Assembly (NCBI RefSeq): GCF_057098645.1
Contig: NZ_CM169472.1
DNA length: 64,000 nt
Reading direction: 5' to 3' (one strand)
The notes under the pieces were generated by a model. That model saw nothing but the letters and a program-made list of their open reading frames with translations, did not search any database and was not told the origin of the DNA. Shown one piece after another: positions 1 to 64,000 of this stretch. Made by a program: the position numbers and the translations under genes. How positions within the stretch are numbered: the stretch's first letter is position 1; each line of letters begins with the position of its first letter.

Positions 1-168
1 CTCCAAATCAGCGTGTTAGTCCACTTTGGTGAAAGATGAGATTTATTTGTCGGCTGGCCTTGAGTTTAGCGGGGTATGTCAGTACTATAACGCGTCATTT
101 TTCAGCCGACCTTTAACACGTTCCTTGCCTCCCCGGGATTCGGCTGACCCAGACAGGAGGCTGAATAA

Positions 169-582
<414 letters not shown>

Positions 583-588
583 TTTCTG

Positions 589-1135
<547 letters not shown>

Positions 1136-1164
1136 TCGGTCACGGTCCATTAATACGACTTTGA

Positions 1165-1626
<462 letters not shown>

Positions 1627-1645
1627 TTCGTTATTCAACGAGACG

Positions 1646-1680
1646 TAAAAACGCCGACCACTGGTCGGCGTTTTGCTTTC
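1646..1680. terminator. bidirectional intrinsic terminator between convergent rplI and yjfZ
   Basis: GC stem cgccgacc/gtcggcg with 4-nt loop followed by T-run. Confidence 0.6.
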
Positions 1681-1696
1681 TATTTTTCGTCAGGTA

Positions 1697-2491
1697 TTAG
1701 TTTCGCAAGTAGATCCATTCACCATTCTCTTGTGTCCATAAGTCAGGATGGTTTGCTGGCGTTAGATACATACGAGCGCAACTGATGTCTCGCTCCTGCG
1801 GCACTCGCTCGAAACCCAAACCCGAGTAGATTGCGGCTGAACTTGATAAGGAACGCAGACCAATTTTCAAATCATGGGGTAAATCAGAATACGCGTTTAG
1901 CAATGCAGCAATGATGAATCCGAGGGCATTAGAAACGCCTGTAACAGTGCGAAGTTGGTCGATATAAAGATCGATTGTTGGTAGTTCAGATGACCAGCAA
2001 TTAGGCATTTGGGCAGGAAGGGTTACAACGTATCCTATCGTTTGGCCGGTATAGTCTGGAGTACCATAACCAGGTCCCAAAACCACTTCGTGTATTGTGT
2101 ATTTACTGTTGGGTTCGAAGGATTCGACATCTTGCAATAAATATTTCAGTTCTGCGGTTAACCTCGCACCCGCGTAAGCTTTATTGTATTTCTGGGCGTG
2201 AATATTATCTAATGTAGCTTCATGGTTCCATCCAAAAGAATTATCACCATTCATTGTTACTCCATCGTAAGCATTACACTTCTTTGCTAACTTATTGAAT
2301 GCTTGCCAGTCTGAGAGATCTAGTTTGTGGATCTCAACAGTACGTCTGCCATCGCAATTATGATCTCTTCCACGATTTGACAGTAATGTAGCGCGTGCGT
2401 ATTGATGAAATTTTAGTTTTGCTGGTTTGTCGGTGGACGAAAAACGAGGTAAATATGCGGGGAATGAATAAATAGTTGTTGGTAATGTCAT
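1697..2491 (-). CDS. yjfZ: uncharacterized protein YjfZ (DUF2686)
   Basis: 264-aa ORF, AT-rich, matches remembered YjfZ length and position after rplI. Confidence 0.82.
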   Translation of the reverse strand: MTLPTTIYSFPAYLPRFSSTDKPAKLKFHQYARATLLSNRGRDHNCDGRRTVEIHKLDLSDWQAFNKLAKKCNAYDGVTMNGDNSFGWNHEATLDNIHAQKYNKAYAGARLTAELKYLLQDVESFEPNSKYTIHEVVLGPGYGTPDYTGQTIGYVVTLPAQMPNCWSSELPTIDLYIDQLRTVTGVSNALGFIIAALLNAYSDLPHDLKIGLRSLSSSAAIYSGLGFERVPQERDISCARMYLTPANHPDLWTQENGEWIYLRN

Positions 2492-2838
2492 TTTATTGTT
2501 GCCTGTTTAATATTTTTACAAATATCGCAGTTGAATGTTCAAAGAAAAAGAATTGATATTAATAAAAATAAGTTTGTTTTCTGAAGTAGTGAAAATAGCG
2601 GATGGTGAAAGATATTAATATCAAAAATCGCTCATTGTGGATATAACGATGCAGCAGGGGAGAAAATGACTTCCACGCCTTACACCGTACATTCTTGTTG
2701 TGCGGTATGTAATTATTCTACGCTGTCGGTATTGGTGTATTCGTTAATCAGCAGGTTAACCAGCCACAAAAAGCCATTGAGAAAATTATTGATTTTACAT
2801 GGAATTATTATATTGCCAATCCTTGTTTTTTAAAAATT

Positions 2839-3057
2839 GTGCATAGTGAAAATCAAAGTAAAGGTGTGCATTATGCAAAATCACAGCGTCTCTTAGAAAT
2901 TACCCATGCGCACTTGCAGTTAATGGAATCCTTATTGGATGAAGGGAAGAAACACAATATTTTTAAGCCAGATATCGACCCATTTCAGGTGAATATTAAT
3001 ATTGCTGCGCTTGGGGGATATTATTTGATCAACCAGCATACGCTTGGCCTGGTTTAT
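2839..3057 (+). pseudogene. ytfA: ytfA 5' segment (TetR-like C-terminal-domain fragment) interrupted by IS200/IS605 element
   Basis: ORF starts with GTG at 2839; reading frame runs into IS left end; joining 2839..3057 to 4802..4909 restores an uninterrupted 108-codon ORF. Confidence 0.6.
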
Positions 3058-3114
3058 CCGGTGCGCCGTAAAACCCCGTCCTTCAGGGCGGGGATATACG
3101 GCGCGGTTTTCCAC

Positions 3115-3527
3115 CTAACCAGGTGTTTGCTGTTGTTCAATGTATTGACGGATGGCGGATATTGGCGCACCTCCGCAGCTACTGGCAAAATAGCCAGGAC
3201 TCCACAAAACGCCTTTGTAGTAATACCTGACTGCAATATCTGGTCGATCTCGTCGCAGTAACCTACCCGATACGCCTTTGAGGCTGTTTACCAGACTGGA
3301 TATCGCCAGTTTGGGAGGATAGTTAATTAACAAACGTGATCTGGTTCGCCATCCATTTCAACCAGTTCAGCTTCAAAATCAGCACATACCTTTGAAAAGT
3401 AAGTGCGTAGTTTTTCTGTCGCGTCATGGTCAAAAATCTGGCGTCGGTATCTGGTGACAAAGACCAGGTGAACATGCATCAGGAAAACACAATGCCTTCC
3501 ACGCCGGATATCGGTTTCTTTTTTCAC
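3115..3527 (-). pseudogene. tnpA: IS200/IS605 Y1 (HuH) transposase TnpA, frameshifted
   Basis: N-terminal frame (3327..3527) has HVHLVFVTRYRR and ends at EPDHV-stop; C-terminal frame (3115..3333) continues LINYPPKLAISS...LWSPGYF...IRQYIEQQ; frames offset by one nucleotide inside the HuH motif. Confidence 0.75.
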
Positions 3528-3549
3528 AGACCAAAATATAATTTGACCC

Positions 3550-4758
3550 GTGAAACGACTACAGGCATTTAAATTCCAGTTAAGACCCGGTGGTCAACAG
3601 GAGCGTGAAATGAGGCGCTTCGCAGGCGCATGTCGTTTCGTTTTCAATCGTGCTCTGGCGCTTCAGAATGAGAATCATGAGGCCGGTAATAAATACATCC
3701 CTTACGGGAAAATGGCTTCCTGGCTGGTTGAGTGGAAAAATGCCACTGAAACGCAATGGCTTAAAGATGCCCCGTCACAGCCATTGCAACAGTCACTGAA
3801 AGACCTTGAGCGGGCTTACAAAAACTTCTTCCGGAAGCGGGCTGCTTTTCCCCGATTCAAAAAGCGGGGACAGAATGATGCATTCCGCTACCCGCAGGGC
3901 GTTAAGCTCGATCAGGAAAACAGCCGTATTTTTCTGCCGAAACTTGGCTGGATGCGCTACCGGAATAGCCGTCAGGTCACGGGTGTTGTGAAAAATGTCA
4001 CTGTCAGCCAGTCCTGCGGTAAGTGGTACATCAGTATTCAGACTGAAAATGAAGTATCAACTCCGGTTCACCCTTCAGCATTAATGGTCGGACTGGATGC
4101 TGGCGTGGCTAAACTCGCCACGCTGTCAGATGGCACAGTCTTTGGGCCTGTAAACAGTTTTCAGAAAAACCAGAAGACGCTGGCGAGACTTCAGCGACAG
4201 TTAAGCCGCAAGGTCAAATTCAGCAACAACTGGCAGAAGCAGAAACGCAAAATACAGCGACTGCATTCCCGTATCGCAAATATCCGCAGGGACTACCTTC
4301 ATAAAGTCACAACGACCGTCAGCAAAAACCACGCAATGATAGTCATTGAGGATTTGAAGGTCAGCAACATGTCAAAGTCAGCAGCGGGTACGGTCAGCCA
4401 GCCGGGGCGCAATGTCCGGGCAAAATCAGGTTTAAACCGTTCGATACTGGATCAGGGCTGGTATGAAATGCGCCGCCAGCTTGAGTACAAGCAGCTCTGG
4501 CGTGGCGGTCAGGTGCTTGCTGTTCCGCCAGCGTACACAAGCCAGCGTTGCGCGTGCTGTGGTCATACAGCGAAAGAAAATCGCCTGTCACAAAGTAAAT
4601 TCAGATGCCAGGCATGTGGATATACAGCGAACGCTGATGTAAATGGCGCTCGTAACATTTTAGCGGCGGGGCACGCCGTTCTTGCCTGTGGAGAGATGGT
4701 GCAGTCAGGCCGCCCGTTGAAGCAGGAACCCACCGAAATGATTCAGGCGACAGCCTGA
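3550..4758 (+). CDS. tnpB: IS200/IS605 accessory protein TnpB (RuvC-like RNA-guided endonuclease)
   Basis: 402-aa ORF (GTG start); RuvC-I GLDAG (D183), RuvC-II IVIEDL (E267), zinc finger CACCGH...CQACG, Ruv[13 protein letters not shown] (D363) all present. Confidence 0.9.
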
Positions 4759-4817
4759 ACGTAGCAGGGATCCACGTCCTTCAGGGCGTGGAGGATGTCA
4801 ACACATCAGTATGGTTT
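4650..4817 (+). ncRNA. predicted TnpB omega-RNA (right-end element RNA): scaffold overlapping tnpB 3' end and RE hairpin, plus about 16-nt guide from the right flank
   Basis: Inference from family architecture: intact tnpB, RE hairpin 4772..4791, IS end at about 4801; guide would be 4802..4817 (cacatcagtatggttt). 5' boundary is a guess. Confidence 0.35.
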
Positions 4818-4909
4818 CACCCCAGGCACTGGAAGCCAGACGTAAGGTCATCAAAGAGACAATCCTTAGCTGGCTTTTGGTTGACCCGTCATCTACCGCG
4901 CACGAATAA
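4802..4909 (+). pseudogene. ytfA: ytfA 3' segment displaced by the IS insertion
   Basis: 35 codons then TAA at 4907..4909, in frame with 2839..3057 once the IS is removed. Confidence 0.45.
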
Positions 4910-5531
4910 AACTGCCATCCGGCTGGCGGGTGAACAGGACCTGTTGATTATTCCCCGTATCAATGGTTAAGCCCGTCACCACGCCGCTGGCGTTCTGGCG
5001 GATTTTCACCATCTGCCCGTTTTGCAAATTACTCAGCGGCTTACCCGCGCCTTCTACCTGCGCCATTGCATAGACATCGGTAGCGGGCAGTCCGTGGTCG
5101 CGGAACAGCTGCGCCATCGTTTTACCGGGTTCGACACGGTAAGAGCGCCATTGATTATCAATTCCGCTATCTGGCTGGAATGGTTGTGTTTGGGTAGTTT
5201 GCGGCTGCTCTTCTGGCTGGCCTTCCTGTATAGGTTCTGGAGCGACCGGAGCCACCTGATCAGGATCATTTTGTGGTGTGACTAATTGCGCCCGCAGCTG
5301 TTCTTCTGTCGGCGGTTGTGATTGTGACTGAATATCTAACTGCGCTTCACGCGTCACCACCGGCGCGTTGGGCGTATCATCAGATGGAAGCAGAAATCCG
5401 ACCACCAATACAATGGCGGCAATAATGATCCCCCGACGATGCATCGGCGGCAGCGGGTCCATGAAGCGAAAATTGTCCGGCGCGTGCCAGACTTTCTCCA
5501 GGGTTGGTTTTAGTTCAAAGCGCCCGGGCAT
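4893..5531 (-). CDS. ytfB: cell-division-associated OapA-domain protein YtfB
   Basis: ORF 4893..5567; start placed at the internal Met giving 212 aa; Pro/Gln-rich linker and C-terminal OapA/LysM-like region. Confidence 0.82.
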
Positions 5532-5749
5532 GGTTTCCTCCTGCTCCGCGTCTTGTTCCTCAATCATAGCCTATGAATAAGCTAACGCTATGATGTCCGT
5601 GGTAAACCCGCCTTTATTATATTCATACGGGATATTGCTATTGTTTCTTTTTCCCCGGGATTTGTCATCATTCCTGCGACAAAGTTTTACCCAAAGAAGT
5701 GTGGCTGATATGCTGCCCGCTACTTTTATACCCTAAGAAAGGAAATACG

Positions 5750-6370
5750 ATGACCACCCCAACTTTTGACACCATCGAAGCGCAAGCAAGCTACGGCATT
5801 GGTTTGCAGGTAGGGCAACAACTGAGTGAATCTGGCCTGGAAGGGCTGCTGCCAGAAGCACTGGTTGCAGGTATTGCCGATGCGCTGGAAGGCAAACATC
5901 CGGCTGTTCCGGTTGATGTGGTGCATCGCGCGCTGCGTGAAATCCACGAACGCGCCGATGCCGTTCGTCGTCAGCGTTTCCAGGCGATGGCTGCTGAAGG
6001 TGTGAAATACCTGGAAGAAAACGCCAAAAAAGAAGGTGTGAATAGCACCGAATCTGGCCTGCAATTCCGCGTGATCAACCAGGGTGAAGGCGCAATTCCG
6101 GCACGTACCGACCGCGTTCGTGTTCATTACACCGGTAAACTGATCGACGGCACCGTGTTTGACAGCTCCGTTGCTCGTGGTGAACCCGCTGAATTCCCGG
6201 TTAATGGCGTGATCCCTGGCTGGATTGAAGCACTGACTCTGATGCCGGTAGGTTCTAAATGGGAACTGACTATCCCGCAGGAACTGGCATATGGCGAGCG
6301 CGGCGCAGGCGCGTCCATCCCTCCGTTCAGCACCCTGGTGTTTGAAGTCGAACTGCTGGAAATCCTCTAA
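5750..6370 (+). CDS. fklB: FKBP-type peptidyl-prolyl cis-trans isomerase FklB
   Basis: 206 aa from [12 protein letters not shown]; FKBP domain motifs in C-terminal half. Confidence 0.93.
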
Positions 6371-6642
6371 GCAGCGCATTCTGTTCCCCTCGAACCAGAG
6401 GGGAGCAGGCATTCAGCAATAAACCCTTCAGTTTGCCAAACGGCGCTATTTTGTGTTGCAAAGACCCCGTAAGCGTGTATTTTTGTGAGCTGTTTCGCGT
6501 TATCACCGTGATATGACACTCACTTTAAACATAAAATTAACATTAGATCTAAATCTTAGTATTCATCCCGCGTATTGTTACCTAATATCGATGAGTCCCG
6601 ATACAGATTCGTCGTATCATAGACTGACTAAAGGCCGTAGAG

Positions 6643-6667
6643 CCTGAACAACACAGACAGGTACAGG
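6643..6667 (+). promoter_or_regulatory. CA-rich element in cycA 5' UTR (candidate GcvB sRNA pairing site)
   Basis: cctgaacaacacagacaggtacagg just upstream of the cycA RBS; cycA is a known GcvB target. Confidence 0.4.
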
Positions 6668-6678
6668 AAGAAAAAAAC

Positions 6679-8091
6679 ATGGTAGATCAGGTAAAAGTCG
6701 TTGCCGATGATCAGGCTCCGGCTGAACAGTCGCTACGGCGCAATCTCACAAACCGACATATTCAGCTTATTGCCATTGGCGGTGCCATTGGTACGGGGTT
6801 GTTTATGGGGTCCGGCAAAACGATTAGCCTTGCCGGGCCGTCGATCATTTTCGTTTATATGATCATTGGTTTTATGCTCTTTTTCGTGATGCGGGCAATG
6901 GGGGAATTGCTGCTTTCGAATCTGGAATACAAATCTTTTAGTGACTTCGCTTCCGATTTACTCGGGCCGTGGGCAGGATATTTCACCGGCTGGACTTACT
7001 GGTTCTGCTGGGTTGTAACCGGTATGGCAGACGTGGTGGCGATCACGGCTTATGCTCAGTTCTGGTTCCCCGATCTCTCCGACTGGGTCGCCTCGCTGGC
7101 GGTGATAGTGCTGCTGCTGACGCTTAACCTCGCCACCGTGAAAATGTTCGGTGAGATGGAGTTCTGGTTTGCGATGATCAAAATCGTCGCCATTGTGTCG
7201 CTGATTGTCGTCGGCCTGGTCATGGTGGCGATGCACTTTCAGTCACCGACTGGTGTGGAAGCGTCATTCGCGCATTTGTGGAACGATGGCGGATGGTTCC
7301 CGAAAGGTTTAAGTGGCTTCTTTGCCGGATTCCAGATAGCGGTTTTCGCTTTCGTGGGGATTGAGCTGGTAGGTACAACAGCTGCGGAAACCAAAGATCC
7401 AGAGAAATCACTGCCACGCGCGATTAACTCCATTCCGATCCGTATCATTATGTTCTACGTCTTCGCGCTGATTGTGATTATGTCCGTGACGCCGTGGAGT
7501 TCGGTAGTCCCGGAGAAAAGCCCGTTTGTTGAACTGTTCGTGTTGGTAGGGCTGCCTGCTGCCGCAAGCGTGATCAACTTTGTGGTGCTGACCTCTGCGG
7601 CGTCTTCCGCTAACAGCGGCGTCTTCTCTACCAGCCGTATGCTGTTTGGTCTGGCGCAGGAAGGTGTTGCGCCGAAAGCGTTCGCTAAACTTTCTAAGCG
7701 CGCAGTACCCGCGAAAGGATTGACCTTCTCGTGTATCTGTCTGCTCGGCGGCGTGGTGATGTTGTATGTGAATCCTAGCGTGATTGGCGCGTTCACGATG
7801 ATTACAACCGTTTCCGCGATTCTGTTTATGTTCGTCTGGACGATTATCCTTTGCTCGTACCTGGTGTATCGCAAACAGCGACCTCATCTGCATGAGAAGT
7901 CGATCTACAAGATGCCGCTCGGCAAGCTGATGTGCTGGGTATGTATGGCGTTCTTTGTGTTCGTGGTCGTGTTGCTGACACTGGAAGATGACACTCGCCA
8001 GGCGCTGTTGGTCACCCCGCTGTGGTTTATCGCACTGGGGCTGGGCTGGTTGTTTATTGGTAAGAAGCGGGCTGCTGAACTGCGGAAATAA
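6679..8091 (+). CDS. cycA: D-serine/D-alanine/glycine:H+ symporter CycA
   Basis: 470-aa polytopic APC-family permease. Confidence 0.95.
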   Translation: MVDQVKVVADDQAPAEQSLRRNLTNRHIQLIAIGGAIGTGLFMGSGKTISLAGPSIIFVYMIIGFMLFFVMRAMGELLLSNLEYKSFSDFASDLLGPWAGYFTGWTYWFCWVVTGMADVVAITAYAQFWFPDLSDWVASLAVIVLLLTLNLATVKMFGEMEFWFAMIKIVAIVSLIVVGLVMVAMHFQSPTGVEASFAHLWNDGGWFPKGLSGFFAGFQIAVFAFVGIELVGTTAAETKDPEKSLPRAINSIPIRIIMFYVFALIVIMSVTPWSSVVPEKSPFVELFVLVGLPAAASVINFVVLTSAASSANSGVFSTSRMLFGLAQEGVAPKAFAKLSKRAVPAKGLTFSCICLLGGVVMLYVNPSVIGAFTMITTVSAILFMFVWTIILCSYLVYRKQRPHLHEKSIYKMPLGKLMCWVCMAFFVFVVVLLTLEDDTRQALLVTPLWFIALGLGWLFIGKKRAAELRK

Positions 8092-8135
8092 CCGCATTAT
8101 CATGCTGGATGGCGCAATGCCATCCAGCTTTTAGA

Positions 8136-8798
8136 TCACTCACCCGCCAGCGCGCGTGGGAACAGTACATTGTTTTCCAGGCTGATGTGATCCATCAGGT
8201 CATCAATCAGTTCATTAATGCCGTTATACATCGCTTTCCAGGTGGTGCAGGCTTCCGGCGGCGGTGTGACGTTATTGGTAGTGTGTTTGATCACTTCCAG
8301 CAGTTCACCCGCTTCATCGTGCTCGCTTTCCATTACGCTGATTGGCCCCATTGCCTGGCTGCCCATGCCTTGTTTGATCATCGGGAAGAGGATCTGCTCT
8401 TCTTTCATCATGTGGCTGGAAAGCTCTTCATGCAGCATAGTCAGGTATTTTGTCAGCCCCTTTGGTACGCTCGGTTTGTCGGCGTGAACGCGCTCGACTT
8501 TAGTCGCTTGCAGGATCAGCTCCGGCAGTTGCTCGCGGTGACGATCGTGGTAGCGCACGATGATATGGTCAATGATTTCTGCCAGCGGGGCGCTACGCCA
8601 GTCTTTCTCAATCGGTTGTTCAGCAAGCTTTGCCAGTTCAGCTTCAATGACCTCAACATCCAGTTCTTTACGTGCCGCCGCACGCGCCAGCGTTTGCTTA
8701 CCGCCGCAGCAGTAATCCATATCATATTTACGAAACAGAGCCGAAGCGCGAGGGATAGAGAGCGCCAGTTCACCTAAAGGTTGGTCGCGATAAGCCAT
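8136..8798 (-). CDS. ytfE: iron-sulfur cluster repair di-iron protein YtfE (RIC)
   Basis: 220-aa [36 protein letters not shown]. Confidence 0.95.
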
Positions 8799-8824
8799 AG
8801 CTGATACCTCATTTTTAATAAGAT

Positions 8825-8847
8825 AAGATGTATTTTAAATGCATCTT
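8825..8847. promoter_or_regulatory. NsrR operator in ytfE promoter
   Basis: Palindrome aagatgtattttaaatgcatctt 27 bp upstream of the ytfE start codon, matching the known NsrR consensus. Confidence 0.65.
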
Positions 8848-8905
8848 TAAGGCAAAAGCTATAACCCTTACGTAGCAGAGGCTTATTTAACTCACTGCCA
8901 GCGTG

Positions 8906-9880
8906 TCAACTTTCTGAGACAGATTCAGTTAAAGGTTTTTCTGGTTTTGCTCTGACCGCGATGACCACGCCAATCACTAACAGCGCGATACCGCTCAGCG
9001 TCATTAGCGGCGGCATTTGCTGGCGGAGTAAAAAGGTGTACAGCAAACCTGCCAGCGTTTCGAAAACAATCAGCGGCCCGAGAATCACTGTCGGTAATCG
9101 CTGGCTGGCGACGTTCCAGCAGAGTGCGCCAACCCATGAGCAAAGCACGGCTATCGCAATCATCAGACTAATAAACACCAGCGGACGGGGGCCAAAGGGT
9201 AGGGAGAAGTCCGGCGTTTGCGTATTCAGCCAGTAACAAGCGACGAGATAGCCGATAAGTGAAACCGGCAGTGTGACCAGCGCCTGCGCTGTTGCCCACA
9301 TCATCGGATGTTTGTCGGGATTTTCCCGCAACCAGCGGGCGTTGCGCAGGGCATACCACGCCCAGCAGACCACGGAAACTAACGCCAGCACGATGCCAGA
9401 GGTATAACGTGCCCAGTCAAAATCGGGGAGTCCGTGGTTTAACTCAGCAATATTCACACACGCCAGGCCGATGCCAATACAAATCAGTGCCGGGGCGAGT
9501 TTTCCCCACGCGAGTTTGCCGTCGCGCTGGCTATAAAGCAGATTGGCAAAGACAGGAATCACCACCGGCAGGGTGCCGATAATCATCGTGGAAACAGGCG
9601 CGCCAGTACGTTGAATGGCACTGGCAAGGCAGAAGTAATAAATGAGGTTGCCCATCATAGTGAGCATCAAGGCGGTAAGCCAGTCCCGACGCGCCAACTG
9701 ACGCAGACGCACGCGTCCCAGCCAGGCAATGGGCAGCGCAATTAACCCTAACGCCAGATAACGCCCCATCGACTGCAACATCGCCGGGTATTCCGGTACG
9801 ATCAACGGCCCGACAAAAATAAGCCCCCACATCAACCCTGCTAACAGGGCGTACAGCACGCCGCTAATCATTACTGGCAT
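8906..9880 (-). CDS. ytfF: EamA/DMT-family inner membrane transporter YtfF
   Basis: Hydrophobic 10-TM-like ORF; true start may be the Met at 9871. Confidence 0.85.
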   Translation of the reverse strand: MPVMISGVLYALLAGLMWGLIFVGPLIVPEYPAMLQSMGRYLALGLIALPIAWLGRVRLRQLARRDWLTALMLTMMGNLIYYFCLASAIQRTGAPVSTMIIGTLPVVIPVFANLLYSQRDGKLAWGKLAPALICIGIGLACVNIAELNHGLPDFDWARYTSGIVLALVSVVCWAWYALRNARWLRENPDKHPMMWATAQALVTLPVSLIGYLVACYWLNTQTPDFSLPFGPRPLVFISLMIAIAVLCSWVGALCWNVASQRLPTVILGPLIVFETLAGLLYTFLLRQQMPPLMTLSGIALLVIGVVIAVRAKPEKPLTESVSES

Positions 9881-9979
9881 CCATTGGTCTGTCAGAAGAA
9901 ACGTTCAGGAAGCAGACATGATTGCTCCCGGCATCCCGTCATTATCAGAGAGGATGCGGGAGGATGCCACTTTAATTAA

Positions 9980-10840
9980 CTAGTTATTAACATTAAAAAG
10001 ATGGCTTACGCTTTCGGCTAACGTTGTCGTTGGGTGGCCAATCAGTTTGCTAAGCGTTTTGCTGTCATCAAACAGACCGCCTTTCGATGCGCCAACGTCA
10101 GAATCCGCCAGCATATCCGCCAGTCCGTCGGGCAGTCCGACGCTTTTCAGTGCCGCGGCGAAATCGGCTTCGCTCAGATTTTGATAGGTAACCTGTTTGC
10201 CGCTCTGTTTGGTCAGCTCTGCCGCTAACAGTGTCAACGTCCAGGCACTATCGCCCGCCAGTTCGTAAACCTTGCCTTCGTGACCGGCTTCGCTAATCAC
10301 GCGTGCCGCAGCTGCCGCATAATCTGCCCGCGTTGCTGAGGCGATTTTGCCATCGCCCGCCGCACCGATAAATACGCCGTGTTCCAGTGCTGCCGGGGCG
10401 CTGGCGAGGTAGTTTTCGCTGTACCAGCCGTTGCGCAGCAGGGTGTAAACGATGCCAGAATCAGCCAGCATTTTCTCCGTCTCGATGTGCTCATCGGCGA
10501 GGCCGAGCGGGGAGGTATCTGCATGTAGCAGGCTGGTATAAGCGATAAATTTCACGCCAGCCGCCTTTGCGGCATTAATAACATTACGATGCTGCGGGGC
10601 ACGTTGACCCACTTCGCTGGAAGAGATCAGCAGTAATTTTTCCACTCCCTGAAGTGCAGATGTCAGTGCGGCTTCATCGCCGTAGTCAGCCTGACGCACG
10701 GTAATGCCTTGTGCTGCCAGGGCCAGGGCTTTTGCCGGATTACGAACGATAGCCACTATTTGGCTGGCAGGAACCGTTTCCATCAAGGATTCAATAACAT
10801 AGTGACCAAGTTGGCCAGTGGCACCAGTAATAGCGATCAT
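9980..10840 (-). CDS. qorB: NAD(P)H:quinone oxidoreductase QorB (YtfG)
   Basis: 286-aa ORF with N-terminal MIAITGATGQLG Rossmann motif. Confidence 0.9.
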   Translation of the reverse strand: MIAITGATGQLGHYVIESLMETVPASQIVAIVRNPAKALALAAQGITVRQADYGDEAALTSALQGVEKLLLISSSEVGQRAPQHRNVINAAKAAGVKFIAYTSLLHADTSPLGLADEHIETEKMLADSGIVYTLLRNGWYSENYLASAPAALEHGVFIGAAGDGKIASATRADYAAAAARVISEAGHEGKVYELAGDSAWTLTLLAAELTKQSGKQVTYQNLSEADFAAALKSVGLPDGLADMLADSDVGASKGGLFDDSKTLSKLIGHPTTTLAESVSHLFNVNN

Positions 10841-10928
10841 GGGAAGTCTCCATCGTTTTGTCTTGTGTTTAAATACGCTAACACCTAAACTTACTTTTAG
10901 TAAGTACGTACAAAAAGGTAAGTATGAA

Positions 10929-11309
10929 ATGAGTCAGGTTAGCCTGTCGCAACAACTGAAAGAGGGTAATCTCTTTGCGGAACAGTGCCCGTCGCGCGAG
11001 GTGTTGAAACACGTCACCAGCCGTTGGGGGGTGTTGATTCTGGTGGCGCTACGCGAAGGTACTCATCGCTTTAGCGACCTGCGGCGCAAAATGGGCGGGG
11101 TGAGCGAAAAGATGCTTGCGCAGTCGTTACAGGCGTTAGAACAGGATGGTTTTCTTAACCGTATCGCGTATCCGGTGGTGCCACCGCATGTTGAATACAG
11201 CCTCACGCCGCTGGGCGAGCAGGTGAGCGAAAAGGTTGCTGCACTGGCGGACTGGATTGAGTTGAATTTGCCCGAGGTGTTAGCGGTGCGGGATGAACGT
11301 GCGGCATAA
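10929..11309 (+). CDS. ytfH: HxlR-family transcriptional regulator YtfH
   Basis: 126 aa from MSQVSLSQQ (ATG at 10929), winged-helix HxlR-like; divergent from qorB. Confidence 0.85.
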   Translation: MSQVSLSQQLKEGNLFAEQCPSREVLKHVTSRWGVLILVALREGTHRFSDLRRKMGGVSEKMLAQSLQALEQDGFLNRIAYPVVPPHVEYSLTPLGEQVSEKVAALADWIELNLPEVLAVRDERAA

Positions 11310-11311
11310 CT

Positions 11312-11395
11312 GCCGGATACGCGGCCTACGGTGTATGACTTGTCGGGCGGATAAGATGCGCCAGCATCGCATCCGCCAATAAATGCCGGATGCGG
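11312..11395. repeat. REP (repetitive extragenic palindromic) elements
   Basis: gccggatgcgg / cggataag / gcatccgcc motifs between convergent ytfH and cpdB. Confidence 0.5.
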
Positions 11396-11426
11396 TTGAT
11401 GATTTATAGGCCGAAAAAGAAGTGTT

Positions 11427-13370
11427 TTACTTACTCAAATCCACCTGATAAATCGCAAACCCGATATCATCGGTCGCGACTTTATTCATCGGATATTGCC
11501 CTTTCTCTTTAATAAACGCTGCGGCTTTATCTGACGGGGAAGTTTCGAAACGGATATCCAGTTTCTTATCGGCAGCTATCGGTGCTACACGCCAGTTGTT
11601 ATCTGCCGCCGGGTGAATTTCCCCCGCACGTTTCGACTCATCAGCAATCCACGCTGCCAGCACCGAGCGGTTCTCATCCGGTGAAGCAAAAGCGATATGG
11701 CTGTCGCCCGTACCGGCAAATTTGCCGCCGTAAGCGCGATAGTTATTGGTGGCAACGAGGAACATAGCGTTCGGATCAATCGGCTTGCCATTAAAGGTCA
11801 GGTTCTTAATCCTTTCCGCATTGGCATTAATCATCTGGCACTCGCCGTCATAACGGGCGGGCTGGGTAACATCAATCTGATAATTCACACCATCAATAAC
11901 ATCAAAGTTATAGGTGCGGAAACCGTCCCAGTTGATGAGTGACTGTGGTTTCGTGCTGTTGGGATCAATCTGGTTAAACTGTCCGGCGGAGCACTCCAGC
12001 CACTCTTTCACCTCTTTACCGCTGGCTTTCACCACAATCAGCGTATTGGGATAGAGATAAAGATCGGCGGCATTACGGAAAGTCAGCTGACCTTTTTCCA
12101 CCTCTACATAGCTTGCCGGGTCATTTTTGCGACCACCAACTTTAAACGGTGCGGCAGCTGAAAGCACCGGCAGTTTTGCCAGATCCGGATCGCCCTGAAT
12201 GTAATGCTCGACATACGCTTTTTGCGCGTTGTTCACCACCTGCACGGTCGGATCGTCCTGCACCAGCGCCAGATAGCTATACATATTGTCGGCAGATTTA
12301 CCGATTGGCTTGCTGACGAACTGGCGTGTGGCATCGTGATCGGCTTTGAGTGTTTCTACCAGCTTGCTGTCTTCCGCCGCGAGGGATTTTTTATTAGCGA
12401 TGTCGTAAATCGGTCGTGCTTCCGCTTTCGCTTGCGTCACCTGCCATTTACCGCTGTCATTACTGAGTTGTAAGTCGACCACACCAAGATGATCGCCCCA
12501 CATGCCTGGCATTACCGCCGGAACACCATTCAGCGTGCCTTTGGCGATATCAGCCCCTTCGATATCAGCAAAATCTTTACCTGGGAAAACGGCGTGAGCA
12601 TGGCCAAACATAATGGCGTTAACGCCCGGAATTTCACTGAGGTAATAAACTGAGTTTTCCGCCATCACTTTATACGGATCGGCAGACAGCCCGGAATGTG
12701 CCAGAACGACAACAACATCGGCACCTTTCTCGCGCATTTCAGGCACGTATTTGCGCACGGTTTCGGTAATATCATTCACCGTCACTTTTCCGGATAAATT
12801 AGCTTTATCCCAGCCCATGATTTGTGGTGGCACGACGCCAATATAGCCAATCTTCAGCGTCTGTTTTTTTCCGTCTTTATCGACCACTTCGGTGTCTTTA
12901 ATTAAATACGGTGTAAACATTGGCTGTTTGGTTCTGGCGTCAATGACGTTGGCATTTACATAAGGGAATTTCGCTCCTGCCAGCGCATTTTTCAGGTAAT
13001 CCAGACCGTAGTTAAACTCGTGGTTGCCAAGCGTTCCGACGGTATAGTCCAGCGTATTTAATGCCTTATAGACCGGGTGAATATCGCCTGCTTTTAATCC
13101 TTTCGCCGACATGTAATCTGCCAGCGGACTCCCCTGAATCAAGTCGCCGTTATCAACCAGTACGCTGTTTTTCACTTCATTGCGGGCATCGTTAATCAGG
13201 CTTGCCGTACGTACCAGTCCGAATTTTTCCGTGGCGGTGTCTTTGTAATAATCGAAATCCATCATGTTGCTATGCAGATCAGTGGTTTCCATGATACGCA
13301 GATCGACCGTCGCTGCATTCACACTGGCGGCAATCAGCGTGGCCAGGAGCGTTGCGCTAAACTTAATCAT
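11427..13370 (-). CDS. cpdB: 2',3'-cyclic-nucleotide 2'-phosphodiesterase/3'-nucleotidase CpdB
   Basis: 647 aa from [10 protein letters not shown] with signal peptide; metallophosphatase motifs (GNHEF). Confidence 0.95.
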
Positions 13371-13559
13371 CAGGGACATCCTTTTATCATCGGGAATACG
13401 AAAGAAAAGGGAGAATAAACGTCTTACTTATAGAACAGTGAAGAATGCCACAATTTTACGCTTTGAAAATGATGACACTATCACAGTTGGCGCATTCATT
13501 AACGATAGGGTATAAGTAAAACAATAAGTTAACACCGCTCACAGAGACGAGGTGGAGAA

Positions 13560-14300
13560 ATGTTAGATCAAGTATGCCAGCTTGCACGGAATGCAGGCGA
13601 TGCCATTATGCAGGTCTACGACGGGGCGAAACCGATGGACGTCGTCAGCAAAGCGGACAATTCTCCGGTAACGGCAGCGGATATTGCCGCACACACCGTT
13701 ATCATGGACGGTTTACGTACGCTGACACCGGATATTCCGGTCCTTTCTGAAGAAGATCCTCCCGGTTGGGAAGTCCGTCAGCACTGGCAGCGTTACTGGC
13801 TGGTAGACCCACTGGATGGTACGAAAGAGTTTATTAAACGTAATGGCGAATTCACCGTTAACATTGCGCTCATTGACCATGGCAAACCGATTTTAGGCGT
13901 GGTGTATGCGCCAGTAATGAACGTAATGTACAGCGCGGCAGAAGGCAAAGCGTGGAAAGAAGAGTGCGGTGTGCGCAAGCAGATTCAGGTCCGCGATGCG
14001 CGCCCGCCGCTGGTGGTTATCAGCCGTTCCCATGCAGATGCGGAGCTGAAAGAGTATCTGCAACAGCTTGGCGAACATCAGACCACGTCCATCGGCTCTT
14101 CGCTGAAATTCTGCCTGGTGGCGGAAGGACAGGCGCAGCTGTACCCGCGCTTCGGACCAACGAATATTTGGGACACCGCCGCTGGACATGCTGTGGCTGC
14201 AGCTGCCGGAGCGCATGTTCACGACTGGCAGGGTAAACCGCTGGATTACACTCCGCGCGAGTCGTTCCTGAATCCGGGGTTCAGAGTGTCTATTTACTAA
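13560..14300 (+). CDS. cysQ: 3'(2'),5'-bisphosphate nucleotidase CysQ
   Basis: 246-aa inositol-monophosphatase-family ORF (WLVDPLDGT motif). Confidence 0.95.
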
Positions 14301-14511
14301 ATTCAGATGGCAGAAACAGTGTATTTCCTGATTCTGCCATCCTGATTTCTCCCAACCTAAAAAGTTATAAATAAAAAGAGATTGTATTTAAAGTGCAAAA
14401 ATTCAATTGCTAATAAGTTACATTTTAATAATGAGCGTTTTTTGATAGTTTACTTTTATAATGAGATATTTAATGGCGACATAAAGTAACCAAATAAAAT
14501 AAGGTTGTCAT

Positions 14512-15450
14512 ATGTTACCCAAGATCAGACACAATAATTTTATTGGTGCGGTGGAGTTATTTGTAAAGTCTTCGTATACAAAAACACATTCAAACAATTT
14601 TTTTAACAATATCCAGCATGCATTTAATAAAAAAGATTGGATTTCGAATTATGATAGCCTGTTAACTTTGCGGGAGTTCTTTCGTTGCGCAACTCAGATT
14701 GATAAAGATAGTTATCAAGTGCTTTCATCAAAAAATGAAACTGTTAAAGCCATGGATAAGTTTCTTATCAGTTTCAGCCTTAAAGATAACGGTGCCGAAT
14801 ATACAATGACATTGCGAGGTAGTGGATTTGAATACGAAGAAATACCCATAACAATAAATGAATATAACTCATTCATGGATTTCAAAAACCGCGAGTTTCC
14901 GTTAGAACAAAACAGAAGATTGTATGCCTGGGATATTTTGCAGAAAAAACAGTCTGACATACCGAAAAGGATTAAAGGTTATATTCACCAGGCGATTGGT
15001 GACGTGTCTTTAGGTTATGCCTTATTGGAGGATATAGTAAGCAAATTAAAACGGGGTAAATTTGAACTCCAAATACCAGGAGGTGGAATTAAAGAATGCG
15101 ATGGATGGTATATTTACGAAAAAATAATTGATGATAATTTTGCCATAGTCATAGAATCTTTGGGCTTTGCGCTTAAAATCTATGGAGGGGATGAACGTTT
15201 TCGTAATGGTTCCTCTGTTGTTTTGGAGGATGAAGATTACTCTCTTATTTATAATTTTCTGGTTAATGCAGGTTGCCAACAAGTCGAATTAGCCGAACAA
15301 GTGGATGCGATAGTAAGTGCGAATCTGGCCGCAGATAGTGATATTACCAAAGAAAAGATTTGCGAGAAATATAAATCGACCATTGAGGCGTTTAAAAAAG
15401 AGCAACTAGCGTTACCAGTATTAGTTCGGCGTAAGAACTCAGAGACTTAA
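14512..15450 (+). CDS. ytfI: uncharacterized protein YtfI
   Basis: 312-aa ORF in a visibly AT-rich segment; no recognisable domain. Confidence 0.78.
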   Translation: MLPKIRHNNFIGAVELFVKSSYTKTHSNNFFNNIQHAFNKKDWISNYDSLLTLREFFRCATQIDKDSYQVLSSKNETVKAMDKFLISFSLKDNGAEYTMTLRGSGFEYEEIPITINEYNSFMDFKNREFPLEQNRRLYAWDILQKKQSDIPKRIKGYIHQAIGDVSLGYALLEDIVSKLKRGKFELQIPGGGIKECDGWYIYEKIIDDNFAIVIESLGFALKIYGGDERFRNGSSVVLEDEDYSLIYNFLVNAGCQQVELAEQVDAIVSANLAADSDITKEKICEKYKSTIEAFKKEQLALPVLVRRKNSET

Positions 15451-15512
15451 TTCCCCTATCCCATAGATAACGATAGGGGAAAATTATTTTTGCAGAATTT
15501 ATGTTATTGCCA

Positions 15513-16067
15513 TTATTTGAGCAACTTTTGCAGCAGGTCCATCACTTGCTGCACCTCTTCCTGAGTGAGCGCCCCGTCTTTGGCCCATTGCACGCGACCA
15601 TCCTTATCCAGCACCACTACAGCGGAACTCTCTTCATCCAGCTGCCAGGCACCGCGCGCGACGCCATTGCTATCGACAATAAACTGCGACCAGGGATAAA
15701 GCTTTTTATTACTCTCCAGACTGCTGCGCACAAACATGCCGGAACCCGGAATCGCGTCGTCGGTGTTAACAATGGTGGTGGTCTGGTAACGATCGTGCGG
15801 TAACTTCGCTGATTTAATCGCTTCAATCAGCGTCGCGTTTTTCTCTTTTGCAGAGGTGCGACCAGCAATATGTTGCAGTACTCGCACTTTTCCCACTAAC
15901 TGTGCGCTGTTCCAGGTTTTGTAGCTAAACTGATCTTTATCAAGCACCAACTCGCCCCGATCGGTAATGCCAATCGGCGGCACTCGCTGACCGGTTTCGA
16001 ACTGATGTGCGGAAGCCATCATCGGCAACAGCAGGCAGGTGAGTGCCAGAATCTTGCGTAGGGTCAT
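15513..16067 (-). CDS. ytfJ: periplasmic protein YtfJ
   Basis: 184-aa ORF with signal peptide MTLRKILALTCLLLPMMASA. Confidence 0.88.
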   Translation of the reverse strand: MTLRKILALTCLLLPMMASAHQFETGQRVPPIGITDRGELVLDKDQFSYKTWNSAQLVGKVRVLQHIAGRTSAKEKNATLIEAIKSAKLPHDRYQTTTIVNTDDAIPGSGMFVRSSLESNKKLYPWSQFIVDSNGVARGAWQLDEESSAVVVLDKDGRVQWAKDGALTQEEVQQVMDLLQKLLK

Positions 16068-16391
16068 GGTGTTTCCTTCTTATGATATGCAGGTGATCCG
16101 ACCACTTGGGTCTGAGTTTTAATCATATGTGCTATTTATCGAATTTCCCGCAAGTGTGATGCCAGTTTGCGGTCAAGCGCACAAATCATATGAAAAATGA
16201 ATGCTTATACTGAAGACCGCGCTTCGGTAAAAAGATAATTCTGAATAATTGTAACCTTTAGGTAAAAAAAGTTATACGCGGTGGAAACATTGCCCGGATA
16301 GTCTATAGTCACTAAGCATTAAAATTTGCGCCTCATAATAGTTGGGCCGATTGTGGCACCGCACAGGCGTAATACTCAGCAGGAGATAACA

Positions 16392-16598
16392 ATGAAAATT
16401 TTCCAACGGTACAACCCACTTCAGGTGGCGAAGTACGTAAAGATCCTGTTCCGTGGACGGTTATACATCAAGGACGTTGGCGCTTTTGAATTTGATAAGG
16501 GTAAGATTCTTATCCCAAAAGTGAAGGATAAGCTGCATTTGTCAGTGATGTCCGAAGTTAACCGTCAGGTTATGCGTCTGCAAACAGAGATGGCTTAA
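16392..16598 (+). CDS. ytfK: small protein YtfK (DUF1107)
   Basis: 68 aa from [11 protein letters not shown]; ATG at 16392 preceded by aggag RBS. Confidence 0.8.
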
Positions 16599-16621
16599 CC
16601 AAAGTGCTATGCAGTAATAAG

Positions 16622-16656
16622 ACGGCTCCTGATTCAGGAGCCGTTGATGTTTCTGG
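16622..16656. terminator. bidirectional terminator between convergent ytfK and ytfL
   Basis: Hairpin cggctcc-tgattc-aggagccg followed by T-rich tract. Confidence 0.5.
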
Positions 16657-16659
16657 GGG

Positions 16660-18003
16660 TTACGCGACGCTTTCTTCTTTATCTTTAGAGTCAGGCAGTT
16701 TTGGCGAAAGGGCTGTGGCCTTGCTGTCGATCCGGGTCACCAGCAGCTGGTCGATGCGGTAGTTATCGATATCCACCACTTCAAATTTGTAGCCGGCGAA
16801 TTTCACCGAATCGGTGCGTTTCGGGATCTTACGCAGCATAAACATCATAAAGCCGCCGATGGTTTCGTAGTTGCCCGACTGCGGGAACTCGTCAATATCC
16901 AGCACGCGCATGACGTCGTCAATCGGGGTACCGCCGTCAATCAGCCATGAGTTCTCATCACGGGCGACAATCTGCTCTTCCAGCCCCTGACCGACCAGAT
17001 CGCCCATCAGCGTGGTCATCACGTCGTTGAGGGTGATGATCCCCACCACCAGCGCGTACTCGTTCATGATCACCGCGAAGTCTTCACCTGCGGTTTTAAA
17101 ACTTTCCAACGCCTCTGAAAGGGTTAACGTATCCGGCACAATCAGCGTGTTGCGAATTTGTACGCCGCTGTTCAGTGCCAGGCTTTGGTTAGCCAGCACG
17201 CGGTTCAGCAGGTCTTTAGAATCGACATAGCCGATGATGTGGTCAATATCTTCATTACAGACGAGGAACTTAGAGTGCGGATGTTCCGCCACCTTATTCT
17301 TCAGACTTTGCTCATCTTCGTGGAGATCAAACCAAATCACGTTTTCACGCGGTGTCATTGACGACGGAACGGTACGGGATTCCAGCTCAAAGACGTTTTC
17401 AATCAGCTCGTGTTCCTGTTTACGTAACACGCCCGCCAGCGCACCGGCTTCCACTACCGCGTAGATGTCATCAGAAGTGATGTCATCTTTACGTACCATT
17501 GGCAGTTTGAAAATACGGAAGATTATGTTCGCCAGGCCGTTGAAGAACCACACCAGCGGGGTGCAAACGTACAGGCAGAAGCGCATCGGGTTGATGATAC
17601 GCAAAGCCACAGCTTCTGGCGCAATCATACCGATGCGTTTCGGGGTTAAATCCGCAAACAGGATAAACATGCCAGTCACTAACGAGAAAGAGAGAATAAA
17701 GCTCAGTTGCTCAGAGAGCTCTGCCGACATATAGCGGGAGAACAGGCTGTGAAAAGCTGGAGAAAATGCCGCATCACCGACGATACCGCCGAGAATCGCC
17801 ACTGCGTTCAGACCGATTTGGACCACGGTAAAGAACATGCCGGGATTTTCCTGCATATTCAGAACGCGTTGGGCATTTATATTGCCTTCATCAGCCAGCA
17901 GTTTAAGTTTGATTTTGCGTGAGGCGGCAAGCGAGATCTCGGACATCGAGAAGAACGCACTTACAGCGATCAAGCAGAGTATGACTAAAATACTGTTTAA
18001 CAT
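16660..18003 (-). CDS. ytfL: UPF0053 inner membrane protein YtfL (CNNM/CBS-pair/CorC-HlyC family)
   Basis: 447-aa ORF: N-terminal TM domain, CBS pair, C-terminal CorC-HlyC. Confidence 0.92.
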   Translation of the reverse strand: MLNSILVILCLIAVSAFFSMSEISLAASRKIKLKLLADEGNINAQRVLNMQENPGMFFTVVQIGLNAVAILGGIVGDAAFSPAFHSLFSRYMSAELSEQLSFILSFSLVTGMFILFADLTPKRIGMIAPEAVALRIINPMRFCLYVCTPLVWFFNGLANIIFRIFKLPMVRKDDITSDDIYAVVEAGALAGVLRKQEHELIENVFELESRTVPSSMTPRENVIWFDLHEDEQSLKNKVAEHPHSKFLVCNEDIDHIIGYVDSKDLLNRVLANQSLALNSGVQIRNTLIVPDTLTLSEALESFKTAGEDFAVIMNEYALVVGIITLNDVMTTLMGDLVGQGLEEQIVARDENSWLIDGGTPIDDVMRVLDIDEFPQSGNYETIGGFMMFMLRKIPKRTDSVKFAGYKFEVVDIDNYRIDQLLVTRIDSKATALSPKLPDSKDKEESVA

Positions 18004-18180
18004 ATCTTATCCGACCTTTCAGGCCAGATCCTCGGAAGGGGAAGTTGATTAATTTGTGTGAAATACACATTGAAAGCCGATTCGAAGAAAGTGAACCGGC
18101 ATTTTCAGTGGCTAGTATAGCGTAAGGTACTGTAAAGCCGCCAGAGGGTTAAAATTCAGGCTGCTGATAAATGCAAAACT

Positions 18181-18285
18181 GCCCGATGCGCTATGCCGAT
18201 CAGGCCTACGCAGTCCTTGCAATATATTGAATTTGGAAGATTTTGTAGGCCTGGCAAGGCGTTTACGCCGCATCCGGCATAAACA
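18181..18285. repeat. REP/BIME elements
   Basis: gcctgatgcgacgc-like and gccgcatccggca motifs between ytfL and msrA. Confidence 0.55.
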
Positions 18286-18325
18286 AAACGCACTTTATCA
18301 ACAATCTACATTTGTACCCGTAACG

Positions 18326-18964
18326 CTATGCTTCCGGCGGCAGACAGACGCCAATTCCGCCAATTCCACAGTAACCATACGGGTTTTTATGCAGATATTG
18401 CTGGTGGTCATCTTCGGCATAATAAAACGGTGTGGCGTTAGCGATTTCCGTGGTGATGCGACGATCGTCATCGGCGGCAAGCATCGCCGCCTGAAAACGT
18501 TCCAGACTGGCGCGAGCTGCGGCATCCTGTTCTGGGGTCAGCGGATAAATCGCTGAACGATACTGCGTGCCGTGGTCATTGCCCTGACGCATTCCCTGGG
18601 CGGGATCGTGATTCTCCCAAAATACCTGTAGCAACTGCTCATAGCTGATGACGGAAGGATCGTAAACAATGCGTACCGCTTCGGCATGACCCGTATCACC
18701 GGAGCACACTTCCCGATAAGTCGGATTTGGCGTATAGCCGCCGGTATAGCCTGCGGCGGTGCTGTAAACGCCGGGTAACTGCCAGAACAGACGCTCCACA
18801 CCCCAGAAACAACCCATCGCAAAAATGGCAATCTCCATTCCGTCAGGTACATTGGTCATTGAGTGACCGTTAACCGCATGCAGCGTGGCAACGGGCATCG
18901 GGGTGTTACGTCCAGGCAGGGCATCGGCGGGGGAAACCAGATGCTTTTTATCAAATAAACTCAT
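18326..18964 (-). CDS. msrA: peptide methionine sulfoxide reductase MsrA
   Basis: 212 aa from [10 protein letters not shown]; GCFWG active-site motif. Confidence 0.95.
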
Positions 18965-19127
18965 GGTGTCGCTCTCCCGAAAATCGGTCATTGGGGTTAA
19001 GGTTGTAACAAGAGGCGTATTTGCACACAATAACCACCGTGAATAGGTCTAAAGTAAAACATAAGAAATATTTGGGGTTTAGTCTGCTTTTTAATCCATA
19101 TTACTGGATTTTTGTTAAGCCGTTTAA

Positions 19128-24679
<5,552 letters not shown>

Positions 24680-24681
24680 CA

Positions 24682-25023
24682 ATGCGAATATTTGTCTACG
24701 GCAGTTTACGCCACAAACAAGGCAACAGTCACTGGATGACCAATGCCCAGTTACTGGGCGATTTCAGTATCGATAACTACCAGTTGTATAGCCTGGGCCA
24801 CTATCCAGGCGCAGTTCCGGGGAACGGAACAGTACACGGTGAAGTTTATCGTATTGACAACGCCACGCTGGCCGAACTTGATGCCTTGCGCACCAGGGGC
24901 GGTGAATACGCGCGCCAGTTGATTCAGACGCCGTACGGGAGTGCATGGATGTACGTTTATCAACGACCCGTCGATGGATTAAAGCTAATTGAAAGCGGCG
25001 ACTGGTTAGACAGGGATAAGTAA
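24682..25023 (+). CDS. ytfP: gamma-glutamylcyclotransferase-family protein YtfP
   Basis: 113-aa ORF MRIFVYGSLR (AIG2-like fold motif). Confidence 0.88.
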   Translation: MRIFVYGSLRHKQGNSHWMTNAQLLGDFSIDNYQLYSLGHYPGAVPGNGTVHGEVYRIDNATLAELDALRTRGGEYARQLIQTPYGSAWMYVYQRPVDGLKLIESGDWLDRDK

Positions 25024-25033
25024 TAATAAAAGC

Positions 25034-25062
25034 ACGCCACCTTCGGGTGGCGTTGTTTTTTG
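25034..25062 (+). terminator. intrinsic terminator after ytfP (end of tamAB-ytfP operon)
   Basis: cgccacc-ttcg-ggtggcg hairpin followed by ttgtttttt. Confidence 0.7.
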
Positions 25063-25203
25063 CGAGACGACTCGCATTCTGTTTTGTAATTCCCTCACCT
25101 TTTGCTTTTCTCTCCGAGCCGCTTTCCATATCTATTAACGCATAAAAAACTCTGCTGGCATTCACAAATGCGCAGGGGTAAAACGTTTCCTGTAGCACCG
25201 TGA

Positions 25204-25220
25204 GTTATACTTTGTATAAC
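25204..25220. promoter_or_regulatory. inverted repeat operator in chpS promoter
   Basis: gttatac-ttt-gtataac palindrome just upstream of the chpS RBS (ggagg). Confidence 0.4.
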
Positions 25221-25234
25221 TTAAGGAGGTGCAG

Positions 25235-25486
25235 ATGCGTATTACCATAAAAAGATGGGGGAACAGTGCAGGTATGGTCATTCCCAATATCGTAATGAAA
25301 GAACTTAACTTACAGCCGGGGCAGAGCGTGGAAGCGCAGGTGAGCAACAACCAACTGATTCTGACACCCATCTCCAGGCGCTACTCGCTTGATGAACTGC
25401 TGGCACAGTGTGACATGAACGCCGCGGAACTTAGCGAGCAGGATGTCTGGGGTAAATCCACCCCTGCGGGTGACGAAATATGGTAA
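25235..25486 (+). CDS. chpS: antitoxin ChpS (MazE-like, AbrB/SpoVT fold)
   Basis: 83 aa from MRITIKRWGNSAGMVIP; stop overlaps chpB start. Confidence 0.9.
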   Translation: MRITIKRWGNSAGMVIPNIVMKELNLQPGQSVEAQVSNNQLILTPISRRYSLDELLAQCDMNAAELSEQDVWGKSTPAGDEIW

Positions 25487-25830
25487 AGAAAAGTGAATTT
25501 GAACGGGGAGACATTGTGCTGGTTGGCTTTGATCCAGCAAGCGGCCATGAACAGCAAGGTGCTGGTCGACCTGCGCTTGTGCTCTCCGTTCAAGCCTTTA
25601 ATCAACTGGGAATGACGCTGGTGGCCCCCATTACGCAGGGCGGAAATTTTGCCCGTTATGCCGGATTTAGCGTTCCTTTACATTGCGAAGAAGGCGATGT
25701 GCACGGCGTGGTGCTGGTTAATCAGGTGCGGATGATGGATCTACGCGCCCGGCTGGCAAAGCGTATTGGTCTGGCTGCGGATGAGGTGGTGGAAGAGGCG
25801 TTATTACGCTTGCAGGCGGTGGTGGAATAA
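25480..25830 (+). CDS. chpB: toxin ChpB (MazF-family mRNA interferase)
   Basis: 116-aa PemK/MazF-like ORF MVKKSEFERGDIVLVGFDP. Confidence 0.92.
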   Translation: MVKKSEFERGDIVLVGFDPASGHEQQGAGRPALVLSVQAFNQLGMTLVAPITQGGNFARYAGFSVPLHCEEGDVHGVVLVNQVRMMDLRARLAKRIGLAADEVVEEALLRLQAVVE

Positions 25831-25909
25831 GGTGTGTTTATTTATCGCGGGCATAAAAAAACCCTTACTAACCGAAGCCCGGCGTTCAGGGTTATTGCGC
25901 TATAAGAAC

Positions 25910-26440
25910 TTATTTATTCTTGGCGCGCTCGAAGGAGGCAACGATTTCAGCTTTAGCGGCTTCTGCGTTTTCCCAACCTTCAACTTTCACCCACTTGCCT
26001 TTTTCGAGGTCTTTGTAGTGCTCGAAGAAGTGAGCGATCTGCGCTTTCAGCAGCTCTGGTAGATCGTTAACGTCTTTAATGTGATCGTATTCTTTGCTCA
26101 GCTTGCTGTGCGGAACCGCAACCAGTTTCGCATCTTCACCGGCTTCGTCGGTCATTTTCAGAACGCCAACCGGACGGCAACGGATCACAGAACCCGGCTG
26201 CAGCGGGTACGGAGTCGGGACCAGTACGTCAACTGGGTCACCGTCCAGAGACAGGGTGTGGTTGATGTAACCGTAGTTGCACGGATAGAACATCGCGGTG
26301 GACATGAAGCGGTCAACGAACAGTGCGCCGCTCTCTTTGTCGATTTCGTATTTGATCGGATCTGCGTTAGCCGGGATCTCAATAACAACGTAGATGTCTT
26401 CCGGCAGATCTTTACCCGCAGGGACGTTGAGTAAGCTCAT
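25910..26440 (-). CDS. ppa: inorganic pyrophosphatase
   Basis: 176-aa [26 protein letters not shown]. Confidence 0.96.
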
Positions 26441-26749
26441 GTCTGTTTCCTTTAAAAATATGTGGCAAACAAGTGCCGAGTATTATAGCCAACTCGCGCC
26501 GAATGTCTTCGCTTGTTTTCGTCTTCATTTTCCTTTTTCACCAGTTTTAAGACGGTATACAGAGCAGGAAAATCCATAACTGTAGCCGCATTTTTCATAG
26601 TGAGATGAAAGCGATTACAAACTTGTGATTAACGTTTTATTTACTTTTTTGAAGTGTGATGTAACGCAATCCGTTACATAACGAATTGTCTATAGTTTTT
26701 TCGCGAACATCTTTTCACCAATAATAATTACCCCGACGAGGACAACCCT

Positions 26750-27706
26750 ATGTGGAAACGCTTACTTGTAGTCTCTGCAGTCTCGGCAGCCATGTCGTCT
26801 ATGGCGTTGGCCGCTCCATTAACCGTAGGATTTTCGCAGGTCGGATCGGAATCCGGCTGGCGCGCCGCAGAAACCAATGTGGCGAAAAGTGAGGCCGAAA
26901 AACGCGGAATTACGCTGAAAATTGCCGATGGTCAGCAAAAGCAGGAAAACCAGATTAAAGCGGTACGTTCCTTCGTTGCACAAGGGGTGGATGCGATCTT
27001 TATCGCTCCGGTGGTCGCGACAGGTTGGGAACCGGTATTAAAAGAGGCGAAAGATGCTGAAATCCCGGTCTTTTTGCTCGACCGTTCCATCGATGTGAAA
27101 GACAAATCTCTCTATATGACCACCGTTACTGCCGACAACATCCTCGAAGGCAAGTTGATTGGTGACTGGCTGGTAAAAGAAGTGAATGGCAAACCATGCA
27201 ACGTGGTGGAGCTGCAGGGCACCGTTGGGGCCAGCGTCGCCATTGACCGTAAGAAAGGCTTTGCCGAAGCCATTAAGAATGCGCCAAATATCAAAATCAT
27301 CCGCTCGCAGTCAGGTGACTTCACCCGCAGTAAAGGCAAAGAAGTCATGGAGAGCTTTATCAAAGCGGAAAACAACGGCAAAAACATCTGCATGGTTTAC
27401 GCCCATAACGACGACATGGTGATTGGTGCAATTCAGGCAATTAAAGAAGCGGGCCTGAAACCGGGCAAAGATATCCTCACGGGTTCCATTGACGGTGTAC
27501 CGGACATCTACAAAGCGATGATGGATGGCGAAGCGAACGCCAGTGTTGAACTGACGCCGAACATGGCGGGACCCGCTTTTGACGCGCTGGAGAAATACAA
27601 AAAAGACGGCACCATGCCTGAAAAGCTGATGTTAACCAAATCCACCCTTTACCTGCCTGATACCGCAAAAGAAGAGTTAGAGAAGAAGAAAAATATGGGG
27701 TATTGA
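26750..27706 (+). CDS. ytfQ: galactofuranose ABC transporter periplasmic binding protein YtfQ
   Basis: 318-aa ORF with signal peptide; sugar-binding-protein fold. Confidence 0.92.
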   Translation: MWKRLLVVSAVSAAMSSMALAAPLTVGFSQVGSESGWRAAETNVAKSEAEKRGITLKIADGQQKQENQIKAVRSFVAQGVDAIFIAPVVATGWEPVLKEAKDAEIPVFLLDRSIDVKDKSLYMTTVTADNILEGKLIGDWLVKEVNGKPCNVVELQGTVGASVAIDRKKGFAEAIKNAPNIKIIRSQSGDFTRSKGKEVMESFIKAENNGKNICMVYAHNDDMVIGAIQAIKEAGLKPGKDILTGSIDGVPDIYKAMMDGEANASVELTPNMAGPAFDALEKYKKDGTMPEKLMLTKSTLYLPDTAKEELEKKKNMGY

Positions 27707-27713
27707 GGGTTGC

Positions 27714-27815
27714 TATGCCTGATGCCGATTCGTAGGCCGGATAAGGCGCTCGCGCCGCATCCGGCGATGGTGCACTGAAGCCTGATGCGACGCTTACCGC
27801 GTCTTATCATGCCTA
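27714..27815. repeat. REP/BIME elements
   Basis: gcctgatgc...taggccggataaggcg...gccgcatccggc motifs between ytfQ and ytfR. Confidence 0.55.
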
Positions 27816-27845
27816 CTGGGAGCACGCTTTACACCGGGGGAAACC

Positions 27846-29348
27846 ATGACGACCGACCAACACCAGGAAATCCTCCGCACCGAAGGATTAAGTAAATTTT
27901 TCCCCGGCGTCAAAGCGTTAGACAACGTTGATTTCAGCCTGCGCCGTGGCGAAATCATGGCGCTGCTCGGTGAAAACGGGGCGGGAAAATCGACGCTAAT
28001 CAAAGCATTAACCGGTGTTTACCACGCCGATCGCGGCACCATCTGGCTGGAAGGCCAGGCTATCTCACCGAAAAATACCGCCCATGCACAACAACTCGGC
28101 ATCGGAACCGTTTATCAGGAAGTCAACCTGCTACCCAATATGTCGGTCGCTGATAATCTATTCATAGGTCGCGAACCCAAACGTTTCGGGCTTCTACGCC
28201 GTAAAGAGATGGAAAAGCGCGCCACCGAACTGATGGCATCTTACGGTTTCTCCCTCGACGTGCGTGAACCGCTTAACCGCTTTTCAGTCGCGATGCAGCA
28301 AATCGTCGCCATTTGCCGGGCTATCGATCTCTCTGCCAAAGTGCTGATCCTCGATGAACCCACCGCCAGTCTCGACACCCAGGAAGTGGAGTTACTGTTT
28401 GGCCTGATGCGTCAGTTGCGCGATCGCGGCGTCAGCCTGATCTTTGTCACTCACTTTCTCGATCAGGTCTATCAGGTCAGCGATCGGATCACCGTCTTAC
28501 GCAACGGCAGTTTCGTAGGCTGTCGGGAAACGCGCGAGCTACCGCAGATCGAACTGGTAAAAATGATGCTGGGGCGCGAGTTGGATACCCACGCGCTACA
28601 GCGTGCCGGGCGAACATTGTTGAGCGACAAACCCGTTGCAGCGTTCAAAAATTACGGCAAAAAAGGAACGATCGCACCGTTTGATCTCGAAGTACGCCCC
28701 GGCGAGATCGTCGGTCTGGCTGGCTTGCTGGGATCAGGACGTACCGAAACCGCCGAAGTGATCTTCGGTATCAAACCTGCTGACAGCGGCACTGCGTTGA
28801 TCAAAGGCAAACAGCAAACCCTGCGATCGCCACATCAGGCTTCGGTACTGGGCATCGGCTTCTGCCCGGAAGACAGGAAAACCGATGGCATCATCGCCGC
28901 CGCCTCGGTGCGGGAAAATATCATCCTCGCTCTCCAGGCCCAGCGCGGCTGGCTACGACCCATTTCCCGCAAAGAGCAGCAAGAGATTGCCGAACGCTTT
29001 ATCCGCCAGCTTGGCATTCGCACTCCTTCAACTGAACAACCGATTGAATTTCTCTCCGGCGGCAATCAGCAAAAAGTGTTGCTTTCACGTTGGCTACTGA
29101 CCCGACCGCAATTTCTGATCCTTGATGAGCCAACCCGCGGCATTGATGTTGGTGCCCACGCCGAGATCATCCGCCTGATTGAAACGCTATGCGCCGATGG
29201 TCTGGCGCTGCTGGTGATCTCCTCCGAACTGGAAGAGCTGGTGGGCTATGCCGATCGGGTGATCATCATGCGCGATCGCAAACAGGTGGCGGAGATCCCG
29301 CTGGCAGAGCTTTCCGTTCCGGCGATCATGAACGCCATTGCGGCGTAA
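27846..29348 (+). CDS. ytfR: galactofuranose ABC transporter ATP-binding protein YtfR (duplicated ABC domains)
   Basis: 500-aa ORF with two Walker A motifs (GENGAGKST, GLLGSGRTE). Confidence 0.92.
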   Translation: MTTDQHQEILRTEGLSKFFPGVKALDNVDFSLRRGEIMALLGENGAGKSTLIKALTGVYHADRGTIWLEGQAISPKNTAHAQQLGIGTVYQEVNLLPNMSVADNLFIGREPKRFGLLRRKEMEKRATELMASYGFSLDVREPLNRFSVAMQQIVAICRAIDLSAKVLILDEPTASLDTQEVELLFGLMRQLRDRGVSLIFVTHFLDQVYQVSDRITVLRNGSFVGCRETRELPQIELVKMMLGRELDTHALQRAGRTLLSDKPVAAFKNYGKKGTIAPFDLEVRPGEIVGLAGLLGSGRTETAEVIFGIKPADSGTALIKGKQQTLRSPHQASVLGIGFCPEDRKTDGIIAAASVRENIILALQAQRGWLRPISRKEQQEIAERFIRQLGIRTPSTEQPIEFLSGGNQQKVLLSRWLLTRPQFLILDEPTRGIDVGAHAEIIRLIETLCADGLALLVISSELEELVGYADRVIIMRDRKQVAEIPLAELSVPAIMNAIAA

Positions 29349-29358
29349 GGAGAACAGT

Positions 29359-30384
29359 GTGATGCCTCAATCTCTCCCGGACACTACGCCGCCGAAAAGG
29401 CGCTTTCGCTGGCCAACGGGAATGCCGCAGCTGGCGGCACTGTTGCTGGTGCTGCTGGTCGATAGCCTGGTGGCCCCGCATTTCTGGCAGGTGGTGCTTC
29501 AGGATGGGCGTTTGTTCGGTAGCCCTATCGACATTCTTAACCGTGCGGCCCCCGTTGCGCTGTTGGCGATTGGCATGACGCTGGTGATCGCAACAGGTGG
29601 GATTGATCTCTCTGTGGGGGCGGTGATGGCTATCGCCGGAGCCACAACGGCTGCGATGACGGTCGCGGGATTCAGCCTGCCGATTGTTTTGTTAAGCGCC
29701 CTGGGCACTGGCATCCTGGCGGGATTGTGGAACGGCATACTGGTAGCGATCCTCAAAATTCAGCCGTTTGTCGCCACTCTGATCCTGATGGTCGCCGGGC
29801 GCGGCGTGGCGCAACTGATCACCTCCGGGCAGATCGTCACGTTTAACTCGCCGCATCTCTCATGGTTTGGCAGTGGATCGCTATTGTTCCTGCCAACACC
29901 GGTCATTATCGCGGTGCTGACGCTTCTCCTGTTCTGGCTGTTGACCCGCAAAACGGCGCTGGGGATGTTTATCGAAGCCGTTGGTATCAACATTCGGGCG
30001 GCAAAAAATGCCGGGGTAAACACGCGAATCATCGTCATGCTCACCTACGTGTTGAGCGGGCTATGTGCGGCGATTGCGGGCATTATCGTGGCGGCGGATA
30101 TTCGCGGTGCCGATGCCAACAACGCCGGATTATGGCTGGAGCTGGACGCCATTCTCGCGGTGGTGATTGGCGGCGGATCGCTGATGGGCGGGCGTTTTAA
30201 CCTGCTGCTCTCAGTGGTAGGGGCGCTGATTATTCAGGGAATGAACACCGGAATTTTGCTTTCGGGCTTTCCGCCAGAGATGAACCAGGTGGTGAAAGCG
30301 GTAGTGGTGCTTTGCGTGCTGATTGTTCAGTCGCAACGCTTTATCAGTCTGATTAAAGGAGTGCGTAGCCGTGATAAAACGTAA
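29359..30384 (+). CDS. ytfT: galactofuranose ABC transporter permease YtfT
   Basis: ORF 29338..30384; start placed at MPQSLPD (341 aa); overlaps ytfR end. Confidence 0.86.
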   Translation: MMPQSLPDTTPPKRRFRWPTGMPQLAALLLVLLVDSLVAPHFWQVVLQDGRLFGSPIDILNRAAPVALLAIGMTLVIATGGIDLSVGAVMAIAGATTAAMTVAGFSLPIVLLSALGTGILAGLWNGILVAILKIQPFVATLILMVAGRGVAQLITSGQIVTFNSPHLSWFGSGSLLFLPTPVIIAVLTLLLFWLLTRKTALGMFIEAVGINIRAAKNAGVNTRIIVMLTYVLSGLCAAIAGIIVAADIRGADANNAGLWLELDAILAVVIGGGSLMGGRFNLLLSVVGALIIQGMNTGILLSGFPPEMNQVVKAVVVLCVLIVQSQRFISLIKGVRSRDKT

Positions 30385-31366
30385 CCTACCGCTTATGATC
30401 ACCATCGGCGTCTTTGTGCTGGGTTATCTCTACTGTCTGACGCAGTTTCCCGGTTTTGCTTCCACAAGAGTGATCTGCAATATCCTGACCGATAACGCCT
30501 TTCTTGGGATCATTGCCGTTGGCATGACCTTTGTGATCCTCTCCGGTGGGATCGATCTCTCCGTCGGTTCGGTGATCGCCTTTACTGGCGTGTTTCTGGC
30601 AAAAGTGATTGGCGATTTCGGCCTCTCGCCGCTGCTGGCGTTTCCGCTAGTGCTGGGGATGGGCTGTGCCTTCGGCGCATTTATGGGGCTTCTGATCGAT
30701 GCCCTGAAGATCCCGGCATTTATCATTACGCTTGCGGGGATGTTCTTTTTGCGCGGCGTCAGCTATCTCGTTTCGGAAGAGTCGATTCCGATAAACCATC
30801 CCATTTATGACACGCTCTCAAGCCTTGCGTGGAAAATCCCTGGCGGCGGTCGCTTAAGTGCGATGGGACTGCTGATGCTGGCGGTGGTGGTTATCGGCAT
30901 ATTCCTCGCGCATCGTACCCGTTTTGGTAATCAGGTGTACGCCATTGGGGGCAATGCGACGTCGGCAAACCTGATGGGGATTTCCACTCGCAGCACCACT
31001 ATTCGCATTTATATGCTCTCCACCGGACTGGCAACGCTGGCGGGGATTGTCTTCTCGATTTATACCCAGGCCGGATATGCGCTGGCGGGCGTAGGTGTGG
31101 AACTGGATGCTATCGCCTCAGTGGTGATTGGCGGTACGCTTTTGAGCGGTGGCGTTGGAACGGTATTAGGGACGCTTTTTGGCGTGGCGATTCAGGGACT
31201 GATTCAGACTTACATAAACTTTGATGGCACGCTGAGCTCATGGTGGACGAAAATCGCCATCGGTATTTTGTTGTTTATTTTTATAGCATTACAGCGTGGA
31301 TTAACGGTACTGTGGGAGAATCGTCAGAGTTCGCCTGTGACAAGAGTCAACATTGCGCAGCAATAA
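30371..31366 (+). CDS. yjfF: galactofuranose ABC transporter permease YjfF
   Basis: 331-aa polytopic ORF overlapping ytfT end. Confidence 0.9.
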   Translation: MIKRNLPLMITIGVFVLGYLYCLTQFPGFASTRVICNILTDNAFLGIIAVGMTFVILSGGIDLSVGSVIAFTGVFLAKVIGDFGLSPLLAFPLVLGMGCAFGAFMGLLIDALKIPAFIITLAGMFFLRGVSYLVSEESIPINHPIYDTLSSLAWKIPGGGRLSAMGLLMLAVVVIGIFLAHRTRFGNQVYAIGGNATSANLMGISTRSTTIRIYMLSTGLATLAGIVFSIYTQAGYALAGVGVELDAIASVVIGGTLLSGGVGTVLGTLFGVAIQGLIQTYINFDGTLSSWWTKIAIGILLFIFIALQRGLTVLWENRQSSPVTRVNIAQQ

Positions 31367-31398
31367 AAACGCCTCTCCGTGTGGAGAGGCGCAGGAGA

Positions 31399-32397
31399 TT
31401 ACGCGTCCGGGAACTCACGGATAAAGCGTTCGACATCTTCAACCATATGGTCGTTGCCGACAAAGAACGAACGGCGCTGGTGCAGAGTTTCCGGGATGAT
31501 ATCCAGAATACGCTCTTTGCCATCGCTCGCTTTACCGCCCGCTTGTTCCGCCAGGAATGCCATCGGGTTGCACTCATACAGTAAACGCAGTTTACCGTCC
31601 GGGTGGCTGGCGGTGCTTGGGTAGAGATAAATACCGCCTTTCAGCAGGTTACGGTGGAAATCCGCGACCAGTGAACCGATATAACGTGAGGTATAAGGGC
31701 GGTTGGTGGACTTATCTTCTTCCTGGCAGAATTTAATGTACTTCTTCACCCCGTTCGGAAACTTAATGTAGTTTCCTTCGTTGATGGAGTAGGTTTTGCC
31801 TTTCTCCGGGAAGCGCATCCGTTCCTGGCACAGGCAGAAAACGCCGAGCGAAGGATCGTAAGTAAAGGCGTGAACACCGCATCCGGTGGTGTAAACCAGC
31901 ATGGTAGAGGAGCCGTATACCACGTAACCTGCCGCAACCTGTTTGTTACCAGGCTGGAGGAAATCTTCTTCCGTTACCGGCGTGCCAACAGGCGTAACGC
32001 GGCGGTAGATGGAGAAAATGGTACCGACAGAGACGTTAACATCGATGTTGGACGAGCCATCCAGTGGGTCCATCAGCACCACGTATTTTGCATGTTCACA
32101 GCCTTCAAAGACAACAATCTCATCTTCTTCTTCAGAGGCAATGCCCGCAACGATATCGCGTGCTTTCAGTGCGGCTTTCAGTTTTTCATTAGCGAACAAG
32201 TCGAGTTTCTGCTGAACCTCGCCCTGCACGTTCTCAGCACCGCTGGCACCCAGGATATCAACCAGTCCTGCTTTGTTGATATCGCGATGGATAATCTTGG
32301 CGCCCAGTTTTATTGCCGACAGCAAAGCAGTGAGCTCACCGGTAGCATGAGAAAACTCGTGCTGCTTTTCGACAATAAATTCACCTAACGTTTTCAT
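31399..32397 (-). CDS. fbp: fructose-1,6-bisphosphatase class 1
   Basis: 332 aa from [15 protein letters not shown]. Confidence 0.96.
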
Positions 32398-32572
32398 AAA
32401 ACTTTCCCTGCAATGTTTATGGAGTAAAGCGACCGCAACAATCTTAACAAATAATCTCAATGTTGCGCTCAGGTGAATCGCGCCAGCAAATTACGGATTA
32501 TCCTGAAATGCGTTTCTCACTTGCCCGACATATGCGTAAAATGAGCGGCAGATTAAAAAAGGATAGTGACGT

Positions 32573-33946
32573 ATGCGCATTCATATTTTAGGAATTTGTG
32601 GCACGTTTATGGGCGGTCTGGCGATGCTGGCGCGCCAGTTAGGCCATGAAGTAACGGGTTCGGACGCCAATGTGTATCCGCCGATGAGCACCTTACTTGA
32701 GAAGCAAGGCATTGAACTGATTCAGGGTTACGATGCCAGCCAGCTCGATCCGCAGCCGGATCTGGTGATTATTGGCAACGCCATGACCCGTGGAAATCCG
32801 TGTGTGGAAGCGGTACTGGAAAAAAACATCCCTTATATGTCAGGTCCACAGTGGCTGCACGATTTTGTGCTGCGTGACCGCTGGGTGCTGGCCGTTGCCG
32901 GTACACACGGCAAAACTACCACCGCGGGAATGGCGACCTGGATTCTGGAACAGTGCGGTTACAAACCGGGATTTGTGATCGGCGGTGTGCCGGGGAATTT
33001 TGAGGTTTCGGCGCGTCTGGGCGAAAGCGACTTCTTTGTTATCGAAGCGGATGAGTATGACTGCGCCTTCTTCGACAAACGTTCTAAATTTGTTCATTAC
33101 TGCCCGCGTACGCTGATCCTCAACAACCTTGAGTTCGATCACGCCGATATCTTTGACGACCTGAAAGCGATCCAGAAACAGTTCCACCATCTGGTGCGTA
33201 TCGTTCCGGGGCAGGGCCGTATTATCTGGCCGGAAAACGACATCAACCTGAAACAGACCATGGCGATGGGCTGCTGGAGCGAGCAGGAGCTGGTGGGCGA
33301 GCAGGGTCACTGGCAGGCGAAAAAGCTAACCACTGACGCTTCTGAATGGGAAGTCTTGTTGGATGGCGAAAAAGTGGGCGAAGTGAAATGGTCGCTGGTA
33401 GGCGAACATAATATGCACAATGGCCTGATGGCGATTGCAGCGGCTCGCCATGTTGGTGTAGCGCCGGCAGATGCCGCTAATGCGCTGGGTTCGTTTATTA
33501 ATGCTCGTCGCCGTCTGGAGTTGCGTGGTGAAGCGAATGGCGTCACGGTATATGACGATTTTGCCCATCACCCGACGGCGATTCTGGCAACGCTGGCGGC
33601 GCTGCGTGGCAAAGTTGGTGGTACGGCGCGCATTATTGCTGTGCTGGAACCGCGCTCGAATACCATGAAAATGGGGATCTGCAAAGACGATTTGGCACCT
33701 TCATTAGGTCGTGCCGATGAAGTCTTCCTGCTGCAATCGGCGCATATTCCGTGGCAGGTGGCAGAAGTGGCAGAAGCCTGCGTTCAGCCTGCACACTGGA
33801 GTGGCGATGTGGATACGCTGGCAGATATGGTGGTGAAAACCGCTCAGCCTGGCGACCATATTCTGGTGATGAGCAACGGCGGTTTTGGTGGGATCCATCA
33901 GAAACTGCTGGATGGGCTGGCGAAGAAGGCGGAAGCCGCGCAGTAA
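32573..33946 (+). CDS. mpl: UDP-N-acetylmuramate:L-alanyl-gamma-D-glutamyl-meso-diaminopimelate ligase
   Basis: 457-aa Mur-ligase-family ORF MRIHILGICGTFMGG. Confidence 0.95.
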   Translation: MRIHILGICGTFMGGLAMLARQLGHEVTGSDANVYPPMSTLLEKQGIELIQGYDASQLDPQPDLVIIGNAMTRGNPCVEAVLEKNIPYMSGPQWLHDFVLRDRWVLAVAGTHGKTTTAGMATWILEQCGYKPGFVIGGVPGNFEVSARLGESDFFVIEADEYDCAFFDKRSKFVHYCPRTLILNNLEFDHADIFDDLKAIQKQFHHLVRIVPGQGRIIWPENDINLKQTMAMGCWSEQELVGEQGHWQAKKLTTDASEWEVLLDGEKVGEVKWSLVGEHNMHNGLMAIAAARHVGVAPADAANALGSFINARRRLELRGEANGVTVYDDFAHHPTAILATLAALRGKVGGTARIIAVLEPRSNTMKMGICKDDLAPSLGRADEVFLLQSAHIPWQVAEVAEACVQPAHWSGDVDTLADMVVKTAQPGDHILVMSNGGFGGIHQKLLDGLAKKAEAAQ

Positions 33947-33974
33947 TTCGGCCTTAGCCAGATATAGTGTGCGT

Positions 33975-34078
33975 AGGCCGGATAAGGCGTTCACGCCGCA
34001 TCCGGCATTTGAGCATAGTGCCTGATGCGACGCTTGATGCGTCTTATCAGGCCTACAGGTGCACCGTATCCGGCAAAC
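33975..34078. repeat. REP/BIME elements
   Basis: taggccggataaggcg / gccgcatccggca / gcctgatgcgacgc motifs between convergent mpl and yjgA. Confidence 0.55.
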
Positions 34079-34101
34079 CATACTCACATCAACAACGAAA
34101 A

Positions 34102-34653
34102 TTACCCTTCGTTCTCCGCTAACTCGCGCAGATACTGGAAAATCTGGCGTGCGGATTTCGGCGGCTTATTCCCTTCTTTCTCTTTCTTCGCGTTGCGGAT
34201 CAGAGTACGCAGTTGCTGACGATCGGCATCGGGCCACAGATTTAATACCTCAGCGATGGCGTCATCACCTTGATCGATCAGACGATCGCGCAGGTTTTCC
34301 AGTTTATGGAACAGCACCACCTGCTGGTTGTGACGGTTTTTCAGCTTATCCAGCGCCTGACGAATAGGCTCTACGTCGCGCTGGCGCAGCATCTTACCAA
34401 TGAGCTGCAACTGGCGGCGGCGACCTTCCATCTTAATACGCTGGGCGAGCTCAATAGCCGCGCGCAGATCCGCATCTAACGGGATCTTATCCAGCGCGTT
34501 TTTCCCCAGATCAACAATTTCCGCGCCAAGGCGTTTTAGCTCCTCGGCATCACGTTTAATTTCACTTTTACTGACCCAGATAATTTCATCGTCTTCGTCT
34601 TCGATGTCATCACCGGGAACGTCGTCGAGCCAGTCTTCGGGCTGCTTAGTCAT
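34102..34653 (-). CDS. yjgA: ribosome-associated protein YjgA (DarP, DUF615)
   Basis: 183-aa ORF with acidic N-terminus. Confidence 0.9.
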
Positions 34654-34758
34654 CTCAGGCTCCTTAAAAAAAGAGGCTAATGTTACCAGTTAAGATGCGC
34701 ACTGAAAAACGGTTCTCTGTTAGACTTCAGAGAAACTCTCTACATTATGGCACTTGCA

Positions 34759-36099
34759 ATGAAAGTAATCTCTCAAGTTGAAGCGCAGCGCAAGATTCTG
34801 GAAGAAGCAGTTTCCACTGCGCTGGAGTTGGCCTCAGGCAAATCGGACGGTGCGGAAGTTGCCGTCAGCAAGACCACCGGCATTAGCGTAAGCACGCGTT
34901 ATGGTGAAGTGGAGAATGTTGAATTCAATAGCGATGGCGCGCTGGGGATCACTGTTTATCACCAGAACCGCAAAGGTAGCGCATCATCCACCGATTTAAG
35001 CCCGCAGGCCATTGCCCGTACTGTACAGGCGGCGCTGGATATTGCCCGTTATACCTCGCCAGATCCCTGTGCCGGCGTGGCAGACAAAGAGCTGCTGGCC
35101 TTTGACGCACCAGATCTCGACTTGTTCCACCCTGCGGAAGTTTCCCCGGATGAAGCCATTGAACTGGCGGCCCGCGCAGAACAGGCGGCATTGCAGGCGG
35201 ACAAACGCATCACCAATACCGAAGGTGGCAGCTTTAACAGCCACTACGGTGTCAAAGTTTTTGGCAACAGCCACGGCATGTTGCAGGGTTACTGCTCAAC
35301 GCGTCATTCGCTCTCCAGCTGTGTAATTGCCGAAGAAAATGGCGATATGGAGCGTGATTACGCCTACACCATTGGGCGGGCGATGAGCGATCTGCAAACG
35401 CCAGAGTGGGTCGGGGCCGACTGTGCTCGCCGCACTTTATCGCGCCTGTCACCGCGAAAACTCTCCACCATGAAAGCGCCAGTGATTTTTGCTAATGAAG
35501 TGGCAACCGGGCTGTTCGGTCATCTGGTTGGCGCAATTGCAGGCGGTTCGGTTTACCGTAAATCTACCTTCCTGCTGGATTCGCTGGGTAAACAAATTCT
35601 GCCGGACTGGCTGACCATTGAAGAGCATCCGCATCTGCTGAAAGGGCTGGCGTCGACGCCATTCGACAGCGAAGGTGTGCGCACCGAGCGTCGCGATATT
35701 ATTAAAGATGGCATCCTGACTCAGTGGCTGCTGACCAGCTATTCGGCGCGAAAACTGGGGCTGAAAAGCACCGGACATGCGGGCGGTATTCACAACTGGC
35801 GGATTGCCGGACAAGGTCTAAGCTTCGAGCAGATGCTCAAAGAGATGGGCACCGGGCTGGTGGTGACGGAATTGATGGGCCAGGGCGTGAGTGCAATTAC
35901 CGGTGATTATTCCCGTGGTGCGGCGGGCTTCTGGGTAGAAAACGGCGAAATTCAGTATCCGGTTAGCGAAATCACCATCGCAGGTAATTTAAAAGATATG
36001 TGGCGCAATATTGTCACCGTCGGTAACGATATTGAAACACGCAGTAATATACAGTGTGGTTCTGTGCTGTTGCCGGAGATGAAAATCGCCGGACAGTAA
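34759..36099 (+). CDS. pmbA: metalloprotease PmbA (TldE)
   Basis: ORF 34747..36099; likely start [10 protein letters not shown] giving 446 aa. Confidence 0.92.
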
Positions 36100-36279
36100 A
36101 AAAACTGGCGCGACCTGCCGCGCTATAAACTAAAAAATTACACAAAATCATTCGCACTGCATCGAGACGGAAAGTGAATGAGGGCCGGGGAGCGTACTCG
36201 CAGTACGTGACCCGGTCGAATGAGCGTAGTCGTCGATGAGGCAGTGTGAAGGATGAAGTGTAAATAAAAAAGGAAGTGA

Positions 36280-36669
<390 letters not shown>

Positions 36670-36801
36670 TTCCTTATTGGGCGGTGAAACGTTACCGCCC
36701 AACGCTTTCTTACCCCTCGTAAAATCACCGCCAAATCTCTCTTCACTACGGCATATTTCTGCGTGTCGACGCCATTTTTGCGAGGCGTTTTCCAGAAATG
36801 A

Positions 36802-36835
36802 ATGTAATGCATATGTAATGCTATAATACATTACA
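36802..36835. promoter_or_regulatory. promoter/operator of the DinJ-like ORF: direct repeat atgtaatgc x2 and inverted repeat tgtaatg/cattaca flanking a TATAAT
   Basis: Seen directly in sequence 36802..36835; RBS ggagg at 36851. Confidence 0.4.
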
Positions 36836-36859
36836 CTTTTCATAATTACCGGAGGCATA

Positions 36860-37099
36860 ATGGCCACACTTAACGTCCGCCTGGATGACAAACTGAAAAA
36901 TGAGGCTTATGCGGTGCTGGAAAAATTAAATATCACGCCTACTGAAGCAGTGCGGCTGCTGTTTCAGTACGTTGCGGAAAATGGACGAATGCCGGTAAAA
37001 ACGCTCACTGTCAGTGATAGTGAAGAAGCCTTGTTACGCACTGTCAGGGAACGACTGGCCAACCCACAAGAGACCATTAAGGTCCGGCTGGATGAGTGA
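36860..37099 (+). CDS. RelB/DinJ-family (ribbon-helix-helix) antitoxin-like protein, orphan
   Basis: 79-aa ORF MATLNVRLDDKLKNEAYAVLEKLNITPTEAVRLL resembling DinJ N-terminus; no toxin ORF follows (nrdG stop abuts at 37100). Confidence 0.6.
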   Translation: MATLNVRLDDKLKNEAYAVLEKLNITPTEAVRLLFQYVAENGRMPVKTLTVSDSEEALLRTVRERLANPQETIKVRLDE

Positions 37100-37564
37100 T
37101 TAACGCAAATGATGCACCACCTGATTGCTGCTGCCGCGCCAGATCAGGGAAGGGTCTTTTAAATCCTGCACAAATTTGCCGTCGACCAGCACGTTAATCA
37201 AATCAACAACCTGCATTTGCGCAGCGTTGAGTTCGTCGAGTTTATAGCCTGTCCACACCCAGATGTCTTTACCCGGACACTCGGCGCGGATGCGTTGTAC
37301 CAGTTTCAGAATATCCGGCACGTTTTGCGGATGCAGCGGGTCGCCGCCGGAGAGGGAAATACCCTGGCGTTTGATACGAGTGTCATTCAGATCGTTAATG
37401 ATCTGGTCTTCCATTGCTTTGGTAAATGGCTGACCGGAATTTACCCGCCAGGTGCTTTTGTTATAGCAACCGGGGCATTCATGAACACACCCGGAGACAA
37501 ACAGGGTGCAGCGAGTGCCGGGGCCGTTGACGATGTCGACAGGATAGTACTGATGATAATTCAT
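37100..37564 (-). CDS. nrdG: anaerobic ribonucleotide reductase activating protein (radical SAM)
   Basis: 154-aa ORF with CxxxCxxC (GCVHECPGC) radical-SAM motif. Confidence 0.95.
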   Translation of the reverse strand: MNYHQYYPVDIVNGPGTRCTLFVSGCVHECPGCYNKSTWRVNSGQPFTKAMEDQIINDLNDTRIKRQGISLSGGDPLHPQNVPDILKLVQRIRAECPGKDIWVWTGYKLDELNAAQMQVVDLINVLVDGKFVQDLKDPSLIWRGSSNQVVHHLR

Positions 37565-37569
37565 TGTTT

Positions 37570-37745
<176 letters not shown>

Positions 37746-37753
37746 AGTGCAGA

Positions 37754-39892
37754 TCAACCTATCTGCCCATTTCCCAAATGTTTAACGCGGCGCTTAACTT
37801 CTTCCTGCTTACCGGCGTTAAACGGACGTGCATCCGGGCTACCTAAATATCCGCACACGCGGCGAGTTACCGACACACGGGAGGCGTCATGGTTACCACA
37901 TTTCGGGCAAGTGAAGCCTTTGCTGGTGCACTCGAACTCACCGGTAAAGCCACACTCGTAGCACTCATCAATCGGTGTATTGGTGCCGTAATACGGTACA
38001 TGCTGATAGCTGTAATCCCAGACATCTTCCAGCGCCTTCAGGTTGTGCTGAATGTTTGGATACTCGCCGTAGCAAATGAAACCACCGTTCGCCAGCGGCG
38101 GGTAAGGCGCTTCAAAGTCGATCTTGTCGTACGGGTTCACCTTCTTCTCCACATCGAGGTGGAAACTGTTGGTGTAGTAACCTTTATCGGTCACGCCCGG
38201 CACCACGCCAAACTCAGCAGTATCGAGACGGCAGAAGCGATCGCACAGGTTTTCACTCGGCGTGCTGTAGAGACTGAAACCATAACCCGTTTCTTCTTTC
38301 CACTGATCCACTGCCTGACGCAGACGTTCAACAATGGCGATACCTTTCGCGCGAAGCTGCTCGTTGTCGTAAACATGCTCGCCGCCGAACAGCGCGTTAA
38401 TGGTTTCGTGGATGCCGATGTAACCCAGCGAAATAGACGCACGACCGTTTTTGAAGATTTCAGAAACATCATCGTCAGCATTCAGACGCACGCCACAAGC
38501 ACCTTCCATATAGAGGATCGGGGCCACGCGCGCTTTCACGCCTTCGAGACGAGCGATACGGGTCATCAGCGCCTTACGTGCCAGCACCAGACGTTCATCC
38601 AGCAGCTTCCAGAAGGTGGCTTCATCGCCTTTTGCTTCCAGAGCAATACGCGGCAGGTTCAGGCTGATCACGCCGAGGTTGTTACGACCATCGTGGATCT
38701 GCTCGCCGTTTTCATTTTCCCACACGCCGAGGAAGCTGCGGCAGCCCATCGGAGTTTTAAACGAACCGGTGACTTTCACTACCTGATCGTAGTTCAGGAT
38801 ATCCGGATACATGCGCTTGCTTGCGCACTCCAGCGCCAGCTGTTTGATGTCGTAGTTCGGATCGCCTTTTTTATGGTTCAGGCCATCGCGAATCGCAAAC
38901 ACCAGTTTCGGGAACACCGCAGTTTTACGGTTTTTACCGAGGCCTGCGATACGGTTACGCAGGATAGATTCCTGAATCAGGCGCGACTCCCAGCTGGTGC
39001 CCAGACCAAAACCAAAGGTTACAAACGGCGTCTGACCGTTGGCGGTGTGCAGGGTGTTTACTTCGTACTCCAGCGACTGGAAGGCATCGTAGCACTCTTT
39101 AATGGTACGAGAGTTAGCGTAGCCTTCGGCGTCCGGGATGTTCCACTCTTCTGCGGTCTTGCGATGTTTGTTGTAGCTGGCGGTGACAAACGGTGCCAGC
39201 ACTTCATCGATACGGTTAATGGTGGTGCCGCCATAAATATGGCTGGCGACCTGAGCAATAATCTGCGCAGTTACCGCGGTTGCCGTAGAGATCGACTTCG
39301 GCGGTTCAATCTCGGCGTTCCCCATCTTAAAGCCCTGGGTCAGCATGCCTTTCAGGTCGATCAACATGCAGTTGAACATCGGGAAGAACGGCGAGTAATC
39401 GAGATCGTGATAGTGAATATCGCCACGCTCATGTGCCTGCACCACGTCACGCGGCAGCAGGTGCTGACGTGCATAGTGTTTAGCCACGATCCCGGCCAGC
39501 AGGTCGCGCTGGGTTGGAATCACCTTGCTGTCTTTGTTGGCGTTTTCGTTGAGTAACGAGGCGTTGGTCTGCTCGACCAGACCACGGATCTCCTGGTTCA
39601 GGCGACCGCGTTTTTCACGTTCAATGTCGCGATCGTGACGGTACTCGATGTAAGCACGAGCCAGTTGTTTGTATGGACCTGACATCAGCTGGTTTTCAAC
39701 AGCGGTCTGGATCTCATTGATATCCACCTGGTTGCGGCCCTGCATCTGCTCGCTGACAACCGCAGCAACAGTGGCGCAATAATCTGCATCATCGACTTCC
39801 GCTGCTTTAGCTGCACGCAGAATCGCTTCTTTGATGCGCTCTGATTTAAACGGCACTTTGCAGCCGTCTCGTTTCATCACATGCGGTGTCAT
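37754..39892 (-). CDS. nrdD: anaerobic ribonucleoside-triphosphate reductase (glycyl radical enzyme)
   Basis: 712-aa ORF; C-terminal zinc ribbon and glycyl-radical motif RVCGYLG. Confidence 0.97.
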   Translation of the reverse strand: MTPHVMKRDGCKVPFKSERIKEAILRAAKAAEVDDADYCATVAAVVSEQMQGRNQVDINEIQTAVENQLMSGPYKQLARAYIEYRHDRDIEREKRGRLNQEIRGLVEQTNASLLNENANKDSKVIPTQRDLLAGIVAKHYARQHLLPRDVVQAHERGDIHYHDLDYSPFFPMFNCMLIDLKGMLTQGFKMGNAEIEPPKSISTATAVTAQIIAQVASHIYGGTTINRIDEVLAPFVTASYNKHRKTAEEWNIPDAEGYANSRTIKECYDAFQSLEYEVNTLHTANGQTPFVTFGFGLGTSWESRLIQESILRNRIAGLGKNRKTAVFPKLVFAIRDGLNHKKGDPNYDIKQLALECASKRMYPDILNYDQVVKVTGSFKTPMGCRSFLGVWENENGEQIHDGRNNLGVISLNLPRIALEAKGDEATFWKLLDERLVLARKALMTRIARLEGVKARVAPILYMEGACGVRLNADDDVSEIFKNGRASISLGYIGIHETINALFGGEHVYDNEQLRAKGIAIVERLRQAVDQWKEETGYGFSLYSTPSENLCDRFCRLDTAEFGVVPGVTDKGYYTNSFHLDVEKKVNPYDKIDFEAPYPPLANGGFICYGEYPNIQHNLKALEDVWDYSYQHVPYYGTNTPIDECYECGFTGEFECTSKGFTCPKCGNHDASRVSVTRRVCGYLGSPDARPFNAGKQEEVKRRVKHLGNGQIG

Positions 39893-40096
39893 GATCGCTC
39901 CATATTTTTAAGAACAGGTTATCCACAGAAATTGGGAAAGGCGTTTTCCGGTTTTTTCGTTTCGTTTTCCGGTGCTTTCCGCAATCGCCATCCGCTTATC
40001 CACAACGCCGCACCTTTTTCGTGGGGAGCTGTAGTAGCAATTATAGTCGATTAATACAACATATTGGGTTGGGATGCATTTTAAAGTCTATATATA

Positions 40097-40141
40097 GTGC
40101 TTTGCATCAAGGATGTTTGAACTTTTTTTGATGTAGCTCAA
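40097..40141 (-). promoter_or_regulatory. tandem FNR-binding sites of the nrdDG promoter
   Basis: On the nrdD strand: TTGAGctacATCAA (40128..40141) and TTGATgcaaAGCAC (40097..40110), 31 bp apart, followed by tatata -10-like; nrdDG is FNR-activated. Confidence 0.5.
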
Positions 40142-40285
40142 AGTAAAAAGCAGAGCGTACGGATGACGGGCGCTACAGCGTTATGTAAATTTTTTAATGA
40201 ATTTGCTGGTTGAAAAATCAACAAAAACAACATGCTGACAGACAAAACCCCGGAATGACAGGCATTACCGGGGCTTAGCGAAGAT

Positions 40286-41941
40286 TTACTTCTGTAACCA
40301 CCAGACAGCCTCAAAAGGCCGTAGAGTCATGGCACAGGGTTGTGGTGAGGCTTCTTCGTAGTTATGCATCACAAGCTGCCAGTTGCCGCGCATTTGCCCT
40401 GGCTGCCAGGGTTGGATCTCACGGCTAAGGTTGGCAATGACCAGCAAGGTTTGCCCCTTCCATTCACGGCGATAGCACCACAATACAGGGCTGTTTGGCA
40501 GCAGATCCTGGTAATTGCCCCATGTCAGGATGGCTTCCTGCTTACGCAGTGCGATTAACTTTTGGTAGGTGTAAAACACCGAGGAATCATCGGCCAACGC
40601 GGCTTCTACGTTGATTTGTTGATAGTTATCGCCCAGGCCAATCCACGGTTCGCCAGCCGTAAACCCGGCATTATCGCCGTTGCTCCATTGCATGGGCGTG
40701 CGGCTGTTGTCACGGGATTTACTGGCGAGGATTGCCAATAACTCGTCGGCATCACGCCCATCGTTGCGCAGCTCGGCAAACATATTGAGGCTCTCTACGT
40801 CGCGATAGTCAGTAATGCGCGTGAAATGCGGGTTAGTCATGCCAATCTCTTCGCCCTGGTAGATATACGGCGTTCCCTGCATGCCATGCAGCACCATCGC
40901 CAGCATTTTTGCCGCAGGCACGCGGTATTCACCTTCATCACCAAAGCGAGAAACAATGCGCGGCTGATCGTGGTTACACCAGAACAAGGCATTCCATGCC
41001 ACGTTGTGCATTCCTTGTTGCCAGTGGCGGAACAATGTTTTCAACGCCACAAAGTCAGGTTTAGCCAGCGTCCATTTTTCACCACCGGGATAATCGACCT
41101 TCAGGTGATGAAAATTAAATGTCATCGATAATTCACTGCCTGTCAGTGCCGCGTATCGCTGGCAATGCTCAAGGCTGGTGGAGGACATTTCACCTACGGT
41201 CATTAACCCGCGTGGCGTAAACACATCGCGGTTCATCTCGTGCAAAAACTCGTGTGCTCGTGGCCCGTCGGTGTAGAAGCGACGCCCGTCGCCGTCCAGG
41301 TCTTCAGGGAAACGCGGGTCTTTGGAGATCAGATTCACCACATCCAGGCGCAACCCGTCGACCCCACGATCGGCCCAGAACTCACAGACTTTTTTCAGCT
41401 CTGCGCGTACCGCTGGATTCTCCCAGTTGAGATCCGCCTGTTCTGGTGCAAAGAGATGCAAATAGTACTGTTCGCTTTCCGCATGCCAGCGCCACGCACT
41501 ACCGCCAAATTTTGAACGCCAGTTGTTCGGTGGCGTTTCTGGTTCGCCATCGCGCCAGATATAAAACTGGCGGTAAGGGCTTTCTTTGTTCAGCGCCTCG
41601 CGAAACCAGGCATGTTGGGTAGAGGTATGGTTAAACACCATATCGAGAATGATACGAATCCCGCGCGATTTTGCCTGCGTCACCAGTTCGTCAAAATCGT
41701 CCAGCGTGCCGTAGGTGGGATCAATCGCCGTATAGTTCGCTACGTCGTAACCGTTATCGACCTGGGGAGAGACATAAAAGGGGGTTAGCCAGATGGCATC
41801 AACGCCCAGTTTATGCAGATAGTCCAGGCGTTGGATAACGCCACGTAAATCGCCGGTGCCGCTACCCGTGGTGTCCTGAAAACTCTTTGGATAAATCTGG
41901 TAGATAACGCCGTTTTGCCACCAGTGGGGAAGATTAGTCAT
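40286..41941 (-). CDS. treC: trehalose-6-phosphate hydrolase
   Basis: 551 aa from MTNLPHWWQNGVIYQIYPKSF (GH13 family). Confidence 0.95.
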   Translation of the reverse strand: MTNLPHWWQNGVIYQIYPKSFQDTTGSGTGDLRGVIQRLDYLHKLGVDAIWLTPFYVSPQVDNGYDVANYTAIDPTYGTLDDFDELVTQAKSRGIRIILDMVFNHTSTQHAWFREALNKESPYRQFYIWRDGEPETPPNNWRSKFGGSAWRWHAESEQYYLHLFAPEQADLNWENPAVRAELKKVCEFWADRGVDGLRLDVVNLISKDPRFPEDLDGDGRRFYTDGPRAHEFLHEMNRDVFTPRGLMTVGEMSSTSLEHCQRYAALTGSELSMTFNFHHLKVDYPGGEKWTLAKPDFVALKTLFRHWQQGMHNVAWNALFWCNHDQPRIVSRFGDEGEYRVPAAKMLAMVLHGMQGTPYIYQGEEIGMTNPHFTRITDYRDVESLNMFAELRNDGRDADELLAILASKSRDNSRTPMQWSNGDNAGFTAGEPWIGLGDNYQQINVEAALADDSSVFYTYQKLIALRKQEAILTWGNYQDLLPNSPVLWCYRREWKGQTLLVIANLSREIQPWQPGQMRGNWQLVMHNYEEASPQPCAMTLRPFEAVWWLQK

Positions 41942-41990
41942 TACGTTATTCCTGCAAATGCGAGGGGGCGCAATTGCGCCCCGAAGAAAA

Positions 41991-43412
41991 TTAAACAATG
42001 TCCAGCGTGCCCAGGCGGTATTTCCGCTGATAGATAAACGAGGTGAGTACAATCGGGATGATGATGGCGATAGCCATTGCCAGCGCAAACACCTGCCAGT
42101 AGCTCGGTTGAATCGAGAGAATTCCCGGCAGGCCGCCTACGCCGATGCCATTCGCCATAACGCCGTTCAGGCCGCATAGCAATCCTGCCAGACCAGAACC
42201 AATCATCGCGCACAGCATCGGGAAGCGATATTTCAGGTTGATGCCGTACATTGCAGGCTCAGTGACCCCAAGCCAGGCGGAGATCGCCGCAGGCACGGAG
42301 ATCTCGCGTTCATTGTGTTTGCGGCTGGAAATGATAATGCCTATCACGGCGGAGCCCTGAGCGATATTCGACAGCGCAATCAGCGGCCACACTGGCGTAC
42401 CACCCATGCTTTGAATCATCTGCAAATCAATAGCAAGCGTGGTCTGGTGTACCCCGGTGATCACCAGCGGGGCGTACAGGAAGCCAAACAATGCCGCGCC
42501 AATCGGAGCAAAGCTGCCGGTCATCAGGTGACGTACCGCAAAGGCAACGCCATCGCCAATCATGCGACCAAACGGACCAATCAGCGCATGGGCGAGGAAC
42601 ACCGCGAGGATCAGCGAACAGACGGGCACCACCACCAGATAGAGGTAATCTGGCACGATGCGTTTAAGGCGAGTTTCAATAACGCCCAGCGCCAGCCCGG
42701 CTAACAGTGCCGGGATCACCTGCGCCTGATAGCCCACTTTGGCGATGCTGAACATGCCAAAGTCCCACACTTCCGGCAGCTGCTGCCCGAGCAGATAAGC
42801 GTTCATCAGCTGGGGGGAAACCAGTGTCACGCCAAGCACGATACCAAGGATCGGCGTGCCGCCCATTTTTTTCACCGCTGACCAGCAAATCCCGACCGGC
42901 AGGTAGAAGAAGATCGCTTCACCGATCAACCACAGAAAATCGTAGATCGTTTGCAGGGAAGGGTACATTTGCGCCAGCGTTTGACCGTTGCTCATGGGCA
43001 AATCGCCGATCACATTGCGAAAACCGAGGATCAAACCGCCGCTGATCAACGCGGGCAGCAACGGGAAGAAGATCTCCGCGAAATGAGAGATCAACTGCTC
43101 ATGCCATTTCATATTCTGCCGGGCGGCTTTTTTTACCTGCTCTTTATCAACCTGCGCCTGTCCGGTTGACGCTATCAGTGCTTGATAGTAATCACCCACG
43201 TTGGTGCCAATCACCACCTGAAATTGCCCGGCATTGGTGAAACAGCCTTTCACCATGGGGAGTTGCTCAATTTCTTTCGGTCTGGCATTGGCCGGTTGGT
43301 TGAGGACAAAGCGCAGGCGAGTAATACAGTGGCTCACCGTCGCAATATTGCCGCGCCCGCCGACCAGTTCAATCAACCGATCGATATCCGTTTGGTTTAT
43401 TTTGCTCATCAT
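41991..43412 (-). CDS. treB: PTS trehalose-specific EIIBC component
   Basis: 473-aa ORF, EIIB cysteine motif near N-terminus, polytopic EIIC. Confidence 0.95.
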   Translation of the reverse strand: MMSKINQTDIDRLIELVGGRGNIATVSHCITRLRFVLNQPANARPKEIEQLPMVKGCFTNAGQFQVVIGTNVGDYYQALIASTGQAQVDKEQVKKAARQNMKWHEQLISHFAEIFFPLLPALISGGLILGFRNVIGDLPMSNGQTLAQMYPSLQTIYDFLWLIGEAIFFYLPVGICWSAVKKMGGTPILGIVLGVTLVSPQLMNAYLLGQQLPEVWDFGMFSIAKVGYQAQVIPALLAGLALGVIETRLKRIVPDYLYLVVVPVCSLILAVFLAHALIGPFGRMIGDGVAFAVRHLMTGSFAPIGAALFGFLYAPLVITGVHQTTLAIDLQMIQSMGGTPVWPLIALSNIAQGSAVIGIIISSRKHNEREISVPAAISAWLGVTEPAMYGINLKYRFPMLCAMIGSGLAGLLCGLNGVMANGIGVGGLPGILSIQPSYWQVFALAMAIAIIIPIVLTSFIYQRKYRLGTLDIV

Positions 43413-43477
43413 AAAGCCCCATGGCAGATGACATTTTTGGTTGGCTGCAGAATATATTGCGCGGAAAAATTTAAAAA

Positions 43478-43491
43478 CGGGAACGTTCCCG
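43478..43491. promoter_or_regulatory. candidate TreR operator (perfect palindrome) in treB promoter
   Basis: cgggaacgttcccg, 14-bp perfect palindrome with central CG, 66 bp upstream of treB start. Confidence 0.45.
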
Positions 43492-43530
43492 AAACGCAGC
43501 GAAGATCACAATTTATCGTTCAGGAAACGA

Positions 43531-44478
43531 TCAGGACAGGGTGGCGGGGATGATGATTTGTTGCGGTTCGCTGCGCCCGGTTACCTGCGCGATCAACTGG
43601 CAGGCCGCCTGGCGTCCAGCTTCGGCGTAACCAGGATCTACGGTGACGATCTCCGGATGAAGGAATTTCATTAATGGCGTATTACCGACGCTCGCCAGTT
43701 GCAAGGTGTCGATGCGTTGTTCTTGCAGGTATTTACTTGCGCCAAGTGCCAGCGTGTCGGTTGCGCACAGTAAGGCAGTAGTTTCAGGCGTAATCACTTT
43801 TGCTACGTTCTCATAGCCTTGCTTCATAGCAAGGCCTGGCAGGGCGGCAACGGGATGCAGTTTATGCGCTTTGCAGAACGCCAGGTAGGCTTCGTGACGT
43901 CGCTTCCCGGTCGTCACGTCACTATGCGGCACGCCGAGATAACTGATATTGCGATGCCCCTGGTCATACAGCCGTTGCATCAGGATCTTGATTGCCCCTT
44001 CGTCGTCATAACAGACCGAAGCAAAGCCTTTTGCGTCACGCGCCAACAGAACCAGCGATGACTGCCAGTGGGCTAACATTTCTTCTGTTATGCCGGTAAA
44101 ACCGAACAGCACTACGCCGTCGATATTACGCCGTTTCAGCACCCCCAAATGTTCGGCAACTAATTGCGGGGAAAACTGACTTTCCATCATGATTGGATCG
44201 TAACCTTGTTCATAGAACGCTGGCAGCATGGTTTGAACGGCGAGATTTTCTGACAACGAATCCAGACGGGTGACAATGATGGCGACCACTTTATCGCTTT
44301 GCCCACGCATAGCGCGCGCAGAGCGGGAAGGGGAAAATCCATGCTGATTCATCACTGCTTCAACACGCTCGCGGGTGCGCTGGCTCACGCCGCTTTCGTT
44401 ATTCAGCACCCGGGAAACTGTAGATTTCCCCACGCCGCTTAAGCGCGCGATGTCTTTGATGGTCAGCCGATTTTGCAT
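43531..44478 (-). CDS. treR: trehalose operon repressor (LacI family)
   Basis: 315-aa ORF with N-terminal HTH LTIKDIARLSGVGKSTVSRVLN. Confidence 0.95.
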   Translation of the reverse strand: MQNRLTIKDIARLSGVGKSTVSRVLNNESGVSQRTRERVEAVMNQHGFSPSRSARAMRGQSDKVVAIIVTRLDSLSENLAVQTMLPAFYEQGYDPIMMESQFSPQLVAEHLGVLKRRNIDGVVLFGFTGITEEMLAHWQSSLVLLARDAKGFASVCYDDEGAIKILMQRLYDQGHRNISYLGVPHSDVTTGKRRHEAYLAFCKAHKLHPVAALPGLAMKQGYENVAKVITPETTALLCATDTLALGASKYLQEQRIDTLQLASVGNTPLMKFLHPEIVTVDPGYAEAGRQAACQLIAQVTGRSEPQQIIIPATLS

Positions 44479-44551
44479 CCTGTTGTCCTGTAACGTGTTG
44501 TTTAATTATTTGAGCCTAACTTTACCCGTGCATTCAGCAATGGGTAAAGTC

Positions 44552-44569
44552 TGGTTTATCGTTGGTTTA
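44552..44569 (+). promoter_or_regulatory. PhoP box of the mgtA promoter
   Basis: Direct repeat tGGTTTAtcgttGGTTTAg. Confidence 0.65.
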
Positions 44570-44662
44570 GTTGCCAGCAGGTATTATATCGCCATAGATG
44601 CTACGAATATTATTGGATTCTCCTTATTATTTGCGGCGCTTTTTTCACTTACCGGAGGTTAT

Positions 44663-44716
44663 ATGGAACCTGATCCCACGCCTCTCCCTCGACGGAGATT
44701 AAAACTTTTCCGGTAA
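44663..44716 (+). CDS. mgtL: mgtA leader peptide MgtL (proline-rich, 17 aa)
   Basis: [20 protein letters not shown] at 44663, within the mgtA 5' leader. Confidence 0.8.
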
Positions 44717-44856
44717 GCCCGTCTTTTCACGGCGTTACCGGATGCGTAAGGCCGTGACGTTTTAACGTCCCTGCTCAGCTTTATTACCTTCAGGTAAGGC
44801 TTCGCCACGCCTGAAGACATTTCTGTACTGTTTCAGACAGTGCGGAGGGACTCCTT

Positions 44857-47553
44857 ATGTTTAAAGAAATTTTTACCCGGCTCATTCGCCATTTACCTTC
44901 CCGTCTGGTTCATCGTGATCCATTGCCTGGCGCGCAGCAGACAGTGAATACGGTGGTCCCGCCGTCCTTAAGTGCGCATTGCCTGAAAATGGCGGTGACG
45001 CCCGAAGAAGAATTGTGGAAAACGTTCGACACTCATCCGGAAGGGTTAAATCAGGCGGAAGTGGAATCTGCCCGCGAACAACATGGTGAAAATAAATTAC
45101 CCGCACAACAACCGTCGCCGTGGTGGGTACATTTATGGGTCTGCTATCGCAACCCCTTTAATATTTTACTCACCATTCTCGGCGCTATTTCTTACGCCAC
45201 GGAAGATTTATTTGCCGCGGGCGTTATCGCGCTAATGGTCGCTATTTCAACGTTGCTGAACTTTATTCAGGAAGCACGTTCCACTAAAGCGGCAGATGCC
45301 CTGAAAGCGATGGTCAGCAATACCGCGACGGTGCTGCGCGTAATTAACGACAAAGGAGAAAATGGCTGGCTGGAGATCCCGATCGACCAGCTGGTGCCCG
45401 GCGATATTATAAAACTGGCGGCGGGAGATATGATCCCGGCAGATTTACGTATCTTGCAGGCGCGGGATCTGTTCGTCGCTCAGGCGTCGTTAACCGGTGA
45501 GTCTCTGCCCGTGGAAAAAGCCGCTACCACTCGCCAGCCGGAGCACAGCAATCCGCTGGAGTGCGACACGCTGTGTTTTATGGGCACCACCGTGGTGAGC
45601 GGCACGGCACAAGCAATGGTGATTGCTACAGGTGCCAATACCTGGTTTGGTCAACTGGCGGGGCGTGTTAGTGAGCAGGAAAGCGAGCCGAATGCCTTTC
45701 AGCAAGGGATCAGCCGCGTCAGTATGCTGCTGATTCGCTTTATGCTGGTGATGGCACCGGTGGTGCTGTTAATCAATGGTTACACCAAAGGCGACTGGTG
45801 GGAAGCGGCGCTGTTTGCGCTTTCGGTCGCGGTAGGCCTAACGCCGGAAATGTTGCCGATGATTGTTACCTCGACGCTGGCGCGCGGCGCAGTAAAGCTG
45901 TCGAAACAGAAAGTGATCGTCAAACATCTGGATGCTATTCAGAACTTTGGCGCAATGGATATTCTGTGCACTGATAAAACCGGCACCCTGACGCAGGATA
46001 AAATTGTGCTGGAGAATCATACCGATATCTCCGGTAAAACCAGCGAACGCGTGCTGCATAGCGCGTGGTTGAACAGTCATTATCAGACCGGACTTAAAAA
46101 CCTGCTCGATACAGCGGTGCTCGAAGGTACGGATGAAGAGTCAGCGCGCTCGCTGGCCAGTCGTTGGCAAAAAATCGATGAGATTCCGTTTGATTTCGAG
46201 CGTCGCCGGATGTCGGTGGTAGTGGCAGAAAATACCGAGCACCATCAGCTGGTTTGCAAAGGTGCATTGCAGGAAATCCTCAATGTGTGTTCGCAGGTGC
46301 GTCACAATGGCGAGATTGTGCCGCTCGATGACATCATGCTGCGTAAGATTAAGCGGGTTACTGATACGCTGAATCGTCAGGGGCTGCGCGTGGTTGCGGT
46401 GGCGACGAAATACCTGCCAGCGCGTGAAGGAGATTACCAGCGGGCGGATGAATCCGACCTGATCCTCGAAGGATATATTGCTTTTCTTGATCCGCCAAAA
46501 GAGACAACCGCTCCGGCACTGAAGGCATTAAAAGCGAGTGGAATTACCGTAAAAATCCTTACTGGCGACAGTGAGTTAGTTGCAGCGAAAGTGTGCCATG
46601 AAGTGGGGCTGGACGCGGGAGAGGTGGTCATTGGTAGTGATATTGAAACGCTATCTGACGACGAACTGGCAAATCTTGCACAGCGCACCACGCTGTTTGC
46701 CCGCCTGACGCCGATGCATAAAGAACGCATTGTGACCTTACTGAAGCGCGAAGGGCATGTGGTTGGCTTTATGGGCGATGGTATTAATGATGCGCCCGCC
46801 TTACGCGCTGCGGATATCGGCATTTCTGTGGACGGCGCGGTAGATATTGCCCGTGAAGCGGCTGATATCATCCTGCTGGAAAAAAGCCTGATGGTGCTGG
46901 AAGAGGGGGTTATTGAGGGACGTCGCACTTTCGCCAACATGCTGAAATACATCAAAATGACGGCGAGCTCTAACTTCGGTAATGTGTTCAGCGTGCTGGT
47001 GGCGAGTGCTTTCTTGCCCTTCCTGCCGATGTTGCCGTTACACTTGCTTATTCAGAACTTGCTGTACGATGTGTCACAGGTGGCGATCCCGTTTGATAAC
47101 GTCGACGACGAGCAAATTCAAAAGCCGCAGCGTTGGAATCCGGCGGATCTGGGGCGCTTTATGATCTTCTTCGGACCGATCAGCTCGATCTTCGATATTC
47201 TGACGTTTTGCCTGATGTGGTGGGTATTCCATGCCAACACGCCGGAAACACAAACGCTGTTCCAGTCGGGATGGTTTGTGGTGGGCTTACTGTCGCAAAC
47301 GCTGATTGTGCATATGATCCGCACCCGCCGTGTGCCGTTTATTCAGAGCTGTGCATCGTGGCCGTTAATGATCATGACCGTGATCGTGATGATTGTCGGG
47401 ATCGCATTGCCGTTTTCACCGCTGGCCAGTTATCTGCAATTACAGGCGCTGCCGTTAAGCTATTTCCCGTGGCTGGTTGCGATTCTGGCAGGGTATATGA
47501 CATTAACCCAGTTGGTGAAAGGGTTCTATAGCCGTCGTTACGGCTGGCAATAA
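44857..47553 (+). CDS. mgtA: Mg2+-importing P-type ATPase MgtA
   Basis: 898-aa ORF with DKTGTLT phosphorylation motif and GDGINDAPAL. Confidence 0.96.
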   Translation: MFKEIFTRLIRHLPSRLVHRDPLPGAQQTVNTVVPPSLSAHCLKMAVTPEEELWKTFDTHPEGLNQAEVESAREQHGENKLPAQQPSPWWVHLWVCYRNPFNILLTILGAISYATEDLFAAGVIALMVAISTLLNFIQEARSTKAADALKAMVSNTATVLRVINDKGENGWLEIPIDQLVPGDIIKLAAGDMIPADLRILQARDLFVAQASLTGESLPVEKAATTRQPEHSNPLECDTLCFMGTTVVSGTAQAMVIATGANTWFGQLAGRVSEQESEPNAFQQGISRVSMLLIRFMLVMAPVVLLINGYTKGDWWEAALFALSVAVGLTPEMLPMIVTSTLARGAVKLSKQKVIVKHLDAIQNFGAMDILCTDKTGTLTQDKIVLENHTDISGKTSERVLHSAWLNSHYQTGLKNLLDTAVLEGTDEESARSLASRWQKIDEIPFDFERRRMSVVVAENTEHHQLVCKGALQEILNVCSQVRHNGEIVPLDDIMLRKIKRVTDTLNRQGLRVVAVATKYLPAREGDYQRADESDLILEGYIAFLDPPKETTAPALKALKASGITVKILTGDSELVAAKVCHEVGLDAGEVVIGSDIETLSDDELANLAQRTTLFARLTPMHKERIVTLLKREGHVVGFMGDGINDAPALRAADIGISVDGAVDIAREAADIILLEKSLMVLEEGVIEGRRTFANMLKYIKMTASSNFGNVFSVLVASAFLPFLPMLPLHLLIQNLLYDVSQVAIPFDNVDDEQIQKPQRWNPADLGRFMIFFGPISSIFDILTFCLMWWVFHANTPETQTLFQSGWFVVGLLSQTLIVHMIRTRRVPFIQSCASWPLMIMTVIVMIVGIALPFSPLASYLQLQALPLSYFPWLVAILAGYMTLTQLVKGFYSRRYGWQ

Positions 47554-47599
47554 AGAATAAACTGGGCACGATAGCCCCGATTCAGATTGCAGACAAAGT

Positions 47600-47710
47600 A
47601 AGCTTTGTTCATGCCGGATGCGGCGTAAATGCCTTATCCGGCCAACAAATTCAATAAATTGCAGGAATCACGTAGGCCTGATAAGCGTAGCGCATCAGGC
47701 GATTTTGCGT
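47600..47710. repeat. REP/BIME elements
   Basis: gccggatgcggcgtaaatgccttatccggcc and taggcctgataagcg...gcatcaggc motifs between mgtA and ridA. Confidence 0.5.
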
Positions 47711-47758
47711 TTGTCATCAGACTTAATCCGGGCATGATAGCCCGGATTTCCATCAAGA

Positions 47759-48145
47759 TTAGCGACGAACAGCGATCGCTTCGATCTCAATCTTCACGTC
47801 TTTCGGCAGACGGGCAACTTCAACGCAAGAACGTGCCGGGAAGGTGGCGTTGTGTTCGGTGAAGAAGGCTTCGTAAGTGGCGTTTACGGTTGCGAAGTCG
47901 TTCAGATCTTTCACAAACACGGTGGTTTTAACGATGTCGCCCACTTTCAGGCCAGCGGCTTCGACGATCGCTTTTACGTTATCCAGCGACTGACGTGCCT
48001 GTGCAGCGACGTCTGCCGGTACTTCGCCCGTTTTCGGATTTACCGGGATCTGACCGGAGGTGATGATCATATTGCCCAGATCAACGCCCTGTACGTAAGG
48101 ACCGATAGCTGCCGGTGCATTTTCCGTCGCGATAGTTTTGCTCAT
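47759..48145 (-). CDS. ridA: 2-iminobutanoate/2-iminopropanoate deaminase RidA (YjgF)
   Basis: 128 aa from MSKTIATENAPAAIGPYVQG. Confidence 0.93.
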   Translation of the reverse strand: MSKTIATENAPAAIGPYVQGVDLGNMIITSGQIPVNPKTGEVPADVAAQARQSLDNVKAIVEAAGLKVGDIVKTTVFVKDLNDFATVNATYEAFFTEHNATFPARSCVEVARLPKDVKIEIEAIAVRR

Positions 48146-48217
48146 GATTTCTCCTTTATTACAGCGGTAAAAAGTCTGGCTCATTATAGGGAGCCAGACT
48201 TTTATTACCAACCGCAA

Positions 48218-64000: not shown

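Follow-up and report, generated by a model that had tools for sequence, protein, structure and literature searches.

The DNA between the ribosomal protein gene rplI and ytfB in Escherichia coli contains an AT-rich gene, yjfZ, next to a short gene, ytfA, which resembles one half of a TetR-family regulator. This arrangement raises the question of what was lost from the locus, by which events it was lost, and whether yjfZ belongs to the decayed unit. We investigated the locus in a 64,000-nucleotide stretch of DNA (the window), which is 100% identical to E. coli O145 strain RM9872. The RefSeq annotation of the locus gives rpsF-priB-rpsR-rplI, followed by yjfZ on the opposite strand, a TetR/AcrR pseudogene, tnpA, tnpB, a second TetR fragment, ytfB and fklB.

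Base composition of the region downstream of rplI

The intrinsic terminator of the rpsF-priB-rpsR-rplI operon (1648-1674, plus strand), which consists of a 12-pair stem followed by a T run, was kept in all compared loci, and yjfZ is convergent on it. An Rfam scan of positions 1-6500 gave no match within 1697-2838; the complete list of matches comprised the RpsF leader at 105-189, just 5' of rpsF (RF02893, 110 bits), and a sub-threshold HgcC match inside the insertion sequence IS609.

The first-pass annotation had described yjfZ and the spacer up to ytfA as AT-rich, and the measured GC contents agree with this: 42.6% in the yjfZ ORF, 31.7% at 2492-2838 and 39.3% over 1697-2838 as a whole, compared with 50.6% in the window. 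With parts of the region at 28.6-42.6% GC against 50.6%, its AT-richness is well above average, as in xenogeneic DNA. Equal or greater AT-richness was found in 5% of 1142-bp segments and 1.7% of 347-bp segments of the 64 kb. The region is not unique in the window, which contains at least three further low-GC islands. These other islands lie at about 14000-15000, 53300-55500 and 57300-58700, include 1-kb segments down to 31-34% GC, and are equal to the yjfZ region in AT-richness or exceed it. The intact TetR gene described below has a GC content of 40%; the AT-richness of the TetR sequence is a natural property of the gene and not a product of decay.

ytfA is the C-terminal part of a TetR gene

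To place the ytfA sequence, the frame-1 translation was compared with a 215-aa TetR/AcrR protein and considered together with Pfam matches and the PGAP annotation. Codons 83-180 of the TetR gene, carrying the TetR_C_29 domain only, were located at 2764-3057 (plus strand), and by translation and PGAP annotation the tail of the pseudogene, codons 181-215 with the stop codon, was located at 4802-4909 (plus strand). Joining 2764-3057 to 4802-4906 recovered codons 83-215. PGAP notes the first piece as 'missing N-terminus and C-terminus' and the second as 'missing N-terminus'. The ORF that starts at GTG 2839, the historical 108-aa ytfA, matched PF17938 TetR_C_29 (E 6.2e-15, profile positions 27-101 of 119), the C-terminal ligand-binding/dimerisation domain of TetR proteins, and gave no match to TetR_N (PF00440). 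The view that ytfA encodes a TetR C-terminal fragment without the helix-turn-helix (HTH) was thus borne out.

The translated search for HTH remnants at 2492-2838 that had been proposed at first pass found none in any frame, and tblastn of TetR residues 1-82 against the whole window gave a best E value of 0.05 and no remnant. Since the HTH is missing, the sequence in the window is a pseudogene fragment and not a regulator, and no functional element is expected at 2652-3057. The TetR codons are in frame from Pro83, which makes GTG 2839 a valine codon in the interior of the gene; no Shine-Dalgarno-like sequence was found 5' of it. A 55-aa ORF at 2666-2833 was considered as a gene and rejected, as it has no Pfam match and runs out of frame across a relic of an SDR gene and TetR codons.

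Intact loci contain a divergent six-gene operon

A full-length TetR gene encoding 215 aa, with TetR_N at residues 19-61 and TetR_C_29 at residues 83-201, is present between rplI and ytfB in about 58% of complete E. coli genomes. In strain 1532WA, the gene order is rplI-yjfZ-[six minus-strand genes]-TetR (215 aa)-ytfB, and the six code for an MFS transporter, a flavoprotein of 690 aa, a CoA transferase, an enoyl-CoA hydratase, a TIM barrel protein and an SDR. The flavoprotein is fumarate-reductase/L-aspartate-oxidase-like, the CoA transferase FadX/YdiF-like, the TIM barrel protein xylose-isomerase-like (sugar-phosphate isomerase/epimerase-type) and the SDR of the 3-ketoacyl-ACP-reductase type. 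The operon looks like an uncharacterised CoA-dependent organic-acid pathway. The TetR gene is divergent from the operon in the intact loci. A divergent target operon next to the gene is a typical, not a defining, feature of the TetR family, and it is missing from the window save for a 108-bp relic of the SDR gene.

The operon occupies 13162-20581 of the 1532WA locus (L004), 14220-21639 of the E2348/69 locus (L003) and, in a variant with a TRAP transporter, 1129-9194 of a further locus (L006). Strain E2348/69 has the operon and regulator as in 1532WA, with hipBA pseudogenes replacing yjfZ, and strain Res13 has the operon and the TetR gene without yjfZ and with a TRAP transporter replacing the MFS gene. 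The E2348/69 pseudogenes, frameshifted hipB-like and hipA toxin-antitoxin genes, lie between rplI and the operon at 12317-14077 of L003. Because they occupy the slot of yjfZ, the site just downstream of the rplI terminator is a recurrent insertion site.

The intact arrangement was also found in the rplI-ytfB slot of E. whittamii, E. albertii, a divergent 'E. coli' species representative, Klebsiella spallanzanii and Entomohabitans teleogrylli. In the literature, ytfA is described as a TetR-family regulator gene that is present in only some E. coli and in all examined E. albertii and E. fergusonii strains (PMC6790063), and the K-12 copy is regarded as a pseudogene (bioRxiv 10.64898/2025.12.20.695731). 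The comparison across Enterobacteriaceae called for by the first-pass annotation therefore yielded a full-length TetR gene in the corresponding place, namely in E2348/69, 1532WA and Res13 as well as in other Escherichia species. Neither of the two outcomes that it had named as contrary was encountered: ytfA homologues are not naturally short everywhere, as 215-aa homologues with TetR_N and TetR_C_29 exist, and the strain itself has no intact regulator, as the window contains no HTH remnant.

Two deletion junctions with microhomology border a relic of the SDR gene

The window is collinear with 1532WA at 1600-2659, to 168 bp upstream of yjfZ, and its TetR-side homology begins at 2763. A search by blastn identified 108 bp left over from the 5' part of the SDR (3-ketoacyl-ACP-reductase) gene at 2652-2759 (minus strand); this relic is 79.6% identical to 1532WA (L004 20386-20493, E 2e-23). 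Alignment with eight intact alleles and two other relics revealed that the SDR reading frame of the relic is interrupted by two stop codons.

The relic is bordered by two deletion junctions. At the first (J1, 2652-2660), the yjfZ 5' region is joined to an internal part of the SDR gene, and 7.3 kb is missing, from the transporter through most of the SDR gene. At the second (J2, 2757-2766), the relic is joined to TetR codon 83, and the missing 545 bp comprised the start of the SDR gene, the divergent control region of 212 bp and codons 1-82 of the TetR gene, among them those for the HTH. Each junction has about 8 bp of microhomology: CA(G/C)CAGGG is found at both parental sites of J1 in 1532WA, and TCCGCCAC is found at both parental sites of J2. 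Microhomology at both parental sites is the usual mark of illegitimate, microhomology-mediated deletion. The 347 bp that precede the annotated start of ytfA (2492-2838) are intergenic in name only, containing TetR codons from 2764 and the relic of another gene at 2652-2759; as a result of these losses, this 'intergenic' DNA is a patchwork of the yjfZ 5' region, the SDR relic and TetR codons.

The arrangement of J1, J2 and the relic in Escherichia sp. E1V33 is identical to that in the window, and J2 is likewise the same in K-12. The relic has about 80% identity to every intact Escherichia allele and 82% to the E1V33 relic, and the intact SDR alleles differ among themselves by 5-13% over the 108 bp, whereas the TetR remnant is 97-100% identical to the intact TetR alleles. 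The simplest account of a diverged relic beside a conserved TetR sequence would be an old scar, the ytfB-proximal part of which was kept similar by recombination. This difference in identity counts against our explanation of the locus, as it requires these extra assumptions.

We examined the distribution of the scar in 5426 complete E. coli genomes. The scar was present in 2226 of them, and most of the remaining genomes were in the intact state, in which the SDR and TetR matches are separate and lie about 790 bp from each other. The eight-kb operon was detected at a coverage of at least 80% in 1660 genomes, and further genomes have the TRAP variant. Intermediates with J1 but without J2 were not found in any of the 5426 genomes. 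Strains 2017.06.04CC (L089) and JCC-EE 7 (L090) carry independent ISKpn26- or IS1B-associated deletions of other parts of the locus, one from the yjfZ N-terminus through the TetR remnant and the other from the TRAP permease into the TetR gene, of which the first 63 bp (~20 codons) are gone; these independent IS-associated deletions indicate that the locus decays repeatedly. A TetR fragment of the scar form, beginning at residue 83 and 97% identical, was also found on a 1283-bp contig of a 'Collinsella sp.' MAG (L026), which is most likely E. coli contamination.

yjfZ is an intact module outside the decayed unit

The yjfZ gene (1697-2491, minus strand), which is restricted to E. coli, is an intact ORF encoding 264 aa, and its product matched Pfam PF10887 DUF2686 with an E value of 1.8e-153 and 509.9 bits (gathering cut-off 25). 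Residues 5-264 align to profile positions 17-285, identifying YjfZ as a full-length member of the family. The pN/pS ratio of yjfZ is 0.2-0.5 from few substitutions, a constraint that is typical to weak. The gene was found in 2538 of the 5426 genomes (47%), and its paralogue yjiC, located adjoining uxuR (L088 1501-2331), was found in 4894 (90%).

The 5' region of yjfZ (2492-2659, minus strand; 28.6% GC) moves together with the gene. It matches 1532WA (L004 12881-13060) and E1V33 (L012 9762-9893) and has no match in intact loci without yjfZ. In E1V33, the yjfZ ORF is missing, and the outer 130 bp of the 5' region (2530-2659) is kept, fused to the rplI terminator. Since this 130-bp piece is absent from the intact loci without yjfZ, it is part of the yjfZ module, and E1V33 would most simply have lost the yjfZ ORF later. 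The gene coexists with the intact operon, for example in 1532WA, and the counts of yjfZ and of the scar imply about 300 genomes with yjfZ and a non-scar locus. yjfZ is a separate intact unit outside the decay.

These data bear on the possibility that the arrival of a foreign AT-rich yjfZ module replaced the operon in a single illegitimate-recombination event. Such an event would place J1 precisely on the outer boundary of the yjfZ module, where it is found, and would give yjfZ and the scar the similar frequencies that were observed (2538 and 2226 genomes). However, the approximately 300 genomes exemplified by 1532WA have yjfZ together with the complete operon and the TetR gene, and past the J1 point they have another 100 bp of sequence from the operon side. 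E1V33, moreover, has the scar without the yjfZ ORF. We consider a single replacement improbable and favor deletion from a locus that already contained yjfZ.

The YjfZ family is exceptionally narrow. Searches for relatives of YjfZ among word-indexed 5.8 billion proteins and, exhaustively, among 1.8 billion representatives returned only fragments of YjfZ and the paralogue YjiC. No relative was found in phages, and in plasmids the matches were limited to E. coli records with yjfZ or yjiC. A structure model of YjfZ suggested a GNAT acyltransferase fold with a mean pLDDT of 49 (low confidence), and the AlphaFold2 model of YjiC, with a pLDDT of 36, was too low in confidence to use. The segment aligned to the acetyl-CoA pyrophosphate motif Q/R-x-x-G-x-G/A is LRTVTGVSNALGF in YjfZ and IITVSGVANSSGF in YjiC, which resemble the motif without being canonical. 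A profile search of YjfZ against the PDB gave no GNAT chain, with a single match at E 1.6 to a GH3 beta-N-acetylglucosaminidase, and the C-terminal half of YjfZ matched no acetyltransferase model in Pfam at E values up to 10. A GNAT fold of YjfZ and YjiC is thus a low-confidence prediction from the model.

A scan for the sigma-70 consensus found five sites compared with 4.7 expected from shuffled sequence, which is no enrichment, and none lies immediately 5' of yjfZ. In K-12, the yjfZ-ytfA spacer is listed with an RpoD holoenzyme site and with H-NS in a genomic SELEX table (PMC3946193), and the H-NS entry fits an AT-rich, H-NS-bound accessory gene. yjfZ is probably such a gene, weakly expressed, with a predicted divergent GNAT-fold protein as its product. 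The published E. coli-specific qPCR primers and probe named 'YjfZ' (PMC11057252) have 0-1 mismatches to yjiC and 7-13 to yjfZ.

IS609 was inserted into the TetR remnant

Comparison with an empty site located IS609, a 1744-bp element of the IS200/IS605 family, at 3058-4801 on the plus strand (or 3059-4802, with a 1-nt ambiguity). The empty site in a K-12 derivative reads ...GGTTTATC followed directly by ACATCAG..., and the window has the element between ...GGTTTATC and ACATCAG.... IS609 thus sits 3' of TTAT(C), between TetR codons 180 and 181, and a target duplication is absent. Insertion 3' of a short specific sequence, with neither target-site duplication nor terminal inverted repeats, is as in the IS200/IS605 family. 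The element also carries the TnpA and TnpB genes of this family: tnpA (3115-3542, minus strand) is frameshifted into two ORFs of 72 and 66 aa and is noted by PGAP as 'frameshifted', and tnpB (3550-4758, plus strand) is an intact, annotated ORF encoding a 402-aa protein of the InsQ/TnpB RNA-guided endonuclease family. Subterminal hairpins are present at the left end (-18 kcal/mol, z -3.9) and the right end (-7.7 kcal/mol, z -2.0), both with the core CGTCCTTCAGGGCG. The DNA identity to annotated IS609 copies is 97-98%. The sub-threshold HgcC match (23.5 bits) lies at 4695-4814, across the 3' end of tnpB and the right end of IS609, which is the place where the guide (omega) RNA of TnpB would be expected.

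IS609 was present in the scar of 1742 of the 2226 scar genomes. A synthetic query joining the intact 5' half of the TetR gene to the TetR/IS609 junction, used at a threshold of 80% coverage, detected an intact TetR N-terminus together with IS609 at this site in none of the 5426 genomes. Because IS609 occurs in scar genomes only and never in an intact regulator, the insertion followed the deletion, as anticipated in the first-pass annotation, which had called the region the site later hit by an IS200/IS605 element.

Decay of the TetR remnant is uneven

Removal of the IS in silico showed that the remnant in the window has four private nonsynonymous changes (D96N, W103C, N129T and L156F) and one synonymous change, a 4:1 ratio that fits a loss of constraint. 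The K-12 remnant, in contrast, has no private amino-acid change, and its protein equals that of the intact Res13 allele. Decay is therefore uneven across lineages, and relaxed selection is not evident in every scar lineage; the unchanged K-12 remnant is a point against our explanation. The last codons of the TetR pseudogene extend 17 bp into the 3' end of ytfB, which is convergent with it (4893-4909; ytfB is on the minus strand and reads down from 4909). Owing to this overlap, perturbing 'ytfA', for example by CRISPRi, likely affects ytfB.

The conservation in K-12, where the amino acids of the remnant are those of the C-terminal 133 residues of an intact allele, would be expected if the HTH-less ytfA were a functional short protein with the ligand-binding domain only, acting by ligand sequestration or heterodimerisation and expressed from the AT-rich spacer. 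The RpoD holoenzyme site of the SELEX table (PMC3946193) lies in that spacer, and ytfA CRISPRi altered dapE and bssS expression (bioRxiv 10.64898/2025.12.20.695731), in keeping with such a function. Against it, the CRISPRi would strike the overlapping convergent ytfB too, the remnant is split by IS609 here and in the 1742 scar genomes counted above, W103C is among the four private changes in the window, and GTG 2839 encodes a valine in the interior of the full-length protein and has no Shine-Dalgarno-like sequence before it; the PGAP annotation is that of a pseudogene. We regard a functional ytfA as very improbable and treat the sequence as a relic.

A probable compound deletion scar

This analysis demonstrated the relics and junctions as well as the orthologous intact loci and the population counts, and we conclude, with a probability of about 0.88, that the region is a compound deletion scar beside the intact orphan gene yjfZ. 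In the ancestral state, a gene for a 215-aa TetR/AcrR repressor would have stood divergent from the six-gene operon between rplI and ytfB. Repression of a divergent operon is typical of TetR-family regulators, and by analogy this TetR protein would repress the operon. An AT-rich module of about 975 bp, yjfZ with its 5' region, would then have been placed between the rplI terminator and the operon in some E. coli. Two microhomology-flanked deletions, of 7.3 kb and 545 bp, would have left the SDR relic and the C-terminal 133 TetR codons without the HTH, and in the lineage of the window IS609 would finally have entered at TetR codon 180/181. We infer this order, and 'yjfZ first, deletion second' is the parsimonious choice; recombination could also have brought yjfZ and the operon together.

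The reverse direction, in which the short form is original and B2 and other lineages acquired the operon and the 5' half of the TetR gene by insertion, deserves almost no credence: the nearest TetR relatives outside Enterobacterales are alphaproteobacterial (34-40% identity), with homologues of the SDR, the CoA transferase and the TIM barrel protein close by in one locus, but an insertion is unable to make an in-frame continuation of an existing half gene, the 108-bp SDR fragment has stop codons and both junctions have microhomology, and five other species or genera have the intact arrangement in the rplI-ytfB slot. The intact arrangement in these outgroups, together with the SDR relic, excludes the short form as the original state, and the alphaproteobacterial relatives with their nearby homologues suggest that the whole cluster was probably acquired horizontally at some time.

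The description of the region as a decayed accessory islet therefore applies in part. It suits the TetR-controlled operon and its regulator; it does not suit yjfZ, an intact separate module that coexists with the operon in 1532WA. The decayed unit is the six-gene operon with its regulator, which is ancestral here in the genus.

Implications for annotation and gene function

The case is one of ordinary reductive evolution, and the pseudogene is already flagged in databases. Mildly new are the exact anatomy of the scar, its sharing with another Escherichia species and the hypothesis of a GNAT fold for DUF2686. The K-12 'ytfA' ORF and the 'yjfZ-ytfA intergenic region' are what remains of a TetR-controlled operon that was deleted. 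The yjfZ-ytfA region serves as a promoter region in regulon, SELEX and CRISPRi studies, and the relic origin is to be considered when signals there are interpreted. The function of the regulator is best studied in its intact form with the six-gene CoA-dependent pathway, which is found among others in the examined B2 strains E2348/69 and Nissle 1917. Beyond annotation, the significance is small.

At somewhat less than even odds, we tentatively propose two readings: that DUF2686 is an E. coli-restricted, extremely divergent family of GNAT-fold acyltransferases, and that the scar and the intact operon form an old presence/absence polymorphism. If the GNAT reading is true, the lack of detectable sequence relatives among the 1.8 billion representative proteins would make DUF2686 an enzyme or toxin-like protein that is lineage-specific and either young or fast-evolving. 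An old polymorphism, suggested because the junctions are identical in E1V33 and the SDR relic has diverged by about 20%, would imply long-term coexistence or cross-species transfer of the 'loss allele'.

Comparison with known systems

YjfZ has no sequence-level match to the GNAT superfamily, represented by 2qml, PA3270 (1yre), SpeG and the TacT/AtaT toxins, and differs from it in the non-canonical acetyl-CoA motif TVTGVS and in about 50 extra N-terminal residues. Its paralogue YjiC is 38% identical across the full length and is the only other DUF2686 member among the 1.8 billion representative proteins; it differs from YjfZ in its separate locus and in being commoner (4894 versus 2538 of the 5426 genomes).

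The IS609 copy next to ydcO in K-12 is 97.5% identical to the copy in the window over the whole element. Both have divergent tnpA and tnpB, subterminal hairpins and no target duplication, and the copy in the window differs in that its tnpA is frameshifted.

The K-12 ytfA (b4205), annotated as a TetR/AcrR pseudogene, has the locus, J1, J2, the SDR relic and the GTG codon in common with the window. The K-12 copy is uninterrupted, with 133 in-frame codons, whereas the copy in the window is split by IS609 and carries D96N, W103C, N129T and L156F. The full-length proteins WP_001298021.1 and WP_015674817.1 of E2348/69 and 1532WA differ from the remnant in the window in having the TetR_N HTH (residues 19-61), the promoter region and the operon, and the window is without all three. 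They are nevertheless orthologous to it: identity is 97-98% over the 133 codons in common, and the genes hold the same position between rplI and ytfB.

Follow-up and report, generated by a model that had tools for sequence, protein, structure and literature searches.

An IS609 copy directly 3' of TTAT in the truncated ytfA gene of an Escherichia coli genome

Introduction

Single-strand 'peel and paste' transposition has IS608 of Helicobacter pylori as its reference element. IS608 encodes a Y1 HUH transposase, TnpA, together with TnpB, bears subterminal hairpins and inserts without target duplication 3' of a tetranucleotide, while its right end, TCAA, lies 10 nt past the hairpin; in part, these structural details reportedly go back to Barabas and colleagues in 2008. 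The tnpA and tnpB genes of IS608 are co-directional. At the level of TnpB, a point of comparison is ISDra2 of Deinococcus radiodurans, whose TnpB works with a reRNA according to a logic in which the guide is the flank past the right end and the TAM, TTGAT in this element, is the target of TnpA (PMC8612924). The TAM is recognised through pairing with the left-end DNA guide, and TnpB of H. pylori IS608 was found to be inactive in an assay (bioRxiv 10.1101/2023.03.14.532601).

The closest described element of all is IS609 of E. coli K-12 MG1655, annotated at NC_000913.3 1503161..1504908 between ydcL and ydcO, with the genes yncK and insQ. No transposition of IS609 was recorded in K-12 mutation-accumulation lines (PMC5009759). 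Our search of the literature on IS609 and InsQ/TnpB returned inventory mentions and this K-12 non-transposition, and no functional study of its TnpB or omega-RNA. Here we describe an IS609 copy that interrupts ytfA, together with the state of its genes, of its target and of the corresponding empty site.

The IS609 copy and its ends

The window, that is, the whole 64,000-nucleotide stretch of contig NZ_CM169472.1 under analysis, carries at 3058..4801 what is almost certainly the known E. coli IS609, a member of the IS200/IS605 family, inserted without target duplication directly 3' of TTAT in a ytfA gene that was already dead. The copy is 1744 bp long, with its top strand on the plus strand of the window. 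Taking the NC_000913.3 feature as reference, it is 97.7% identical in nucleotides to the K-12 copy and has the same ends, since both start with CCGGTG and finish with GATGTCAA, which correspond to window 3058 and 4801, and in both TTAT precedes the left end. The two copies also share divergent tnpA and tnpB genes whose starts are 7 bp apart, and a TnpB of 402 aa. They differ in site (ydcL-ydcO in K-12, ytfA here), in length (1748 bp against 1744 bp) and in the lesion of tnpA, which has an internal TGA stop in K-12 whereas it shows a 4-bp deletion and an ATT start in the window. The interval 3058..4801 is also 100% identical to about twenty O145 (O145:H28) genomes, including RM13514, the RefSeq annotation of which maps one-to-one to the window coordinates with the same features and names the insert an IS200/IS605-like element of the IS609 family. 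We found no evidence contradicting the IS609 identification. This RefSeq annotation of RM13514 already contains the element, its place in ytfA and the status of the gene as a pseudogene, and nothing in them is new; the interest of the locus lies in having the exact boundaries of IS609 fixed in an O145:H28 window and in the previous death of the insertion target, and is otherwise of little consequence.

The features of the ends are as follows.

3054..3057, plus strand: TTAT target motif, the TnpA cleavage and target site and presumed TnpB TAM, kept in the empty site
3070..3073, plus strand: putative left DNA guide AAAA, directly 5' of the left hairpin
3074..3093, plus strand: subterminal imperfect hairpin of the left end, CCCCGTCC-TTCA-GGGCGGGG, lying 16 nt inward of the boundary (DNA fold z = -4.1)
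4768..4771, plus strand: putative right DNA guide GGAT, directly 5' of the right hairpin
4772..4791, plus strand: right-end subterminal imperfect hairpin, CCACGTCC-TTCA-GGGCGTGG (DNA fold z = -4.3)
4798..4801, plus strand: terminal TCAA, which ends 10 nt past the right hairpin and closes all IS609 copies

The element has no terminal inverted repeats, and the subterminal hairpins at both ends are kept across 11 copies of IS609; each of them contains a T:G wobble, and there is one compensatory pair between the two ends. The assignment of AAAA and GGAT is based on the 'DNA guide' rule of IS608, according to which these tetranucleotides could pair with TTAT and TCAA, respectively. The resemblance to IS608 is one of element features, and it comes with differences: the target is TTAT in IS609 and TTAC in IS608, the left cleavage site lies 16 nt from the hairpin in IS609, and tnpA and tnpB are divergent instead of co-directional. 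An outer left-end stem seen in the fold, pairing 3063..3070 with 3098..3105, was discarded as a feature of the element, as it is mismatched in most other copies. Of 8 bins, 7 have a positive GC skew, and the top strand of IS609 is accordingly placed on the lagging-strand template, as expected for elements of the IS200/IS605 family (PMC8612924).

Decay of tnpA and conservation of tnpB

Between its ends the element carries two genes and, in its right part, the region from which a guide RNA would be expected:

3115..3542, minus strand: tnpA (Y1 HUH transposase) pseudogene; two halves match Pfam Y1_Tnp; 'frameshifted' in RefSeq
3550..4758, plus strand: tnpB (insQ-like RNA-guided endonuclease, predicted), intact, 402 aa
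4631..4801 (approximate extent), plus strand: presumed scaffold of an omega-RNA (reRNA), which takes in both the tnpB 3' end and the right end of the element
4802..4817, plus strand: presumed 16-nt omega-RNA guide flank CACATCAGTATGGTTT, by analogy with the mechanism of ISDra2 and Geobacillus TnpB

IS609 encodes a Y1 HUH transposase of the IS200 type, although in the window it is a pseudogene. The start codon of tnpA is ATT, which is ATG in intact alleles, and relative to K-12 yncK a 4-bp deletion (TCCA) at 3334/3335 turns the HUH motif from DHVHLL into DHVC-stop. Because the start codon is lost and the HUH motif is hit by this deletion, the window copy is no longer capable of autonomous transposition. 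An intact tnpA allele exists at the same ytfA site in O157:H7, where the protein, WP_000604943.1, scores 146 bits against NCBIfam transpos_IS200 (cut-off 55). Among 11 IS609 copies tnpA is intact in 2, with a nearly neutral pN/pS of about 0.79, whereas tnpB is intact in 10, with a pN/pS of about 0.27; both ratios come from a small sample of pairs that are not independent. A decayed tnpA next to a conserved tnpB is consistent with the general picture in the TnpB literature.

The product of tnpB matches the Pfam families HTH_OrfB_IS605, OrfB_IS605 and Cas12f1-like_TNB, and scores 389 bits against NCBIfam guided_TnpB (cut-off 100). It can be aligned over almost its full length to ISDra2 TnpB structures (E = 5e-55), an alignment that recovers the fold with a RuvC D-E-D triad and a CxxC...CxxC zinc finger: D183 stands opposite the catalytic D191 of ISDra2, and the cysteines of the zinc finger are C334, C337, C353 and C356. 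The protein also carries E267 and D363, which, from the same alignment, we take to be the catalytic glutamate and the second aspartate, presumably equivalent to E278 and D361 of ISDra2. Compared with ISDra2, the gene arrangement is different, the TAM is presumed to be TTAT (YTTAT) instead of TTGAT, and RNA-guided cleavage by TnpB is, for IS609, presumed. As the TnpB of IS608 was inactive in the assay mentioned above, intact motifs are no proof of TnpB activity. A scan for sigma-70 promoters and terminators gave no convincing promoter for tnpB; by eye, there is a perfect TATAAT at 3537..3542, just 7 nt 5' of the GTG of tnpB.

The presumed omega-RNA was searched for in 2400..5400 against Rfam at a permissive E-value, and no family scored above its gathering score. 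Sub-threshold matches on the correct strand were returned for HgcC at 4695..4814 (E = 0.014, 23.5 bits against a gathering score of 50) and for sot0042 at 4631..4792 (E = 0.14, 17.5 bits against 88), together with a weak match to RAGATH-18. HgcC and sot0042 are families of TnpB-associated RNAs, and their weak matches occupy the expected position and finish at the right end. Since all these matches lie below the gathering scores, we claim no recognised omega-RNA. The presumed omega-RNA region has a modest RNA fold z of -2.3, and across the 11 copies the last 150-230 nt are not better conserved than the rest, variable columns making up 7-8% there and 5% in the tnpB body. In empty ytfA alleles, TTAT followed by the 4802..4817 flank would constitute the donor-joint target.

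The junctions and the uninterrupted allele

With the insertion in place, the reading frame that starts at GTG 2839 runs 73 codons to 3057, enters IS609 and stops at 3261 after 140 aa. Once the element is removed in silico, the frame resumes at 4802 for 35 codons and ends with the TAA at 4907..4909, giving 108 codons plus stop. An excised query of 800 nt (2658..3057 joined to 4802..5201) was searched against all complete E. coli genomes. Its match to K-12 MG1655 is a single alignment without gaps, 800 to 800 bases, with 790 of the 800 positions matching (98.8%); the 10 mismatches are substitutions, and the closest of them is 42 nt off the join. The empty site of K-12 reads ...GGCCTGGTTTATCACATCAGTATGG..., in other words CTGGTTTAT|CACATCAGTATGG. 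When 81 shifted joins were compared, the exact K-12 sequence was obtained from just two of them, 3057|4802 and the equivalent 3058|4803. This ambiguity of 1 nt exists because C3058 equals C4802, and concerns the ytfA locus considered alone.

The ambiguity was settled by comparing five independent IS609 sites, namely ytfA, K-12 ydcL-ydcO, a site beside yedK, the yoaG/yeaQ interval and a site in yajI. TTAT lies immediately 5' of the left end in all five, preceded by T or C, and in all five TCAA forms the last four bases of the element and target duplication is absent. The base following TTAT is C at every site, while the base following TCAA varies (c, t, g, t, c), and hence the ambiguous C belongs to the element, whose limits are 3058..4801. 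IS609 is therefore inserted 3' of a short motif without target duplication, and its removal restores the empty site. The preliminary description of this DNA had put the junctions at about 3057/3058 and 4801/4802, had counted 73 and 35 codons up to the TAA at 4907..4909, and had read the locus as a scarless, motif-dependent insertion into a coding sequence with a predicted empty-site sequence. These claims are borne out by the present data: the rejoining of 3057 to 4802 recovers the 108 codons, the predicted site is identical to that of K-12, and the comparison that it had proposed, of the excised sequence with ytfA of MG1655, shows continuity across the join.

The target: a remnant of a TetR-family gene

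The interrupted gene is present in two pieces, which RefSeq lists as pseudogene fragments in O145:H28 RM13514:

2764..3057, plus strand: ytfA pseudogene, 5' fragment; TetR homology begins at 2764, and the historical 108-codon ORF starts at GTG 2839
4802..4909, plus strand: ytfA pseudogene, 3' fragment; 35 codons plus TAA, with a 17-nt overlap with the 3' end of the convergent ytfB

The length of the gene requires some precision. The K-12 ORF that starts at the equivalent GTG has 108 aa and corresponds to UniProt YTFA_ECOLI, described as a 'putative pseudogene', from which the restored window ORF differs by 4 nt and 2 aa. The current K-12 record has no 108-codon CDS and gives ytfA (b4205) as a pseudogene of 402 nt, with its start 75 nt 5' of the GTG. 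The length of 108 codons previously attributed to K-12 YtfA is thus right for the YTFA_ECOLI ORF and no longer so for the record in force, which has 133 codons. The companion proposal, that ytfA is a fragment of a TetR C-terminal domain without HTH and an older gene remnant, is well supported. With the IS removed, the only Pfam match of ytfA is TetR_C_29, over the full profile (1-119, E = 7e-29), that is, the C-terminal ligand and dimerisation domain of TetR proteins; the HTH of these regulators, TetR_N (PF00440), has no Pfam match in the restored gene.

The origin of this fragment is made visible by its full-length relatives, proteins of 215 aa that carry TetR_N plus TetR_C_29. Some E. coli have such a protein at 96% identity, and Salmonella and Citrobacter have theirs at 80-84%. 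One of these relatives, the TetR/AcrR regulator P0006 of E. coli GCA_024384905.1, lies in the same place next to ytfB-fklB-cycA and is 96% identical to restored ytfA over residues 83-215. In a tblastn search, the alignment of these residues of the intact allele starts at window 2764 and runs on through the join, and residues 1-82 have no homology in window 2300..3057. The intact locus differs by its N-terminal TetR_N HTH and by a divergent cluster of SDR, AP_endonuc_2 and enoyl-CoA hydratase genes, both absent from the window and from K-12. Relative to the intact-gene strain, the window is without 545 bp comprising the 5' end of the SDR gene, the intergenic region and ytfA codons 1-82; a 106-bp remnant of the SDR gene, with 81% identity, is left at 2654..2759. 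From these alignments, ytfA is to be regarded as the C-terminal 133 codons (83-215) of a 215-aa TetR-family regulator from which the HTH half and the divergent operon have been deleted. K-12 ytfA has the same truncation and no IS. Given that K-12 is equally truncated in the absence of the element and is called a pseudogene, ytfA was dead before IS609 entered it; and as neither the intact 215-aa allele nor the Salmonella orthologues are interrupted at the join, the empty state is the ancestral one.

These data leave little space for two other readings of the locus. That the restoration of the ORF is a coincidence and the real boundaries of the IS are elsewhere has practically no likelihood: its sole support is the 1-nt ambiguity created by C3058 and C4802, against which stand the two equivalent joins, out of 81, that reproduce K-12, the presence of the uninterrupted sequence in 3281 genomes and the exactly identical ends of independent IS609 copies. 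It is also very improbable, albeit slightly less so, that the ancestor of this strain possessed a working 108-aa ytfA, which the insertion of IS609 inactivated. The restored ORF is indeed open over 108 codons and has long been annotated as YtfA. However, TetR homology continues for 75 nt 5' of the GTG up to a deletion breakpoint, beyond which the HTH-coding sequence is gone, the identical truncation occurs in IS-free K-12, Pfam finds the C-terminal domain alone, and both UniProt and RefSeq treat the gene as a pseudogene. The reading in which IS609 entered an existing gene remnant at TTAT is the one retained here.

Distribution and history of the insertion in E. coli

The junction between ytfA and IS609, detected by means of a 200-nt probe across the left junction covered over at least 80%, is present in 1744 of 5426 complete E. 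coli genomes (about 32%), O157:H7 among them, and the uninterrupted, empty ytfA site in 3281 (the match between the 1744 occupied genomes and the 1744 bp of the IS is a coincidence). Junctions and orientation are the same in six further occupied ytfA loci, taken from diverse strains, which makes 7 of 7 with the window. The IS609 copies at ytfA are 0.6-2.4% apart from each other and 1.9-2.6% from copies at other sites. The copies at this site being about as far from each other as from copies elsewhere, the insertion is either old, or recurrent, or homogenised by conversion.

Recurrence, namely that ytfA::IS609 arose repeatedly, by TnpA insertion at TTAT or by TnpB-driven copying, and that some empty alleles are secondary precise excisions, is a possibility that we regard as rather unlikely when set against one ancient insertion that was inherited or recombined. 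In its favour, besides the comparable divergence within and between sites, three strains with near-identical flanks (0.2%) carry IS copies that are 1.1-1.4% apart, the flank variants CAC and CAT occur in occupied and empty alleles alike, and a tnpA-start variant is common to copies at ytfA and yajI. Nevertheless, the same pattern is expected from gene conversion between IS609 copies together with ordinary recombination of the flanks, and junction and orientation are identical in all seven occupied loci examined. The death of most tnpA copies and the immobility of IS609 in laboratory lines also speak against repeated insertion.

A possible role for TnpB in retention

The way in which IS609 would have reached and would be maintained at this site can be outlined from the mechanism established for the family, based on IS608, ISDra2 and Geobacillus elements (PMC8612924; bioRxiv 10.1101/2023.03.14.532601). 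On this model, TnpA would excise the top strand of IS609 as a single-stranded circle, which would be pasted 3' of TTAT on the lagging-strand template, and precise excision of the element from ytfA would leave CTGGTTTATCACATCAG. An omega-RNA guide for TnpB would be transcribed from the right end into the flank, CACATCAGTATGGTTT. The resulting TnpB complex would cut the empty TTAT-CACATC... allele, and recombination would then restore IS609 and favour its retention. We infer these TnpA and TnpB steps for IS609 from the family mechanism, and a more specific proposal derived from them, that ytfA::IS609 may persist in about 32% of genomes through an intact, flank-guided TnpB that cuts incoming or sister empty ytfA alleles, appears unlikely. 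If it were true, ytfA::IS609 would be a site-locked selfish allele that outlasts its own transposase. The natural pair of occupied and empty alleles, found in 1744 and 3281 complete genomes, respectively, can be used in E. coli for tests of IS609 excision by TnpA or of homing by TnpB. A second place occupied by IS609 exists in O145:H28 genomes, outside the window.

Possible selection on tnpB and decay of tnpA in IS609

The coding state of the two IS609 genes was compared across a small sample of 11 copies, namely the window copy and those at loci L004, L007-L009 and L012-L017 collected from other E. coli genomes. The nuclease gene tnpB is intact in 10 of these 11 copies, with a pN/pS of about 0.27, while tnpA is intact in only two (pN/pS about 0.79). 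Judged from these sequences, and within the limits of 11 copies, the pattern suggests that tnpB is kept by selection while the transposase gene decays. The window tnpA carries two independent lesions on the minus strand, a 4-bp deletion at 3334/3335 that destroys the HUH motif and a change of the start codon from ATG to ATT at 3540..3542. Different lesions (an internal stop, a 1-bp frameshift and a lost stop codon) are found in other tnpA copies at the ytfA site, where the O157:H7 copy is the only intact one among those examined.

tnpA and tnpB lie back to back, their starts separated by 7 bp (window 3534..3550). The tnpA start codon is lost through substitutions that also create a perfect TATAAT on the plus strand (3537..3542), just 7 nt upstream of the tnpB GTG. 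This variant is also present in copies at ytfA in strain 99_0288 and at yajI in strain Z226-1, and its occurrence at both sites hints at conversion between copies or at a leaderless tnpB transcript.

In E. coli CPEC24103, the IS609 copy beside yedK (locus L006, 2211..3858) is a shortened variant, about 1648 bp long. Sequence between two internal GTGGAG repeats has been deleted, so that the right-end hairpin is missing and tnpB has lost its 3' end, with 387 aa left; the terminal GGATGTCAA is still present.

Flanks of the insertion

The presumed omega-RNA guide flank (window 4802..4821) is polymorphic in the window and loci L003, L013 and L015-L017, reading CACATC...TTTCACC or CATATC...TTTCCCC, together with a mixed form, and these variants are found in occupied and empty ytfA alleles alike. 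The 3' ends of ytfA and the convergent ytfB overlap by 17 nt (window 4893..4909). The ytfB stop codon lies 92 bp from the IS right end, so transcription continuing past tnpB or the omega-RNA would run antisense to the 3' end of ytfB.

On the other side, ytfA adjoins a gene remnant:

2654..2759, short-chain dehydrogenase (SDR) gene remnant, 81% identity

Where the 215-aa ytfA is intact, the SDR gene is divergent from it and is the first of an SDR / AP_endonuc_2 / enoyl-CoA hydratase cluster. The 5' end of the SDR gene and ytfA codons 1-82 were lost together in a deletion of 545 bp. The SDR remnant (81%) has diverged far more than the neighbouring part of ytfA (98.5%).

Low-GC region elsewhere in the window

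GC content falls to 0.46 at 48001..56000, against 0.49-0.53 in the rest of the window. This region contains ridA, pyrBI, yjgH, bdcA, bdcR, tabA and the following gene:

about 52668..54335, 555-aa hypothetical protein

Follow-up and report, generated by a model that had tools for sequence, protein, structure and literature searches.

Within the window (the whole 64,000-nt stretch of DNA that was analyzed), positions 3058..4801 are occupied by a 1744-bp IS609 element that lies within the ytfA pseudogene. IS609 belongs to the IS605 group (IS200/IS605 family), among those members whose genes are divergent, and the element brings together what that group is recognized by: a Y1/HUH TnpA (here as a pseudogene), hairpins that are subterminal, with terminal inverted repeats absent, motif-directed insertion without duplication, and a tnpB gene. 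The features of the locus and the evidence by which they were placed are as follows:

2764..3057, + strand: 5' fragment of the ytfA pseudogene (TetR/AcrR-family), interrupted by the element; RefSeq annotation of O145, where the locus is identical
3053..3057, + strand: target motif TTTAT (core TTAT at 3054-3057), the element being inserted immediately 3' of it
3058..3114, + strand: IS609 left end (LE); empty-site comparison, pattern search and fold
3542..3115, - strand: tnpA pseudogene (Y1/HUH transposase) with a 4-bp deletion; copy alignment, translations, NCBIfam, RefSeq "frameshifted"
3550..4758, + strand: tnpB (insQ-type), 402 aa, GTG start, intact; Pfam, NCBIfam, ISDra2 alignment
4655..4801, + strand: predicted omega-RNA scaffold, overlapping the tnpB 3' end and the right end; 22-homolog alignment, RNAalifold consensus
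4759..4801, + strand: IS609 right end (RE), with the TCAA cleavage tetranucleotide at 4798-4801
4802..4821, + strand: right flank CACATCAGTATGGTTTCACC, predicted guide segment of the omega-RNA; K-12 empty-site sequence
4802..4909, + strand: 3' fragment of the ytfA pseudogene, overlapping ytfB, which ends there on the opposite strand; RefSeq annotation of the O145 locus

The ytfA gene of MG1655 is likewise annotated as a pseudogene.

Boundaries, hairpins and target motif

The initial annotation, made from the sequence alone, had placed an IS200/IS605-family element at 3058-4801, and the boundaries, hairpins and gene content all agree with that call, identifying the element as IS609. Over its whole length it shares 97.7% nucleotide identity with the MG1655 feature annotated as "insertion sequence:IS609" (an isoform-level match, as judged against that feature), it is 100% identical in O145 genomes, where the RefSeq annotation reads alike, and the orthologous intact TnpA bears the RefSeq name "IS609 family transposase". 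When the two flanks (window positions 2700-3057 and 4802-5100) are joined, all 657 bases align without a gap, as a single match, in 3281 genomes, K-12 derivatives among them. The empty site of K-12/MG1655 reads GGTTTAT|CACATCAG in a three-way alignment, by which the ends of the element are exact and, as had been claimed, no target-site duplication is seen; yjfZ, ytfA and ytfB are contiguous in MG1655 with no element between them, in agreement with the initial annotation. One C is assignable to either end from the ytfA empty site alone, and since the MG1655 IS609 and the elements at four other loci begin with CCGGTG (or a 1-nt variant of it) and finish with GTCAA, this ambiguity is settled in favor of 3058..4801.

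The left end holds an imperfect hairpin, CCCCGTCC-TTCA-GGGCGGGG at 3074-3093 (one T.G pair), nested in an outer palindrome in which 3063-3070 pairs with 3097-3104, and the right end holds CCACGTCC-TTCA-GGGCGTGG at 4772-4791, directly followed by AGGATGTCAA, with the TCAA end 10 nt past the hairpin foot; the similarity of homologs breaks off sharply after GGAGGATGTCAA. Across the 64 kb, the hairpin pattern matches nowhere but at the two element ends (0 expected in shuffles), and single-stranded DNA folding gave -18.2 kcal/mol (z = -4.06) for the left end and z = -3.2 for the right one, which confirms the paired hairpins and the TCAA terminus reported initially. Both hairpins are also kept in all 21 of the E. 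coli copies compared, and they show covariation in more distant relatives. Another motif match, at window positions 9786-9970 (GGAGGATGCCAC), was considered as a right end and rejected as a weak chance match. In E. coli, the TTAT tetranucleotide stands directly 5' of the element at each of five independent loci (ytfA, ydcO, yedK, yeaQ and yfeD), and most of the phage-borne relatives show it as well; by analogy with ISDra2 and other IS605 elements, we infer TTTAT/TTAT to be the TAM of the TnpB encoded here.

A disrupted tnpA beside an intact tnpB

The two genes diverge, their start codons being 7 bp apart. Alignment to the MG1655, XH990 and O157:H7 copies places a 4-bp deletion in tnpA between 3333 and 3334, inside the HUH motif, where DHVHLL becomes DHVC*. 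The two halves of the gene match NCBIfam transpos_IS200 separately, at profile positions 2-59 and 61-126, both exceeding the cutoff of 55 bits, and O157:H7 has at its ytfA site an intact ortholog (WP_000604943.1) that scores 145.7 bits with the same profile; copy alignment, translation and split profile matches are all in line with the frameshifted, divergent Y1/HuH transposase described initially. The start at 3542 is ATT here and ATG in other copies, and this change was entertained as a second tnpA knockout and dropped as uncertain, given that a GTG remains in frame at 3527 and that the ATT allele is common.

As the 4-bp HUH deletion destroyed TnpA, the element is not autonomous and does not excise or transpose by itself. 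It might nevertheless be mobile if a TnpA acting in trans excised and re-inserted it, with TnpB homing restoring the donor site, and the intactness of both ends and of the flanking TTAT would suit such a scenario, as would the intact IS609 tnpA found in other lineages, at the ytfA site itself (O157:H7 and O166:H15) and at yeaQ in other E. coli. The O145 chromosomes, however, contain exactly two tnpA-like places, the second belonging to a copy at gltX-yfeD whose tnpB is intact, and both are frameshifted; the yedK, yeaQ and ydcO sites of the closest O145 genome, searched for a sibling copy, were all empty. The closest chromosome offers no sibling IS609 TnpA that could mobilize the element. The IS609 of K-12, moreover, has been reported to be immobile (PMC2891674, PMC5009759) and inert, with no transposition in mutation-accumulation lines (PMC5009759). 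Mobilization in trans is, accordingly, deemed very unlikely.

The 402-aa product of tnpB was claimed initially to be an intact TnpB with D183, E267, D363 and a CxxC...CxxC motif, and this claim stands. Profile searches against TnpB families matched all three Pfam domains, namely HTH_OrfB_IS605 (3.9e-14), OrfB_IS605 (8.6e-34) and Cas12f1-like_TNB (2.7e-24), as well as NCBIfam guided_TnpB at 389 bits (cutoff 100), in accordance with the TnpB domain layout of an N-terminal HTH/WED-REC region, a split RuvC and a zinc-ribbon TNB. A phmmer alignment to the ISDra2 TnpB chain of 8H1J (E 4.8e-55) sets D183/E267/D363 upon D193/E280/D363 of the chain, which, minus a 2-residue offset, give D191/E278/D361, which we take to be the published ISDra2 RuvC triad; the D-E-D residues thus occupy the triad columns, and C334/C337 together with C353/C356 form the CxxC...CxxC zinc finger. 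The identical protein is found on at least 1000 contigs under the name "RNA-guided endonuclease InsQ/TnpB", and an IS609 TnpB has been purified for testing (PMC12781874). A promoter/terminator scan of 2900-4950 returned three promoter-like sites against 2.0 expected, none of them positioned for tnpB, the upstream sequence scoring no better than shuffled sequence.

Downstream, a guide-RNA scaffold covering the tnpB 3' end and the right end is predicted and supported by covariation. Its consensus pairings by RNAalifold, all on the + strand, are:

4663-4668 with 4674-4679: helix
4685-4689 with 4722-4726: helix enclosing an inner stem
4744-4748 with 4753-4757: helix
4771-4779 with 4784-4792: helix
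4655-4660 with 4793-4798: possible long-range pairing

Among 22 homologous 3' ends, 93.5% of the alignment cells are paired, vs. 40-49% when the partner strand is slid, and 17 of the 38 pairs show compensatory changes, values that were reached by none of the 500 shuffles. Rfam, on the other hand, returned no gathering-level family at the locus, its only matches being sub-threshold ones to HgcC, sot0042 and RAGATH-18. The right flank CACATCAGTATGGTTTCACC has a single match in the window, at the right-end junction, where TCAA instead of TTAT comes before it; in the empty ytfA allele it lies directly 3' of TTTAT. Going by what is known of ISDra2 and IS605 TnpB biology, this flank would serve as the omega-RNA guide, and the empty ytfA allele would then be a cleavable target, since the predicted guide sits directly 3' of TTTAT there.

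The conservation of tnpB at several fixed chromosomal loci amid tnpA decay would also be expected of a TnpB recruited by the host for a non-transposon role, e.g., TldR-like RNA-guided repression. Such domestication seems extremely unlikely for a protein that preserves both its RuvC triad and its zinc finger (to our knowledge, domesticated TldR proteins no longer possess RuvC activity), for an element that has kept both of its transposon ends, and for a guide that, coming as it does from the flank, differs at every locus.

Distribution among E. coli and selection on the two genes

The left junction of the ytfA insertion is present in 1744 of the 5426 complete E. coli genomes (~32%), O157:H7 with its intact tnpA included, and the empty ytfA allele in ~60%, which shows the insertion to be an old, polymorphic E. 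coli allele and not the strain-specific event it had been taken for. RefSeq, furthermore, already annotates it as a frameshifted tnpA, an InsQ/TnpB endonuclease and a split TetR-family pseudogene. With about one-third of complete genomes carrying it and the public annotation agreeing, the insertion is an ordinary and already known one, a catalogued element annotated at the same site. The 4-bp tnpA deletion junction is much rarer, being found in 60 of the 5426 genomes, and represents an O145:H28-type allele.

The initial annotation had further proposed retention of TnpB for its endonuclease function rather than the element being an autonomously transposing IS. The second half of that proposal holds, as the HUH deletion renders the element non-autonomous; the retention part does not follow from this copy, as a deletion found in only 60 genomes has left tnpB little time to decay and an intact tnpB needs no special explanation. 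Selection was looked at across 21 E. coli IS609 copies, from variant counts taken without reference to a tree. In this sample, tnpB shows purifying selection (omega ~0.32, p = 4e-7 vs. neutrality), whereas tnpA looks neutral (omega ~1.4; Fisher p = 0.0015 for the difference), and tnpB is open in 20 of the 21 copies, having a single disruptive lesion vs. at least 5 independent ones for tnpA (p = 0.006 with gene length taken into account). Taken by themselves, the 10 tnpA-disrupted copies give an unchanged tnpB omega of 0.32.

Against this stands one pair, the yfeD-site copies of O145 and MS1170, which share an old tnpA lesion and whose tnpB omega of 0.61 is, for this single pair, indistinguishable from neutral, so the constraint on tnpB may relax after the loss of TnpA. 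Other shared tnpA lesions were tried as markers of "post-death" clades for dN/dS and given up, this one clean pair being usable: IS609 copies exchange sequence across loci (the yfeD-site copy of SC455 has a ydcO-type nonsense codon, whereas the ydcO-site copy of IPCEC31 is without it), which blurs any before/after-lesion comparison. Taken together, the family-level evidence for TnpB retention is mixed.

The copy in the window could, then, be a decaying relic, inert since the death of tnpA, with tnpB open merely through lack of time and TnpB and its RNA idle in the lineage. The minority status of the 4-bp deletion, the short time for decay implied by a TnpB that departs from that of XH990 in just 1 amino acid, with 2 silent changes besides, the non-significant omega of the old-lesion pair, the inertness of IS609 in K-12 mutation-accumulation lines (PMC5009759) and the cases of tnpB loss (SCU-176, through an 11-bp deletion, and another hit, H80, where an IS1 is annotated inside the match) all fit such a history. 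The constraint on tnpB being just as strong in the tnpA-disrupted copies, its much lower density of disruptive lesions as compared with tnpA, and the 3' scaffold pairing maintained by compensatory changes in relatives argue the other way, and we regard an idle relic as somewhat unlikely.

Proposed reading and comparison with known systems

The reading that we favor, and consider quite probable, is that of a TnpA-dead IS609 copy at ytfA whose TnpB and omega-RNA are likely still functional and whose tnpB is intact owing to a recent or rare tnpA lesion and to purifying selection across the E. coli IS609 population, acting together. IS609 sits directly behind TTTAT in the ytfA pseudogene, and in the O145:H28-type allele the loss of 4 bp from the HUH motif has destroyed TnpA; with the ends, tnpB and the 3' scaffold intact, TnpB could presumably still be produced and bind an omega-RNA whose scaffold comes from about 4655-4801 and whose guide is read from the right flank (CACATCAG...). 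In line with the homing model for TnpB (bioRxiv 10.1101/2023.03.14.532601), this complex would cleave DNA in which TTAT or TTTAT is followed by the flank sequence, i.e., the empty ytfA allele, a target that, without TnpA-driven excision, would arise only by recombination or from incoming DNA. TnpB and omega-RNA of TnpA-less, site-fixed copies may even be selected for policing their locus, with incoming or recombinant DNA that replaces the insertion with the empty ytfA allele being cut; we hold this to be unlikely, but, if true, the insertion would act as a chromosomal allele that protects or drives itself with no need for transposition.

The discovery value of the locus is small, as K-12's own copy is in the same state and the insertion is already annotated. 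What is of more use is the population picture, in which IS609 occupies a handful of fixed, polymorphic E. coli sites where tnpA repeatedly decays while tnpB and the 3' scaffold are conserved, making the endogenous E. coli InsQ/TnpB a convenient natural system for the role of TnpB once the transposase is gone.

As for known systems, the predicted scaffold resembles the HgcC and sotRNA families (Rfam RF00062, RF02656), RNAs that overlap tnpB 3' ends (PMC4615843), in its placement at the tnpB 3' end and in its terminal hairpin followed by GGAGGAnGUCA; with scores of 23.5 against a gathering threshold of 50 and 17.5 against 88, however, it is not an Rfam member of either. The TnpB of ISDra2 (8H1J, 8BF8, 8EXA) aligns over its full length (E about 5e-55), with the RuvC D/E/D residues and both CxxC pairs in register, the TnpB of the ytfA copy differing by a 15-residue insertion after the catalytic E267. 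ISDra2 likewise draws its guide RNA from the tnpB 3' end/right end and the guide from the flank, an arrangement predicted for the ytfA copy, whereas its TAM is TTGAT, as opposed to the predicted TTAT/TTTAT.

Like the ytfA copy, IS608 of Helicobacter pylori, the mechanistic model for the IS200/IS605 family, has a Y1/HUH TnpA and, in place of inverted repeats, imperfect hairpins that are subterminal; it inserts 3' of a tetranucleotide without duplication, and its right end finishes in TCAA 10 nt past the hairpin foot. Its target is TTAC instead of TTAT and its tnpA and tnpB are co-directional, not divergent with starts 7 bp apart; "peel and paste" transposition is expected to be nil for the ytfA copy, abolished by the HUH deletion.

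A further close counterpart is the single IS609 of MG1655 (ydcL-ydcO; yncK pseudogene and insQ, b1432), which lies at another locus, differs by 12 amino acids in TnpB and by a G-to-A change in the left hairpin, and has the same CCGGTG...GTCAA ends, both hairpins, a TTAT target and divergent tnpA/tnpB, with tnpA dead and the 402-aa tnpB intact. Its tnpA was lost independently, through a nonsense codon (GR*LRR) and a lost stop codon instead of a 4-bp HUH deletion, and the pairing of a dead tnpA with an intact tnpB, which had initially been thought telling, is nothing special to the ytfA copy: K-12 has arrived at the same state by a different mutation.

Identity, boundaries and distribution of the element

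The element is IS609: it is 97.7% identical to the annotated "insertion sequence:IS609" of MG1655 (1503161-1504908; yncK pseudogene plus insQ), and O145:H28 genomes, which match window 3058..4801 at 100% identity, carry at the same place in RefSeq ytfA as a TetR/AcrR-family pseudogene in two pieces, together with an "RNA-guided endonuclease InsQ/TnpB family protein" and a "tnpA: IS200/IS605 family transposase" marked as frameshifted. E. coli chromosomal genes (rpsF-priB-rpsR-rplI, yjfZ, ytfA, ytfB, fklB, cycA) make up its surroundings.

Features of the element and its insertion site (window coordinates)
2764-3057 and 4802-4909, ytfA pseudogene fragments
3074-3093, left hairpin (shared-pattern search and single-stranded DNA fold)
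3542..3115, minus strand, opposite tnpB, tnpA pseudogene
3550..4758, tnpB, 402 aa, full Pfam architecture plus NCBIfam guided_TnpB
4772-4791, right hairpin (shared-pattern search and single-stranded DNA fold)

A 657-base query joining the left flank up to 3057 to the right flank from 4802 matched 657/657 ungapped in K-12 derivatives and in one place in 3281 genomes, so the empty site that the initial annotation proposed seeking in E. coli does exist. In MG1655, yjfZ-ytfA-ytfB are contiguous and free of the element, as that annotation stated. Because a three-way alignment gives this site as GGTTTAT/CACATCAG, a target duplication is indeed absent, with one C assignable to either element end. The IS609 of MG1655 and the copies at yedK, yeaQ and yfeD start with CCGGTG or a 1-nt variant and end in GTCAA, which fixes the element at 3058..4801, the very limits first proposed. 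Directly 5' of the left end stands TTAT, at all five E. coli loci (5/5) and in most phage-borne relatives; this is the insertion target of IS609 and, on the ISDra2 model, its predicted TAM. The left flank of one IMG/VR contig (L025) is TTAC, and in two more distant relatives (L056, L057) the flanks end in TGA.

Both subterminal hairpins described initially are recovered, their shared pattern matching at these two places alone in 64 kb and nowhere in shuffles, with single-stranded DNA folding z of -4.1 (left) and -3.2 (right). The right one is followed by AGGATGTCAA, which places the TCAA element end 10 nt past the hairpin foot; in a subgroup of relatives, four IMG/VR contigs (L025, L059, L062, L063), the hairpin at this end is of another form, CCCCCTCC...GGTGGGGG, with a long loop inserted. 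A longer, outer palindrome (3063-3104, GCGCCGTA ... TACGGCGC) encloses the left hairpin just past the tnpA stop codon on the minus strand, and might also serve as a terminator.

The supposition of a strain-specific insertion is unsupported: the ytfA::IS609 left junction is present in 1744 of 5426 complete E. coli genomes, and the element is an already known, annotated and widespread insertion. Since ytfA counts as a pseudogene, lacking its N-terminus, even in the annotation of the uninterrupted K-12 allele (L080:2195-2596), no working gene was inactivated in any lineage examined. ORF 2839..3261 was rejected as a gene, being a ytfA-IS read-through artefact.

Loss of tnpA and evidence for selection on tnpB

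The reported tnpA frameshift proves to be a 4-bp deletion between 3333 and 3334 (versus the MG1655, XH990 and O157:H7 copies), which changes the HUH motif from DHVHLL to DHVC*; the two halves of the gene still align to the IS200 transposase profile, over positions 2-59 and 61-126. Because the deletion junction occurs in just 60 genomes (the O145:H28 lineage and scattered others; twice in five genomes), the dead-tnpA state of the window copy is a minority allele, recent or rare. In O157:H7, O166:H15 and JNE23-001 the tnpA at the ytfA site is annotated without a flag, as open (with an in-frame 6-bp deletion in JNE23-001), and further copies there have lost the stop codon or carry other frameshifts. 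Stop loss (TAA to CAA, window 3115-3117; equivalent position in L003, L006, L007, L009, L011-L013 and L015) is a common IS609 allele, whose ORF crosses the left-end hairpin into the flank, with ~60 extra codons at ytfA, and which RefSeq labels "missing C-terminus".

The start codons of the two genes (ATG/ATT at 3542; GTG at 3550) lie 7 bp apart on opposite strands, so that the promoter of each must lie inside the other; in a scan of window 2900-4950 no sigma-70 promoter was recognisable for tnpB. Its product scores 389 bits against guided_TnpB (cutoff 100) and aligns over its full length with structures of ISDra2 TnpB, D183, E267 and D363 occupying the columns of the RuvC triad and the two CxxC pairs being kept, which, with the Pfam profiles, bears out the identity and catalytic residues first assigned.

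In a sample of 21 IS609 copies covering five loci, 20 have an open tnpB, and the variants of this gene comprise 40 silent and 45 replacement changes (omega ~0.32; p = 4e-7 against neutrality), versus 7 and 34 in tnpA (omega ~1.4; Fisher's test between genes, p = 0.0015); independent disruptive lesions number at least five in tnpA and one in tnpB, a gene 2.8 times the length of tnpA (p = 0.006). These data support purifying selection on tnpB but not tnpA across the E. coli IS609 population. In the cleanest comparison following tnpA death, two yfeD-site copies sharing a 1-bp tnpA deletion and 2.2% divergent, tnpB omega is 0.61, not different from neutral. Sequence exchange among copies of different loci appears to occur, which limits such tests. 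Instead of the yfeD-type deletion, the SC455 yfeD-site copy (L089) has a nonsense codon of the ydcO type, GR*LRR (compared with ydcO-site L003, L087 and L090, and with L088), and the IPCEC31 ydcO-site copy is without that codon. The proposal that TnpB is retained for its nuclease activity is plausible, with omega and lesion counts behind it at family level, but the tnpA lesion of the window copy, being so recent or rare, says nothing either way for that copy.

Candidate guide RNA and other RNA families

Among 22 distinct 3' ends, drawn from 61 related IMG/VR loci, similarity runs up to GGAGGATGTCAA and stops abruptly. A consensus structure with one hand-added stem (38 pairs) is 93.5% paired in these ends, versus 40-49% with partners slid, and 17/38 pairs show compensatory changes, values reached by 0/500 shuffles. 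At the same place Rfam gives HgcC, sot0042 and RAGATH-18, all sub-threshold; the published description of HgcC and the sotRNAs (PMC4615843) places these RNAs at the 3' ends of tnpB genes. This sequence evidence supports a putative omega-RNA scaffold at ~4655-4801, with the guide from 4802 onward; for the right hairpin, single-stranded DNA recognition by TnpA could explain the covariation equally well. Under the omega-RNA reading, the predicted target, TTTAT+CACATCAG..., would be the empty ytfA allele, and as TCAA precedes that sequence in the window genome in place of TTAT, the element's own locus would escape cutting.

Other gathering-level Rfam matches in the window
105-189, RpsF leader
13371-13493, ES239
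18065-18122, minus strand, STnc450
18202-18243, minus strand, ES036
27735-27813, 33976-34053, 37668-37738, 62710-62785 and 62806-62881, naRNA4 (RF02564), five matches
44648-44763, Mg riboswitch
63715-63909, Ysr276

Judging by their Rfam names, all except naRNA4 seem to be unremarkable enterobacterial RNAs; the naRNA4 matches presumably mark REP-type repeats, whose proposed mobiliser is RAYT, a distant TnpA relative.

Mobility and relation to known systems

O145 chromosomes have exactly two tnpA-like places. The second IS609 of NZ_CP028379.1, the closest chromosome (3080698-3082344; L086:8698-10344; 1747 bp), lies between gltX and yfeD, its tnpA frameshifted by a 1-bp deletion common to strain MS1170 and its 402-aa tnpB intact with all catalytic residues; the yedK, yeaQ and ydcO sites are empty, and the chromosome, the replicon covered, encodes no intact IS609 TnpA. 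K-12's single IS609 has been reported immobile owing to the yncK stop codon (PMC2891674), with zero events in mutation-accumulation lines (PMC5009759).

Relative to ISDra2 TnpB, the window protein has a 15-residue insertion at ~278-292 (window ~4381-4425), just after catalytic E267. The right end shares the known geometry of IS608, with TCAA set 10 nt beyond the foot of the hairpin, and the predicted guide and target layout would fit the published homing model (bioRxiv 10.1101/2023.03.14.532601).

Follow-up and report, generated by a model that had tools for sequence, protein, structure and literature searches.

The tnpA gene of the IS609 copy inserted in ytfA carries a 4-bp deletion at the codons of its HUH metal-binding motif, and we hold with high confidence that the deletion is an ordinary loss-of-function mutation of a resident element, passed down within a lineage. 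The window analysed is a stretch of 64,000 nucleotides (contig NZ_CM169472.1 of assembly GCF_057098645.1), within which a 1781-base segment containing the element matches the chromosome of E. coli O145 RM9872 at 100% identity. The lesion is described by the following features:

3115..3542, minus strand: tnpA pseudogene (Y1 HUH transposase), frameshifted; the coordinates are exactly those of RefSeq for RM9872, and the region aligns with the 432-bp O157:H7 gene
3327..3527, minus strand: N-terminal fragment of tnpA, with a GTG start and the end EPDHVC-TAA, containing His69 only (ORF list; Y1_Tnp 1-53)
3115..3333, minus strand: C-terminal fragment of tnpA in the -1 (= +2) frame, (L)LINYPP..., with the catalytic Tyr135 (Y1_Tnp 55-121)
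3333..3335, no strand: junction of the 4-bp deletion (alignment; position ambiguous by one base)

RefSeq describes this region of RM9872 (window 3115-3542) as 'tnpA, IS200/IS605 family transposase, frameshifted'; the frameshift is already on record in public annotation and is ordinary gene decay of a known kind. The ORF at 3327..3527 translates as MKKETDIRRGRHCVFLMHVHLVFVTRYRRQIFDHDATEKLRTYFSKVCADFEAELVEMDGEPDHVC-stop, and the translation of the ORF at 3115..3333, which overlaps the N-terminal ORF one base back, opens with (M)LINYPPKLAISS. Both fragments match the Pfam profile Y1_Tnp (PF01797), at 53.4 and 69.1 bits against a cut-off of 23. Exactly one profile position is absent between the two matches (1-53, then 55-121), and the fragments are therefore halves of one gene. 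An earlier note on this DNA had described two overlapping frames with the C-terminal part in the -1 frame, which is correct; it had also ended the N-terminal frame at EPDHV-stop, whereas the frame actually ends at EPDHVC-stop.

Pairwise alignment with the orthologue of O157:H7 ATCC 43890, an uninterrupted gene for 143 aa annotated as 'IS200/IS605-like element IS609 family transposase', shows a sole indel, at the HUH codons, and defines it as a 4-bp deletion with its junction at 3333-3335. The O157:H7 sequence GAT CAC GTC CAT TTG TTA becomes GAT CAC G----TT TGT TAA in the window. The bases missing are TCCA or CCAT in tnpA sense (TGGA or ATGG on the plus strand); the undeleted allele is GTCCATTTG, and the window reads GATCACG|TTTG. 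As a fixed feature of the sequence, the deletion raises no question of chance. Val70 is kept, His71 is changed to Cys, and a TAA stop follows, placing EPDHVC-stop where the intact frame has EPDHVHLLINYPP. The intact O157:H7 protein reads ...GEPDHVHLLINYPP... around the motif (...MDGEPDHVHLLINYPP... over a longer stretch), and thus contains PDHVHLLI, as the earlier note had predicted for the family.

The window tnpA no longer encodes an HUH motif with two histidines (H69-V70-H71), having D-H-V-C-stop as compared to D-H-V-H-L-L. Nor are the motif and the catalytic tyrosine part of one polypeptide: the Tyr135 codon (RQYIEQQ) lies past the stop, in the -1 frame. A structure search with the intact or repaired TnpA matched 2ec2, 2a6m and 2xm3, structures of the IS608, ISDra2 and Sulfolobus TnpA proteins, with E values of about 1e-17 to 1e-20 (7e-19 for 2a6m and 2e-17 for 2xm3). 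In the alignment with IS608 TnpA (2a6m), HVH pairs with DHIHIL, and RQYIEQQ pairs with VKQYIENQQ, the holder of the catalytic Tyr. In IS608 TnpA the aligned residues are H64/H66, which bind the metal in the HUH motif, and Tyr127, which is catalytic. Together, the O157:H7 and IS608 TnpA alignments bear out the earlier statement that tnpA is split exactly in the HUH motif with loss of its second histidine.

If these residues act as the HUH and Tyr residues of IS608 and ISDra2 TnpA do, transposase activity would be lost as follows: the deletion removes the codon of His71, the second metal ligand of H69-V70-H71, and shifts the frame; a stop two codons on prevents synthesis of the C-terminal half with Tyr135; and, with the Y1 transposase gone, the plus strand would be neither excised nor re-inserted at TTAT|LE and RE|flank. 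With the second histidine gone and Tyr135 out of frame, the element would lack a transposase supply of its own, as had been proposed. The start of the gene is also changed. The annotated ATG is ATT in the window copy, a state private to the O145 copy among six aligned, and a GTG five codons downstream of the lost ATG could be an alternative start.

A single window cannot exclude that the missing 4 bp reflect an error of sequencing or assembly in a gene that is really intact, a concern that the earlier note had itself raised. A 381-bp probe made of ytfA flank and deletion matched 60 complete genomes, with 99.5-100% identity over exactly 381 bases, and a 61-bp probe across the deletion returned the same genome set. 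Eighteen of the 60 are named O145, and two are assemblies of RM9872 (CP028379, CP024659); the published O145:H28 genomes RM13514 and RM12581 have the deletion too, as do unrelated isolates from ducks, pigs, humans and water. The same deletion with the same flanks at ytfA has therefore been read in many laboratories and from many hosts, and TCCA is not a homopolymer, the usual site of long-read indel errors. It is this recurrence in independent assemblies, the two of RM9872 included, that rules out a sequencing error, for which we see almost no chance. As a clean lineage marker common to O145:H28 and about 40 other genomes, the deletion has modest value.

Two further proposals would restore a functional TnpA despite a genuine deletion. 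Programmed -1 ribosomal frameshifting could bridge the split, given that the ORF for the C-terminal part is in the -1 frame and shares bases with the N-terminal one; such frameshifting is common in other IS families, and an IS3 transposase annotated in this way was among our matches. However, a slippery heptamer of the form X XXY YYZ is absent from the overlap (CAC GTT TGT TAA), orthologues with an intact gene have one ORF rather than a two-ORF arrangement, and the annotated ATG start has become ATT. Moreover, a -1 slip at the overlap would yield ...PDHV-LLINYPP..., from which His71 is still absent, so that frameshifting here, which the earlier note had listed as grounds for withdrawing its claim, would not have rescued the motif. 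We reject it as exceedingly improbable. Alternatively, both half-proteins could be made, the one ending ...HVC and the other a TTG-started rest, and could reassemble as an active enzyme in which Cys71 replaces His71. The cysteine of the N-terminal ORF does sit exactly at the place of His71, and a TTG-initiated ORF covers the remainder. Against this, evidence of ribosome binding for the internal TTG is absent, and the break falls inside DHVHLLIN, the segment aligned with IS608 TnpA. Cysteine is a poor ligand for the Mg2+ or Mn2+ used by HUH enzymes, and we know of no precedent. Reassembly is thus a very remote prospect, and inherited loss of function is the reading carried forward below.

The element, its ends and its insertion site comprise:

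3058..4801, plus strand: IS609 (IS200/IS605 family), 1744 bp here and 1748 bp in intact copies
3054..3057, plus strand: target or TAM-like TTAT, abutting the left end on its 5' side; the target is not duplicated
3074..3093, plus strand: left-end (LE) subterminal imperfect hairpin CCCCGTCC-TTCA-GGGCGGGG, predicted from the sequence and conserved in all copies
4772..4791, plus strand: right-end (RE) subterminal hairpin CCACGTCC-TTCA-GGGCGTGG, predicted from the sequence
2764..3057 (wider: 2666-3057), plus strand: upstream fragment of the TetR-family pseudogene ytfA (PGAP 'TetR/AcrR ... missing N-terminus and C-terminus'; Pfam TetR_C_29)
4802..4909, plus strand: downstream fragment of ytfA (PGAP)

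The boundaries were set by joining 2858-3057 to 4802-5001 in an artificial junction and matching it against 5426 genomes. This empty-site junction was found as one ungapped 400/400 piece in 3283 of the 5426, and IS609 therefore occupies 3058-4801, with the plus strand as its top (active) strand. The empty-site match and the PGAP fragments on both sides place the element in ytfA, in agreement with the earlier note. The ends, CCGGTGCGCC... and ...GGAGGATGTCAA, are common to copies at four different loci (ytfA, ydcL-ydcO, yedK and gltX-yfeD), each arranged as ...TTAT|CCGGTGCG...GGATGTCAA| with unrelated flanks and no duplication, and the empty ytfA site reads TTTAT|CACATCAG. Between the left cleavage site and its hairpin lie 16 nt; the right cleavage falls 10 nt past its hairpin, after 4801. 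IS609 thus has the hallmarks of the IS200/IS605 family: subterminal hairpins on the same strand, a lack of terminal inverted repeats, a fixed tetranucleotide and a scarless empty site. The genes tnpA (minus) and tnpB (plus) are divergent, with start codons 7 bp apart. To judge from the sequence, the hairpins and cleavage sites at both ends are intact, and the element would be mobilisable if a compatible TnpA arrived. In the O157:H7 copy, whose tnpA is intact, the stem of the RE hairpin has a G-to-T change (window position 4788; 4753 of the extracted O157:H7 locus) that no other copy has; this 'intact' IS609 may be impaired at its right end.

In genomes that lack the IS, as at 1407-1808 of an extracted locus, ytfA is annotated as a pseudogene whose N-terminal (DNA-binding) part is missing. 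IS609 therefore interrupted an already dead gene, and the insertion costs nothing. IS609 with an intact tnpA occupies ytfA in O157:H7, O55:H7 CB9615 and 55989, and an exact-protein look-up of the intact TnpA returned the ytfA context only. Approximately 1,780 genomes are without a contiguous empty ytfA site, and only 60 carry the deletion. The ytfA insertion predates the 4-bp deletion. This reverses the earlier proposal that the frameshift 'fixes' the element in ytfA: the insertion is the older event and is equally present elsewhere with an intact tnpA.

A second IS609 copy, located by a 48-mer that matches the undeleted allele only, lies between gltX and yfeD on the RM9872 chromosome (3080655-3082401; 3747-5493 of the extracted locus). 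A 1-bp deletion of independent origin frameshifts its tnpA near codon 30; tnpB is intact there, encoding 402 aa with 14 residues different from the window TnpB. At ydcL-ydcO and yedK, no IS609 was found in RM9872, both sites being empty. Trans-complementation by a second chromosomal copy is ruled out, as the sole other copy is itself frameshifted in tnpA. There is no IS609 TnpA available in trans from the chromosome, a statement that concerns chromosomal IS609 copies as distinct from plasmids and distant IS200/IS605 transposases. With both chromosomal tnpA copies frameshifted independently, the window element could move in this host only if a compatible TnpA were imported. In RM9872 the order yncE-ydcO-tehA-paa at 1.90-1.95 Mb is opposite to that of K-12, whereas the ytfA region is oriented as in K-12, which implies that a large segment around the terminus is inverted in the O145 chromosome.

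Among the IS609 copies examined, decay of tnpA is widespread, with six of eight disabled, each differently, the lesions being the 4-bp deletion, the 1-bp deletion, two different internal stops, an added 17-bp deletion and an IS3 truncation. The 402-aa tnpB ORF is kept in all nine copies examined, with pairwise dN/dS values of 0.14-0.58 that are based on few substitutions.

The 4-bp deletion is not confined to ytfA. It is also present in the ydcL-ydcO copy of four genomes (for example ECNB21-M121, 2322-2743 of the extracted locus) and in the yedK copy of PapRG-04-4 (3833-4243 of the extracted locus). All five genomes carry the deletion at ytfA as well. In ECNB21-M121 the ydcO copy is mosaic, its SNPs being of the ytfA type around the deletion and of the ydcO type in the rest. 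This points to movement of the null tnpA allele between IS609 copies by intragenomic gene conversion, although the four genomes with the ydcO case may belong to a single clone. Recurrent mutation at a hotspot is less likely than gene conversion, in view of the deletion at ytfA in all five genomes, the SNP mosaic and the lack of flanking repeats of more than one base.

Downstream of tnpA, the remaining features of the element and the adjoining flank are:

3550..4758, plus strand: tnpB (InsQ/TnpB RNA-guided endonuclease), intact, 402 aa (Pfam; alignment to ISDra2 TnpB)
4631..4801, plus strand: presumed omega-RNA scaffold (3' end of tnpB plus right end), boundaries approximate (sub-threshold Rfam matches; fold z-score)
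4802..4817, plus strand: flank serving as the presumed omega-RNA guide, CACATCAGTATGGTTT, equal to the sequence after TTTAT in the empty ytfA allele
3536..3549, no strand: substitution cluster at 3536, 3540, 3546 and 3549, of which 3536, 3540 and 3549 are found only in the O145 copy among six aligned

RefSeq annotates the gene downstream of tnpA as an intact 'RNA-guided endonuclease InsQ/TnpB family protein'. The domains HTH_OrfB_IS605, OrfB_IS605 (RuvC) and Cas12f1-like_TNB all score above their Pfam cut-offs. The protein aligns with ISDra2 TnpB (8bf8/8exa) with an E value of 5e-55, placing D183/E267/D363 on D191/E278/D361, and the zinc-finger cysteines are present (C334/C337 and C353/C356). 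Over the 3' end of tnpB and the right end (4631-4814, plus strand), Rfam gives HgcC, sot0042 and RAGATH-18, all below their gathering scores; the HgcC match (4695-4814) has an E value of 0.0096 and 23.5 bits against a gathering score of 50. HgcC and sot0042 are linked to TnpB-associated guide RNAs. The fold z-score of the region is a modest -2.57. An omega-RNA is likely encoded at the tnpB 3' end and RE, and its presumed position is that found in characterised TnpB elements (PMC8612924). By analogy with the family mechanism (10.1101/2023.03.14.532601), the flank at 4802..4817 would act as its guide.

The substitution cluster changes the tnpA ATG to ATT and creates TATAAT and TTGACC hexamers on the plus strand. 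It also abolishes a 7-bp hairpin (GCCTGT...ACAGGC) that is predicted over the tnpB GTG start in O157:H7. A new promoter arising from these O145-private SNPs was considered and rejected, as a consensus scan found no sigma-70-like promoter at 3536-3549 in either allele.

With ends, tnpB and presumed omega-RNA region intact, loss of tnpA would leave a non-autonomous, tnpB-only element, the state in which IS605-family elements most often occur. We infer that some TnpB/omega-RNA activity may persist, and it is plausible, as the earlier note held, that this is the only functional module left. The pattern in IS609 matches published work. Most tnpB genes sit in elements that have no working tnpA, and autonomous elements tend to degrade (10.1101/2023.03.14.532601). 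Transposition of IS609 was absent in K-12 mutation-accumulation lines (PMC5009759).

One alternative would assign selection a part in this decay: inactivation of tnpA would be favoured because it stabilises a selfish or host-beneficial tnpB/omega-RNA module, and gene conversion would then spread the null allele. The contrast between tnpB, intact in every copy with dN/dS well below 1, and tnpA, dead in most copies through independent lesions, is what this view would anticipate, as are the copying of the deletion into ydcL-ydcO and yedK, the SNPs of both copy types in the converted ydcO copy, and the exact match of the guide-forming flank to the empty ytfA allele of 3283 genomes. Against this view, dN/dS values of 0.2-0.4 are weak evidence when each pair has only 3-30 substitutions, nine copies are a small sample for comparing the decay of a 432-bp gene with that of a 1209-bp gene, and gene conversion is expected between repeats that are 97-99% identical whatever the selection, with possible clonality further reducing the four ydcO cases. 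Favoured inactivation is, in our assessment, unlikely.

A related and rather improbable idea is that TnpB with its omega-RNA (CACATCAGTATGGTTT as guide, next to TTAT) cuts the empty ytfA allele, amounting to transposase-independent allele drive or addiction through which tnpA-dead copies might persist as more than inert relics. If true, the occasion for cutting would be an empty allele that enters by conjugation or transduction or that replaces an occupied one, and the target would be the empty ytfA allele of about 60% of E. coli genomes. Such drive would explain purifying selection on tnpB, repeated decay of tnpA and the spread of the null allele by gene conversion. Inherited loss of function in tnpA remains the preferred reading.

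The closest known system is the O157:H7 ytfA copy (TnpA WP_000604943.1, TnpB WP_000826430.1), which has the same locus, the same ends and 99.1% nucleotide identity, and which shares the divergent tnpA/tnpB, the TTAT target and the lack of duplication. As compared to it, the window copy is without the 4 bp in the HUH codons, has ATT for ATG and retains the consensus RE hairpin. IS608 and ISDra2 share the TnpA fold family with aligned HUH and Tyr, the IS608-type layout of hairpins and cleavage sites, and (ISDra2) a homologous TnpB. They differ in the divergent tnpA/tnpB of IS609, in the inactivated tnpA of the window copy and in target, which is TTAT for IS609, TTAC for IS608 and TTGAT for ISDra2. 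The K-12 copy at ydcL-ydcO (insQ, with a defective tnpA/insP) is the same IS, likewise with a defective tnpA and an intact tnpB, but its site and lesions are different. For the ydcL-ydcO comparison, the ydcO copy of ECCNB20-2 was read, and its tnpA contains an internal stop.

Elements of the tnpB-only IS605/IS1341 type represent the same outcome, with ends, tnpB and a presumed omega-RNA without a working transposase, and this is the majority state of tnpB genes (10.1101/2023.03.14.532601). In contrast to such elements, the window retains a tnpA remnant of almost full length, which marks the transition as recent and leaves its cause legible at single-base resolution. Taken alone, the lesion is of little importance, being a pseudogene flagged by RefSeq in a well-known IS and following a well-described pattern of losing tnpA and keeping tnpB. 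A search for a published study of the 4-bp deletion found none, and the 'IS609' literature search gave routine mobile-element listings. Nonetheless, the O145 chromosome makes a clear worked example, each of its two IS609 copies combining an independent frameshift in tnpA with an intact tnpB, and O145 offers a natural background for asking if E. coli TnpB/omega-RNA acts once the transposase is gone.

IS609 sequence also occurs on phages and plasmids. A full-length copy, 97.4% identical, lies in Morganella phage IME1369_01, and the P1-like phage-plasmids RCS47 and SJ46 have tnpB-only partial copies (71% of the element, 94-95% identical) beside ddrA; phages therefore carry IS609 from genus to genus. 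Over its first 37 bases (3058-3094), which include the hairpin, the element is 97% identical to unannotated DNA of the lambdoid phages HK97 and HK106, and a 42-base match to the left end is also found on a plasmid. These matches could be remnants consisting of a left end alone, or a hairpin repeat related to it.

Follow-up and report, generated by a model that had tools for sequence, protein, structure and literature searches.

In the ISDra2 element of Deinococcus radiodurans, TnpB functions with an omega-RNA (Karvelis 2021), and the structure of the complex has been resolved by cryo-EM (8H1J/8EXA; Nakagawa 2023, PMC10097598). This RNA covers the tnpB 3′ end up to the right-end boundary of the element, beyond which the flanking DNA provides the guide. 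A second relevant system is ISGst TnpB2 (GstTnpB2) from Geobacillus stearothermophilus, whose TAM is TTTAT and whose guide targets the scarless donor joint formed by TnpA excision. The right-end motif of that element is two positions off the TAM, which protects the donor, and a homing mechanism has been described for it (Meers et al. 2023, bioRxiv 10.1101/2023.03.14.532601). The same study observed no activity for H. pylori IS608 TnpB in its assays. The DNA ends of IS608 include CL TTAC, GL AAAG located 5′ of the hairpin foot, and TCAA located 10 nt 3′ of the right hairpin foot (PMC3201880).

Nearer still is a study of SfaTnpB (NAR 2026, PMC12781874, Tables S1-S3), in which 'IS609' and ISAba30 omega-RNA scaffolds were predicted and synthesised, and in which the IS609 ortholog was assigned the TAM TTAT (Table S2). 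The ortholog was purified and tested there, and the study then continued with SfaTnpB in its place. The region described below, at the 3′ end of tnpB in an E. coli copy of IS609, is an ordinary example of this already described system: a near-identical IS609 scaffold and a TTAT TAM were published in 2026. Specifically, the published scaffold is collinear with 4593..4801 of our sequence and has the same end (GGAGGAUGUCAA) and the same TAM, and the ISAba30 scaffolds have core motifs in common with it. The published protein and scaffold differ in that they derive from a metagenomic ortholog that is 94% identical to the ISfinder IS609. Several stem positions also differ, mostly in a compensatory manner, and the guide used there is artificial, with no description of the native ytfA guide in PMC12781874.

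All coordinates refer to the window, a 64,000-nucleotide stretch of contig NZ_CM169472.1 (assembly GCF_057098645.1) whose DNA is 100% identical to that of E. coli O145 RM9872. Unless stated otherwise, features are on the plus strand. IS609 (IS200/IS605 family) occupies 3058..4801, or 1744 bp, and sits in ytfA without a target duplication. Its boundaries are set by comparison with the uninterrupted ytfA of strain CFT073, which reads ...GGTTTAT followed directly by CACATCAGTATGGTTT..., and with insertions at four other sites. The five independent insertions have ...GGAGGATGTCAA in common at the right end and diverge beyond it. An alignment of 53 relatives likewise loses all similarity past ..GTCAA, exactly at the column of position 4801, and other IS609 copies match the BLAST query from position 54 or 55 to position 1802. 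Thus, A4801 is the last base of the element, and the right end does not map elsewhere, the outcome that would have undermined the preliminary description. The host gene, ytfA, belongs to the TetR family and adjoins ytfB.

By sequence, IS609 is a canonical member of the IS200/IS605 family with IS608-type ends, and the left- and right-end layout has the same geometry as that of IS608. The left end (3058..3093) consists of a 16-nt spacer that closes with the DNA guide GL AAAA (3070..3073), followed by the hairpin CCCCGTCC-TTCA-GGGCGGGG (3074..3093). On DNA, the right end read by TnpA spans 4768..4801 and comprises GR GGAT (4768..4771), the hairpin CCACGTCC-TTCA-GGGCGTGG (4772..4791), which can be read directly from the sequence where it had been placed earlier, and a 10-nt spacer closed by the right cleavage site TCAA (4798..4801). 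No second right-end motif is found within the window. The TTAT at 3054..3057 serves both as the TAM and as the TnpA left cleavage and target site. A TAM of 4-5 nt, TTTAT (3053..3057), had been proposed at this position. The position holds, and comparison of the five insertion sites narrows the constant part to TTAT, since the fifth base is either T or C. This TTAT is kept in the CFT073 empty site. Thus, both ends have subterminal hairpins and 4-nt DNA guides, with TTAT on the left, TCAA on the right and a scarless empty site.

The two genes of the element are in very different states. On the minus strand, the Y1/HUH transposase gene tnpA (3115..3542) is a pseudogene, split into two ORF pieces by the loss of 4 bp between 3333 and 3334 and annotated 'frameshifted' by NCBI. 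Strain 27_141091 has an undamaged tnpA at this locus, with a protein that matches NF033573, and alignment with it reveals that the missing ATGG lies inside the HVH (HUH) motif. By contrast, tnpB (insQ; 3550..4758) is an intact gene for a 402-aa RNA-guided endonuclease, as judged from the ORF list and from its match to NF040570 (guided_TnpB; 389 bits, cutoff 100). The ISDra2 TnpB structures 8H1J/8EXA match the protein with E ~5e-55. The RuvC D-E-D triad (D183, E267 and D363) and the four zinc-finger cysteines (C334, C337, C353 and C356) are intact, align to the catalytic positions of ISDra2 and are invariant or nearly so among 30 homologs. These homologs came from a 50%-representative protein search; an initial protein search had returned only near-identical E. 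coli proteins.

The preliminary description predicted, from the geometry of other elements, that an omega-RNA scaffold begins at 4650, overlaps tnpB codons ~365-402 and includes the right-end hairpin. The overlap with the 3′ end of tnpB and the inclusion of the hairpin stand, and the coordinates given there are correct throughout. The start does not, because covariation and mapping onto ISDra2 place the conserved core of the predicted scaffold at 4662..4801 (140 nt), beginning near codon 371. Synonymous-site conservation in tnpB rises from this same codon: among pairs with the same amino acid, the same codon is used at a frequency of 0.69-0.72 in codons 371-402 versus 0.46-0.57 elsewhere in the gene.

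Stem 1 (4663-4668/4674-4679) carries the loop GGGCA, from which three nucleotides (4670-4672) are predicted to form a pseudoknot with the 3′ tail (4797-4799). Stem 2 (4685-4689/4722-4726) encloses stem 3 (4697-4700/4709-4712). A clade-specific stem X (4733-4734/4767-4768 plus 4738-4747/4754-4762) precedes stem 4 (4771-4779/4784-4792), which is the right-end hairpin, and the scaffold then finishes with the tail GGAUGUCAA. All of the proposed pairs are valid in the window sequence. As had been proposed in the form of a folding check, RNA folding of 4650..4802 yields a stable structure (z = -2.7), and the region folds like the ISDra2 omega-RNA, with the pseudoknot as a predicted feature; a single-sequence fold recovers stems 1, 2, X and 4.

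Comparative data argue strongly for this architecture. The 53 aligned relatives come from many Proteobacteria and encode TnpB proteins with 59-98% identity. When RNAalifold predictions and pair counts are combined, 94.6% of base-pair cells are paired across these relatives, versus ~40% in slid controls. Compensatory (double-sided) changes are present in 26 of the 38 pairs, and none of 500 shuffles yields covariation as good. The predicted pseudoknot pairs in 99.4% of cells, with changes that are one-sided only (A/G with U, and C/U with G). Among its variants, L018 (GCC, loop GGGCA) fits and L016 breaks the pairing. Relative to ISDra2, both sides of the -5 pair have changed, from U:A to G:C.

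Three competing pairings were considered and rejected. An alternative stem 2, in which CCUG pairs with the second GCAGG/GUAGG (4764-4768) rather than with 4722-4726, fails because compensatory changes in three relatives (L014, L017 and L026) fit only the 4722-4726 pairing, and pair 57/98 in the pair counts provides compensatory support for that pairing. The stem 3 of the single-sequence minimum free energy fold (4695-4702 with 4712-4718) fails in relatives, where the covarying helix is 4697-4700/4709-4712. Finally, a long-range helix proposed by RNAalifold (4631-4635 with 4793-4798) is regarded as spurious, because it exhibits no double-sided change, coincides with catalytic codons (N-A-D) that are invariant anyway, and rivals the pseudoknot.

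Apart from stem X, each element of this structure has a counterpart in ISDra2 in the same order: stem 1 with its loop-to-tail pseudoknot (predicted in the window RNA), stem 2, stem 3, AUC, stem 4, GAG and a ..UCAA tail. Stem 2 is closed by G:A and U:G pairs in both RNAs, the stem 4 tetraloop is UUNA, and the homologous TnpB proteins share the D-E-D triad. The motif order CUCAUGGAG...GAAGUGAGAAUC-hairpin(UUUA)-GAGGUUCAA in ISDra2 becomes CCUGUGGAG...GAAGCAGGAAC...GAUC-hairpin(UUCA)-GAGGAUGUCAA in the window. There are also differences. The TAM is TTAT rather than TTGAT, the stem 1 loop has 5 nt, the predicted pseudoknot is GUC:G(A/G)(C/U) rather than UUC:GAA, and the predicted conserved core is 140 nt rather than 116 nt. 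An additional stem-loop of ~36 nt (4733..4768) lies between stems 2 and 4; it went beyond what the preliminary description had predicted, and ISDra2 is without it.

Covariance-model searches, which had been suggested as a further check, did not identify the RNA as a member of a known family. No plus-strand match reaches its Rfam gathering score: HgcC (RF00062) scores 23.5 versus 50 bits, sot0042 (RF02656) 17.5 versus 88 bits, and RAGATH-18 (RF03064) 25.4 versus 44.9 bits. The models RF03065 and RF02998, cited for TnpB omega-RNAs by Meers et al. (bioRxiv 10.1101/2023.03.14.532601), have no match in the window at E <= 10. HgcC, sot0042 and RAGATH-18 are related RNAs, but the window RNA lies outside these families as Rfam delimits them. 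The archaeal sotRNA/HgcC transcripts run in the sense direction over the 3′ end of tnpB (Gomes-Filho 2015, PMC4615843). They have a right-end-like hairpin with a UUCA tetraloop followed by GAGGAnGUCA, and the partial matches in the window have the expected strand and location; however, good alignment is confined to the 3′ hairpin and tail. RAGATH-18, a part of IS607 TnpB reRNAs (Ren 2024, PMC11061315), shares the closing-helix motif CCUGUGGAG...GAUGAAGCAGGAA, which corresponds to stem 2 and its flanks (4685..4728). The internal part is much shorter in this comparison, and the RNAs that carry RAGATH-18 lie outside the ORF in serine-recombinase IS607 elements with other TAMs.

The predicted guide, CACAUCAGUAUGGUUU (4802..4817), consists of the first flank bases past the end of IS609 and opens the 3′ fragment of ytfA. 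Its length of 16 nt is borrowed from ISDra2; a 20-nt version would reach 4821 (...CACC). The preliminary description had read this segment as ytfA flank, and indeed the cacatcagtatggttt present at 4802..4817 matches the CFT073 empty site, and the 3′ ytfA fragment annotated by NCBI begins at the base matching 4802. Flanks after the right end differ at all five insertion sites and in all relatives. The rejoined empty site that had been anticipated as the TnpB target exists in nature. It is present in CFT073 as GGTTTAT followed by CACATCAGTATGGTTTCACC, and an 80-nt junction-spanning probe (match at 80% coverage or more) detects the junction TTTAT-CACATCAG... in 3,216 of 5,426 complete E. coli genomes (~59%). 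The ytfA::IS609 insertion is carried by 1,742 of the 5,426, or about a third.

We conclude that 4662..4817 is very probably the template of a canonical IS609 TnpB omega-RNA (reRNA), as judged from covariation and from the likeness to ISDra2. A transcript in the tnpB sense direction would run past the tnpB 3′ end, cross the right end and continue into ytfA. A terminator scan finds none after 4801, and our literature search found no named E. coli sRNA at insQ/ydcM. TnpB would bind the 140-nt structured scaffold and probably process the RNA, such that ~16 nt of flank stay as the guide. For the resulting complex, the target would be TTAT together with the guide match, the combination formed in the empty ytfA allele or scarless donor joint, and the RuvC site would cut there. 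Repair of the break from the IS-bearing copy would then cause the element to be retained or copied (homing). The IS609 insertion itself should be safe, because TCAA, not TTAT, precedes the right-end guide match. This is the same two-position difference as in ISGst TnpB2, and no other TAM plus guide target exists in the window; the sole near-match is the donor joint itself, with two TAM mismatches. Whereas the ISGst scheme comes from another host and element and was demonstrated by interference, ChIP-seq and retention assays, its extension to IS609 is drawn from comparison, and the window copy has no working TnpA. Because its tnpA is inactivated, this copy is unable to create its own target by excision, and a target could arise only through TnpA acting in trans or from an incoming empty ytfA allele.

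The decay of tnpA raises the question of whether the whole copy is a relic, in which expression or activity of tnpB and the omega-RNA has been lost and the guide has no effect in the genome. The 4-bp deletion disrupts the catalytic motif, most of the E. coli IS609 copies inspected have tnpA annotated as a pseudogene, and the insertion, given its presence in 1,742 genomes, looks old and vertically inherited. Furthermore, a simple scan predicts no plus-strand sigma-70-like promoter in 3000..5000, so that expression would have to rely on the tnpB mRNA. However, tnpB retains a full-length ORF and every catalytic residue, and each scaffold helix is intact in the window copy, unlike some other E. 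coli copies that carry a stem 4 mismatch. Transcripts overlapping the 3′ end of tnpB are also reported from E. coli K-12 RNA-seq (PMC4615843). We therefore view decay to an inactive relic as unlikely.

A further proposal accepts an active omega-RNA and assigns it a different role. In this proposal, the resident IS609 TnpB nuclease would be an allele-specific recombination barrier or gene drive between lineages that upholds the ytfA polymorphism independently of transposition. TnpB would either cut empty ytfA alleles brought in by conjugation or transduction or use homing to convert them. Since about a third of complete E. coli genomes carry the insertion, on this view with a live tnpB and omega-RNA, and ~59% carry the exact TTAT-plus-guide target, TnpB might act between lineages in this way, but we rate such a barrier as decidedly unlikely.

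The conserved structure could also be a feature of DNA only, reflecting the hairpin, GR and TCAA recognized by TnpA on the single-stranded top strand, without any functional RNA. The right end indeed carries these IS608-type signals, a near-identical hairpin is present at the left end (3074..3093), and the covariation of stem 4 alone cannot separate a DNA hairpin from an RNA hairpin. In contrast, the covarying stems 1, 2, 3 and X reach ~110 nt upstream of the right-end hairpin, into tnpB, whereas right-end substrates of 45-56 nt are enough for robust IS608 TnpA complexes (PMC3201880). Across the 53 relatives, G·U pairs outnumber A·C pairs by about ten to one (230 versus 23); the structure therefore belongs to the tnpB sense strand. 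One by one, the helices also correspond to those of the TnpB-bound RNA in the ISDra2 cryo-EM structures. The two roles are compatible; the DNA role is real and leaves 4662..4767 unaccounted for. We consider a purely DNA-based explanation to be highly improbable. Even less credible is the domestication of TnpB and its RNA as a TldR-like RNA-guided DNA-binding regulator rather than a nuclease: such domestication is documented (PMC10705468) and the guide lies within a TetR-family gene beside ytfB, but TldRs lack transposon ends, have a RuvC domain that is truncated or inactivated and carry a fixed guide against a promoter, whereas here the RuvC triad is intact, the gene resides in an IS that is complete at both ends, the guide is mere flank at each of the five insertion sites, and the scaffold has spread with mobile copies over many genera.

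An omega-RNA at this locus is of little importance outside annotation. A 140-nt stretch at the end of insQ/tnpB is unannotated and, together with 16-20 nt of ytfA, merits an entry as an omega-RNA gene, and the analysis also provides a covariation-supported secondary structure for the IS609/ISAba30 omega-RNA clade, including the extra stem that ISDra2 lacks. TTAT-CACATCAGTATGGTTTCACC is an exact native target for testing an endogenous E. coli TnpB, and the count of occupied and empty ytfA alleles points to a possible natural system for TnpB-mediated retention under a defective TnpA. One feature of the window copy weighs against an omega-RNA role: GAUGU (4795-4799) can form a 5-bp hairpin with ACAUC (4803-4807), which could compete with both the pseudoknot and the guide seed.

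A standard TnpB omega-RNA is most likely encoded by the 3′ region of the IS609 element in ytfA. The window is 100% identical over 3000..4900 to the chromosome of Escherichia coli O145 strain RM9872, and the NCBI annotation of the region lists rplI, yjfZ, a TetR/AcrR gene (ytfA) that is split, a frameshifted IS200/IS605 tnpA, InsQ/TnpB, ytfB and fklB. The element is IS609, and copies in other strains are annotated as 'IS200/IS605-like element IS609 family transposase'. Its boundaries were established by comparison with CFT073, in which ytfA lacks the insertion and reads ...CCTGGTTTAT|CACATCAGTATGGTTTCACC..., the rejoined empty site that had been predicted, and with four further insertions (one on a plasmid, the others near yedK, yeaR/yeaQ and ydcL/ydcO). 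In all four, the left junction is ...TTAT followed by CCGGTG (CCAGTG in the plasmid copy), and the right junction is ...GGAGGATGTCAA followed by unrelated sequence. Thus, IS609 spans 3058..4801 (1744 bp) without a target duplication. The preliminary description placed a motif of 4-5 nt before the left end; TTAT (3054..3057) is indeed constant, but the fifth base is either T or C. Its coordinates proved exact throughout when checked on the window sequence, among them those of an intact 402-codon tnpB (3550..4758) and of the right-end hairpin CCACGTCC-TTCA-GGGCGTGG (4772..4791). The first flank bases are CACATCAGTATGGTTT (4802..4817).

The protein already carries the NCBI product name 'RNA-guided endonuclease InsQ/TnpB family protein'. 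For the 402-aa TnpB, the NCBIfam model NF040570 ('RNA-guided endonuclease TnpB', cutoff 100) gives 389 bits, and residues 3-376 match the ISDra2 TnpB structures 8H1J, 8BF8 and 8EXA (E ~5e-55). Residues D183, E267 and D363 align to the ISDra2 RuvC positions and, like C334, C337, C353 and C356, vary little or not at all when aligned with 29 homologs (45-62% identity). Neither the family score, the structure matches nor the catalytic and cysteine residues compared give any sign of a dead nuclease.

The original observation was correct, and comparative evidence supports the omega-RNA inferred from it well. From one-genome-per-species contigs we gathered 80 loci, mostly from Gamma- and Betaproteobacteria with a few from other phyla, whose TnpB is 59-86% identical to that of the window. 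Fifty-three compact sequences, no two identical and four of them further E. coli copies, were aligned with MAFFT over a region that starts at the catalytic N-A-D codons and stops 20 nt beyond the right end; the alignment was not fitted to structure. In all 53 sequences similarity is high through ...GGAGGATGTCAA (to 4801 in the window) and gone at the next base. Base-pair cells are paired in 94.6% of cases, versus 38.6-46.2% when the partners are slid by 1-3 columns, and 26 of the 38 pairs carry changes on both sides. For every measure, the observed value was reached by none of 500 shuffles. The compensatory changes lie mostly in stems 1, 3, X and 4, with those of stem 2 found in three relatives (L014, L017 and L026), and RNAalifold independently yields stems 1, 3, X and 4. 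The pseudoknot is paired in 99.4% of cells and its changes are one-sided only.

The covarying stem 4 could equally be a DNA hairpin bound by TnpA, and taken alone its covariation is explained as well in this way. However, a DNA hairpin cannot account for the 110 nt upstream of stem 4. Moreover, G·U pairs occupy 230 cells and A·C pairs 23, a tenfold excess, and therefore the structure resides on the tnpB-sense strand, where wobble pairs are tolerated. When two sequences share an amino acid they also share its codon in 69-72% of cases within codons 371-402, versus 46-57% in the remainder of tnpB. The overlap of scaffold and gene had been put at codons ~365-402; the additional synonymous constraint covers 371-402, beginning at stem 1 rather than at ~365.

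Folding of 4650..4802 also favors a structured RNA, since the region beats its shuffles (z = -2.7) and the single-sequence MFE already holds four of the mapped helices. Taking the scaffold from PMC12781874 Table S3 and the cryo-EM structure as described in PMC10097598, we indexed the elements of the ISDra2 omega-RNA and found their window counterparts in the same order. Stem 1 (4663-4668 / 4674-4679) closes a 5-nt loop, GGGCA, from which G4670-C4672 pair with G4797-C4799 to form the pseudoknot (-105..-103 with -5..-3 in ISDra2). Stem 2 (4685-4689 / 4722-4726) is flanked by non-canonical G:A and U:G pairs, as in ISDra2, and stem 3 is at 4697-4700 / 4709-4712. Stem X (4733-4734 / 4767-4768 and 4738-4747 / 4754-4762) is not in ISDra2. 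An 'AUC' linker precedes stem 4 (4771-4779 / 4784-4792), the right-end hairpin with a UUCA loop, and the tail (4790..4801 region) reads GAG and then GAUGUCA-A ahead of the guide.

Stem X lies in a region (4733..4768) between stem 2 and the right-end hairpin that forms a stem-loop whose internal loop (CCGAAG ... CGCCGUAGG) is highly conserved. The stem-loop is common to the whole IS609/ISAba30 clade (L007-L086, the relatives' loci), but the scaffolds of ISDra2, ISYmu1 and ISTel2 lack it. Its 3′ strand contains the stop codon of tnpB (4756..4758).

In the MFE fold, GAUGU of the tail (4795-4799) pairs with the complementary ACAUC at the start of the guide (4803-4807). This complementarity probably arose by chance at the site of insertion, and such pairing might compete with the pseudoknot and would occlude the guide seed. 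RNAalifold also proposed a long-range helix between 4631..4635 (ACGCC, the N-A-D catalytic codons) and 4793..4798 (GGAUGU), which is probably spurious because compensatory changes are lacking, the codons involved are invariant and it would compete with the pseudoknot.

A covariance-model search returned Rfam matches at the expected place on the + strand, but all are sub-threshold: HgcC (4695..4814), sot0042 (4631..4792) and RAGATH-18 (4685..4728). HgcC and the sotRNAs are archaeal transcripts overlapping the tnpB 3′ end (PMC4615843), and the guide RNAs of IS607 TnpBs have RAGATH-18 as their core (PMC11061315). The closest characterized system is the ISDra2 TnpB-omegaRNA, which has the same architecture; in IS609 the TAM differs and one stem is added. 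Among published sequences, the nearest are those of the 'IS609' and ISAba30 scaffolds of the SfaTnpB study (PMC12781874), which were predicted from metagenomic orthologs and synthesized. This IS609 scaffold is collinear with 4593..4801, has the same end GGAGGAUGUCAA and was paired with the TAM TTAT; where it departs from the window in stems 1 and 4, the changes are compensatory. Transcripts over the tnpB 3′ end have already been seen in E. coli K-12 (Gomes-Filho et al., 2015; PMC4615843), and our literature search turned up no experimental description of the native E. coli IS609 omega-RNA. The predicted omega-RNA at ytfA is an ordinary member of a known system: its scaffold and TAM have been published before, and the guide alone is particular to the locus.

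The DNA ends of IS609 obey the rules of IS608 (PMC3201880). At the left end, TTAT is followed by a spacer, a 4-nt DNA guide (AAAA) abutting the hairpin foot on its 5′ side, and the hairpin (3074..3093); IS608 uses AAAG for TTAC, whereas IS609 here has AAAA for TTAT. At the right end, a 4-nt guide (GGAT; GAAT in most relatives) precedes the hairpin, and cleavage would follow TCAA (4798..4801), at a distance of exactly 10 nt on the 3′ side of the hairpin foot. The two hairpins are nearly identical, the left one being CCCCGTCC-TTCA-GGGCGGGG. Weak + strand Rfam matches at the left end (sot0042, 2990..3094; Hrs1, 3066..3128) stem from this left hairpin and do not point to a second RNA there (2990..3128).

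We infer the function of the IS609 RNA by carrying over the mechanism from ISDra2, the G. stearothermophilus elements and the self-processing by TnpB of its own mRNA, as outlined in PMC10278001. Transcription in the tnpB sense would read through the right end, TnpB would bind the scaffold, and ~16 nt of flank, a length borrowed from ISDra2, would be kept as guide. The complex would then cut DNA in which TTAT precedes a guide match, namely the donor joint that TnpA excision leaves without a scar, and recombination with an IS-bearing sister copy would restore the element. The donor should be protected because its guide match at the right end is preceded not by TTAT but by TCAA, two mismatches away; Meers et al. 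make the same point. A scan around the element predicted no + strand promoter or downstream terminator, and therefore the sequence does not fix either end of the RNA.

The empty junction proposed as target is abundant: an 80-nt probe across it matches 3,216 of 5,426 complete E. coli genomes, including MG1655 (K-12), Nissle 1917 and CFT073. For the right junction of IS609 with ytfA, 1,742 of the 5,426 match, and ytfA::IS609 is a common polymorphism in E. coli. In the window copy, tnpA (minus strand, 3115..3542) has lost 4 bp (ATGG, between 3333 and 3334), which causes a frameshift within the HVH (HUH) catalytic motif. The copy of strain 27_141091 (L087), at the same ytfA site and otherwise identical over tnpA, encodes an intact 143-aa TnpA. 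Because its tnpA is inactivated, the window copy cannot generate its own target; TnpA from another IS copy, or an empty ytfA allele from outside, would be needed. It seems to us very improbable that, when E. coli lineages exchange DNA, such a tnpA-dead, tnpB-live insertion works against the empty ytfA allele that is common in the species. In most E. coli copies inspected, tnpA is annotated as a pseudogene and tnpB is intact.

Several relatives depart from the common scaffold. In at least 13, from several genera (L024, L032, L039, L041, L047, L048, L051, L060, L062, L065, L068, L070 and L074), the right-end hairpin has an insert of 25-35 nt in place of its UUNA tetraloop, and the other parts of the scaffold are unchanged. 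These inserts hold one or two small GC-rich hairpins, such as CCGCC-GAAA-GGCGG, a pattern that fits the idea that the tetraloop may be a mere linker between crRNA-like and tracrRNA-like halves. Eight other long variants have their extra bases farther upstream, near stem 3. The right end of L021, from a Methylotenera MAG, has lost the terminal TCAA (…GGAGGATGTGTGCG…). The right end GGCAA of L016 breaks the pseudoknot, and GCCAA of L018, with the loop GGGCA, keeps it as G-C. L011 (NZ_BMTT01000064.1, 'Streptomyces mutabilis') is a lone IS609-like element on a 2,057-bp contig, with a protein 82% identical to that of E. coli, and may reflect enterobacterial contamination or recent transfer. Finally, the 1,752-bp contig of L007 (Ca. 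Erwinia dacicola) is exactly one IS copy that breaks at ..GTCAA, as expected of a repeat collapsed in assembly.

Follow-up and report, generated by a model that had tools for sequence, protein, structure and literature searches.

Positions 8825-8847 of the window (the whole stretch of DNA that was analyzed, 64,000 nucleotides in length) constitute, with a probability of roughly 0.93, an NsrR operator in the ytfE promoter, at which holo-NsrR represses the gene and nitric oxide (NO) derepresses it. For this reading, the sequence, its fit to an NsrR matrix, the identity of the downstream gene and the conservation of the site come from the present analysis; the in vivo occupancy by NsrR, the induction by NO and nitrate, and the chemistry of the cluster come from the literature. 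The 23-bp operator, recovered by a repeat finder, a position weight matrix (PWM) and the comparison of species loci, is an inverted repeat of the 11-1-11 type. On the plus strand it reads aagatgtattttaaatgcatctt, also written AAGATGTATTTTAAATGCATCTT (i.e., AAGATGTATTT-T-AAATGCATCTT), and on the minus strand, which is the sense strand of ytfE, AAGATGCATTT-A-AAATACATCTT. The repeat finder defines two arms of 11 nt each (8825-8835 and 8837-8847) that are 10/11 (91%) complementary and separated by a 1-nt spacer, so the near-perfect palindrome claimed by the first-pass annotation is present. The promoter-distal half-site AAGATGCATTT (8837-8847, minus strand) matches the published 11-bp motif exactly, whereas the promoter-proximal half-site AAGATGTATTT (8825-8835, plus strand) contains the sole asymmetry of the palindrome, a T at 8831 in place of the C that perfect symmetry would demand. 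The arrangement of inverted copies of the 11-bp motif AANATGCATTT around a 1-bp spacer is that of an E. coli-type NsrR operator, and the degenerate consensus AAGATGYATTTNAAATRCATCTT matches the site with 0 mismatches.

The operator and the ytfE ATG are separated by 26 nt (8799-8824), which places the proximal edge of the operator at -27, as had been annotated, and its full span at 27-49 bp upstream of the ATG. The gene itself occupies 8136-8798 on the minus strand and encodes a di-iron Fe-S cluster repair protein of 220 aa. The NCBIfam profile NF008221 ('iron-sulfur cluster repair protein YtfE', with a cutoff of 254 bits) recognizes its product with 416.7 bits, and TIGR03652, a profile for the Fe-S repair di-iron protein, does so with 268.7 bits; in addition, of 5426 complete E. 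coli genomes, 5416 contain a match to a 401-nt query over the region, annotated as ytfE/ytfF. The naming of the downstream gene as ytfE is thereby borne out, and the operator sits in the control region of a member of the nitrosative-stress regulon. Its Shine-Dalgarno sequence GAGG (8807-8810, minus strand), 8 nt before the ATG, is invariant in all 81 sequences of the alignment described below. The neighboring genes are cycA (6679-8091, plus strand) and ytfF (8906-9880, minus strand). The region of the ytfE promoter (8600-9000) has three E. coli matches located on plasmid records and not on chromosomes, and one genome carries two copies. A tblastn search of the 64-kb window with an NsrR query sequence did not find nsrR (best E = 3.4), which, by the K-12 map, presumably lies outside it.

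The matrix was derived from the 27 NsrR sites of the 11-1-11 type published for E. coli CFT073 (ChIP-seq and predicted sites; Table 4, PMC5320621). The ytfE site and one duplicate were left out, and the remaining 25 sites were symmetrized and converted to a log-odds matrix. A PWM score below threshold had been named beforehand as the outcome that would speak against the operator; the check was run, and the operator scores 30.03 bits out of a maximum possible 30.93. This is above all 25 training sites, which reach 12.2-26.0 bits although they are inside the matrix, and 13 bits above the next-best position in the window (16.8 bits). The corresponding iid probability is 7e-13 (ln P = -27.9); the cut-off of ln P -14.28 given in the publication refers to a different matrix than the one used here. 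When up to three mismatches are allowed, AAGATGYATTTNAAATRCATCTT has 1 match in the 64-kb window and 0 in 100 dinucleotide-preserving shuffles.

Purifying conservation of both the sequence and the position of the operator is strong across Enterobacteriaceae. A scan of a genome collection with the YtfE protein yielded 80 loci from different species of the family (Escherichia, Enterobacter, Citrobacter, Klebsiella, Raoultella, Kluyvera, Kosakonia, Lelliottia, Buttiauxella, Cedecea, and others), which together with the window form an alignment of 81 sequences; Escherichia is represented by the window and loci L001-L003. In all 80 loci, a 23-mer of 24.4-30.6 bits precedes the ytfE ATG by 24-27 nt (by exactly 26 nt in 63 of them), and the site is thus conserved in orthologous promoters. 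Majority conservation in the alignment amounts to 94.5% in the operator columns, compared with 53% in the upstream intergenic DNA and 50% at the end of ytfF. Fourteen of the 23 operator columns are invariant in 81/81 sequences, while variation occurs, among others, at 8831 (sense strand: 43 G, 38 A), 8834 (57 A, 24 T), 8844, 8841, 8828, and 8827. Most of the variable positions vary among published NsrR sites too, and the substitutions seen in the species keep the -10-like center of the palindrome.

The operator is already known and described, and its confirmation adds no new biology. Rodionov et al. (2005) derived the consensus gATGyAT-N5-ATrCATc and ranked 'ytfE (dnrN) -46, score 5.99', with the 19-bp core GATGCATTTAAAATaCATC, highest among the E. 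coli candidates; the 19-bp core of the window operator is identical to it. The same authors cite Spiro for the involvement of the repeat in NsrR repression of ytfE. Together with the PWM score and the identity of the gene, this match to the 2005 prediction supports the earlier designation of the site as a canonical NsrR operator. In E. coli CFT073, Mehta et al. (2015, PMC5320621) found by ChIP-seq an NsrR peak at 50 bp upstream of ytfE and observed a 69.6-fold induction of the gene by nitrate. The CFT073 ytfE site, AAGATGCATTTAAAATGCATCTT, occupies the same locus, has the same 11-1-11 architecture and stands at the top of the regulon: it heads the 11-1-11 list with a PatSer ln P of -25.13, and its 11-mer AAGATGCATTT has the top score in the table (10.92) (PMC5320621). 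In E. coli K-12 MG1655, the 23-mer is identical to that of the window and has the same distance from ytfE; a single base of the leader differs (A in the window versus G in MG1655, near 8814), and none within the site.

The ytfE site is a textbook member of the NsrR regulon and its highest-scoring one in E. coli. NsrR was characterized through the ytfE promoter, and the same promoter is used as an NO biosensor: in EHEC, PytfE serves as an NO reporter, with an NO donor releasing the NsrR repression. The operator can therefore be regarded as a positive control, showing that a real operator is recognizable from sequence alone. The added value of the present analysis is modest and consists of a footprint drawn from 80 species, the finding that the operator is polymorphic within E. 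coli, and a conserved NarL/NarP-like block.

The polymorphism concerns position 8831. The T allele of the window and K-12, an imperfect palindrome, was found in 4201 complete E. coli genomes with a 40-nt query, and the C allele of CFT073, a perfect palindrome, in 1035; the two queries gave no cross-matches, as megablast requires a 28-nt exact word. About 180 E. coli genomes are matched by neither query. The window operator thus differs by one base from the CFT073 allele, which is the one assayed by ChIP-seq, and the difference sits on a position that is degenerate (y/r) in the 2005 consensus.

According to mechanistic work, NsrR acts as a [4Fe-4S] homodimer that binds a 23-bp operator via its winged-helix domains, and NO disrupts the binding. 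The closest structural view is offered by S. coelicolor [4Fe-4S]-NsrR on the hmpA1 operator (crystal structure, PMC9338935), likewise a 23-bp pseudo-palindrome bound by one dimer. The central bases of that operator have no direct contact with the protein, and NO-driven degradation of the cluster frees the DNA (PMC9338935). The sequence of the S. coelicolor operator is different (AACACGAATATCATCTACCAATT); moreover, ScNsrR does not bind sequences of the EcNsrR type, and the DNA-contacting residues differ between the two proteins (PMC9338935).

Judging from -10-like hexamers and their position, the operator probably overlaps the ytfE promoter; which of the hexamers is the -10, and hence the exact mode in which polymerase is blocked, we infer as follows. 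The center of the palindrome contains the candidate -10 TAAAAT (8832-8837, minus strand), for which transcription is predicted to start at ~8824-8825. Its T1, A2, A5, and T6 (read from 8837 to 8832) are invariant in 81/81 sequences, and all of its variants (TAAAAT, TAATAT, and TATAAT) are -10-like. Another -10-like hexamer, TATCTT (8820-8825, minus strand), abuts the operator. In 8700-9000, a simple search for consensus sigma-70 promoters yielded no -35/-10 pair, and neither hexamer has a good -35 partner. No experimental ytfE start site was present in the Cappable-seq and SMRT-Cappable-seq supplements or in the NsrR/ytfE literature that was searched.

NsrR belongs to the Rrf2 family and is a homodimer with an iron-sulfur cluster; at the ytfE operator, each 11-bp arm (AAGATGCATTT) would be read by one of its winged-helix domains. 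Mutagenesis by Partridge et al. (2009) is said to have revealed that both 11-bp motifs are required for full repression of ytfE. As the operator holds the -10-like TAAAAT at its center, bound holo-NsrR most likely excludes polymerase from the -10 and the start site, keeping ytfE off. With TAAAAT as the -10, NsrR would cover approximately -23 to -1. Nitrosylation of the cluster by NO would abolish the affinity of NsrR for DNA, and ytfE would be transcribed.

The geometry of the same NsrR operator could also be different, although this is rather unlikely. If the real -10 were the downstream hexamer, TATCTT/TATATT at 8825-8820, transcription would start near 8812-8813, and NsrR would lie over approximately -12 to -34 (the spacer and the -35 region) and not over the -10 and the start. 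T8825, A8824, and T8823 are invariant, and with A at 8822 the hexamer becomes TATATT in 78 of 81 sequences and even TATAAT in some Kosakonia. Around the corresponding start, 8813 is a purine in 76/81 sequences and 8812 is A in 80/81. As 8820-8824 are conserved outside the 23-mer, contacts with NsrR do not explain their conservation, which counts in favor of the downstream hexamer. On the other hand, its last T is not invariant (75/81), and the leader would be just ~14-15 nt long. The central -10 is favored by the candidate NarL/NarP site with the 7-2-7 arrangement located upstream of the operator (see below): its center would then fall near -44.5/-45.5, comparable with NarL at yeaR (-43.5) and ogt (-44.5), whereas the downstream -10 would move it to near -56.5. 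Bodenmiller and Spiro (2006) reportedly described the repeat as overlapping the -10, which also agrees with the central hexamer. Regardless of the -10 assignment, the segment 8820-8826 (TTATCTT on the minus strand), outside the 23-mer, could be either an alternative -10 or a conserved start-site/discriminator region.

It is very improbable that the palindrome is bound by a regulator other than NsrR (IscR, FNR, Fur, or another member of Rrf2). Paralogues within Rrf2 do recognize palindromes of similar size (PMC9338935); however, the sequence virtually coincides with the NsrR consensus, and ChIP-seq assigns the site to NsrR (PMC5320621). In Salmonella, ytfE is upregulated 10-fold in a fur mutant and has been listed with a putative Fur motif, an effect that may be indirect. 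A Fur-box scan revealed no box in the present loci: the best 19-mer match reaches 10-12/19, and its position is inconsistent across species. For FNR, inspection by eye shows that the AAGAT/ATCTT ends of the palindrome are 13 nt apart and do not fit TTGAT-N4-ATCAA.

An even less credible explanation is that the palindrome operates at the RNA level, as a hairpin in the 3' region of ytfF (a terminator) or in the ytfE leader. The site is an inverted repeat on the same strand as ytfF, 59 nt downstream of its stop codon. However, the fold of 8860-8810 has an energy of -4.9 kcal/mol (z = -1.04), a value attained equally well by 36 of 200 shuffles, and the 1-nt spacer is too short for a loop. The stem is AU-rich and not followed by a T-run, and a terminator scan of 8700-9000 was empty. 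Compensatory changes are also absent: 8831 varies while its partner 8841 remains C in 74/81 sequences. Finally, the possibility of a functionless chance palindrome is negligible: the intergenic region is AT-rich and weaker PWM matches occur elsewhere (e.g., 16.8 bits at the ARG boxes of argI), but chance is excluded by the empty shuffles, the PWM P of ~7e-13, and the conservation across 80 species, in which the position is invariant and the sequence near-invariant while the flanking DNA has diverged.

A second, looser inverted repeat (13-nt arms, 77%) brackets the operator at 8797-8809/8850-8862. Pairing of the Shine-Dalgarno/AUG region with upstream sequence through these arms was considered and rejected: no co-variation was found in other genera, and the 8850-8862 arm is upstream of both candidate start sites, which argues against such pairing. 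Several other readings of the neighboring sequence were discarded as well. An FNR box TTGAC-acgc-TGGCA at ~8909-8896 was rejected by eye due to its poor right half, and a sigma-54 -24/-12 reading of GGG...TTGC (8867-8852) due to the lack of conservation of the GC element. An NsrR half-site reading of AAGGGTTATAG was rejected by eye, with 5/11 matching positions.

Upstream of the operator, a conserved block at 8862-8877 (minus strand), TGCTACG-TA-AGGGTTA, constitutes a candidate NarL/NarP site, its function being suggested by resemblance to the 7-2-7 consensus TACYYMT-NN-AKRRGTA (inverted TACYYMT heptamers with a 2-bp spacer). Rodionov et al. (2005) had already pointed to candidate NarP sites in front of dnrN in enterobacteria. 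The window matches the consensus at 10/14 positions, a level attained by 221 of its ~64,000 positions. In 65 of the 81 sequences, the match rises to 11-13/14 at a fixed position relative to the NsrR site; at least 11/14 is reached at just 33 of the ~64,000 window positions. The consensus of the block across species is TnCCyCn-AA-AGGGkTA. Its center is 32 nt from the center of the palindrome in 76/81 sequences and 33 nt in Escherichia (the window and L001-L003), where, compared with the other 77 of 81 sequences, an extra base is found at 8857 between the block and the operator. The Escherichia sequences also have the weakest 7-2-7 match. Judging from the sequences, the extra base and the weak match may reflect a lineage-specific weakening of the Nar input.

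The arrangement resembles that of the yeaR-yoaG promoter, which is likewise induced by nitrate and NO and has an NsrR 11-1-11 site, with a NarL 7-2-7 site (-43.5) upstream of the core promoter. Unlike at yeaR-yoaG, NarL/NarP at ytfE is only predicted, the Escherichia 7-2-7 match being 10/14. A tentative and on balance doubtful extension of the NsrR operator reading is that ytfE is a two-input switch like yeaR, in which NarL/NarP would activate from the 7-2-7 site ~44-45 bp upstream of the start and NsrR would gate the -10. The Nar input would have partly decayed in Escherichia (10/14, with the insertion at 8857 altering the spacing), and the two operator alleles could set different basal levels of ytfE. 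Another 7-2-7-like match, a weaker one, is located at 8805-8820 (minus strand) over the Shine-Dalgarno sequence (TATTGAT-GA-CGAGGTA in many genera, 10-12/14). In ~20 species it is the best-scoring 7-2-7 match; probably it is a by-product of the conserved GAGGTA.

Elsewhere in the window, the second-best match to the NsrR matrix (16.8 bits) is an AT-rich palindrome at 56766-56788, in the argI operator region. It lies 34 nt ahead of argI (ornithine carbamoyltransferase), which is divergent from rraB, and presumably represents ArgR boxes rather than a target of NsrR. Weak AT-rich matches of 12-16 bits are found at 58059-58081, 58444-58466, 14379-14401, 14615-14637, and 51200-51222; by matrix score, they fall among the weakest published NsrR sites. 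Two of the weak matches are situated in the gap between the open reading frames 13560-14300 and 14512-15450, and one at the start of the open reading frame 58025-59248.

Follow-up and report, generated by a model that had tools for sequence, protein, structure and literature searches.

Positions 14301-15512 of the 64,000-nucleotide stretch of E. coli O145 RM9872 DNA analysed here (the window) probably constitute a single-gene xenogeneic islet, which would have arisen by one ancient insertion of AT-rich DNA into the cysQ/ytfJ overlap; this assessment takes in the mechanism and protein role proposed below. Base-by-base comparison with empty-site genomes delimited the islet as 1212 bp running from the cysQ stop to the ytfJ stop, exactly between two converging housekeeping (core) genes, cysQ upstream (13560-14300, + strand) and ytfJ (15513-16067, - strand). 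Its only coding content is the ytfI ORF (14512-15450, + strand), which has an ATG start, encodes 312 aa and is labelled 'ytfI: protein YtfI' in the 100%-identical record NZ_CP028379.1. The cysQ-ytfI-ytfJ locus of K-12 W3110 is 98.5% identical to the window at the DNA level, with synteny kept, and K-12 YtfI (b4215) shares 98.1% amino-acid identity over 312/312 codons. In length and neighbours the ORF matched the K-12 'y-ome' orphan YtfI (NCBI name 'protein YtfI') without difference, and it represents the O145 copy of that gene.

The initial annotation had described an AT-rich unit at 14300-15480, consisting of the ORF and about 200 bp upstream of it. Windowed GC calculation bore out its presence and its contrast with cysQ and ytfJ, and the comparison with empty sites moved its 3' limit to 15512. 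The GC content of the islet was 0.341 (leader, 14301-14511, 0.275; ytfI CDS, 0.356) compared to 0.549 in cysQ and 0.526 in ytfJ. In 300-bp windows, GC fell from 0.58-0.59 in the 3' half of cysQ to 0.29 at 14300-14699, and rose through 0.33-0.38 in the ORF to 0.49-0.53 in ytfJ. Third-position GC (GC3) was 0.33 in the ytfI CDS, 0.58-0.60 in cysQ and ytfJ, and 0.54-0.60 in neighbouring genes overall. Across the whole window, 1212-bp windows had a mean GC of 0.506 (sd 0.049), placing the islet ~3.4 sd below the mean and outside the normal GC content that would have spoken against a foreign origin. Three further stretches of the window have similarly low GC. The islet is single-copy, its leader and hairpin do not belong to a repeat family, its borders carry no terminal direct or inverted repeats, and Rfam gave no match across it, the hairpin beside cysQ included.

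Among 5426 complete E. coli genomes, 1622 (~30%) carry the islet. In the sampled islet-free E. coli and in E. marmotae, E. fergusonii and Salmonella (S. enterica), the site is empty and cysQ and ytfJ overlap by 11 bp. Because all of these genomes share the overlap, the empty junction is ancestral, and the horizontal acquisition proposed in the initial annotation was upheld as an insertion relative to that site. The insertion is also recorded in the 3' end of ytfJ (15513-15530, - strand), where the derived ending …LLQKLLK-stop (184 aa) replaces the ancestral …LLHKL[LI]NK-stop (185 aa) that overlaps cysQ. The derived tail was found in every ytfI-bearing locus scored (n=11) and an ancestral-type tail in every empty locus and outgroup; YtfJ was 185 aa long in nearly all of ~120 outgroups. 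This common derived tail, together with an identical hairpin in the ytfI-bearing loci, points to a single insertion event. A patchy distribution combined with old alleles could also mean that ytfI was ancestral to Escherichia or Enterobacteriaceae and was repeatedly deleted, leaving most lineages without it. However, the empty sites of Salmonella, E. fergusonii, E. marmotae and E. coli share both the 11-bp overlap and the YtfJ tail type (LLHKLL/I-NK/SK/SR-stop), which repeated deletion could not have rebuilt, and no other genus has a relative of ytfI. On these sequence comparisons we regard ancestry followed by loss as effectively refuted, with a vanishingly small probability.

A scan of one genome per species across 100,044 species detected ytfI only in an Escherichia lineage and on one contaminant contig. 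In these searches the gene was confined to Escherichia, and the broad vertical conservation with a known domain that would have contradicted a horizontal origin was not seen. No relative of ytfI was found among phages or in IMG/VR, and plasmid matches occurred only in chromosome-sized records (0.66-4.9 Mb). Searches for a donor, integrase, tRNA, target-site duplication or terminal repeat were negative, and the islet shows none of the features of a classical mobile genomic island, namely an integrase or transposase, a tRNA/att site and flanking direct repeats.

The insertion appears to be old. Lineages with flanks ~89-95% identical carry, colinear at the one junction, ytfI alleles that share only 76% and 69% of their amino acids. 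In two comparisons of divergent alleles, dS was 0.36 and 0.71-0.72 for ytfI compared to 0.13-0.27 and 0.32-0.69 for the flanks. Since divergent alleles share the site and ytfI dS is close to flank dS, these data indicate that ytfI was acquired in ancient times, much earlier than its patchy distribution suggests and not in a recent strain-level event. Recent horizontal gain by a few E. coli lineages such as K-12 and EHEC would fit the label 'K-12-specific segment', the absence of the islet from ~70% of E. coli genomes, unameliorated GC and GC3 far under host values, and H-NS binding of the kind seen in recent imports. Against it stand the divergence of the alleles at one junction, the tracking of flank dS by ytfI dS, the junction, derived ytfJ tail and hairpin common to all alleles, and the lack of any phage, plasmid or viral-contig relative that could be a current donor. 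Recent gain was thus already disfavoured, and we consider it improbable. GC3 stays at 0.30-0.33 in all ytfI alleles despite the age inferred for the insertion, which implies very slow amelioration under H-NS unless the insertion is younger than estimated. The matching dS of gene and flanks could also come from homologous recombination that moved the whole cysQ-ytfI-ytfJ block.

The insert begins with a hairpin. The initial annotation had noted a hairpin at about 14305-14340 and assigned it to the 3' end of cysQ; we confirmed its existence (14306-14341), and the comparison with empty sites assigned it to the inserted DNA. This hairpin 1 (14303-14345, + strand) begins 3-6 nt past the cysQ stop. 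Its core stem pairs GATGGCAGAA (14306-14315) with TTCTGCCATC (14332-14341) and can be extended to 14303-14345, giving a 13-16-bp stem followed by a weak U-tract, CCUGAUUUCU. The predicted RNA has a minimum free energy (MFE) of -21.4 kcal/mol (z = -6.0; 0/200 shuffles fold as well), and the structure is unique within the window. Its 34-nt core is invariant in 11/11 ytfI-bearing loci scored, and 14/16 pairs never vary. One compensatory GC to UA change was seen, in a covariation signal that is not significant (4 distinct sequences; 130/500 shuffles equal it). A role for the conserved stem as a terminator or insulator of cysQ is plausible. Hairpin 2 (15451-15491, + strand) lies directly past the ytfI stop and consists of a GC-containing 10-bp stem (15451-15460 with 15472-15481) followed by the U-tract AAUUAUUUUU, with an MFE of -17 kcal/mol (z = -3.6). 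It was kept in 10/11 filled loci scored and has the stem and U-tract expected of an intrinsic terminator; we therefore designate it the predicted intrinsic terminator of ytfI. Compared with the intrinsic terminators of convergent genes, hairpin 2 is alike in its stem and U-tract after the ytfI stop and hairpin 1 in its stem after the cysQ stop, whereas the weak U-tract of hairpin 1 is unlike them and a consensus scan detected neither hairpin. The AT-rich leader between hairpin 1 and ytfI (14346-14511, + strand) contains a Shine-Dalgarno sequence, AAGG (14501-14504), and a candidate sigma-70 promoter, TTGATA-17-GATATT (14442-14470), from a scan whose 5 matches are at the chance level of 5.1 expected by composition. 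The whole leader (14301-14511) is 88.7% and 83.5% identical to those of the L007 and L011 lineages, compared to the lower 83% and 76% of the CDS, and contains no credible small ORF.

YtfI is predicted to be a soluble, cytoplasmic protein of 35.9 kDa and pI 5.8 that lacks a transmembrane segment. It had been said to contain no recognisable motif, and our searches agreed: nothing rose above threshold in Pfam, NCBIfam, PADLOC, PHROGs or PDB sequences. When the window protein and all alleles served as queries, the only Pfam match was LisH (E = 0.81), and NCBIfam and the PDB, the latter searched by sequence and by profile, gave nothing. PHROGs gave phrog_3250, of unknown function, below significance (E = 1.4e-3). 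PADLOC-DB v2 returned only Cas6b (E = 2.7e-3; best 2.6e-4 across alleles), in a match that spans 40 residues (model length 240 positions) and lies within an invariant segment, which does not place YtfI among defence proteins. An exhaustive phmmer search of 1.84 billion representatives recovered YtfI fragments only, with no homologue outside Escherichia, in keeping with the orphan status first proposed. The sole outside match (P0036, 1100 aa, E = 7.8e-4) aligned a repeated Ig/MBG-like 'DYxLxYxNNxNAG' motif with YtfI residues 225-262, and we judged it a short-motif coincidence whose score is inflated by five repeats. Structure models were poor (pLDDT 52 and 44), with no assignable fold. The PUR-alpha and Whirly-type ββββα repeat folds of single-stranded nucleic-acid binders were considered as possible relatives, and a test for internal duplication of the two β/α halves was negative. 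Because of the poor models, the domain picture leans mainly on substitution patterns.

These patterns indicate that YtfI is a real protein, since its whole-gene dN/dS is 0.22-0.39 (compared to 0.01-0.15 in flanking genes in the same comparisons) and residues 1-139 are constrained. In this N-terminal part (14512-14928, + strand), omega was 0.11-0.20 in every comparison (Fisher p 1.4e-3 to 1e-14). A ytfI CDS was annotated in 59/60 genomes of an even-step sample. We inspected three versions called 'hypothetical protein' (H80, H101, H105), and each proved to be an uninterrupted ORF, 303 or 307 aa long; the 319-aa variant is likewise intact. A spurious ORF in non-coding AT-rich filler, or a decaying pseudogene, might be suspected from the lack of domain and homologues, rare codons at 8.3% compared to 1-3% in neighbouring genes, the poor structure prediction, truncated protein clusters in databases and occasional IS insertions. 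However, we give this reading very little credence, given a frame that stays open even between alleles with a dS as high as 0.72, the strength of N-terminal constraint, the near-universal CDS annotation in the sample and the intact length variants.

Codons 140-240 (14929-15231, + strand) form a variable central block, for which a beta-meander sheet and then a helix are predicted, and are the best-predicted part of the model (pLDDT 60-75). At least four distinct types of this block exist among ytfI alleles. Within E. coli it carries 26 non-synonymous and 6 synonymous changes (omega 0.7-1.15) with dS not raised, and at long range omega is 0.39-0.41. An omega of ~1 fits diversifying selection and lack of constraint alike, and the two cannot be separated. 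The predominance of non-synonymous changes and the number of block types would be expected if YtfI were a conflict-type protein (anti-phage, anti-plasmid or effector-like) whose central block is diversifying and whose presence or absence is under balancing selection. A long-lived presence/absence polymorphism fits this too, as do the solitary position of ytfI with its own candidate promoter and predicted terminator and the independent capture of another AT-rich single-gene cargo at the E. albertii junction (below). Nevertheless, the PADLOC match is limited to the short Cas6b stretch, no enzymatic domain was found, omega ~1 is equally expected under neutrality, no phage phenotype has been reported, and the junction is absent from hotspot reports in the searchable literature. 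We consider such a role unlikely. A broader version, somewhat more doubtful still, is that YtfI is the first member of a protein family not described before, limited to Escherichia and novel in fold. It would act in genetic conflict with a phage, plasmid or competitor, with a conserved N-terminal domain doing the work and a central block that diversifies for recognition. Islet and empty junction would then be alleles of a long-standing balanced polymorphism, at a junction that repeatedly captures single AT-rich genes, the last point resting on its independent filling in E. albertii.

Earlier work had already annotated ytfI in K-12 and described it as a strain-variable insertion bound by H-NS. 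The H-NS ChIP check suggested in the initial annotation is answered by published ChAP-seq data, in which H-NS binds ytfI as a strain-specific segment of K-12 and its signal over cpdB, cysQ, ytfJ and ytfK is confined to the strain that carries ytfI (Higashi et al. 2016, PLoS Genet, PMC4720273, S10 Fig). Our literature search found no derepression data for ytfI in hns mutants and a sole ytfI phenotype, one overexpression-screen match for HOCl resistance (PMC8228696). Searches on b4215 returned nothing relevant, and other mentions of ytfI were list entries or an unrelated Bacillus gene name.

Returning to the reading that we prefer, a single ancient insertion, foreign AT-rich DNA would have entered once, long ago, exactly at the 11-bp overlap of the convergent cysQ and ytfJ stop codons. 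It would have brought with it the hairpin past cysQ, an AT-rich leader with its own candidate promoter, ytfI (encoding a predicted soluble 36-kDa protein) and a predicted intrinsic terminator, and would have rewritten the last codons of ytfJ. The insertion would have occurred before E. coli diverged from at least one sister lineage within Escherichia, and the islet, carried by ~30% of E. coli, would still segregate with the ancestral empty allele. H-NS presumably silences most transcription of ytfI and most from spurious promoters within the AT-rich DNA. The two hairpins may part three transcription units, where the ancestral state would have been a head-on collision. Our best guess, held with low confidence, is that YtfI is a conditionally expressed accessory protein whose conserved part does the work and whose variable block makes lineage-changing contacts.

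The analysis adds little to general biology. It does offer a natural example of foreign DNA that is still AT-rich and H-NS-bound and that would have segregated with an empty allele since before E. coli left its sister lineage, and so bears on the slowness of amelioration in silenced DNA. One exact junction, an 11-bp gene overlap, appears to have been struck twice independently by unrelated single-gene cargo. The finding that the orphan is a real protein under a two-part selection pattern can guide experimenters in choosing the half to mutate or exchange. H-NS spreads over cpdB, cysQ, ytfJ and ytfK only in strains with the islet, and the polymorphism may therefore alter expression of these core genes from strain to strain.

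At the same cysQ/ytfJ junction, E. albertii carries an AT-rich pentapeptide-repeat gene (WP_001340718.1), also a single-gene cargo, of ~1.5 kb and 33% GC. As in the ytfI islet, a perfect hairpin adjoins the cysQ stop and the ytfJ tail is rewritten. In contrast, the E. albertii protein is unrelated and encoded on the opposite strand, the ytfJ tail is LLHKLLT-stop, and, unlike YtfI, the protein has a recognisable domain (Pfam Pentapeptide, E = 7e-12). The literature on cysQ and ytfJ together contained no report of this junction as a hotspot. Compared with the H-NS-silenced xenogeneic AT-rich islets of enterobacteria, the ytfI islet differs in having neither mobility machinery nor border repeats, in lying precisely inside the overlap of two genes, and in being, as we infer, a very old, single insertion that segregates with the ancestral allele rather than a recent strain-specific gain. 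It resembles them in its GC content, ~16-17 points under that of the genome, in its absence from the orthologous site of relatives, in H-NS binding with spread to neighbours, in a dN elevated relative to core genes and in its orphan cargo. Two features that define xenogeneic islets, AT-richness and insertion rather than loss relative to related genomes, were both found in the ytfI islet.

The cysQ-ytfI-ytfJ stretch of the window is 100% identical to that of E. coli O145 RM9872 and 98.5% identical to that of K-12 W3110. ytfI (14512..15450, + strand) starts with ATG and encodes 312 aa, named 'protein YtfI' in RM9872, and its neighbours are cysQ (13560..14300, + strand) and ytfJ (15513..16067, - strand). 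The locus with ytfI is already described in the literature; new here are the age of the islet, the polarity of the change, the finding that E. albertii independently gained another insert at this junction, and a selection pattern that differs between parts of the protein. In 300-bp windows, GC content is 0.58-0.59 over the 3′ half of cysQ, falls to 0.29 immediately past that gene, is 0.33-0.38 over the ytfI ORF and returns to ~0.5 in ytfJ. The islet (14301-15512) has a GC content of 0.341, with 0.275 in the leader, 0.356 in the CDS and a GC3 of 0.33; the mean of 1212-bp windows over the whole window is 0.506 (sd 0.049). The initial annotation, which had described a 312-aa ORF in AT-rich DNA between cysQ and ytfJ and read it as an acquired islet gene, was correct in both observation and interpretation. 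Three other low-GC stretches of the window, at ~1600-2500, ~53900-54800 and ~57700-58100 (1.2-kb GC 0.31-0.40; lowest value of the window, 0.312, at about 54400), may be further AT-rich islets.

The islet was found in 1622 of 5426 complete E. coli genomes; in 1604 of these, the match covers at least 80% of the islet. The cysQ-ytfJ spacing is 1.2 kb shorter in sampled E. coli without it, and inspection of two empty sites showed an 11-bp overlap of cysQ with ytfJ and a 185-aa YtfJ. E. marmotae, E. fergusonii and Salmonella enterica likewise have the 11-bp overlap and a 185-aa YtfJ, the length of nearly all of the ~120 listed YtfJ orthologues of other Enterobacteriaceae. In compared loci with the ancestral arrangement, the convergent overlap lies at 2231-2241 of L001 and at the equivalent position in L002, L012, L013 and L015, and neither islet hairpin is present. 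YtfJ terminates in …LLHKLINK in empty E. coli alleles, …LLHKLLNK in E. marmotae and …LLHKLLSK in Salmonella. In all 11 ytfI-bearing loci that could be scored it terminates in …LLQKLLK, and a 34-nt hairpin core is invariant in 11 of 11 scorable loci. A deletion could not recreate the ancestral overlap and tail, so the empty allele is ancestral and the islet stems from one insertion event. No direct or inverted repeats were found at the islet borders, and the islet contains no integrase or tRNA. Together with the allele divergence described below, these results show that AT-rich DNA was inserted once, anciently, into a gene-overlap junction, and they support horizontal acquisition of ytfI.

The ytfI transcription unit is bracketed by conserved hairpins. 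The hairpin noted earlier near the cysQ 3′ end is real: just 3′ of the cysQ stop, GATGGCAGAA (14306-14315) pairs with TTCTGCCATC (14332-14341), with an MFE of -21.4 kcal/mol and z = -6.0. Of its 16 pairs, 14 do not vary and one has undergone a compensatory change from G-C to U-A; covariation among the four distinct sequences was not significant. The second hairpin (15451-15491; -17 kcal/mol, z = -3.6) directly follows the ytfI stop and is succeeded by a U-tract. As putative terminators, the two hairpins would end cysQ and ytfI transcription and so keep apart units whose transcription collides at the ancestral junction. The 211-bp leader contains no credible small ORF, an Rfam search gave no match, and leader and hairpin are single-copy and confined to islet-bearing genomes. 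A candidate promoter, TTGATA-17-GATATT (14442-14470), has an invariant -35 element, with promoter-like matches across the islet no more frequent than expected by chance. Against two divergent Escherichia lineages with ytfI, identity is 95.5% and 88.8% for cysQ, 88.7% and 83.5% for the leader and 83% and 76% for the CDS, giving the order cysQ > leader > CDS in both comparisons.

Two divergent ytfI alleles, encoding proteins with 76% (P0008) and 69% (P0010) amino acid identity, are colinear and occupy the same junction, in genomes with flanks ~95% and ~89% identical to the window, respectively. L011, one of the divergent lineages, is a species representative in a one-genome-per-species collection, and its distance from E. 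coli at this locus is about that of E. marmotae. The dS of ytfI is 0.36 in the nearer lineage (flanks 0.13-0.27) and 0.71-0.72 in the farther (flanks 0.32-0.69), so ytfI has diverged at about the pace of its flanks. On the simplest reading of these sequence comparisons, insertion took place near the base of the E. coli/cryptic-clade radiation, with filled and empty alleles both retained since. Movement of the whole cysQ-ytfI-ytfJ block by homologous recombination is an alternative. GC3 is 0.30-0.33 in all ytfI alleles, notably low given the age inferred for an insertion at the base of the radiation. The intergenic regions ytfJ-ytfK (16068-16391) and cpdB-cysQ (13380-13559), both divergent-promoter regions, are 93.8% and 95.6% identical to the L011 lineage, above the 89-90% of ytfJ, cysQ and paeA, which suggests that they may hold dense regulatory or RNA elements.

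YtfI is a real protein of restricted lineage distribution, constrained in its N-terminal part and changing fast in its central block. Whole-gene dN/dS is 0.22-0.39, versus 0.01-0.15 for flanking genes in the same comparisons. Codons 1-139 have an omega of 0.11-0.20 (Fisher p 1.4e-3 down to 1e-14). For codons 140-240, omega is 0.7-1.15 within E. coli (26 non-synonymous versus 6 synonymous changes) and 0.39-0.41 at long range (p about 1e-3). Since dS is not raised there within E. coli, this block is not an imported old segment, and it may form a contact surface. After about residue 295 the tail varies in length and sequence. YtfI is predicted to be soluble (35.9 kDa, pI 5.8, GRAVY -0.38, no hydrophobic segment). 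The CDS was annotated in 59 of 60 islet-bearing genomes sampled at even steps; the reading frame is intact in three inspected 'hypothetical protein' versions of 303 or 307 aa (H80, H101 and H105) and in a 319-aa variant. A few loci carry IS insertions, and IS elements cluster around the locus: a 70% ytfI allele is followed, 45 bp further downstream, by an IS5-like element (DUF772/DDE_Tnp_1; L005 6967-7421/L006 4146-5126), IS1 lies inside cysQ-ytfI-ytfJ in strain 2900 (H9, NZ_CP103633.1), and IS1 breaks cpdB in strain PSS-08-1 (L001 1-656).

The absence of a recognisable motif was borne out: YtfI matched nothing in family libraries or PDB sequences, and an exhaustive phmmer search of 1.84 billion representatives recovered nothing beyond YtfI fragments and a single short-motif coincidence. 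In the latter, P0036 (1100 aa, metagenomic Ig/MBG-like repeats), residues ~370-870 contain five repeats that each match YtfI 214-261 by the motif (V/L)xxxDYxLxYxxNxNAG, at E values of 1e-4 to 5e-3 per repeat; a distant β-strand motif relationship is possible, and we judge the match a coincidence. Among 100,044 species representatives, ytfI occurs only in L011 and on a contaminant contig of a Collinsella MAG (JAIJJM010000759.1, 1501 bp), which shares 97.5% identity with cysQ-ytfI-ytfJ of E. coli and almost certainly entered the bin as contaminating E. coli DNA. Searches among phages, plasmids and IMG/VR were negative. The PLSDB 'plasmid' records with the chromosomal ytfI locus are chromosome-sized (NZ_CP141089.1, 4.94 Mb; NZ_CP134663.1, 4.90 Mb) or 655-kb replicons (AP026530.1/NZ_CP128951.1), and thus give no evidence for plasmid-borne ytfI. 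By ChAP-seq, ytfI is an H-NS-bound segment in K-12 that is absent from SE11 and SE15, and cpdB, cysQ, ytfJ and ytfK show H-NS signal only in the presence of ytfI (Higashi et al. 2016, PMC4720273, S10 Fig). This published binding establishes H-NS occupancy of the islet, and H-NS probably holds ytfI mostly silent. ytfI is also the top 'disputed' sigma-32 ChIP target, taken as an artefact by others (PMC3870955, PMC2996942), and its overexpression was a hit in an HOCl-resistance screen (PMC8228696). Remaining mentions are list entries, and no reported function was found in the literature. YtfI is possibly a conflict gene, but no family match supports that reading.

The cysQ|ytfJ junction has been struck twice, the second time independently. 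At the same point, E. albertii carries a 1504-bp insert of 33% GC (L014 3056-4559), also found in two 'E. coli' records (L003 4742-6245 in NZ_CP144930.1) whose cysQ, ytfJ and paeA share 98.7-99.8% identity with E. albertii. These records, NZ_CP144930.1 (SCPM-O-B-9504) and NZ_CP144926.1 (SCPM-O-B-7615), reach only about 86-87% identity with E. coli in these three genes; probably they are E. albertii under the wrong species name, or else they contain a large introgressed block. The insert has its own perfect 12-bp hairpin adjoining the cysQ stop and encodes a 385-aa pentapeptide-repeat protein rich in Ser and Asn. Only generic models of pentapeptide repeats match this protein, with scores that do not reach the family cutoffs; in NCBIfam, models of PipB2/PipB-type T3SS effectors match weakly and below threshold (E = 2-4e-3), and solely within the repeats. 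The E. albertii cargo thus resembles the ytfI islet in its junction and in being a single AT-rich cargo, whereas its protein is unrelated to YtfI, lies on the opposite strand and is accompanied by a third type of YtfJ tail, …LLHKLLT.

What the first reader, a model, noticed from the sequence alone, without database searches (positions are those of the whole stretch)
25204..25830. chpSB (MazEF-type) toxin-antitoxin pair with a palindromic operator
chpS (83 aa) and chpB (116 aa, MazF/PemK family) overlap by 7 nt (ATGgTAA). A gttatac-ttt-gtataac inverted repeat sits immediately upstream of the RBS, a likely autoregulation site. This is a known E. coli chromosomal TA module, but together with the DinJ-like orphan and TnpB it marks the window as carrying several selfish or defence-type modules.
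Basis: established knowledge. Interest (0 to 1): 0.25.

Follow-up and report, generated by a model that had tools for sequence, protein, structure and literature searches.

The report
Known chpSB toxin-antitoxin operon
This is the long-known chpS-chpB toxin-antitoxin gene pair of E. coli, intact and in its usual chromosomal place; the small palindrome in front of it matches the experimentally proven operator of its plasmid relative parD/pem, so the finding is correct but ordinary.

Summary
chpS (25235-25486, 83 aa) and chpB (25480-25830, 116 aa) overlap by ATGGTAA. A perfect inverted repeat AGTTATAC-ttt-GTATAACT (25203-25221) sits 2 nt upstream of the AAGGAGG ribosome-binding site. Both proteins match NCBI's ChpS and ChpB equivalog models end to end. 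The window is 100% identical to E. coli O145:H28 chromosomes, where these genes are annotated at the same coordinates between ytfP and ppa, as in K-12. chpB is undamaged: the catalytic Arg30 and Thr52 are kept, and the only difference from K-12 is H89R at a variable position.

The operator reading is supported but not proven. All 14 arm positions are identical in Enterobacter asburiae, although the intergenic region is only 58% identical. The element also matches parD/pem region I (GTTATATTTAAATATAAC), which was footprinted by the antitoxin Kis and overlaps the -10, in both sequence and position. The spacing is 1 bp shorter and no second (region II) site was found. No ChpS-DNA binding data or mapped start site could be retrieved.

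Side observations:
- A CRP-S-like site lies at 25061-25076.
- In long transcripts the palindrome could fold into a hairpin that hides the ribosome-binding site.
- 43% of complete E. coli genomes carry an unannotated decayed chpB relic instead of the operon.

Already known; low interest.

The parts
25034..25053 (+). ytfP intrinsic terminator (ACGCCACC-ttcg-GGTGGCGT followed by a T-run). It separates chpSB from upstream transcription.
   Evidence: Conserved in all Escherichia loci and in Enterobacter.
25061..25076 (.). CRP-S-like site TGCGA-GACGAC-TCGCA, a candidate Sxy/CRP-dependent activator site for a distal chpSB promoter (inferred).
   Evidence: The only exact match in the window, 0.16 expected. 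Half-sites are retained while the 6-nt spacer varies among L003-L007. A review reports that sxy overexpression induces chpSB. CRP-S sites act from about -62 to -100.
25178..25184 (+). GTAAAAC, a 1-mismatch copy of the right half-site GTATAAC, 26 nt upstream of the palindrome. Possible auxiliary half-site; low confidence.
   Evidence: The same position in Enterobacter holds GTAGAAC. The GTA.AAC columns are invariant in an otherwise roughly 50% identical stretch. Not significant on its own.
25190..25234 (+). Extended quasi-palindrome (21-nt arms, 76% complementary) that includes the Shine-Dalgarno sequence. If transcribed it folds into a hairpin.
   Evidence: RNA fold -19.8 kcal/mol, z = -4.0. 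Converted to a perfect 21-nt inverted repeat in strain O111:H2 08-3342.
25203..25221 (.). Core perfect palindrome AGTTATAC-ttt-GTATAACT, the putative ChpS (ChpS-ChpB) operator.
   Evidence: Counterpart of parD region I GTTATATTTAAATATAAC.
25206..25211 (+). Putative -10 hexamer TATACT inside the left half of the palindrome (inferred).
   Evidence: Aligns with the parD -10 TATATT, which lies in the left half of region I. Conserved in Enterobacter. No consensus -35; the simple promoter scan found nothing on this strand.
25223..25229 (+). Shine-Dalgarno sequence AAGGAGG of chpS, 5 nt before the ATG.
   Evidence: GGAGG is invariant in all six enterobacterial loci.
25235..25486 (+). chpS (chpBI), an 83-aa antitoxin with an N-terminal AbrB/MazE-type DNA-binding domain and a C-terminal toxin-binding tail.
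   Evidence: Pfam PF04014, 1.3e-11, residues 5-49. NCBIfam ChpS equivalog 196.5 bits, cut-off 101, positions 1-83 of 83. 37% identical to PemI/Kis. Related to MazE structures. RefSeq annotation.
25480..25486 (+). ATGGTAA start/stop overlap, suggesting translational coupling of chpB to chpS.
   Evidence: The 7-nt overlap is conserved in Escherichia, Enterobacter, Massilia and Burkholderia ChpB-family loci.
25480..25830 (+). chpB (chpBK), a 116-aa MazF/Kid-family endoribonuclease toxin.
   Evidence: Pfam PF02452, 7.8e-26. NCBIfam ChpB equivalog 228.9 bits, cut-off 129, positions 1-116 of 116. Best solved relative is Kid, 1.8e-21. Arg30 and Thr52 align with MazF R29 and T52. H89R relative to K-12.
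25857..25896 (-). Hairpin followed by a T-run on the minus strand (AAAAACCCT ... AGGGTTATT on the plus strand). This is the ppa terminator and the right-hand limit of the module.
   Evidence: Retained unchanged in genomes that lack chpSB.

Best explanation
The region is the canonical type II toxin-antitoxin operon chpSB (chpBI-chpBK) of E. coli, intact and at its usual site between ytfP and ppa.

**Established for this family, from the literature:** ChpB is a ribosome-independent MazF/Kid-type endoribonuclease. It cuts single-stranded RNA at ACY (Y = U, A or G) and is a comparatively weak toxin. ChpS neutralises it by direct binding.

**Shown here:** both genes are full length, match the curated ChpS and ChpB models, keep the catalytic Arg/Thr pair, and are arranged antitoxin-first with an ATGGTAA overlap that favours coupled translation.

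**Inferred:** the palindrome AGTTATAC-ttt-GTATAACT (25203-25221) is the operator. A ChpS dimer, probably strengthened by ChpB as in Kid-Kis, binds it through the N-terminal AbrB-type domain. This covers the -10 hexamer TATACT (25206-25211) in its left half and represses the operon. When ChpS is lost, for example by proteolysis under stress, the promoter is derepressed and ChpB is freed.

**Further inference:** a second, distal input may come from a CRP-S-like site (25061-25076) that would make the operon Sxy/CRP-inducible.

**My confidence:** identity about 0.98; operator function of the palindrome about 0.75; the exact -10 and start site about 0.5.
For: **Identity**
- family and equivalog matches.
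- 100% identity to O145:H28 chromosomes, same annotation, and K-12 synteny.

**Integrity**
- invariant R30, with T52 aligned to MazF R29/T52.

**Operator**
- 79 of 5000 shuffles reach the observed arm length.
- arms 14/14 identical between E. coli and Enterobacter, against 58% for the intergenic region and 21% for the adjacent flank.
- the 66-nt operator/SD region is 100% identical in 2818 of the 3097 E. coli genomes that have the module.
- pemI is preceded by GTTATATTTAAATATAAC-ttttat-GGAGGTG-aagaATG. chpS has GTTATACTTTGTATAAC-ttaa-GGAGGTG-cagATG.
- (PMC1865072): that parD element, region I, is protected by Kis and Kid-Kis in hydroxyl-radical footprints, and its left half overlaps the -10.
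- ChpS is 37% identical to PemI/Kis. ChpB's closest solved relative is Kid.

**Biochemistry of ChpBK**
- (PMC5408214): ACY cleavage, 2',3'-cyclic phosphate products, weak toxin, acidic pI.
- The computed pI here is 5.6, against 10.6 for PemK.

**Sxy induction**
- (PMC11951105, citing Sinha 2009).
Against: - No direct ChpS-DNA binding data and no mapped chpS transcription start could be retrieved. A broad antitoxin review does not discuss ChpS at all.
- The promoter scan found no sigma-70 consensus promoter on the plus strand. The inferred -10 has no recognisable -35 and lacks the TG extension that parD has.
- Half-site spacing is N5 in chpS and N6 in parD, and no region II-like second palindrome exists. 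Binding geometry may therefore differ.
- ChpB-family loci in Burkholderia, Massilia and Rheinheimera do not carry this palindrome. They have other upstream repeats, so the motif is specific to the enterobacterial/parD branch.
- An 8-nt inverted repeat is not rare in itself: the window holds 19.
Confidence: 0.85

Rival explanations
1. The palindrome works mainly, or additionally, at the RNA level. In transcripts that start upstream of 25190, for example from a CRP-S/Sxy-dependent distal promoter, the quasi-palindrome folds into a hairpin whose outer stem pairs with the Shine-Dalgarno sequence. This would limit ChpS translation or stabilise the 5' end, while short transcripts from a proximal promoter would lack the left arm and be translated freely.
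For: -: the 25186-25240 RNA folds at -19.8 kcal/mol, z = -4.0, with 0 of 200 shuffles as stable.
- Enterobacter folds at -17.0 kcal/mol (z = -2.9) using a different outer helix (GCCUC/GAGGC) that again pairs the SD, although the left flank is only 21% identical.
- in E. coli E69 a double change (A>C on the left, A>G on the right) creates a C-G pair in the outer stem.
- a CRP-S-like site whose class I geometry would place a start site around 25130-25170, upstream of the hairpin.
- Sxy induces chpSB, and hicAB has a two-promoter arrangement that includes a CRP-S-dependent promoter.
Against: - In parD the start site lies downstream of the -10 inside the palindrome. A homologous chpS start would leave the left arm untranscribed.
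- The E69 hairpin is not better than shuffles (z = -0.7), and neither is the longer 111-nt Enterobacter leader (z = -0.9).
- Any DNA palindrome gives an RNA hairpin for free.
- The evidence rests on three or four related sequences.
- No distal promoter element could be recognised and no start-site data were found.
Confidence: 0.2
2. The inverted repeat has no regulatory role. It is a chance or mutationally generated quasi-palindrome in an AT-rich promoter region, and its conservation reflects only promoter (-10) constraint.
For: -: 19 perfect inverted repeats of this size occur in the window, and the local p-value is only about 0.016.
- the element is visibly prone to template-switch 'correction'. 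One strain has turned it into a perfect 21-nt-arm palindrome, so palindromy can arise without selection.
- distant ChpB-family loci lack it.
Against: - Both arms, not just the half that holds the -10, are 7/7 identical in Enterobacter amid 21-58% identical surroundings.
- The same outer hexamers, GTTATA and TATAAC, flank the footprinted Kis operator in parD at the same distance from the SD.
- The region is 100% identical in 2818 of 3097 E. coli genomes.
Confidence: 0.08
3. The module in this strain is a non-functional or decaying copy, as at the same locus in many other E. coli.
For: -: 2322 of 5426 complete E. coli genomes carry only a decayed chpB relic at this site, so loss is common.
- the window's ChpB differs from K-12 by H89R.
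Against: - Both ORFs are full length, without frameshifts or stops, and score far above the equivalog cut-offs.
- The ChpS protein is identical to K-12's; the nucleotide differences are synonymous (same WP accession).
- R89 is the state seen in all other Escherichia orthologues and in MazF, so K-12's H89 is the odd one out.
- The catalytic R30 and T52 are kept.
Confidence: 0.02

Closest known systems
chpSB (chpBI-chpBK) of E. coli K-12 (b4224-b4225; Masuda et al. 1993)
   Same: Same genes and same locus (tamB-ytfP-chpS-chpB-ppa). The 1759-bp stretch ytfP-ppa (window 24682-26440) is 98.6% identical at the DNA level. The ChpS protein, the palindrome, the SD and the ATGGTAA overlap are all identical.
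   Different: One ChpB residue (R89 here, H89 in K-12) and a few synonymous or intergenic substitutions, for example just downstream of the ytfP stop.
parD (kis-kid) of plasmid R1 = pem (pemI-pemK) of R100
   Same: - Closest characterised paralogue: ChpB-Kid E = 1.8e-21; ChpS-PemI 37% identity.
- Antitoxin-first operon.
- A palindrome with the same outer hexamers (GTTATA ... TATAAC) sits just upstream of a GGAGGTG SD and overlaps the -10. In parD it is the footprinted Kis/Kid-Kis operator region I.
   Different: - parD region I is an 18-bp perfect palindrome (N6 between the hexamers). chpS has 17 bp (N5).
- parD has a second, imperfect site (region II) 33 bp upstream. chpS has none.
- parD has a TG-extended -10; chpS does not.
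- pemI and pemK do not overlap.
- PemK is basic (pI 10.6) and ChpB acidic (pI 5.6).
- Kid's proposed catalytic R73 and D75 (recalled from the literature) align with L79 and N81 in ChpB.
- parD is plasmid-borne; chpSB is chromosomal.
mazEF (chpA) of E. coli
   Same: Same toxin and antitoxin folds. ChpB and MazF are 34% identical in my alignment; 35% in the literature. The catalytic Arg/Thr pair is shared. Autoregulation through an AbrB-type antitoxin is established for mazEF.
   Different: - The mazEF operator is an 'alternating palindrome' of different sequence.
- MazF cuts ACA and is a strong toxin. ChpB cuts ACY and is weak.
hicAB of E. coli (two-promoter, Sxy/CRP-S-responsive TA operon)
   Same: Reported to be induced by Sxy together with chpSB. 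A CRP-S-like site lies upstream of chpSB. This makes it a possible model for a distal inducible promoter plus a proximal autoregulated one.
   Different: Unrelated proteins and opposite gene order. For chpSB neither promoter has been mapped in anything I could read, so the parallel is only a hypothesis.

Membership tests
ChpB toxin (NCBIfam NF007320 equivalog) / PemK-MazF family (Pfam PF02452) | Full-length match above the curated cut-off | tested here: met
   228.9 bits against a cut-off of 129, positions 1-116 of 116. PF02452 scores 90.9 bits against 23.1.
ChpB toxin / MazF family | Catalytic Arg and Thr/Ser of MazF-type RNases (MazF R29 and T52; residue roles recalled from the literature) | tested here: met
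   ChpB R30 is invariant across ChpB, PemK and MazF. T52 aligns with MazF T52 and is Ser in two orthologues. The MazF sequence was verified against PDB entries.
ChpB toxin | ACY-specific, ribosome-independent RNA cleavage and growth inhibition | not testable with these tools
   Known for the K-12 protein. This allele differs by one residue (H89R) at a variable position.
ChpS antitoxin (NCBIfam NF008463 equivalog) / MazE_antitoxin (Pfam PF04014) | Full-length match above the cut-off, and an N-terminal AbrB/SpoVT-type domain | tested here: met
   196.5 bits against a cut-off of 101, positions 1-83 of 83. PF04014 covers residues 5-49, E = 1.3e-11. Relatives among the MazE structures 1mvf and 1ub4.
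Type II toxin-antitoxin operon | Small adjacent co-oriented genes, antitoxin first, with overlapping or abutting reading frames | tested here: met
   7-nt ATGGTAA overlap, conserved in ChpB-family loci of four other genera.
Type II toxin-antitoxin operon | Transcriptional autoregulation by antitoxin binding to an operator in its own promoter | not testable with these tools
   Supported only indirectly: conserved palindrome and homology to the footprinted parD region I. No binding data for ChpS were found.
chpSB locus of E. coli | Chromosomal position between ytfP and ppa | tested here: met
   The same synteny holds in Enterobacter asburiae.
parD/pem-type operator architecture | Perfect palindrome overlapping the -10 (region I), with outer half-sites GTTATA/TATAAC | tested here: met
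   GTTATAC-ttt-GTATAAC against GTTATATTTAAATATAAC, at the same distance from the GGAGGTG SD. The spacing is 1 bp shorter.
parD/pem-type operator architecture | Second, imperfect palindrome (region II) upstream that gives cooperative binding | tested here: not met
   No second palindrome in 25024-25203. Only single 1-mismatch half-site copies at 25178 and 25239.
CRP-S (Sxy-dependent CRP) site | Core TGCGA-N6-TCGCA | tested here: met
   Exact match at 25061-25076, the only one in the window, 0.16 expected. Half-sites are largely kept in five other loci with a variable spacer.
CRP-S (Sxy-dependent CRP) site | Class I position (about -62 to -100) relative to a transcription start, and Sxy-dependent activation | tested here: inconclusive
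   No promoter could be recognised downstream of the site and no start-site data were found. Sxy induction of chpSB is reported only second-hand. The primary paper is not held.

The most novel reading that the evidence does not exclude
chpSB may have a two-tier control like hicAB.

- A proximal promoter would be shut off by ChpS at the parD-type palindrome.
- A distal promoter would be activated by CRP and Sxy through the TGCGA-N6-TCGCA site at 25061-25076.
- The long leader from the distal promoter would contain the whole quasi-palindrome and fold into a hairpin that hides the chpS ribosome-binding site.
- The same 45-bp element would then serve as a DNA operator and as an RNA translational brake. 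This could shift the toxin-to-antitoxin ratio when the competence regulon is induced.
Probability: 0.12. Interest if true: 0.4.

Novelty: already known. Interest (0 to 1): 0.1.

Why it matters
It matters little as a discovery. chpSB has been known since 1993, and this copy is a normal, intact allele.

The analysis adds a concrete, cheaply testable prediction for a poorly studied member of the E. coli toxin-antitoxin set: ChpS should bind AGTTATAC-N3-GTATAACT, the one-base-shorter counterpart of the Kis operator. That would let the question of how AbrB-type antitoxins tolerate a change in half-site spacing be tested on two natural homologues.

It also shows that the presence/absence polymorphism of chpSB in E. 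coli is really intact operon versus one shared, unannotated relic. This is relevant to anyone using chpSB as a marker or counting toxin-antitoxin systems in pangenomes.

Tried and rejected
- **Promoter scan:** the sigma-70 consensus scan of 24950-25950 found no plus-strand promoter. The -10 is therefore inferred only from homology to parD.
- **Transcription start data:** Thomason 2015 is not held. The supplements of SMRT-Cappable-seq, Rend-seq and Cappable-seq hold no chpS/chpB entry. A text search for chpSB plus 'transcription start site' gave nothing relevant.
- **Primary papers not held:** Sinha 2009 for the Sxy regulon and Masuda 1993. Statements from them are second-hand or from memory.
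- **Rfam:** the search of 24600-26600 at E <= 1 gave only a sub-threshold S15-leader hit inside ppa (16.5 bits against a gathering score of 39.5), which I dismissed as chance.
- **Self-targeting bias:** chpB has fewer ChpB cleavage sites (ACD) than chpS, 2.9 against 5.6 per 100 nt. Neither figure departs from dinucleotide shuffles, so composition explains it.
- **Second operator:** no parD region II-like palindrome was found.
- **Plasmid-borne chpSB in E. coli:** rejected. The 'plasmid' records carry the whole chromosomal neighbourhood tamB-ytfP-chpSB-ppa-ytfQ.
- **Foreign-DNA signature:** none. GC is 50.8% for chpS and 53.8% for chpB, against 50.6% for the window.
- **E69-type operator variant:** the search in complete E. 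coli genomes found no match.
- **Strain HH45 'intermediate' relic:** it contains an implausible G/C-homopolymer-rich stretch and looks like a recombinant or an assembly artefact. I did not interpret it further.

Full report
**1. What is in the sequence.** The window between 24682 and 26440 reads tamB-ytfP-chpS-chpB on the plus strand, then ppa on the minus strand.
- chpS runs from ATG 25235 to TAA 25486 (83 aa). chpB runs from ATG 25480 to TAA 25830 (116 aa).
- The two frames share ATGGTAA (25480-25486).
- The perfect arms are 8 nt long (AGTTATAC/GTATAACT, 25203-25221, spacer TTT). The symmetry continues imperfectly to 21-nt arms (25190-25234, 76% complementary), so the right arm contains the Shine-Dalgarno sequence.
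- Every coordinate in the finding is correct.

**2. Identity.**
- Pfam assigns MazE_antitoxin to ChpS residues 5-49 and PemK_toxin to ChpB residues 8-114.
- NCBI's equivalog models for ChpS and ChpB match end to end at about twice their cut-offs. The MazE and MazF models fall far below theirs.
- The DNA is 100% identical to several E. coli O145:H28 chromosomes. RefSeq annotates chpS and chpB there at exactly these positions.
- K-12 has the same arrangement at 98.6% identity over ytfP-ppa.
- The nearest solved structures are Kid for the toxin (E = 1.8e-21) and MazE for the antitoxin.

**3. Integrity of the toxin gene.**
- An alignment of ChpB with orthologues, PemK and MazF shows 14 invariant positions, including R30 (MazF R29). 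T52 aligns with MazF T52.
- The window's ChpB differs from K-12 only by R89 for H89. All other Escherichia orthologues and MazF have R there, and more distant relatives vary.
- ChpS is identical to K-12's (same WP accession).

**4. Is the palindrome meaningful?**
- *Statistics.* It is modest on its own. 79 of 5000 dinucleotide shuffles of the 100 nt upstream of chpS give an equal or longer perfect arm, and the window contains 19 comparable repeats.
- *Conservation.* A scan of one genome per species found ChpB loci in four other Escherichia lineages, in Enterobacter asburiae (78% identity, same synteny), and in Massilia and Rheinheimera. Between E. coli and Enterobacter the ytfP-chpS spacer is 58% identical and the 14 nt left of the repeat 21%. 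All 14 arm positions are identical, and only the central spacer differs (ttt to tat). Within E. coli the 66-nt operator/SD stretch is 100% identical in 2818 of the 3097 genomes that have the module.
- *Homology to a proven operator.* On IncF plasmids pemI is preceded by GTTATATTTAAATATAAC-ttttat-GGAGGTG-aagaATG. This 18-bp element is parD region I. Hydroxyl-radical footprints show it is bound by Kis and by Kid-Kis, and its left half overlaps the -10 (PMC1865072). chpS has GTTATACTTTGTATAAC-ttaa-GGAGGTG-cagATG: the same outer hexamers in the same place, with one base fewer between them.
- *Inferred -10.* By this alignment the chpS -10 would be TATACT (25206-25211).
- *What remains inferred.* I found no ChpS binding data and no mapped start site. 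A simple scan sees no consensus promoter. chpS lacks parD's TG extension and its second site, region II. ChpB-family loci in Burkholderia, Massilia and Rheinheimera carry different upstream repeats.

**5. How it most likely works.**
- *From the literature.* ChpBK cleaves RNA at ACY, leaving 2',3'-cyclic phosphate. It is 35% identical to MazF, only partly inhibits protein synthesis, and is acidic. The pI computed here is 5.6, against 10.6 for PemK.
- *From the anatomy.* ChpS is made first and chpB translation is probably coupled through ATGGTAA. This overlap is conserved in the family, and chpB has only a weak SD of its own.
- *Inferred.* ChpS dimers, assisted by ChpB, occupy the palindrome, block the -10 and keep expression low. 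Loss of ChpS derepresses the operon and frees ChpB.

**6. A rival or additional layer.**
- If transcription can start upstream of 25190, the quasi-palindrome becomes an RNA hairpin (-19.8 kcal/mol, z = -4.0) that pairs the SD.
- Enterobacter keeps SD pairing with a different outer helix (z = -2.9). A divergent E. coli lineage (E69) does not beat shuffles.
- A possible source of such transcripts is the exact TGCGA-N6-TCGCA motif at 25061-25076. It is the only one in the window, with 0.16 expected. Its half-sites persist across genera while the spacer changes.
- CRP-S sites act from class I positions, and a 2025 review cites Sxy-dependent induction of chpSB.
- I rate this two-promoter, dual DNA/RNA reading as possible but weakly supported.

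**7. Population context, noticed on the way.**
- Only 3097 of 5426 complete E. coli genomes hold the operon.
- The others are not empty sites. 2322 genomes share one relic, in which the operator and chpS are deleted from 25197 onward.
- About 124 nt corresponding to chpB codons 7-48 survive at 76% identity, with frameshifts and stops. A second deletion between GGTGG repeats removes the rest up to the last 13 nt.
- The relic is unannotated in RefSeq and is itself up to about 9% diverged among strains.
- Its flanking intergenic sequence resembles that of a cryptic Escherichia lineage that still has intact chpSB.
- Separately, one strain (O111:H2 08-3342) has five clustered substitutions that make the left arm the exact complement of the right. 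This gives 21-nt perfect arms and a -35.4 kcal/mol hairpin, the signature of a quasi-palindrome template-switch event.

**8. Verdict.**
- The finding is accurate and its interpretation is supported. The object is the already known chpSB module, intact and unremarkable.
- Nothing in the evidence suggests a new kind of system.
- The remark about other selfish elements in the window is factually right: IS200/IS605 tnpA-tnpB at 3124-4767 and an orphan RelB/DinJ antitoxin at 36860-37099. It carries no functional implication for chpSB.

Noticed in passing
L001 806-947 (E. coli ATCC 8739), replacing window 25197-25821: The chpSB-negative state in E. coli is a shared, unannotated relic rather than an empty site. 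The operator and chpS are deleted, about 124 nt of chpB (codons 7-48) remain at 76% identity with frameshifts and stops, and a second deletion lies between GGTGG repeats. Counts: 2322 genomes carry the relic and 3097 the intact operon, out of 5426. Relic copies differ from each other by up to about 9%.
   Followed up: partly
L016 261-305 (E. coli O111:H2 08-3342), equivalent to window 25190-25234: Five clustered substitutions turn the imperfect left arm into the exact reverse complement of the right arm, giving 21-nt perfect arms and an RNA hairpin of -35.4 kcal/mol that fully buries the SD. It is the only genome of 3097 in that identity band. This looks like a natural quasi-palindrome template-switch mutation.
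   Followed up: partly
window 25061-25076: TGCGAGACGACTCGCA is an exact CRP-S core (TGCGA-N6-TCGCA), just downstream of the ytfP terminator and about 160 nt upstream of chpS. The half-sites are conserved in other Escherichia and in Enterobacter, with a variable spacer. This fits the reported Sxy induction of chpSB. The terminator scan also flagged it as a weak hairpin.
   Followed up: partly
window 25178-25184 and 25239-25245: GTAAAAC and GTATTAC are single-mismatch copies of the right half-site GTATAAC, 26 nt upstream and 25 nt downstream of the palindrome. The same positions in Enterobacter hold GTAGAAC and a perfect GTATAAC; the latter uses the rare ATA codon for Ile3 of ChpS. They may be auxiliary half-sites, but they are not significant on their own.
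   Followed up: partly
window 25744-25746: ChpB codon 89 is CGC (Arg) here and CAC (His) in K-12. Arg is the state in all other Escherichia orthologues, so the laboratory strain carries the unusual allele.
   Followed up: yes
window 3124-4767: An IS200/IS605 element (frameshifted tnpA on the minus strand, intact 402-aa tnpB/insQ on the plus strand) is inserted in a TetR/AcrR family regulator gene. Fragments of that gene flank it at 2773-3087 and 4811-4918.
   Followed up: no
window 36860-37099: An orphan RelB/DinJ-family antitoxin gene (79 aa) lies between cybC and nrdG. It ends directly against the 3' end of nrdG and has no annotated toxin partner.
   Followed up: no
window 52093-52545: tabA (yjgK, 'toxin-antitoxin biofilm protein') lies in the same window. 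A review states that it is induced when five TA systems, including chpB, are deleted.
   Followed up: no
L015 (pMTY18781-2) and six other E. coli 'plasmid' records: E. coli records classed as plasmids that encode ChpB carry the full chromosomal neighbourhood tamB-ytfP-chpSB-ppa-ytfQ. Some are 0.6-4.9 Mb long. They are likely mislabelled chromosomal segments rather than evidence that chpSB is mobile.
   Followed up: partly
L013, L014 (Burkholderia plasmids) and L008 (Massilia), 90 nt upstream of the antitoxin: Betaproteobacterial ChpB-family operons (58-62% identity, same 83-aa antitoxin and 7-nt overlap) lack the GTTATAC palindrome. They share TCTACAATG(G/T)ATC(T/A)AC next to the SD and an upstream GTAGATAC repeat, which may be a different operator for the same fold. 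In Burkholderia they sit next to a site-specific integrase.
   Followed up: partly
L017 560-700 (E. coli HH45): At the chpSB locus this genome has a G/C-homopolymer-rich stretch followed by a chpB 5' part identical to the intact allele, which then switches to relic sequence. It is annotated as a partial PemK/MazF toxin. It is probably an assembly artefact or a recombinant.
   Followed up: no
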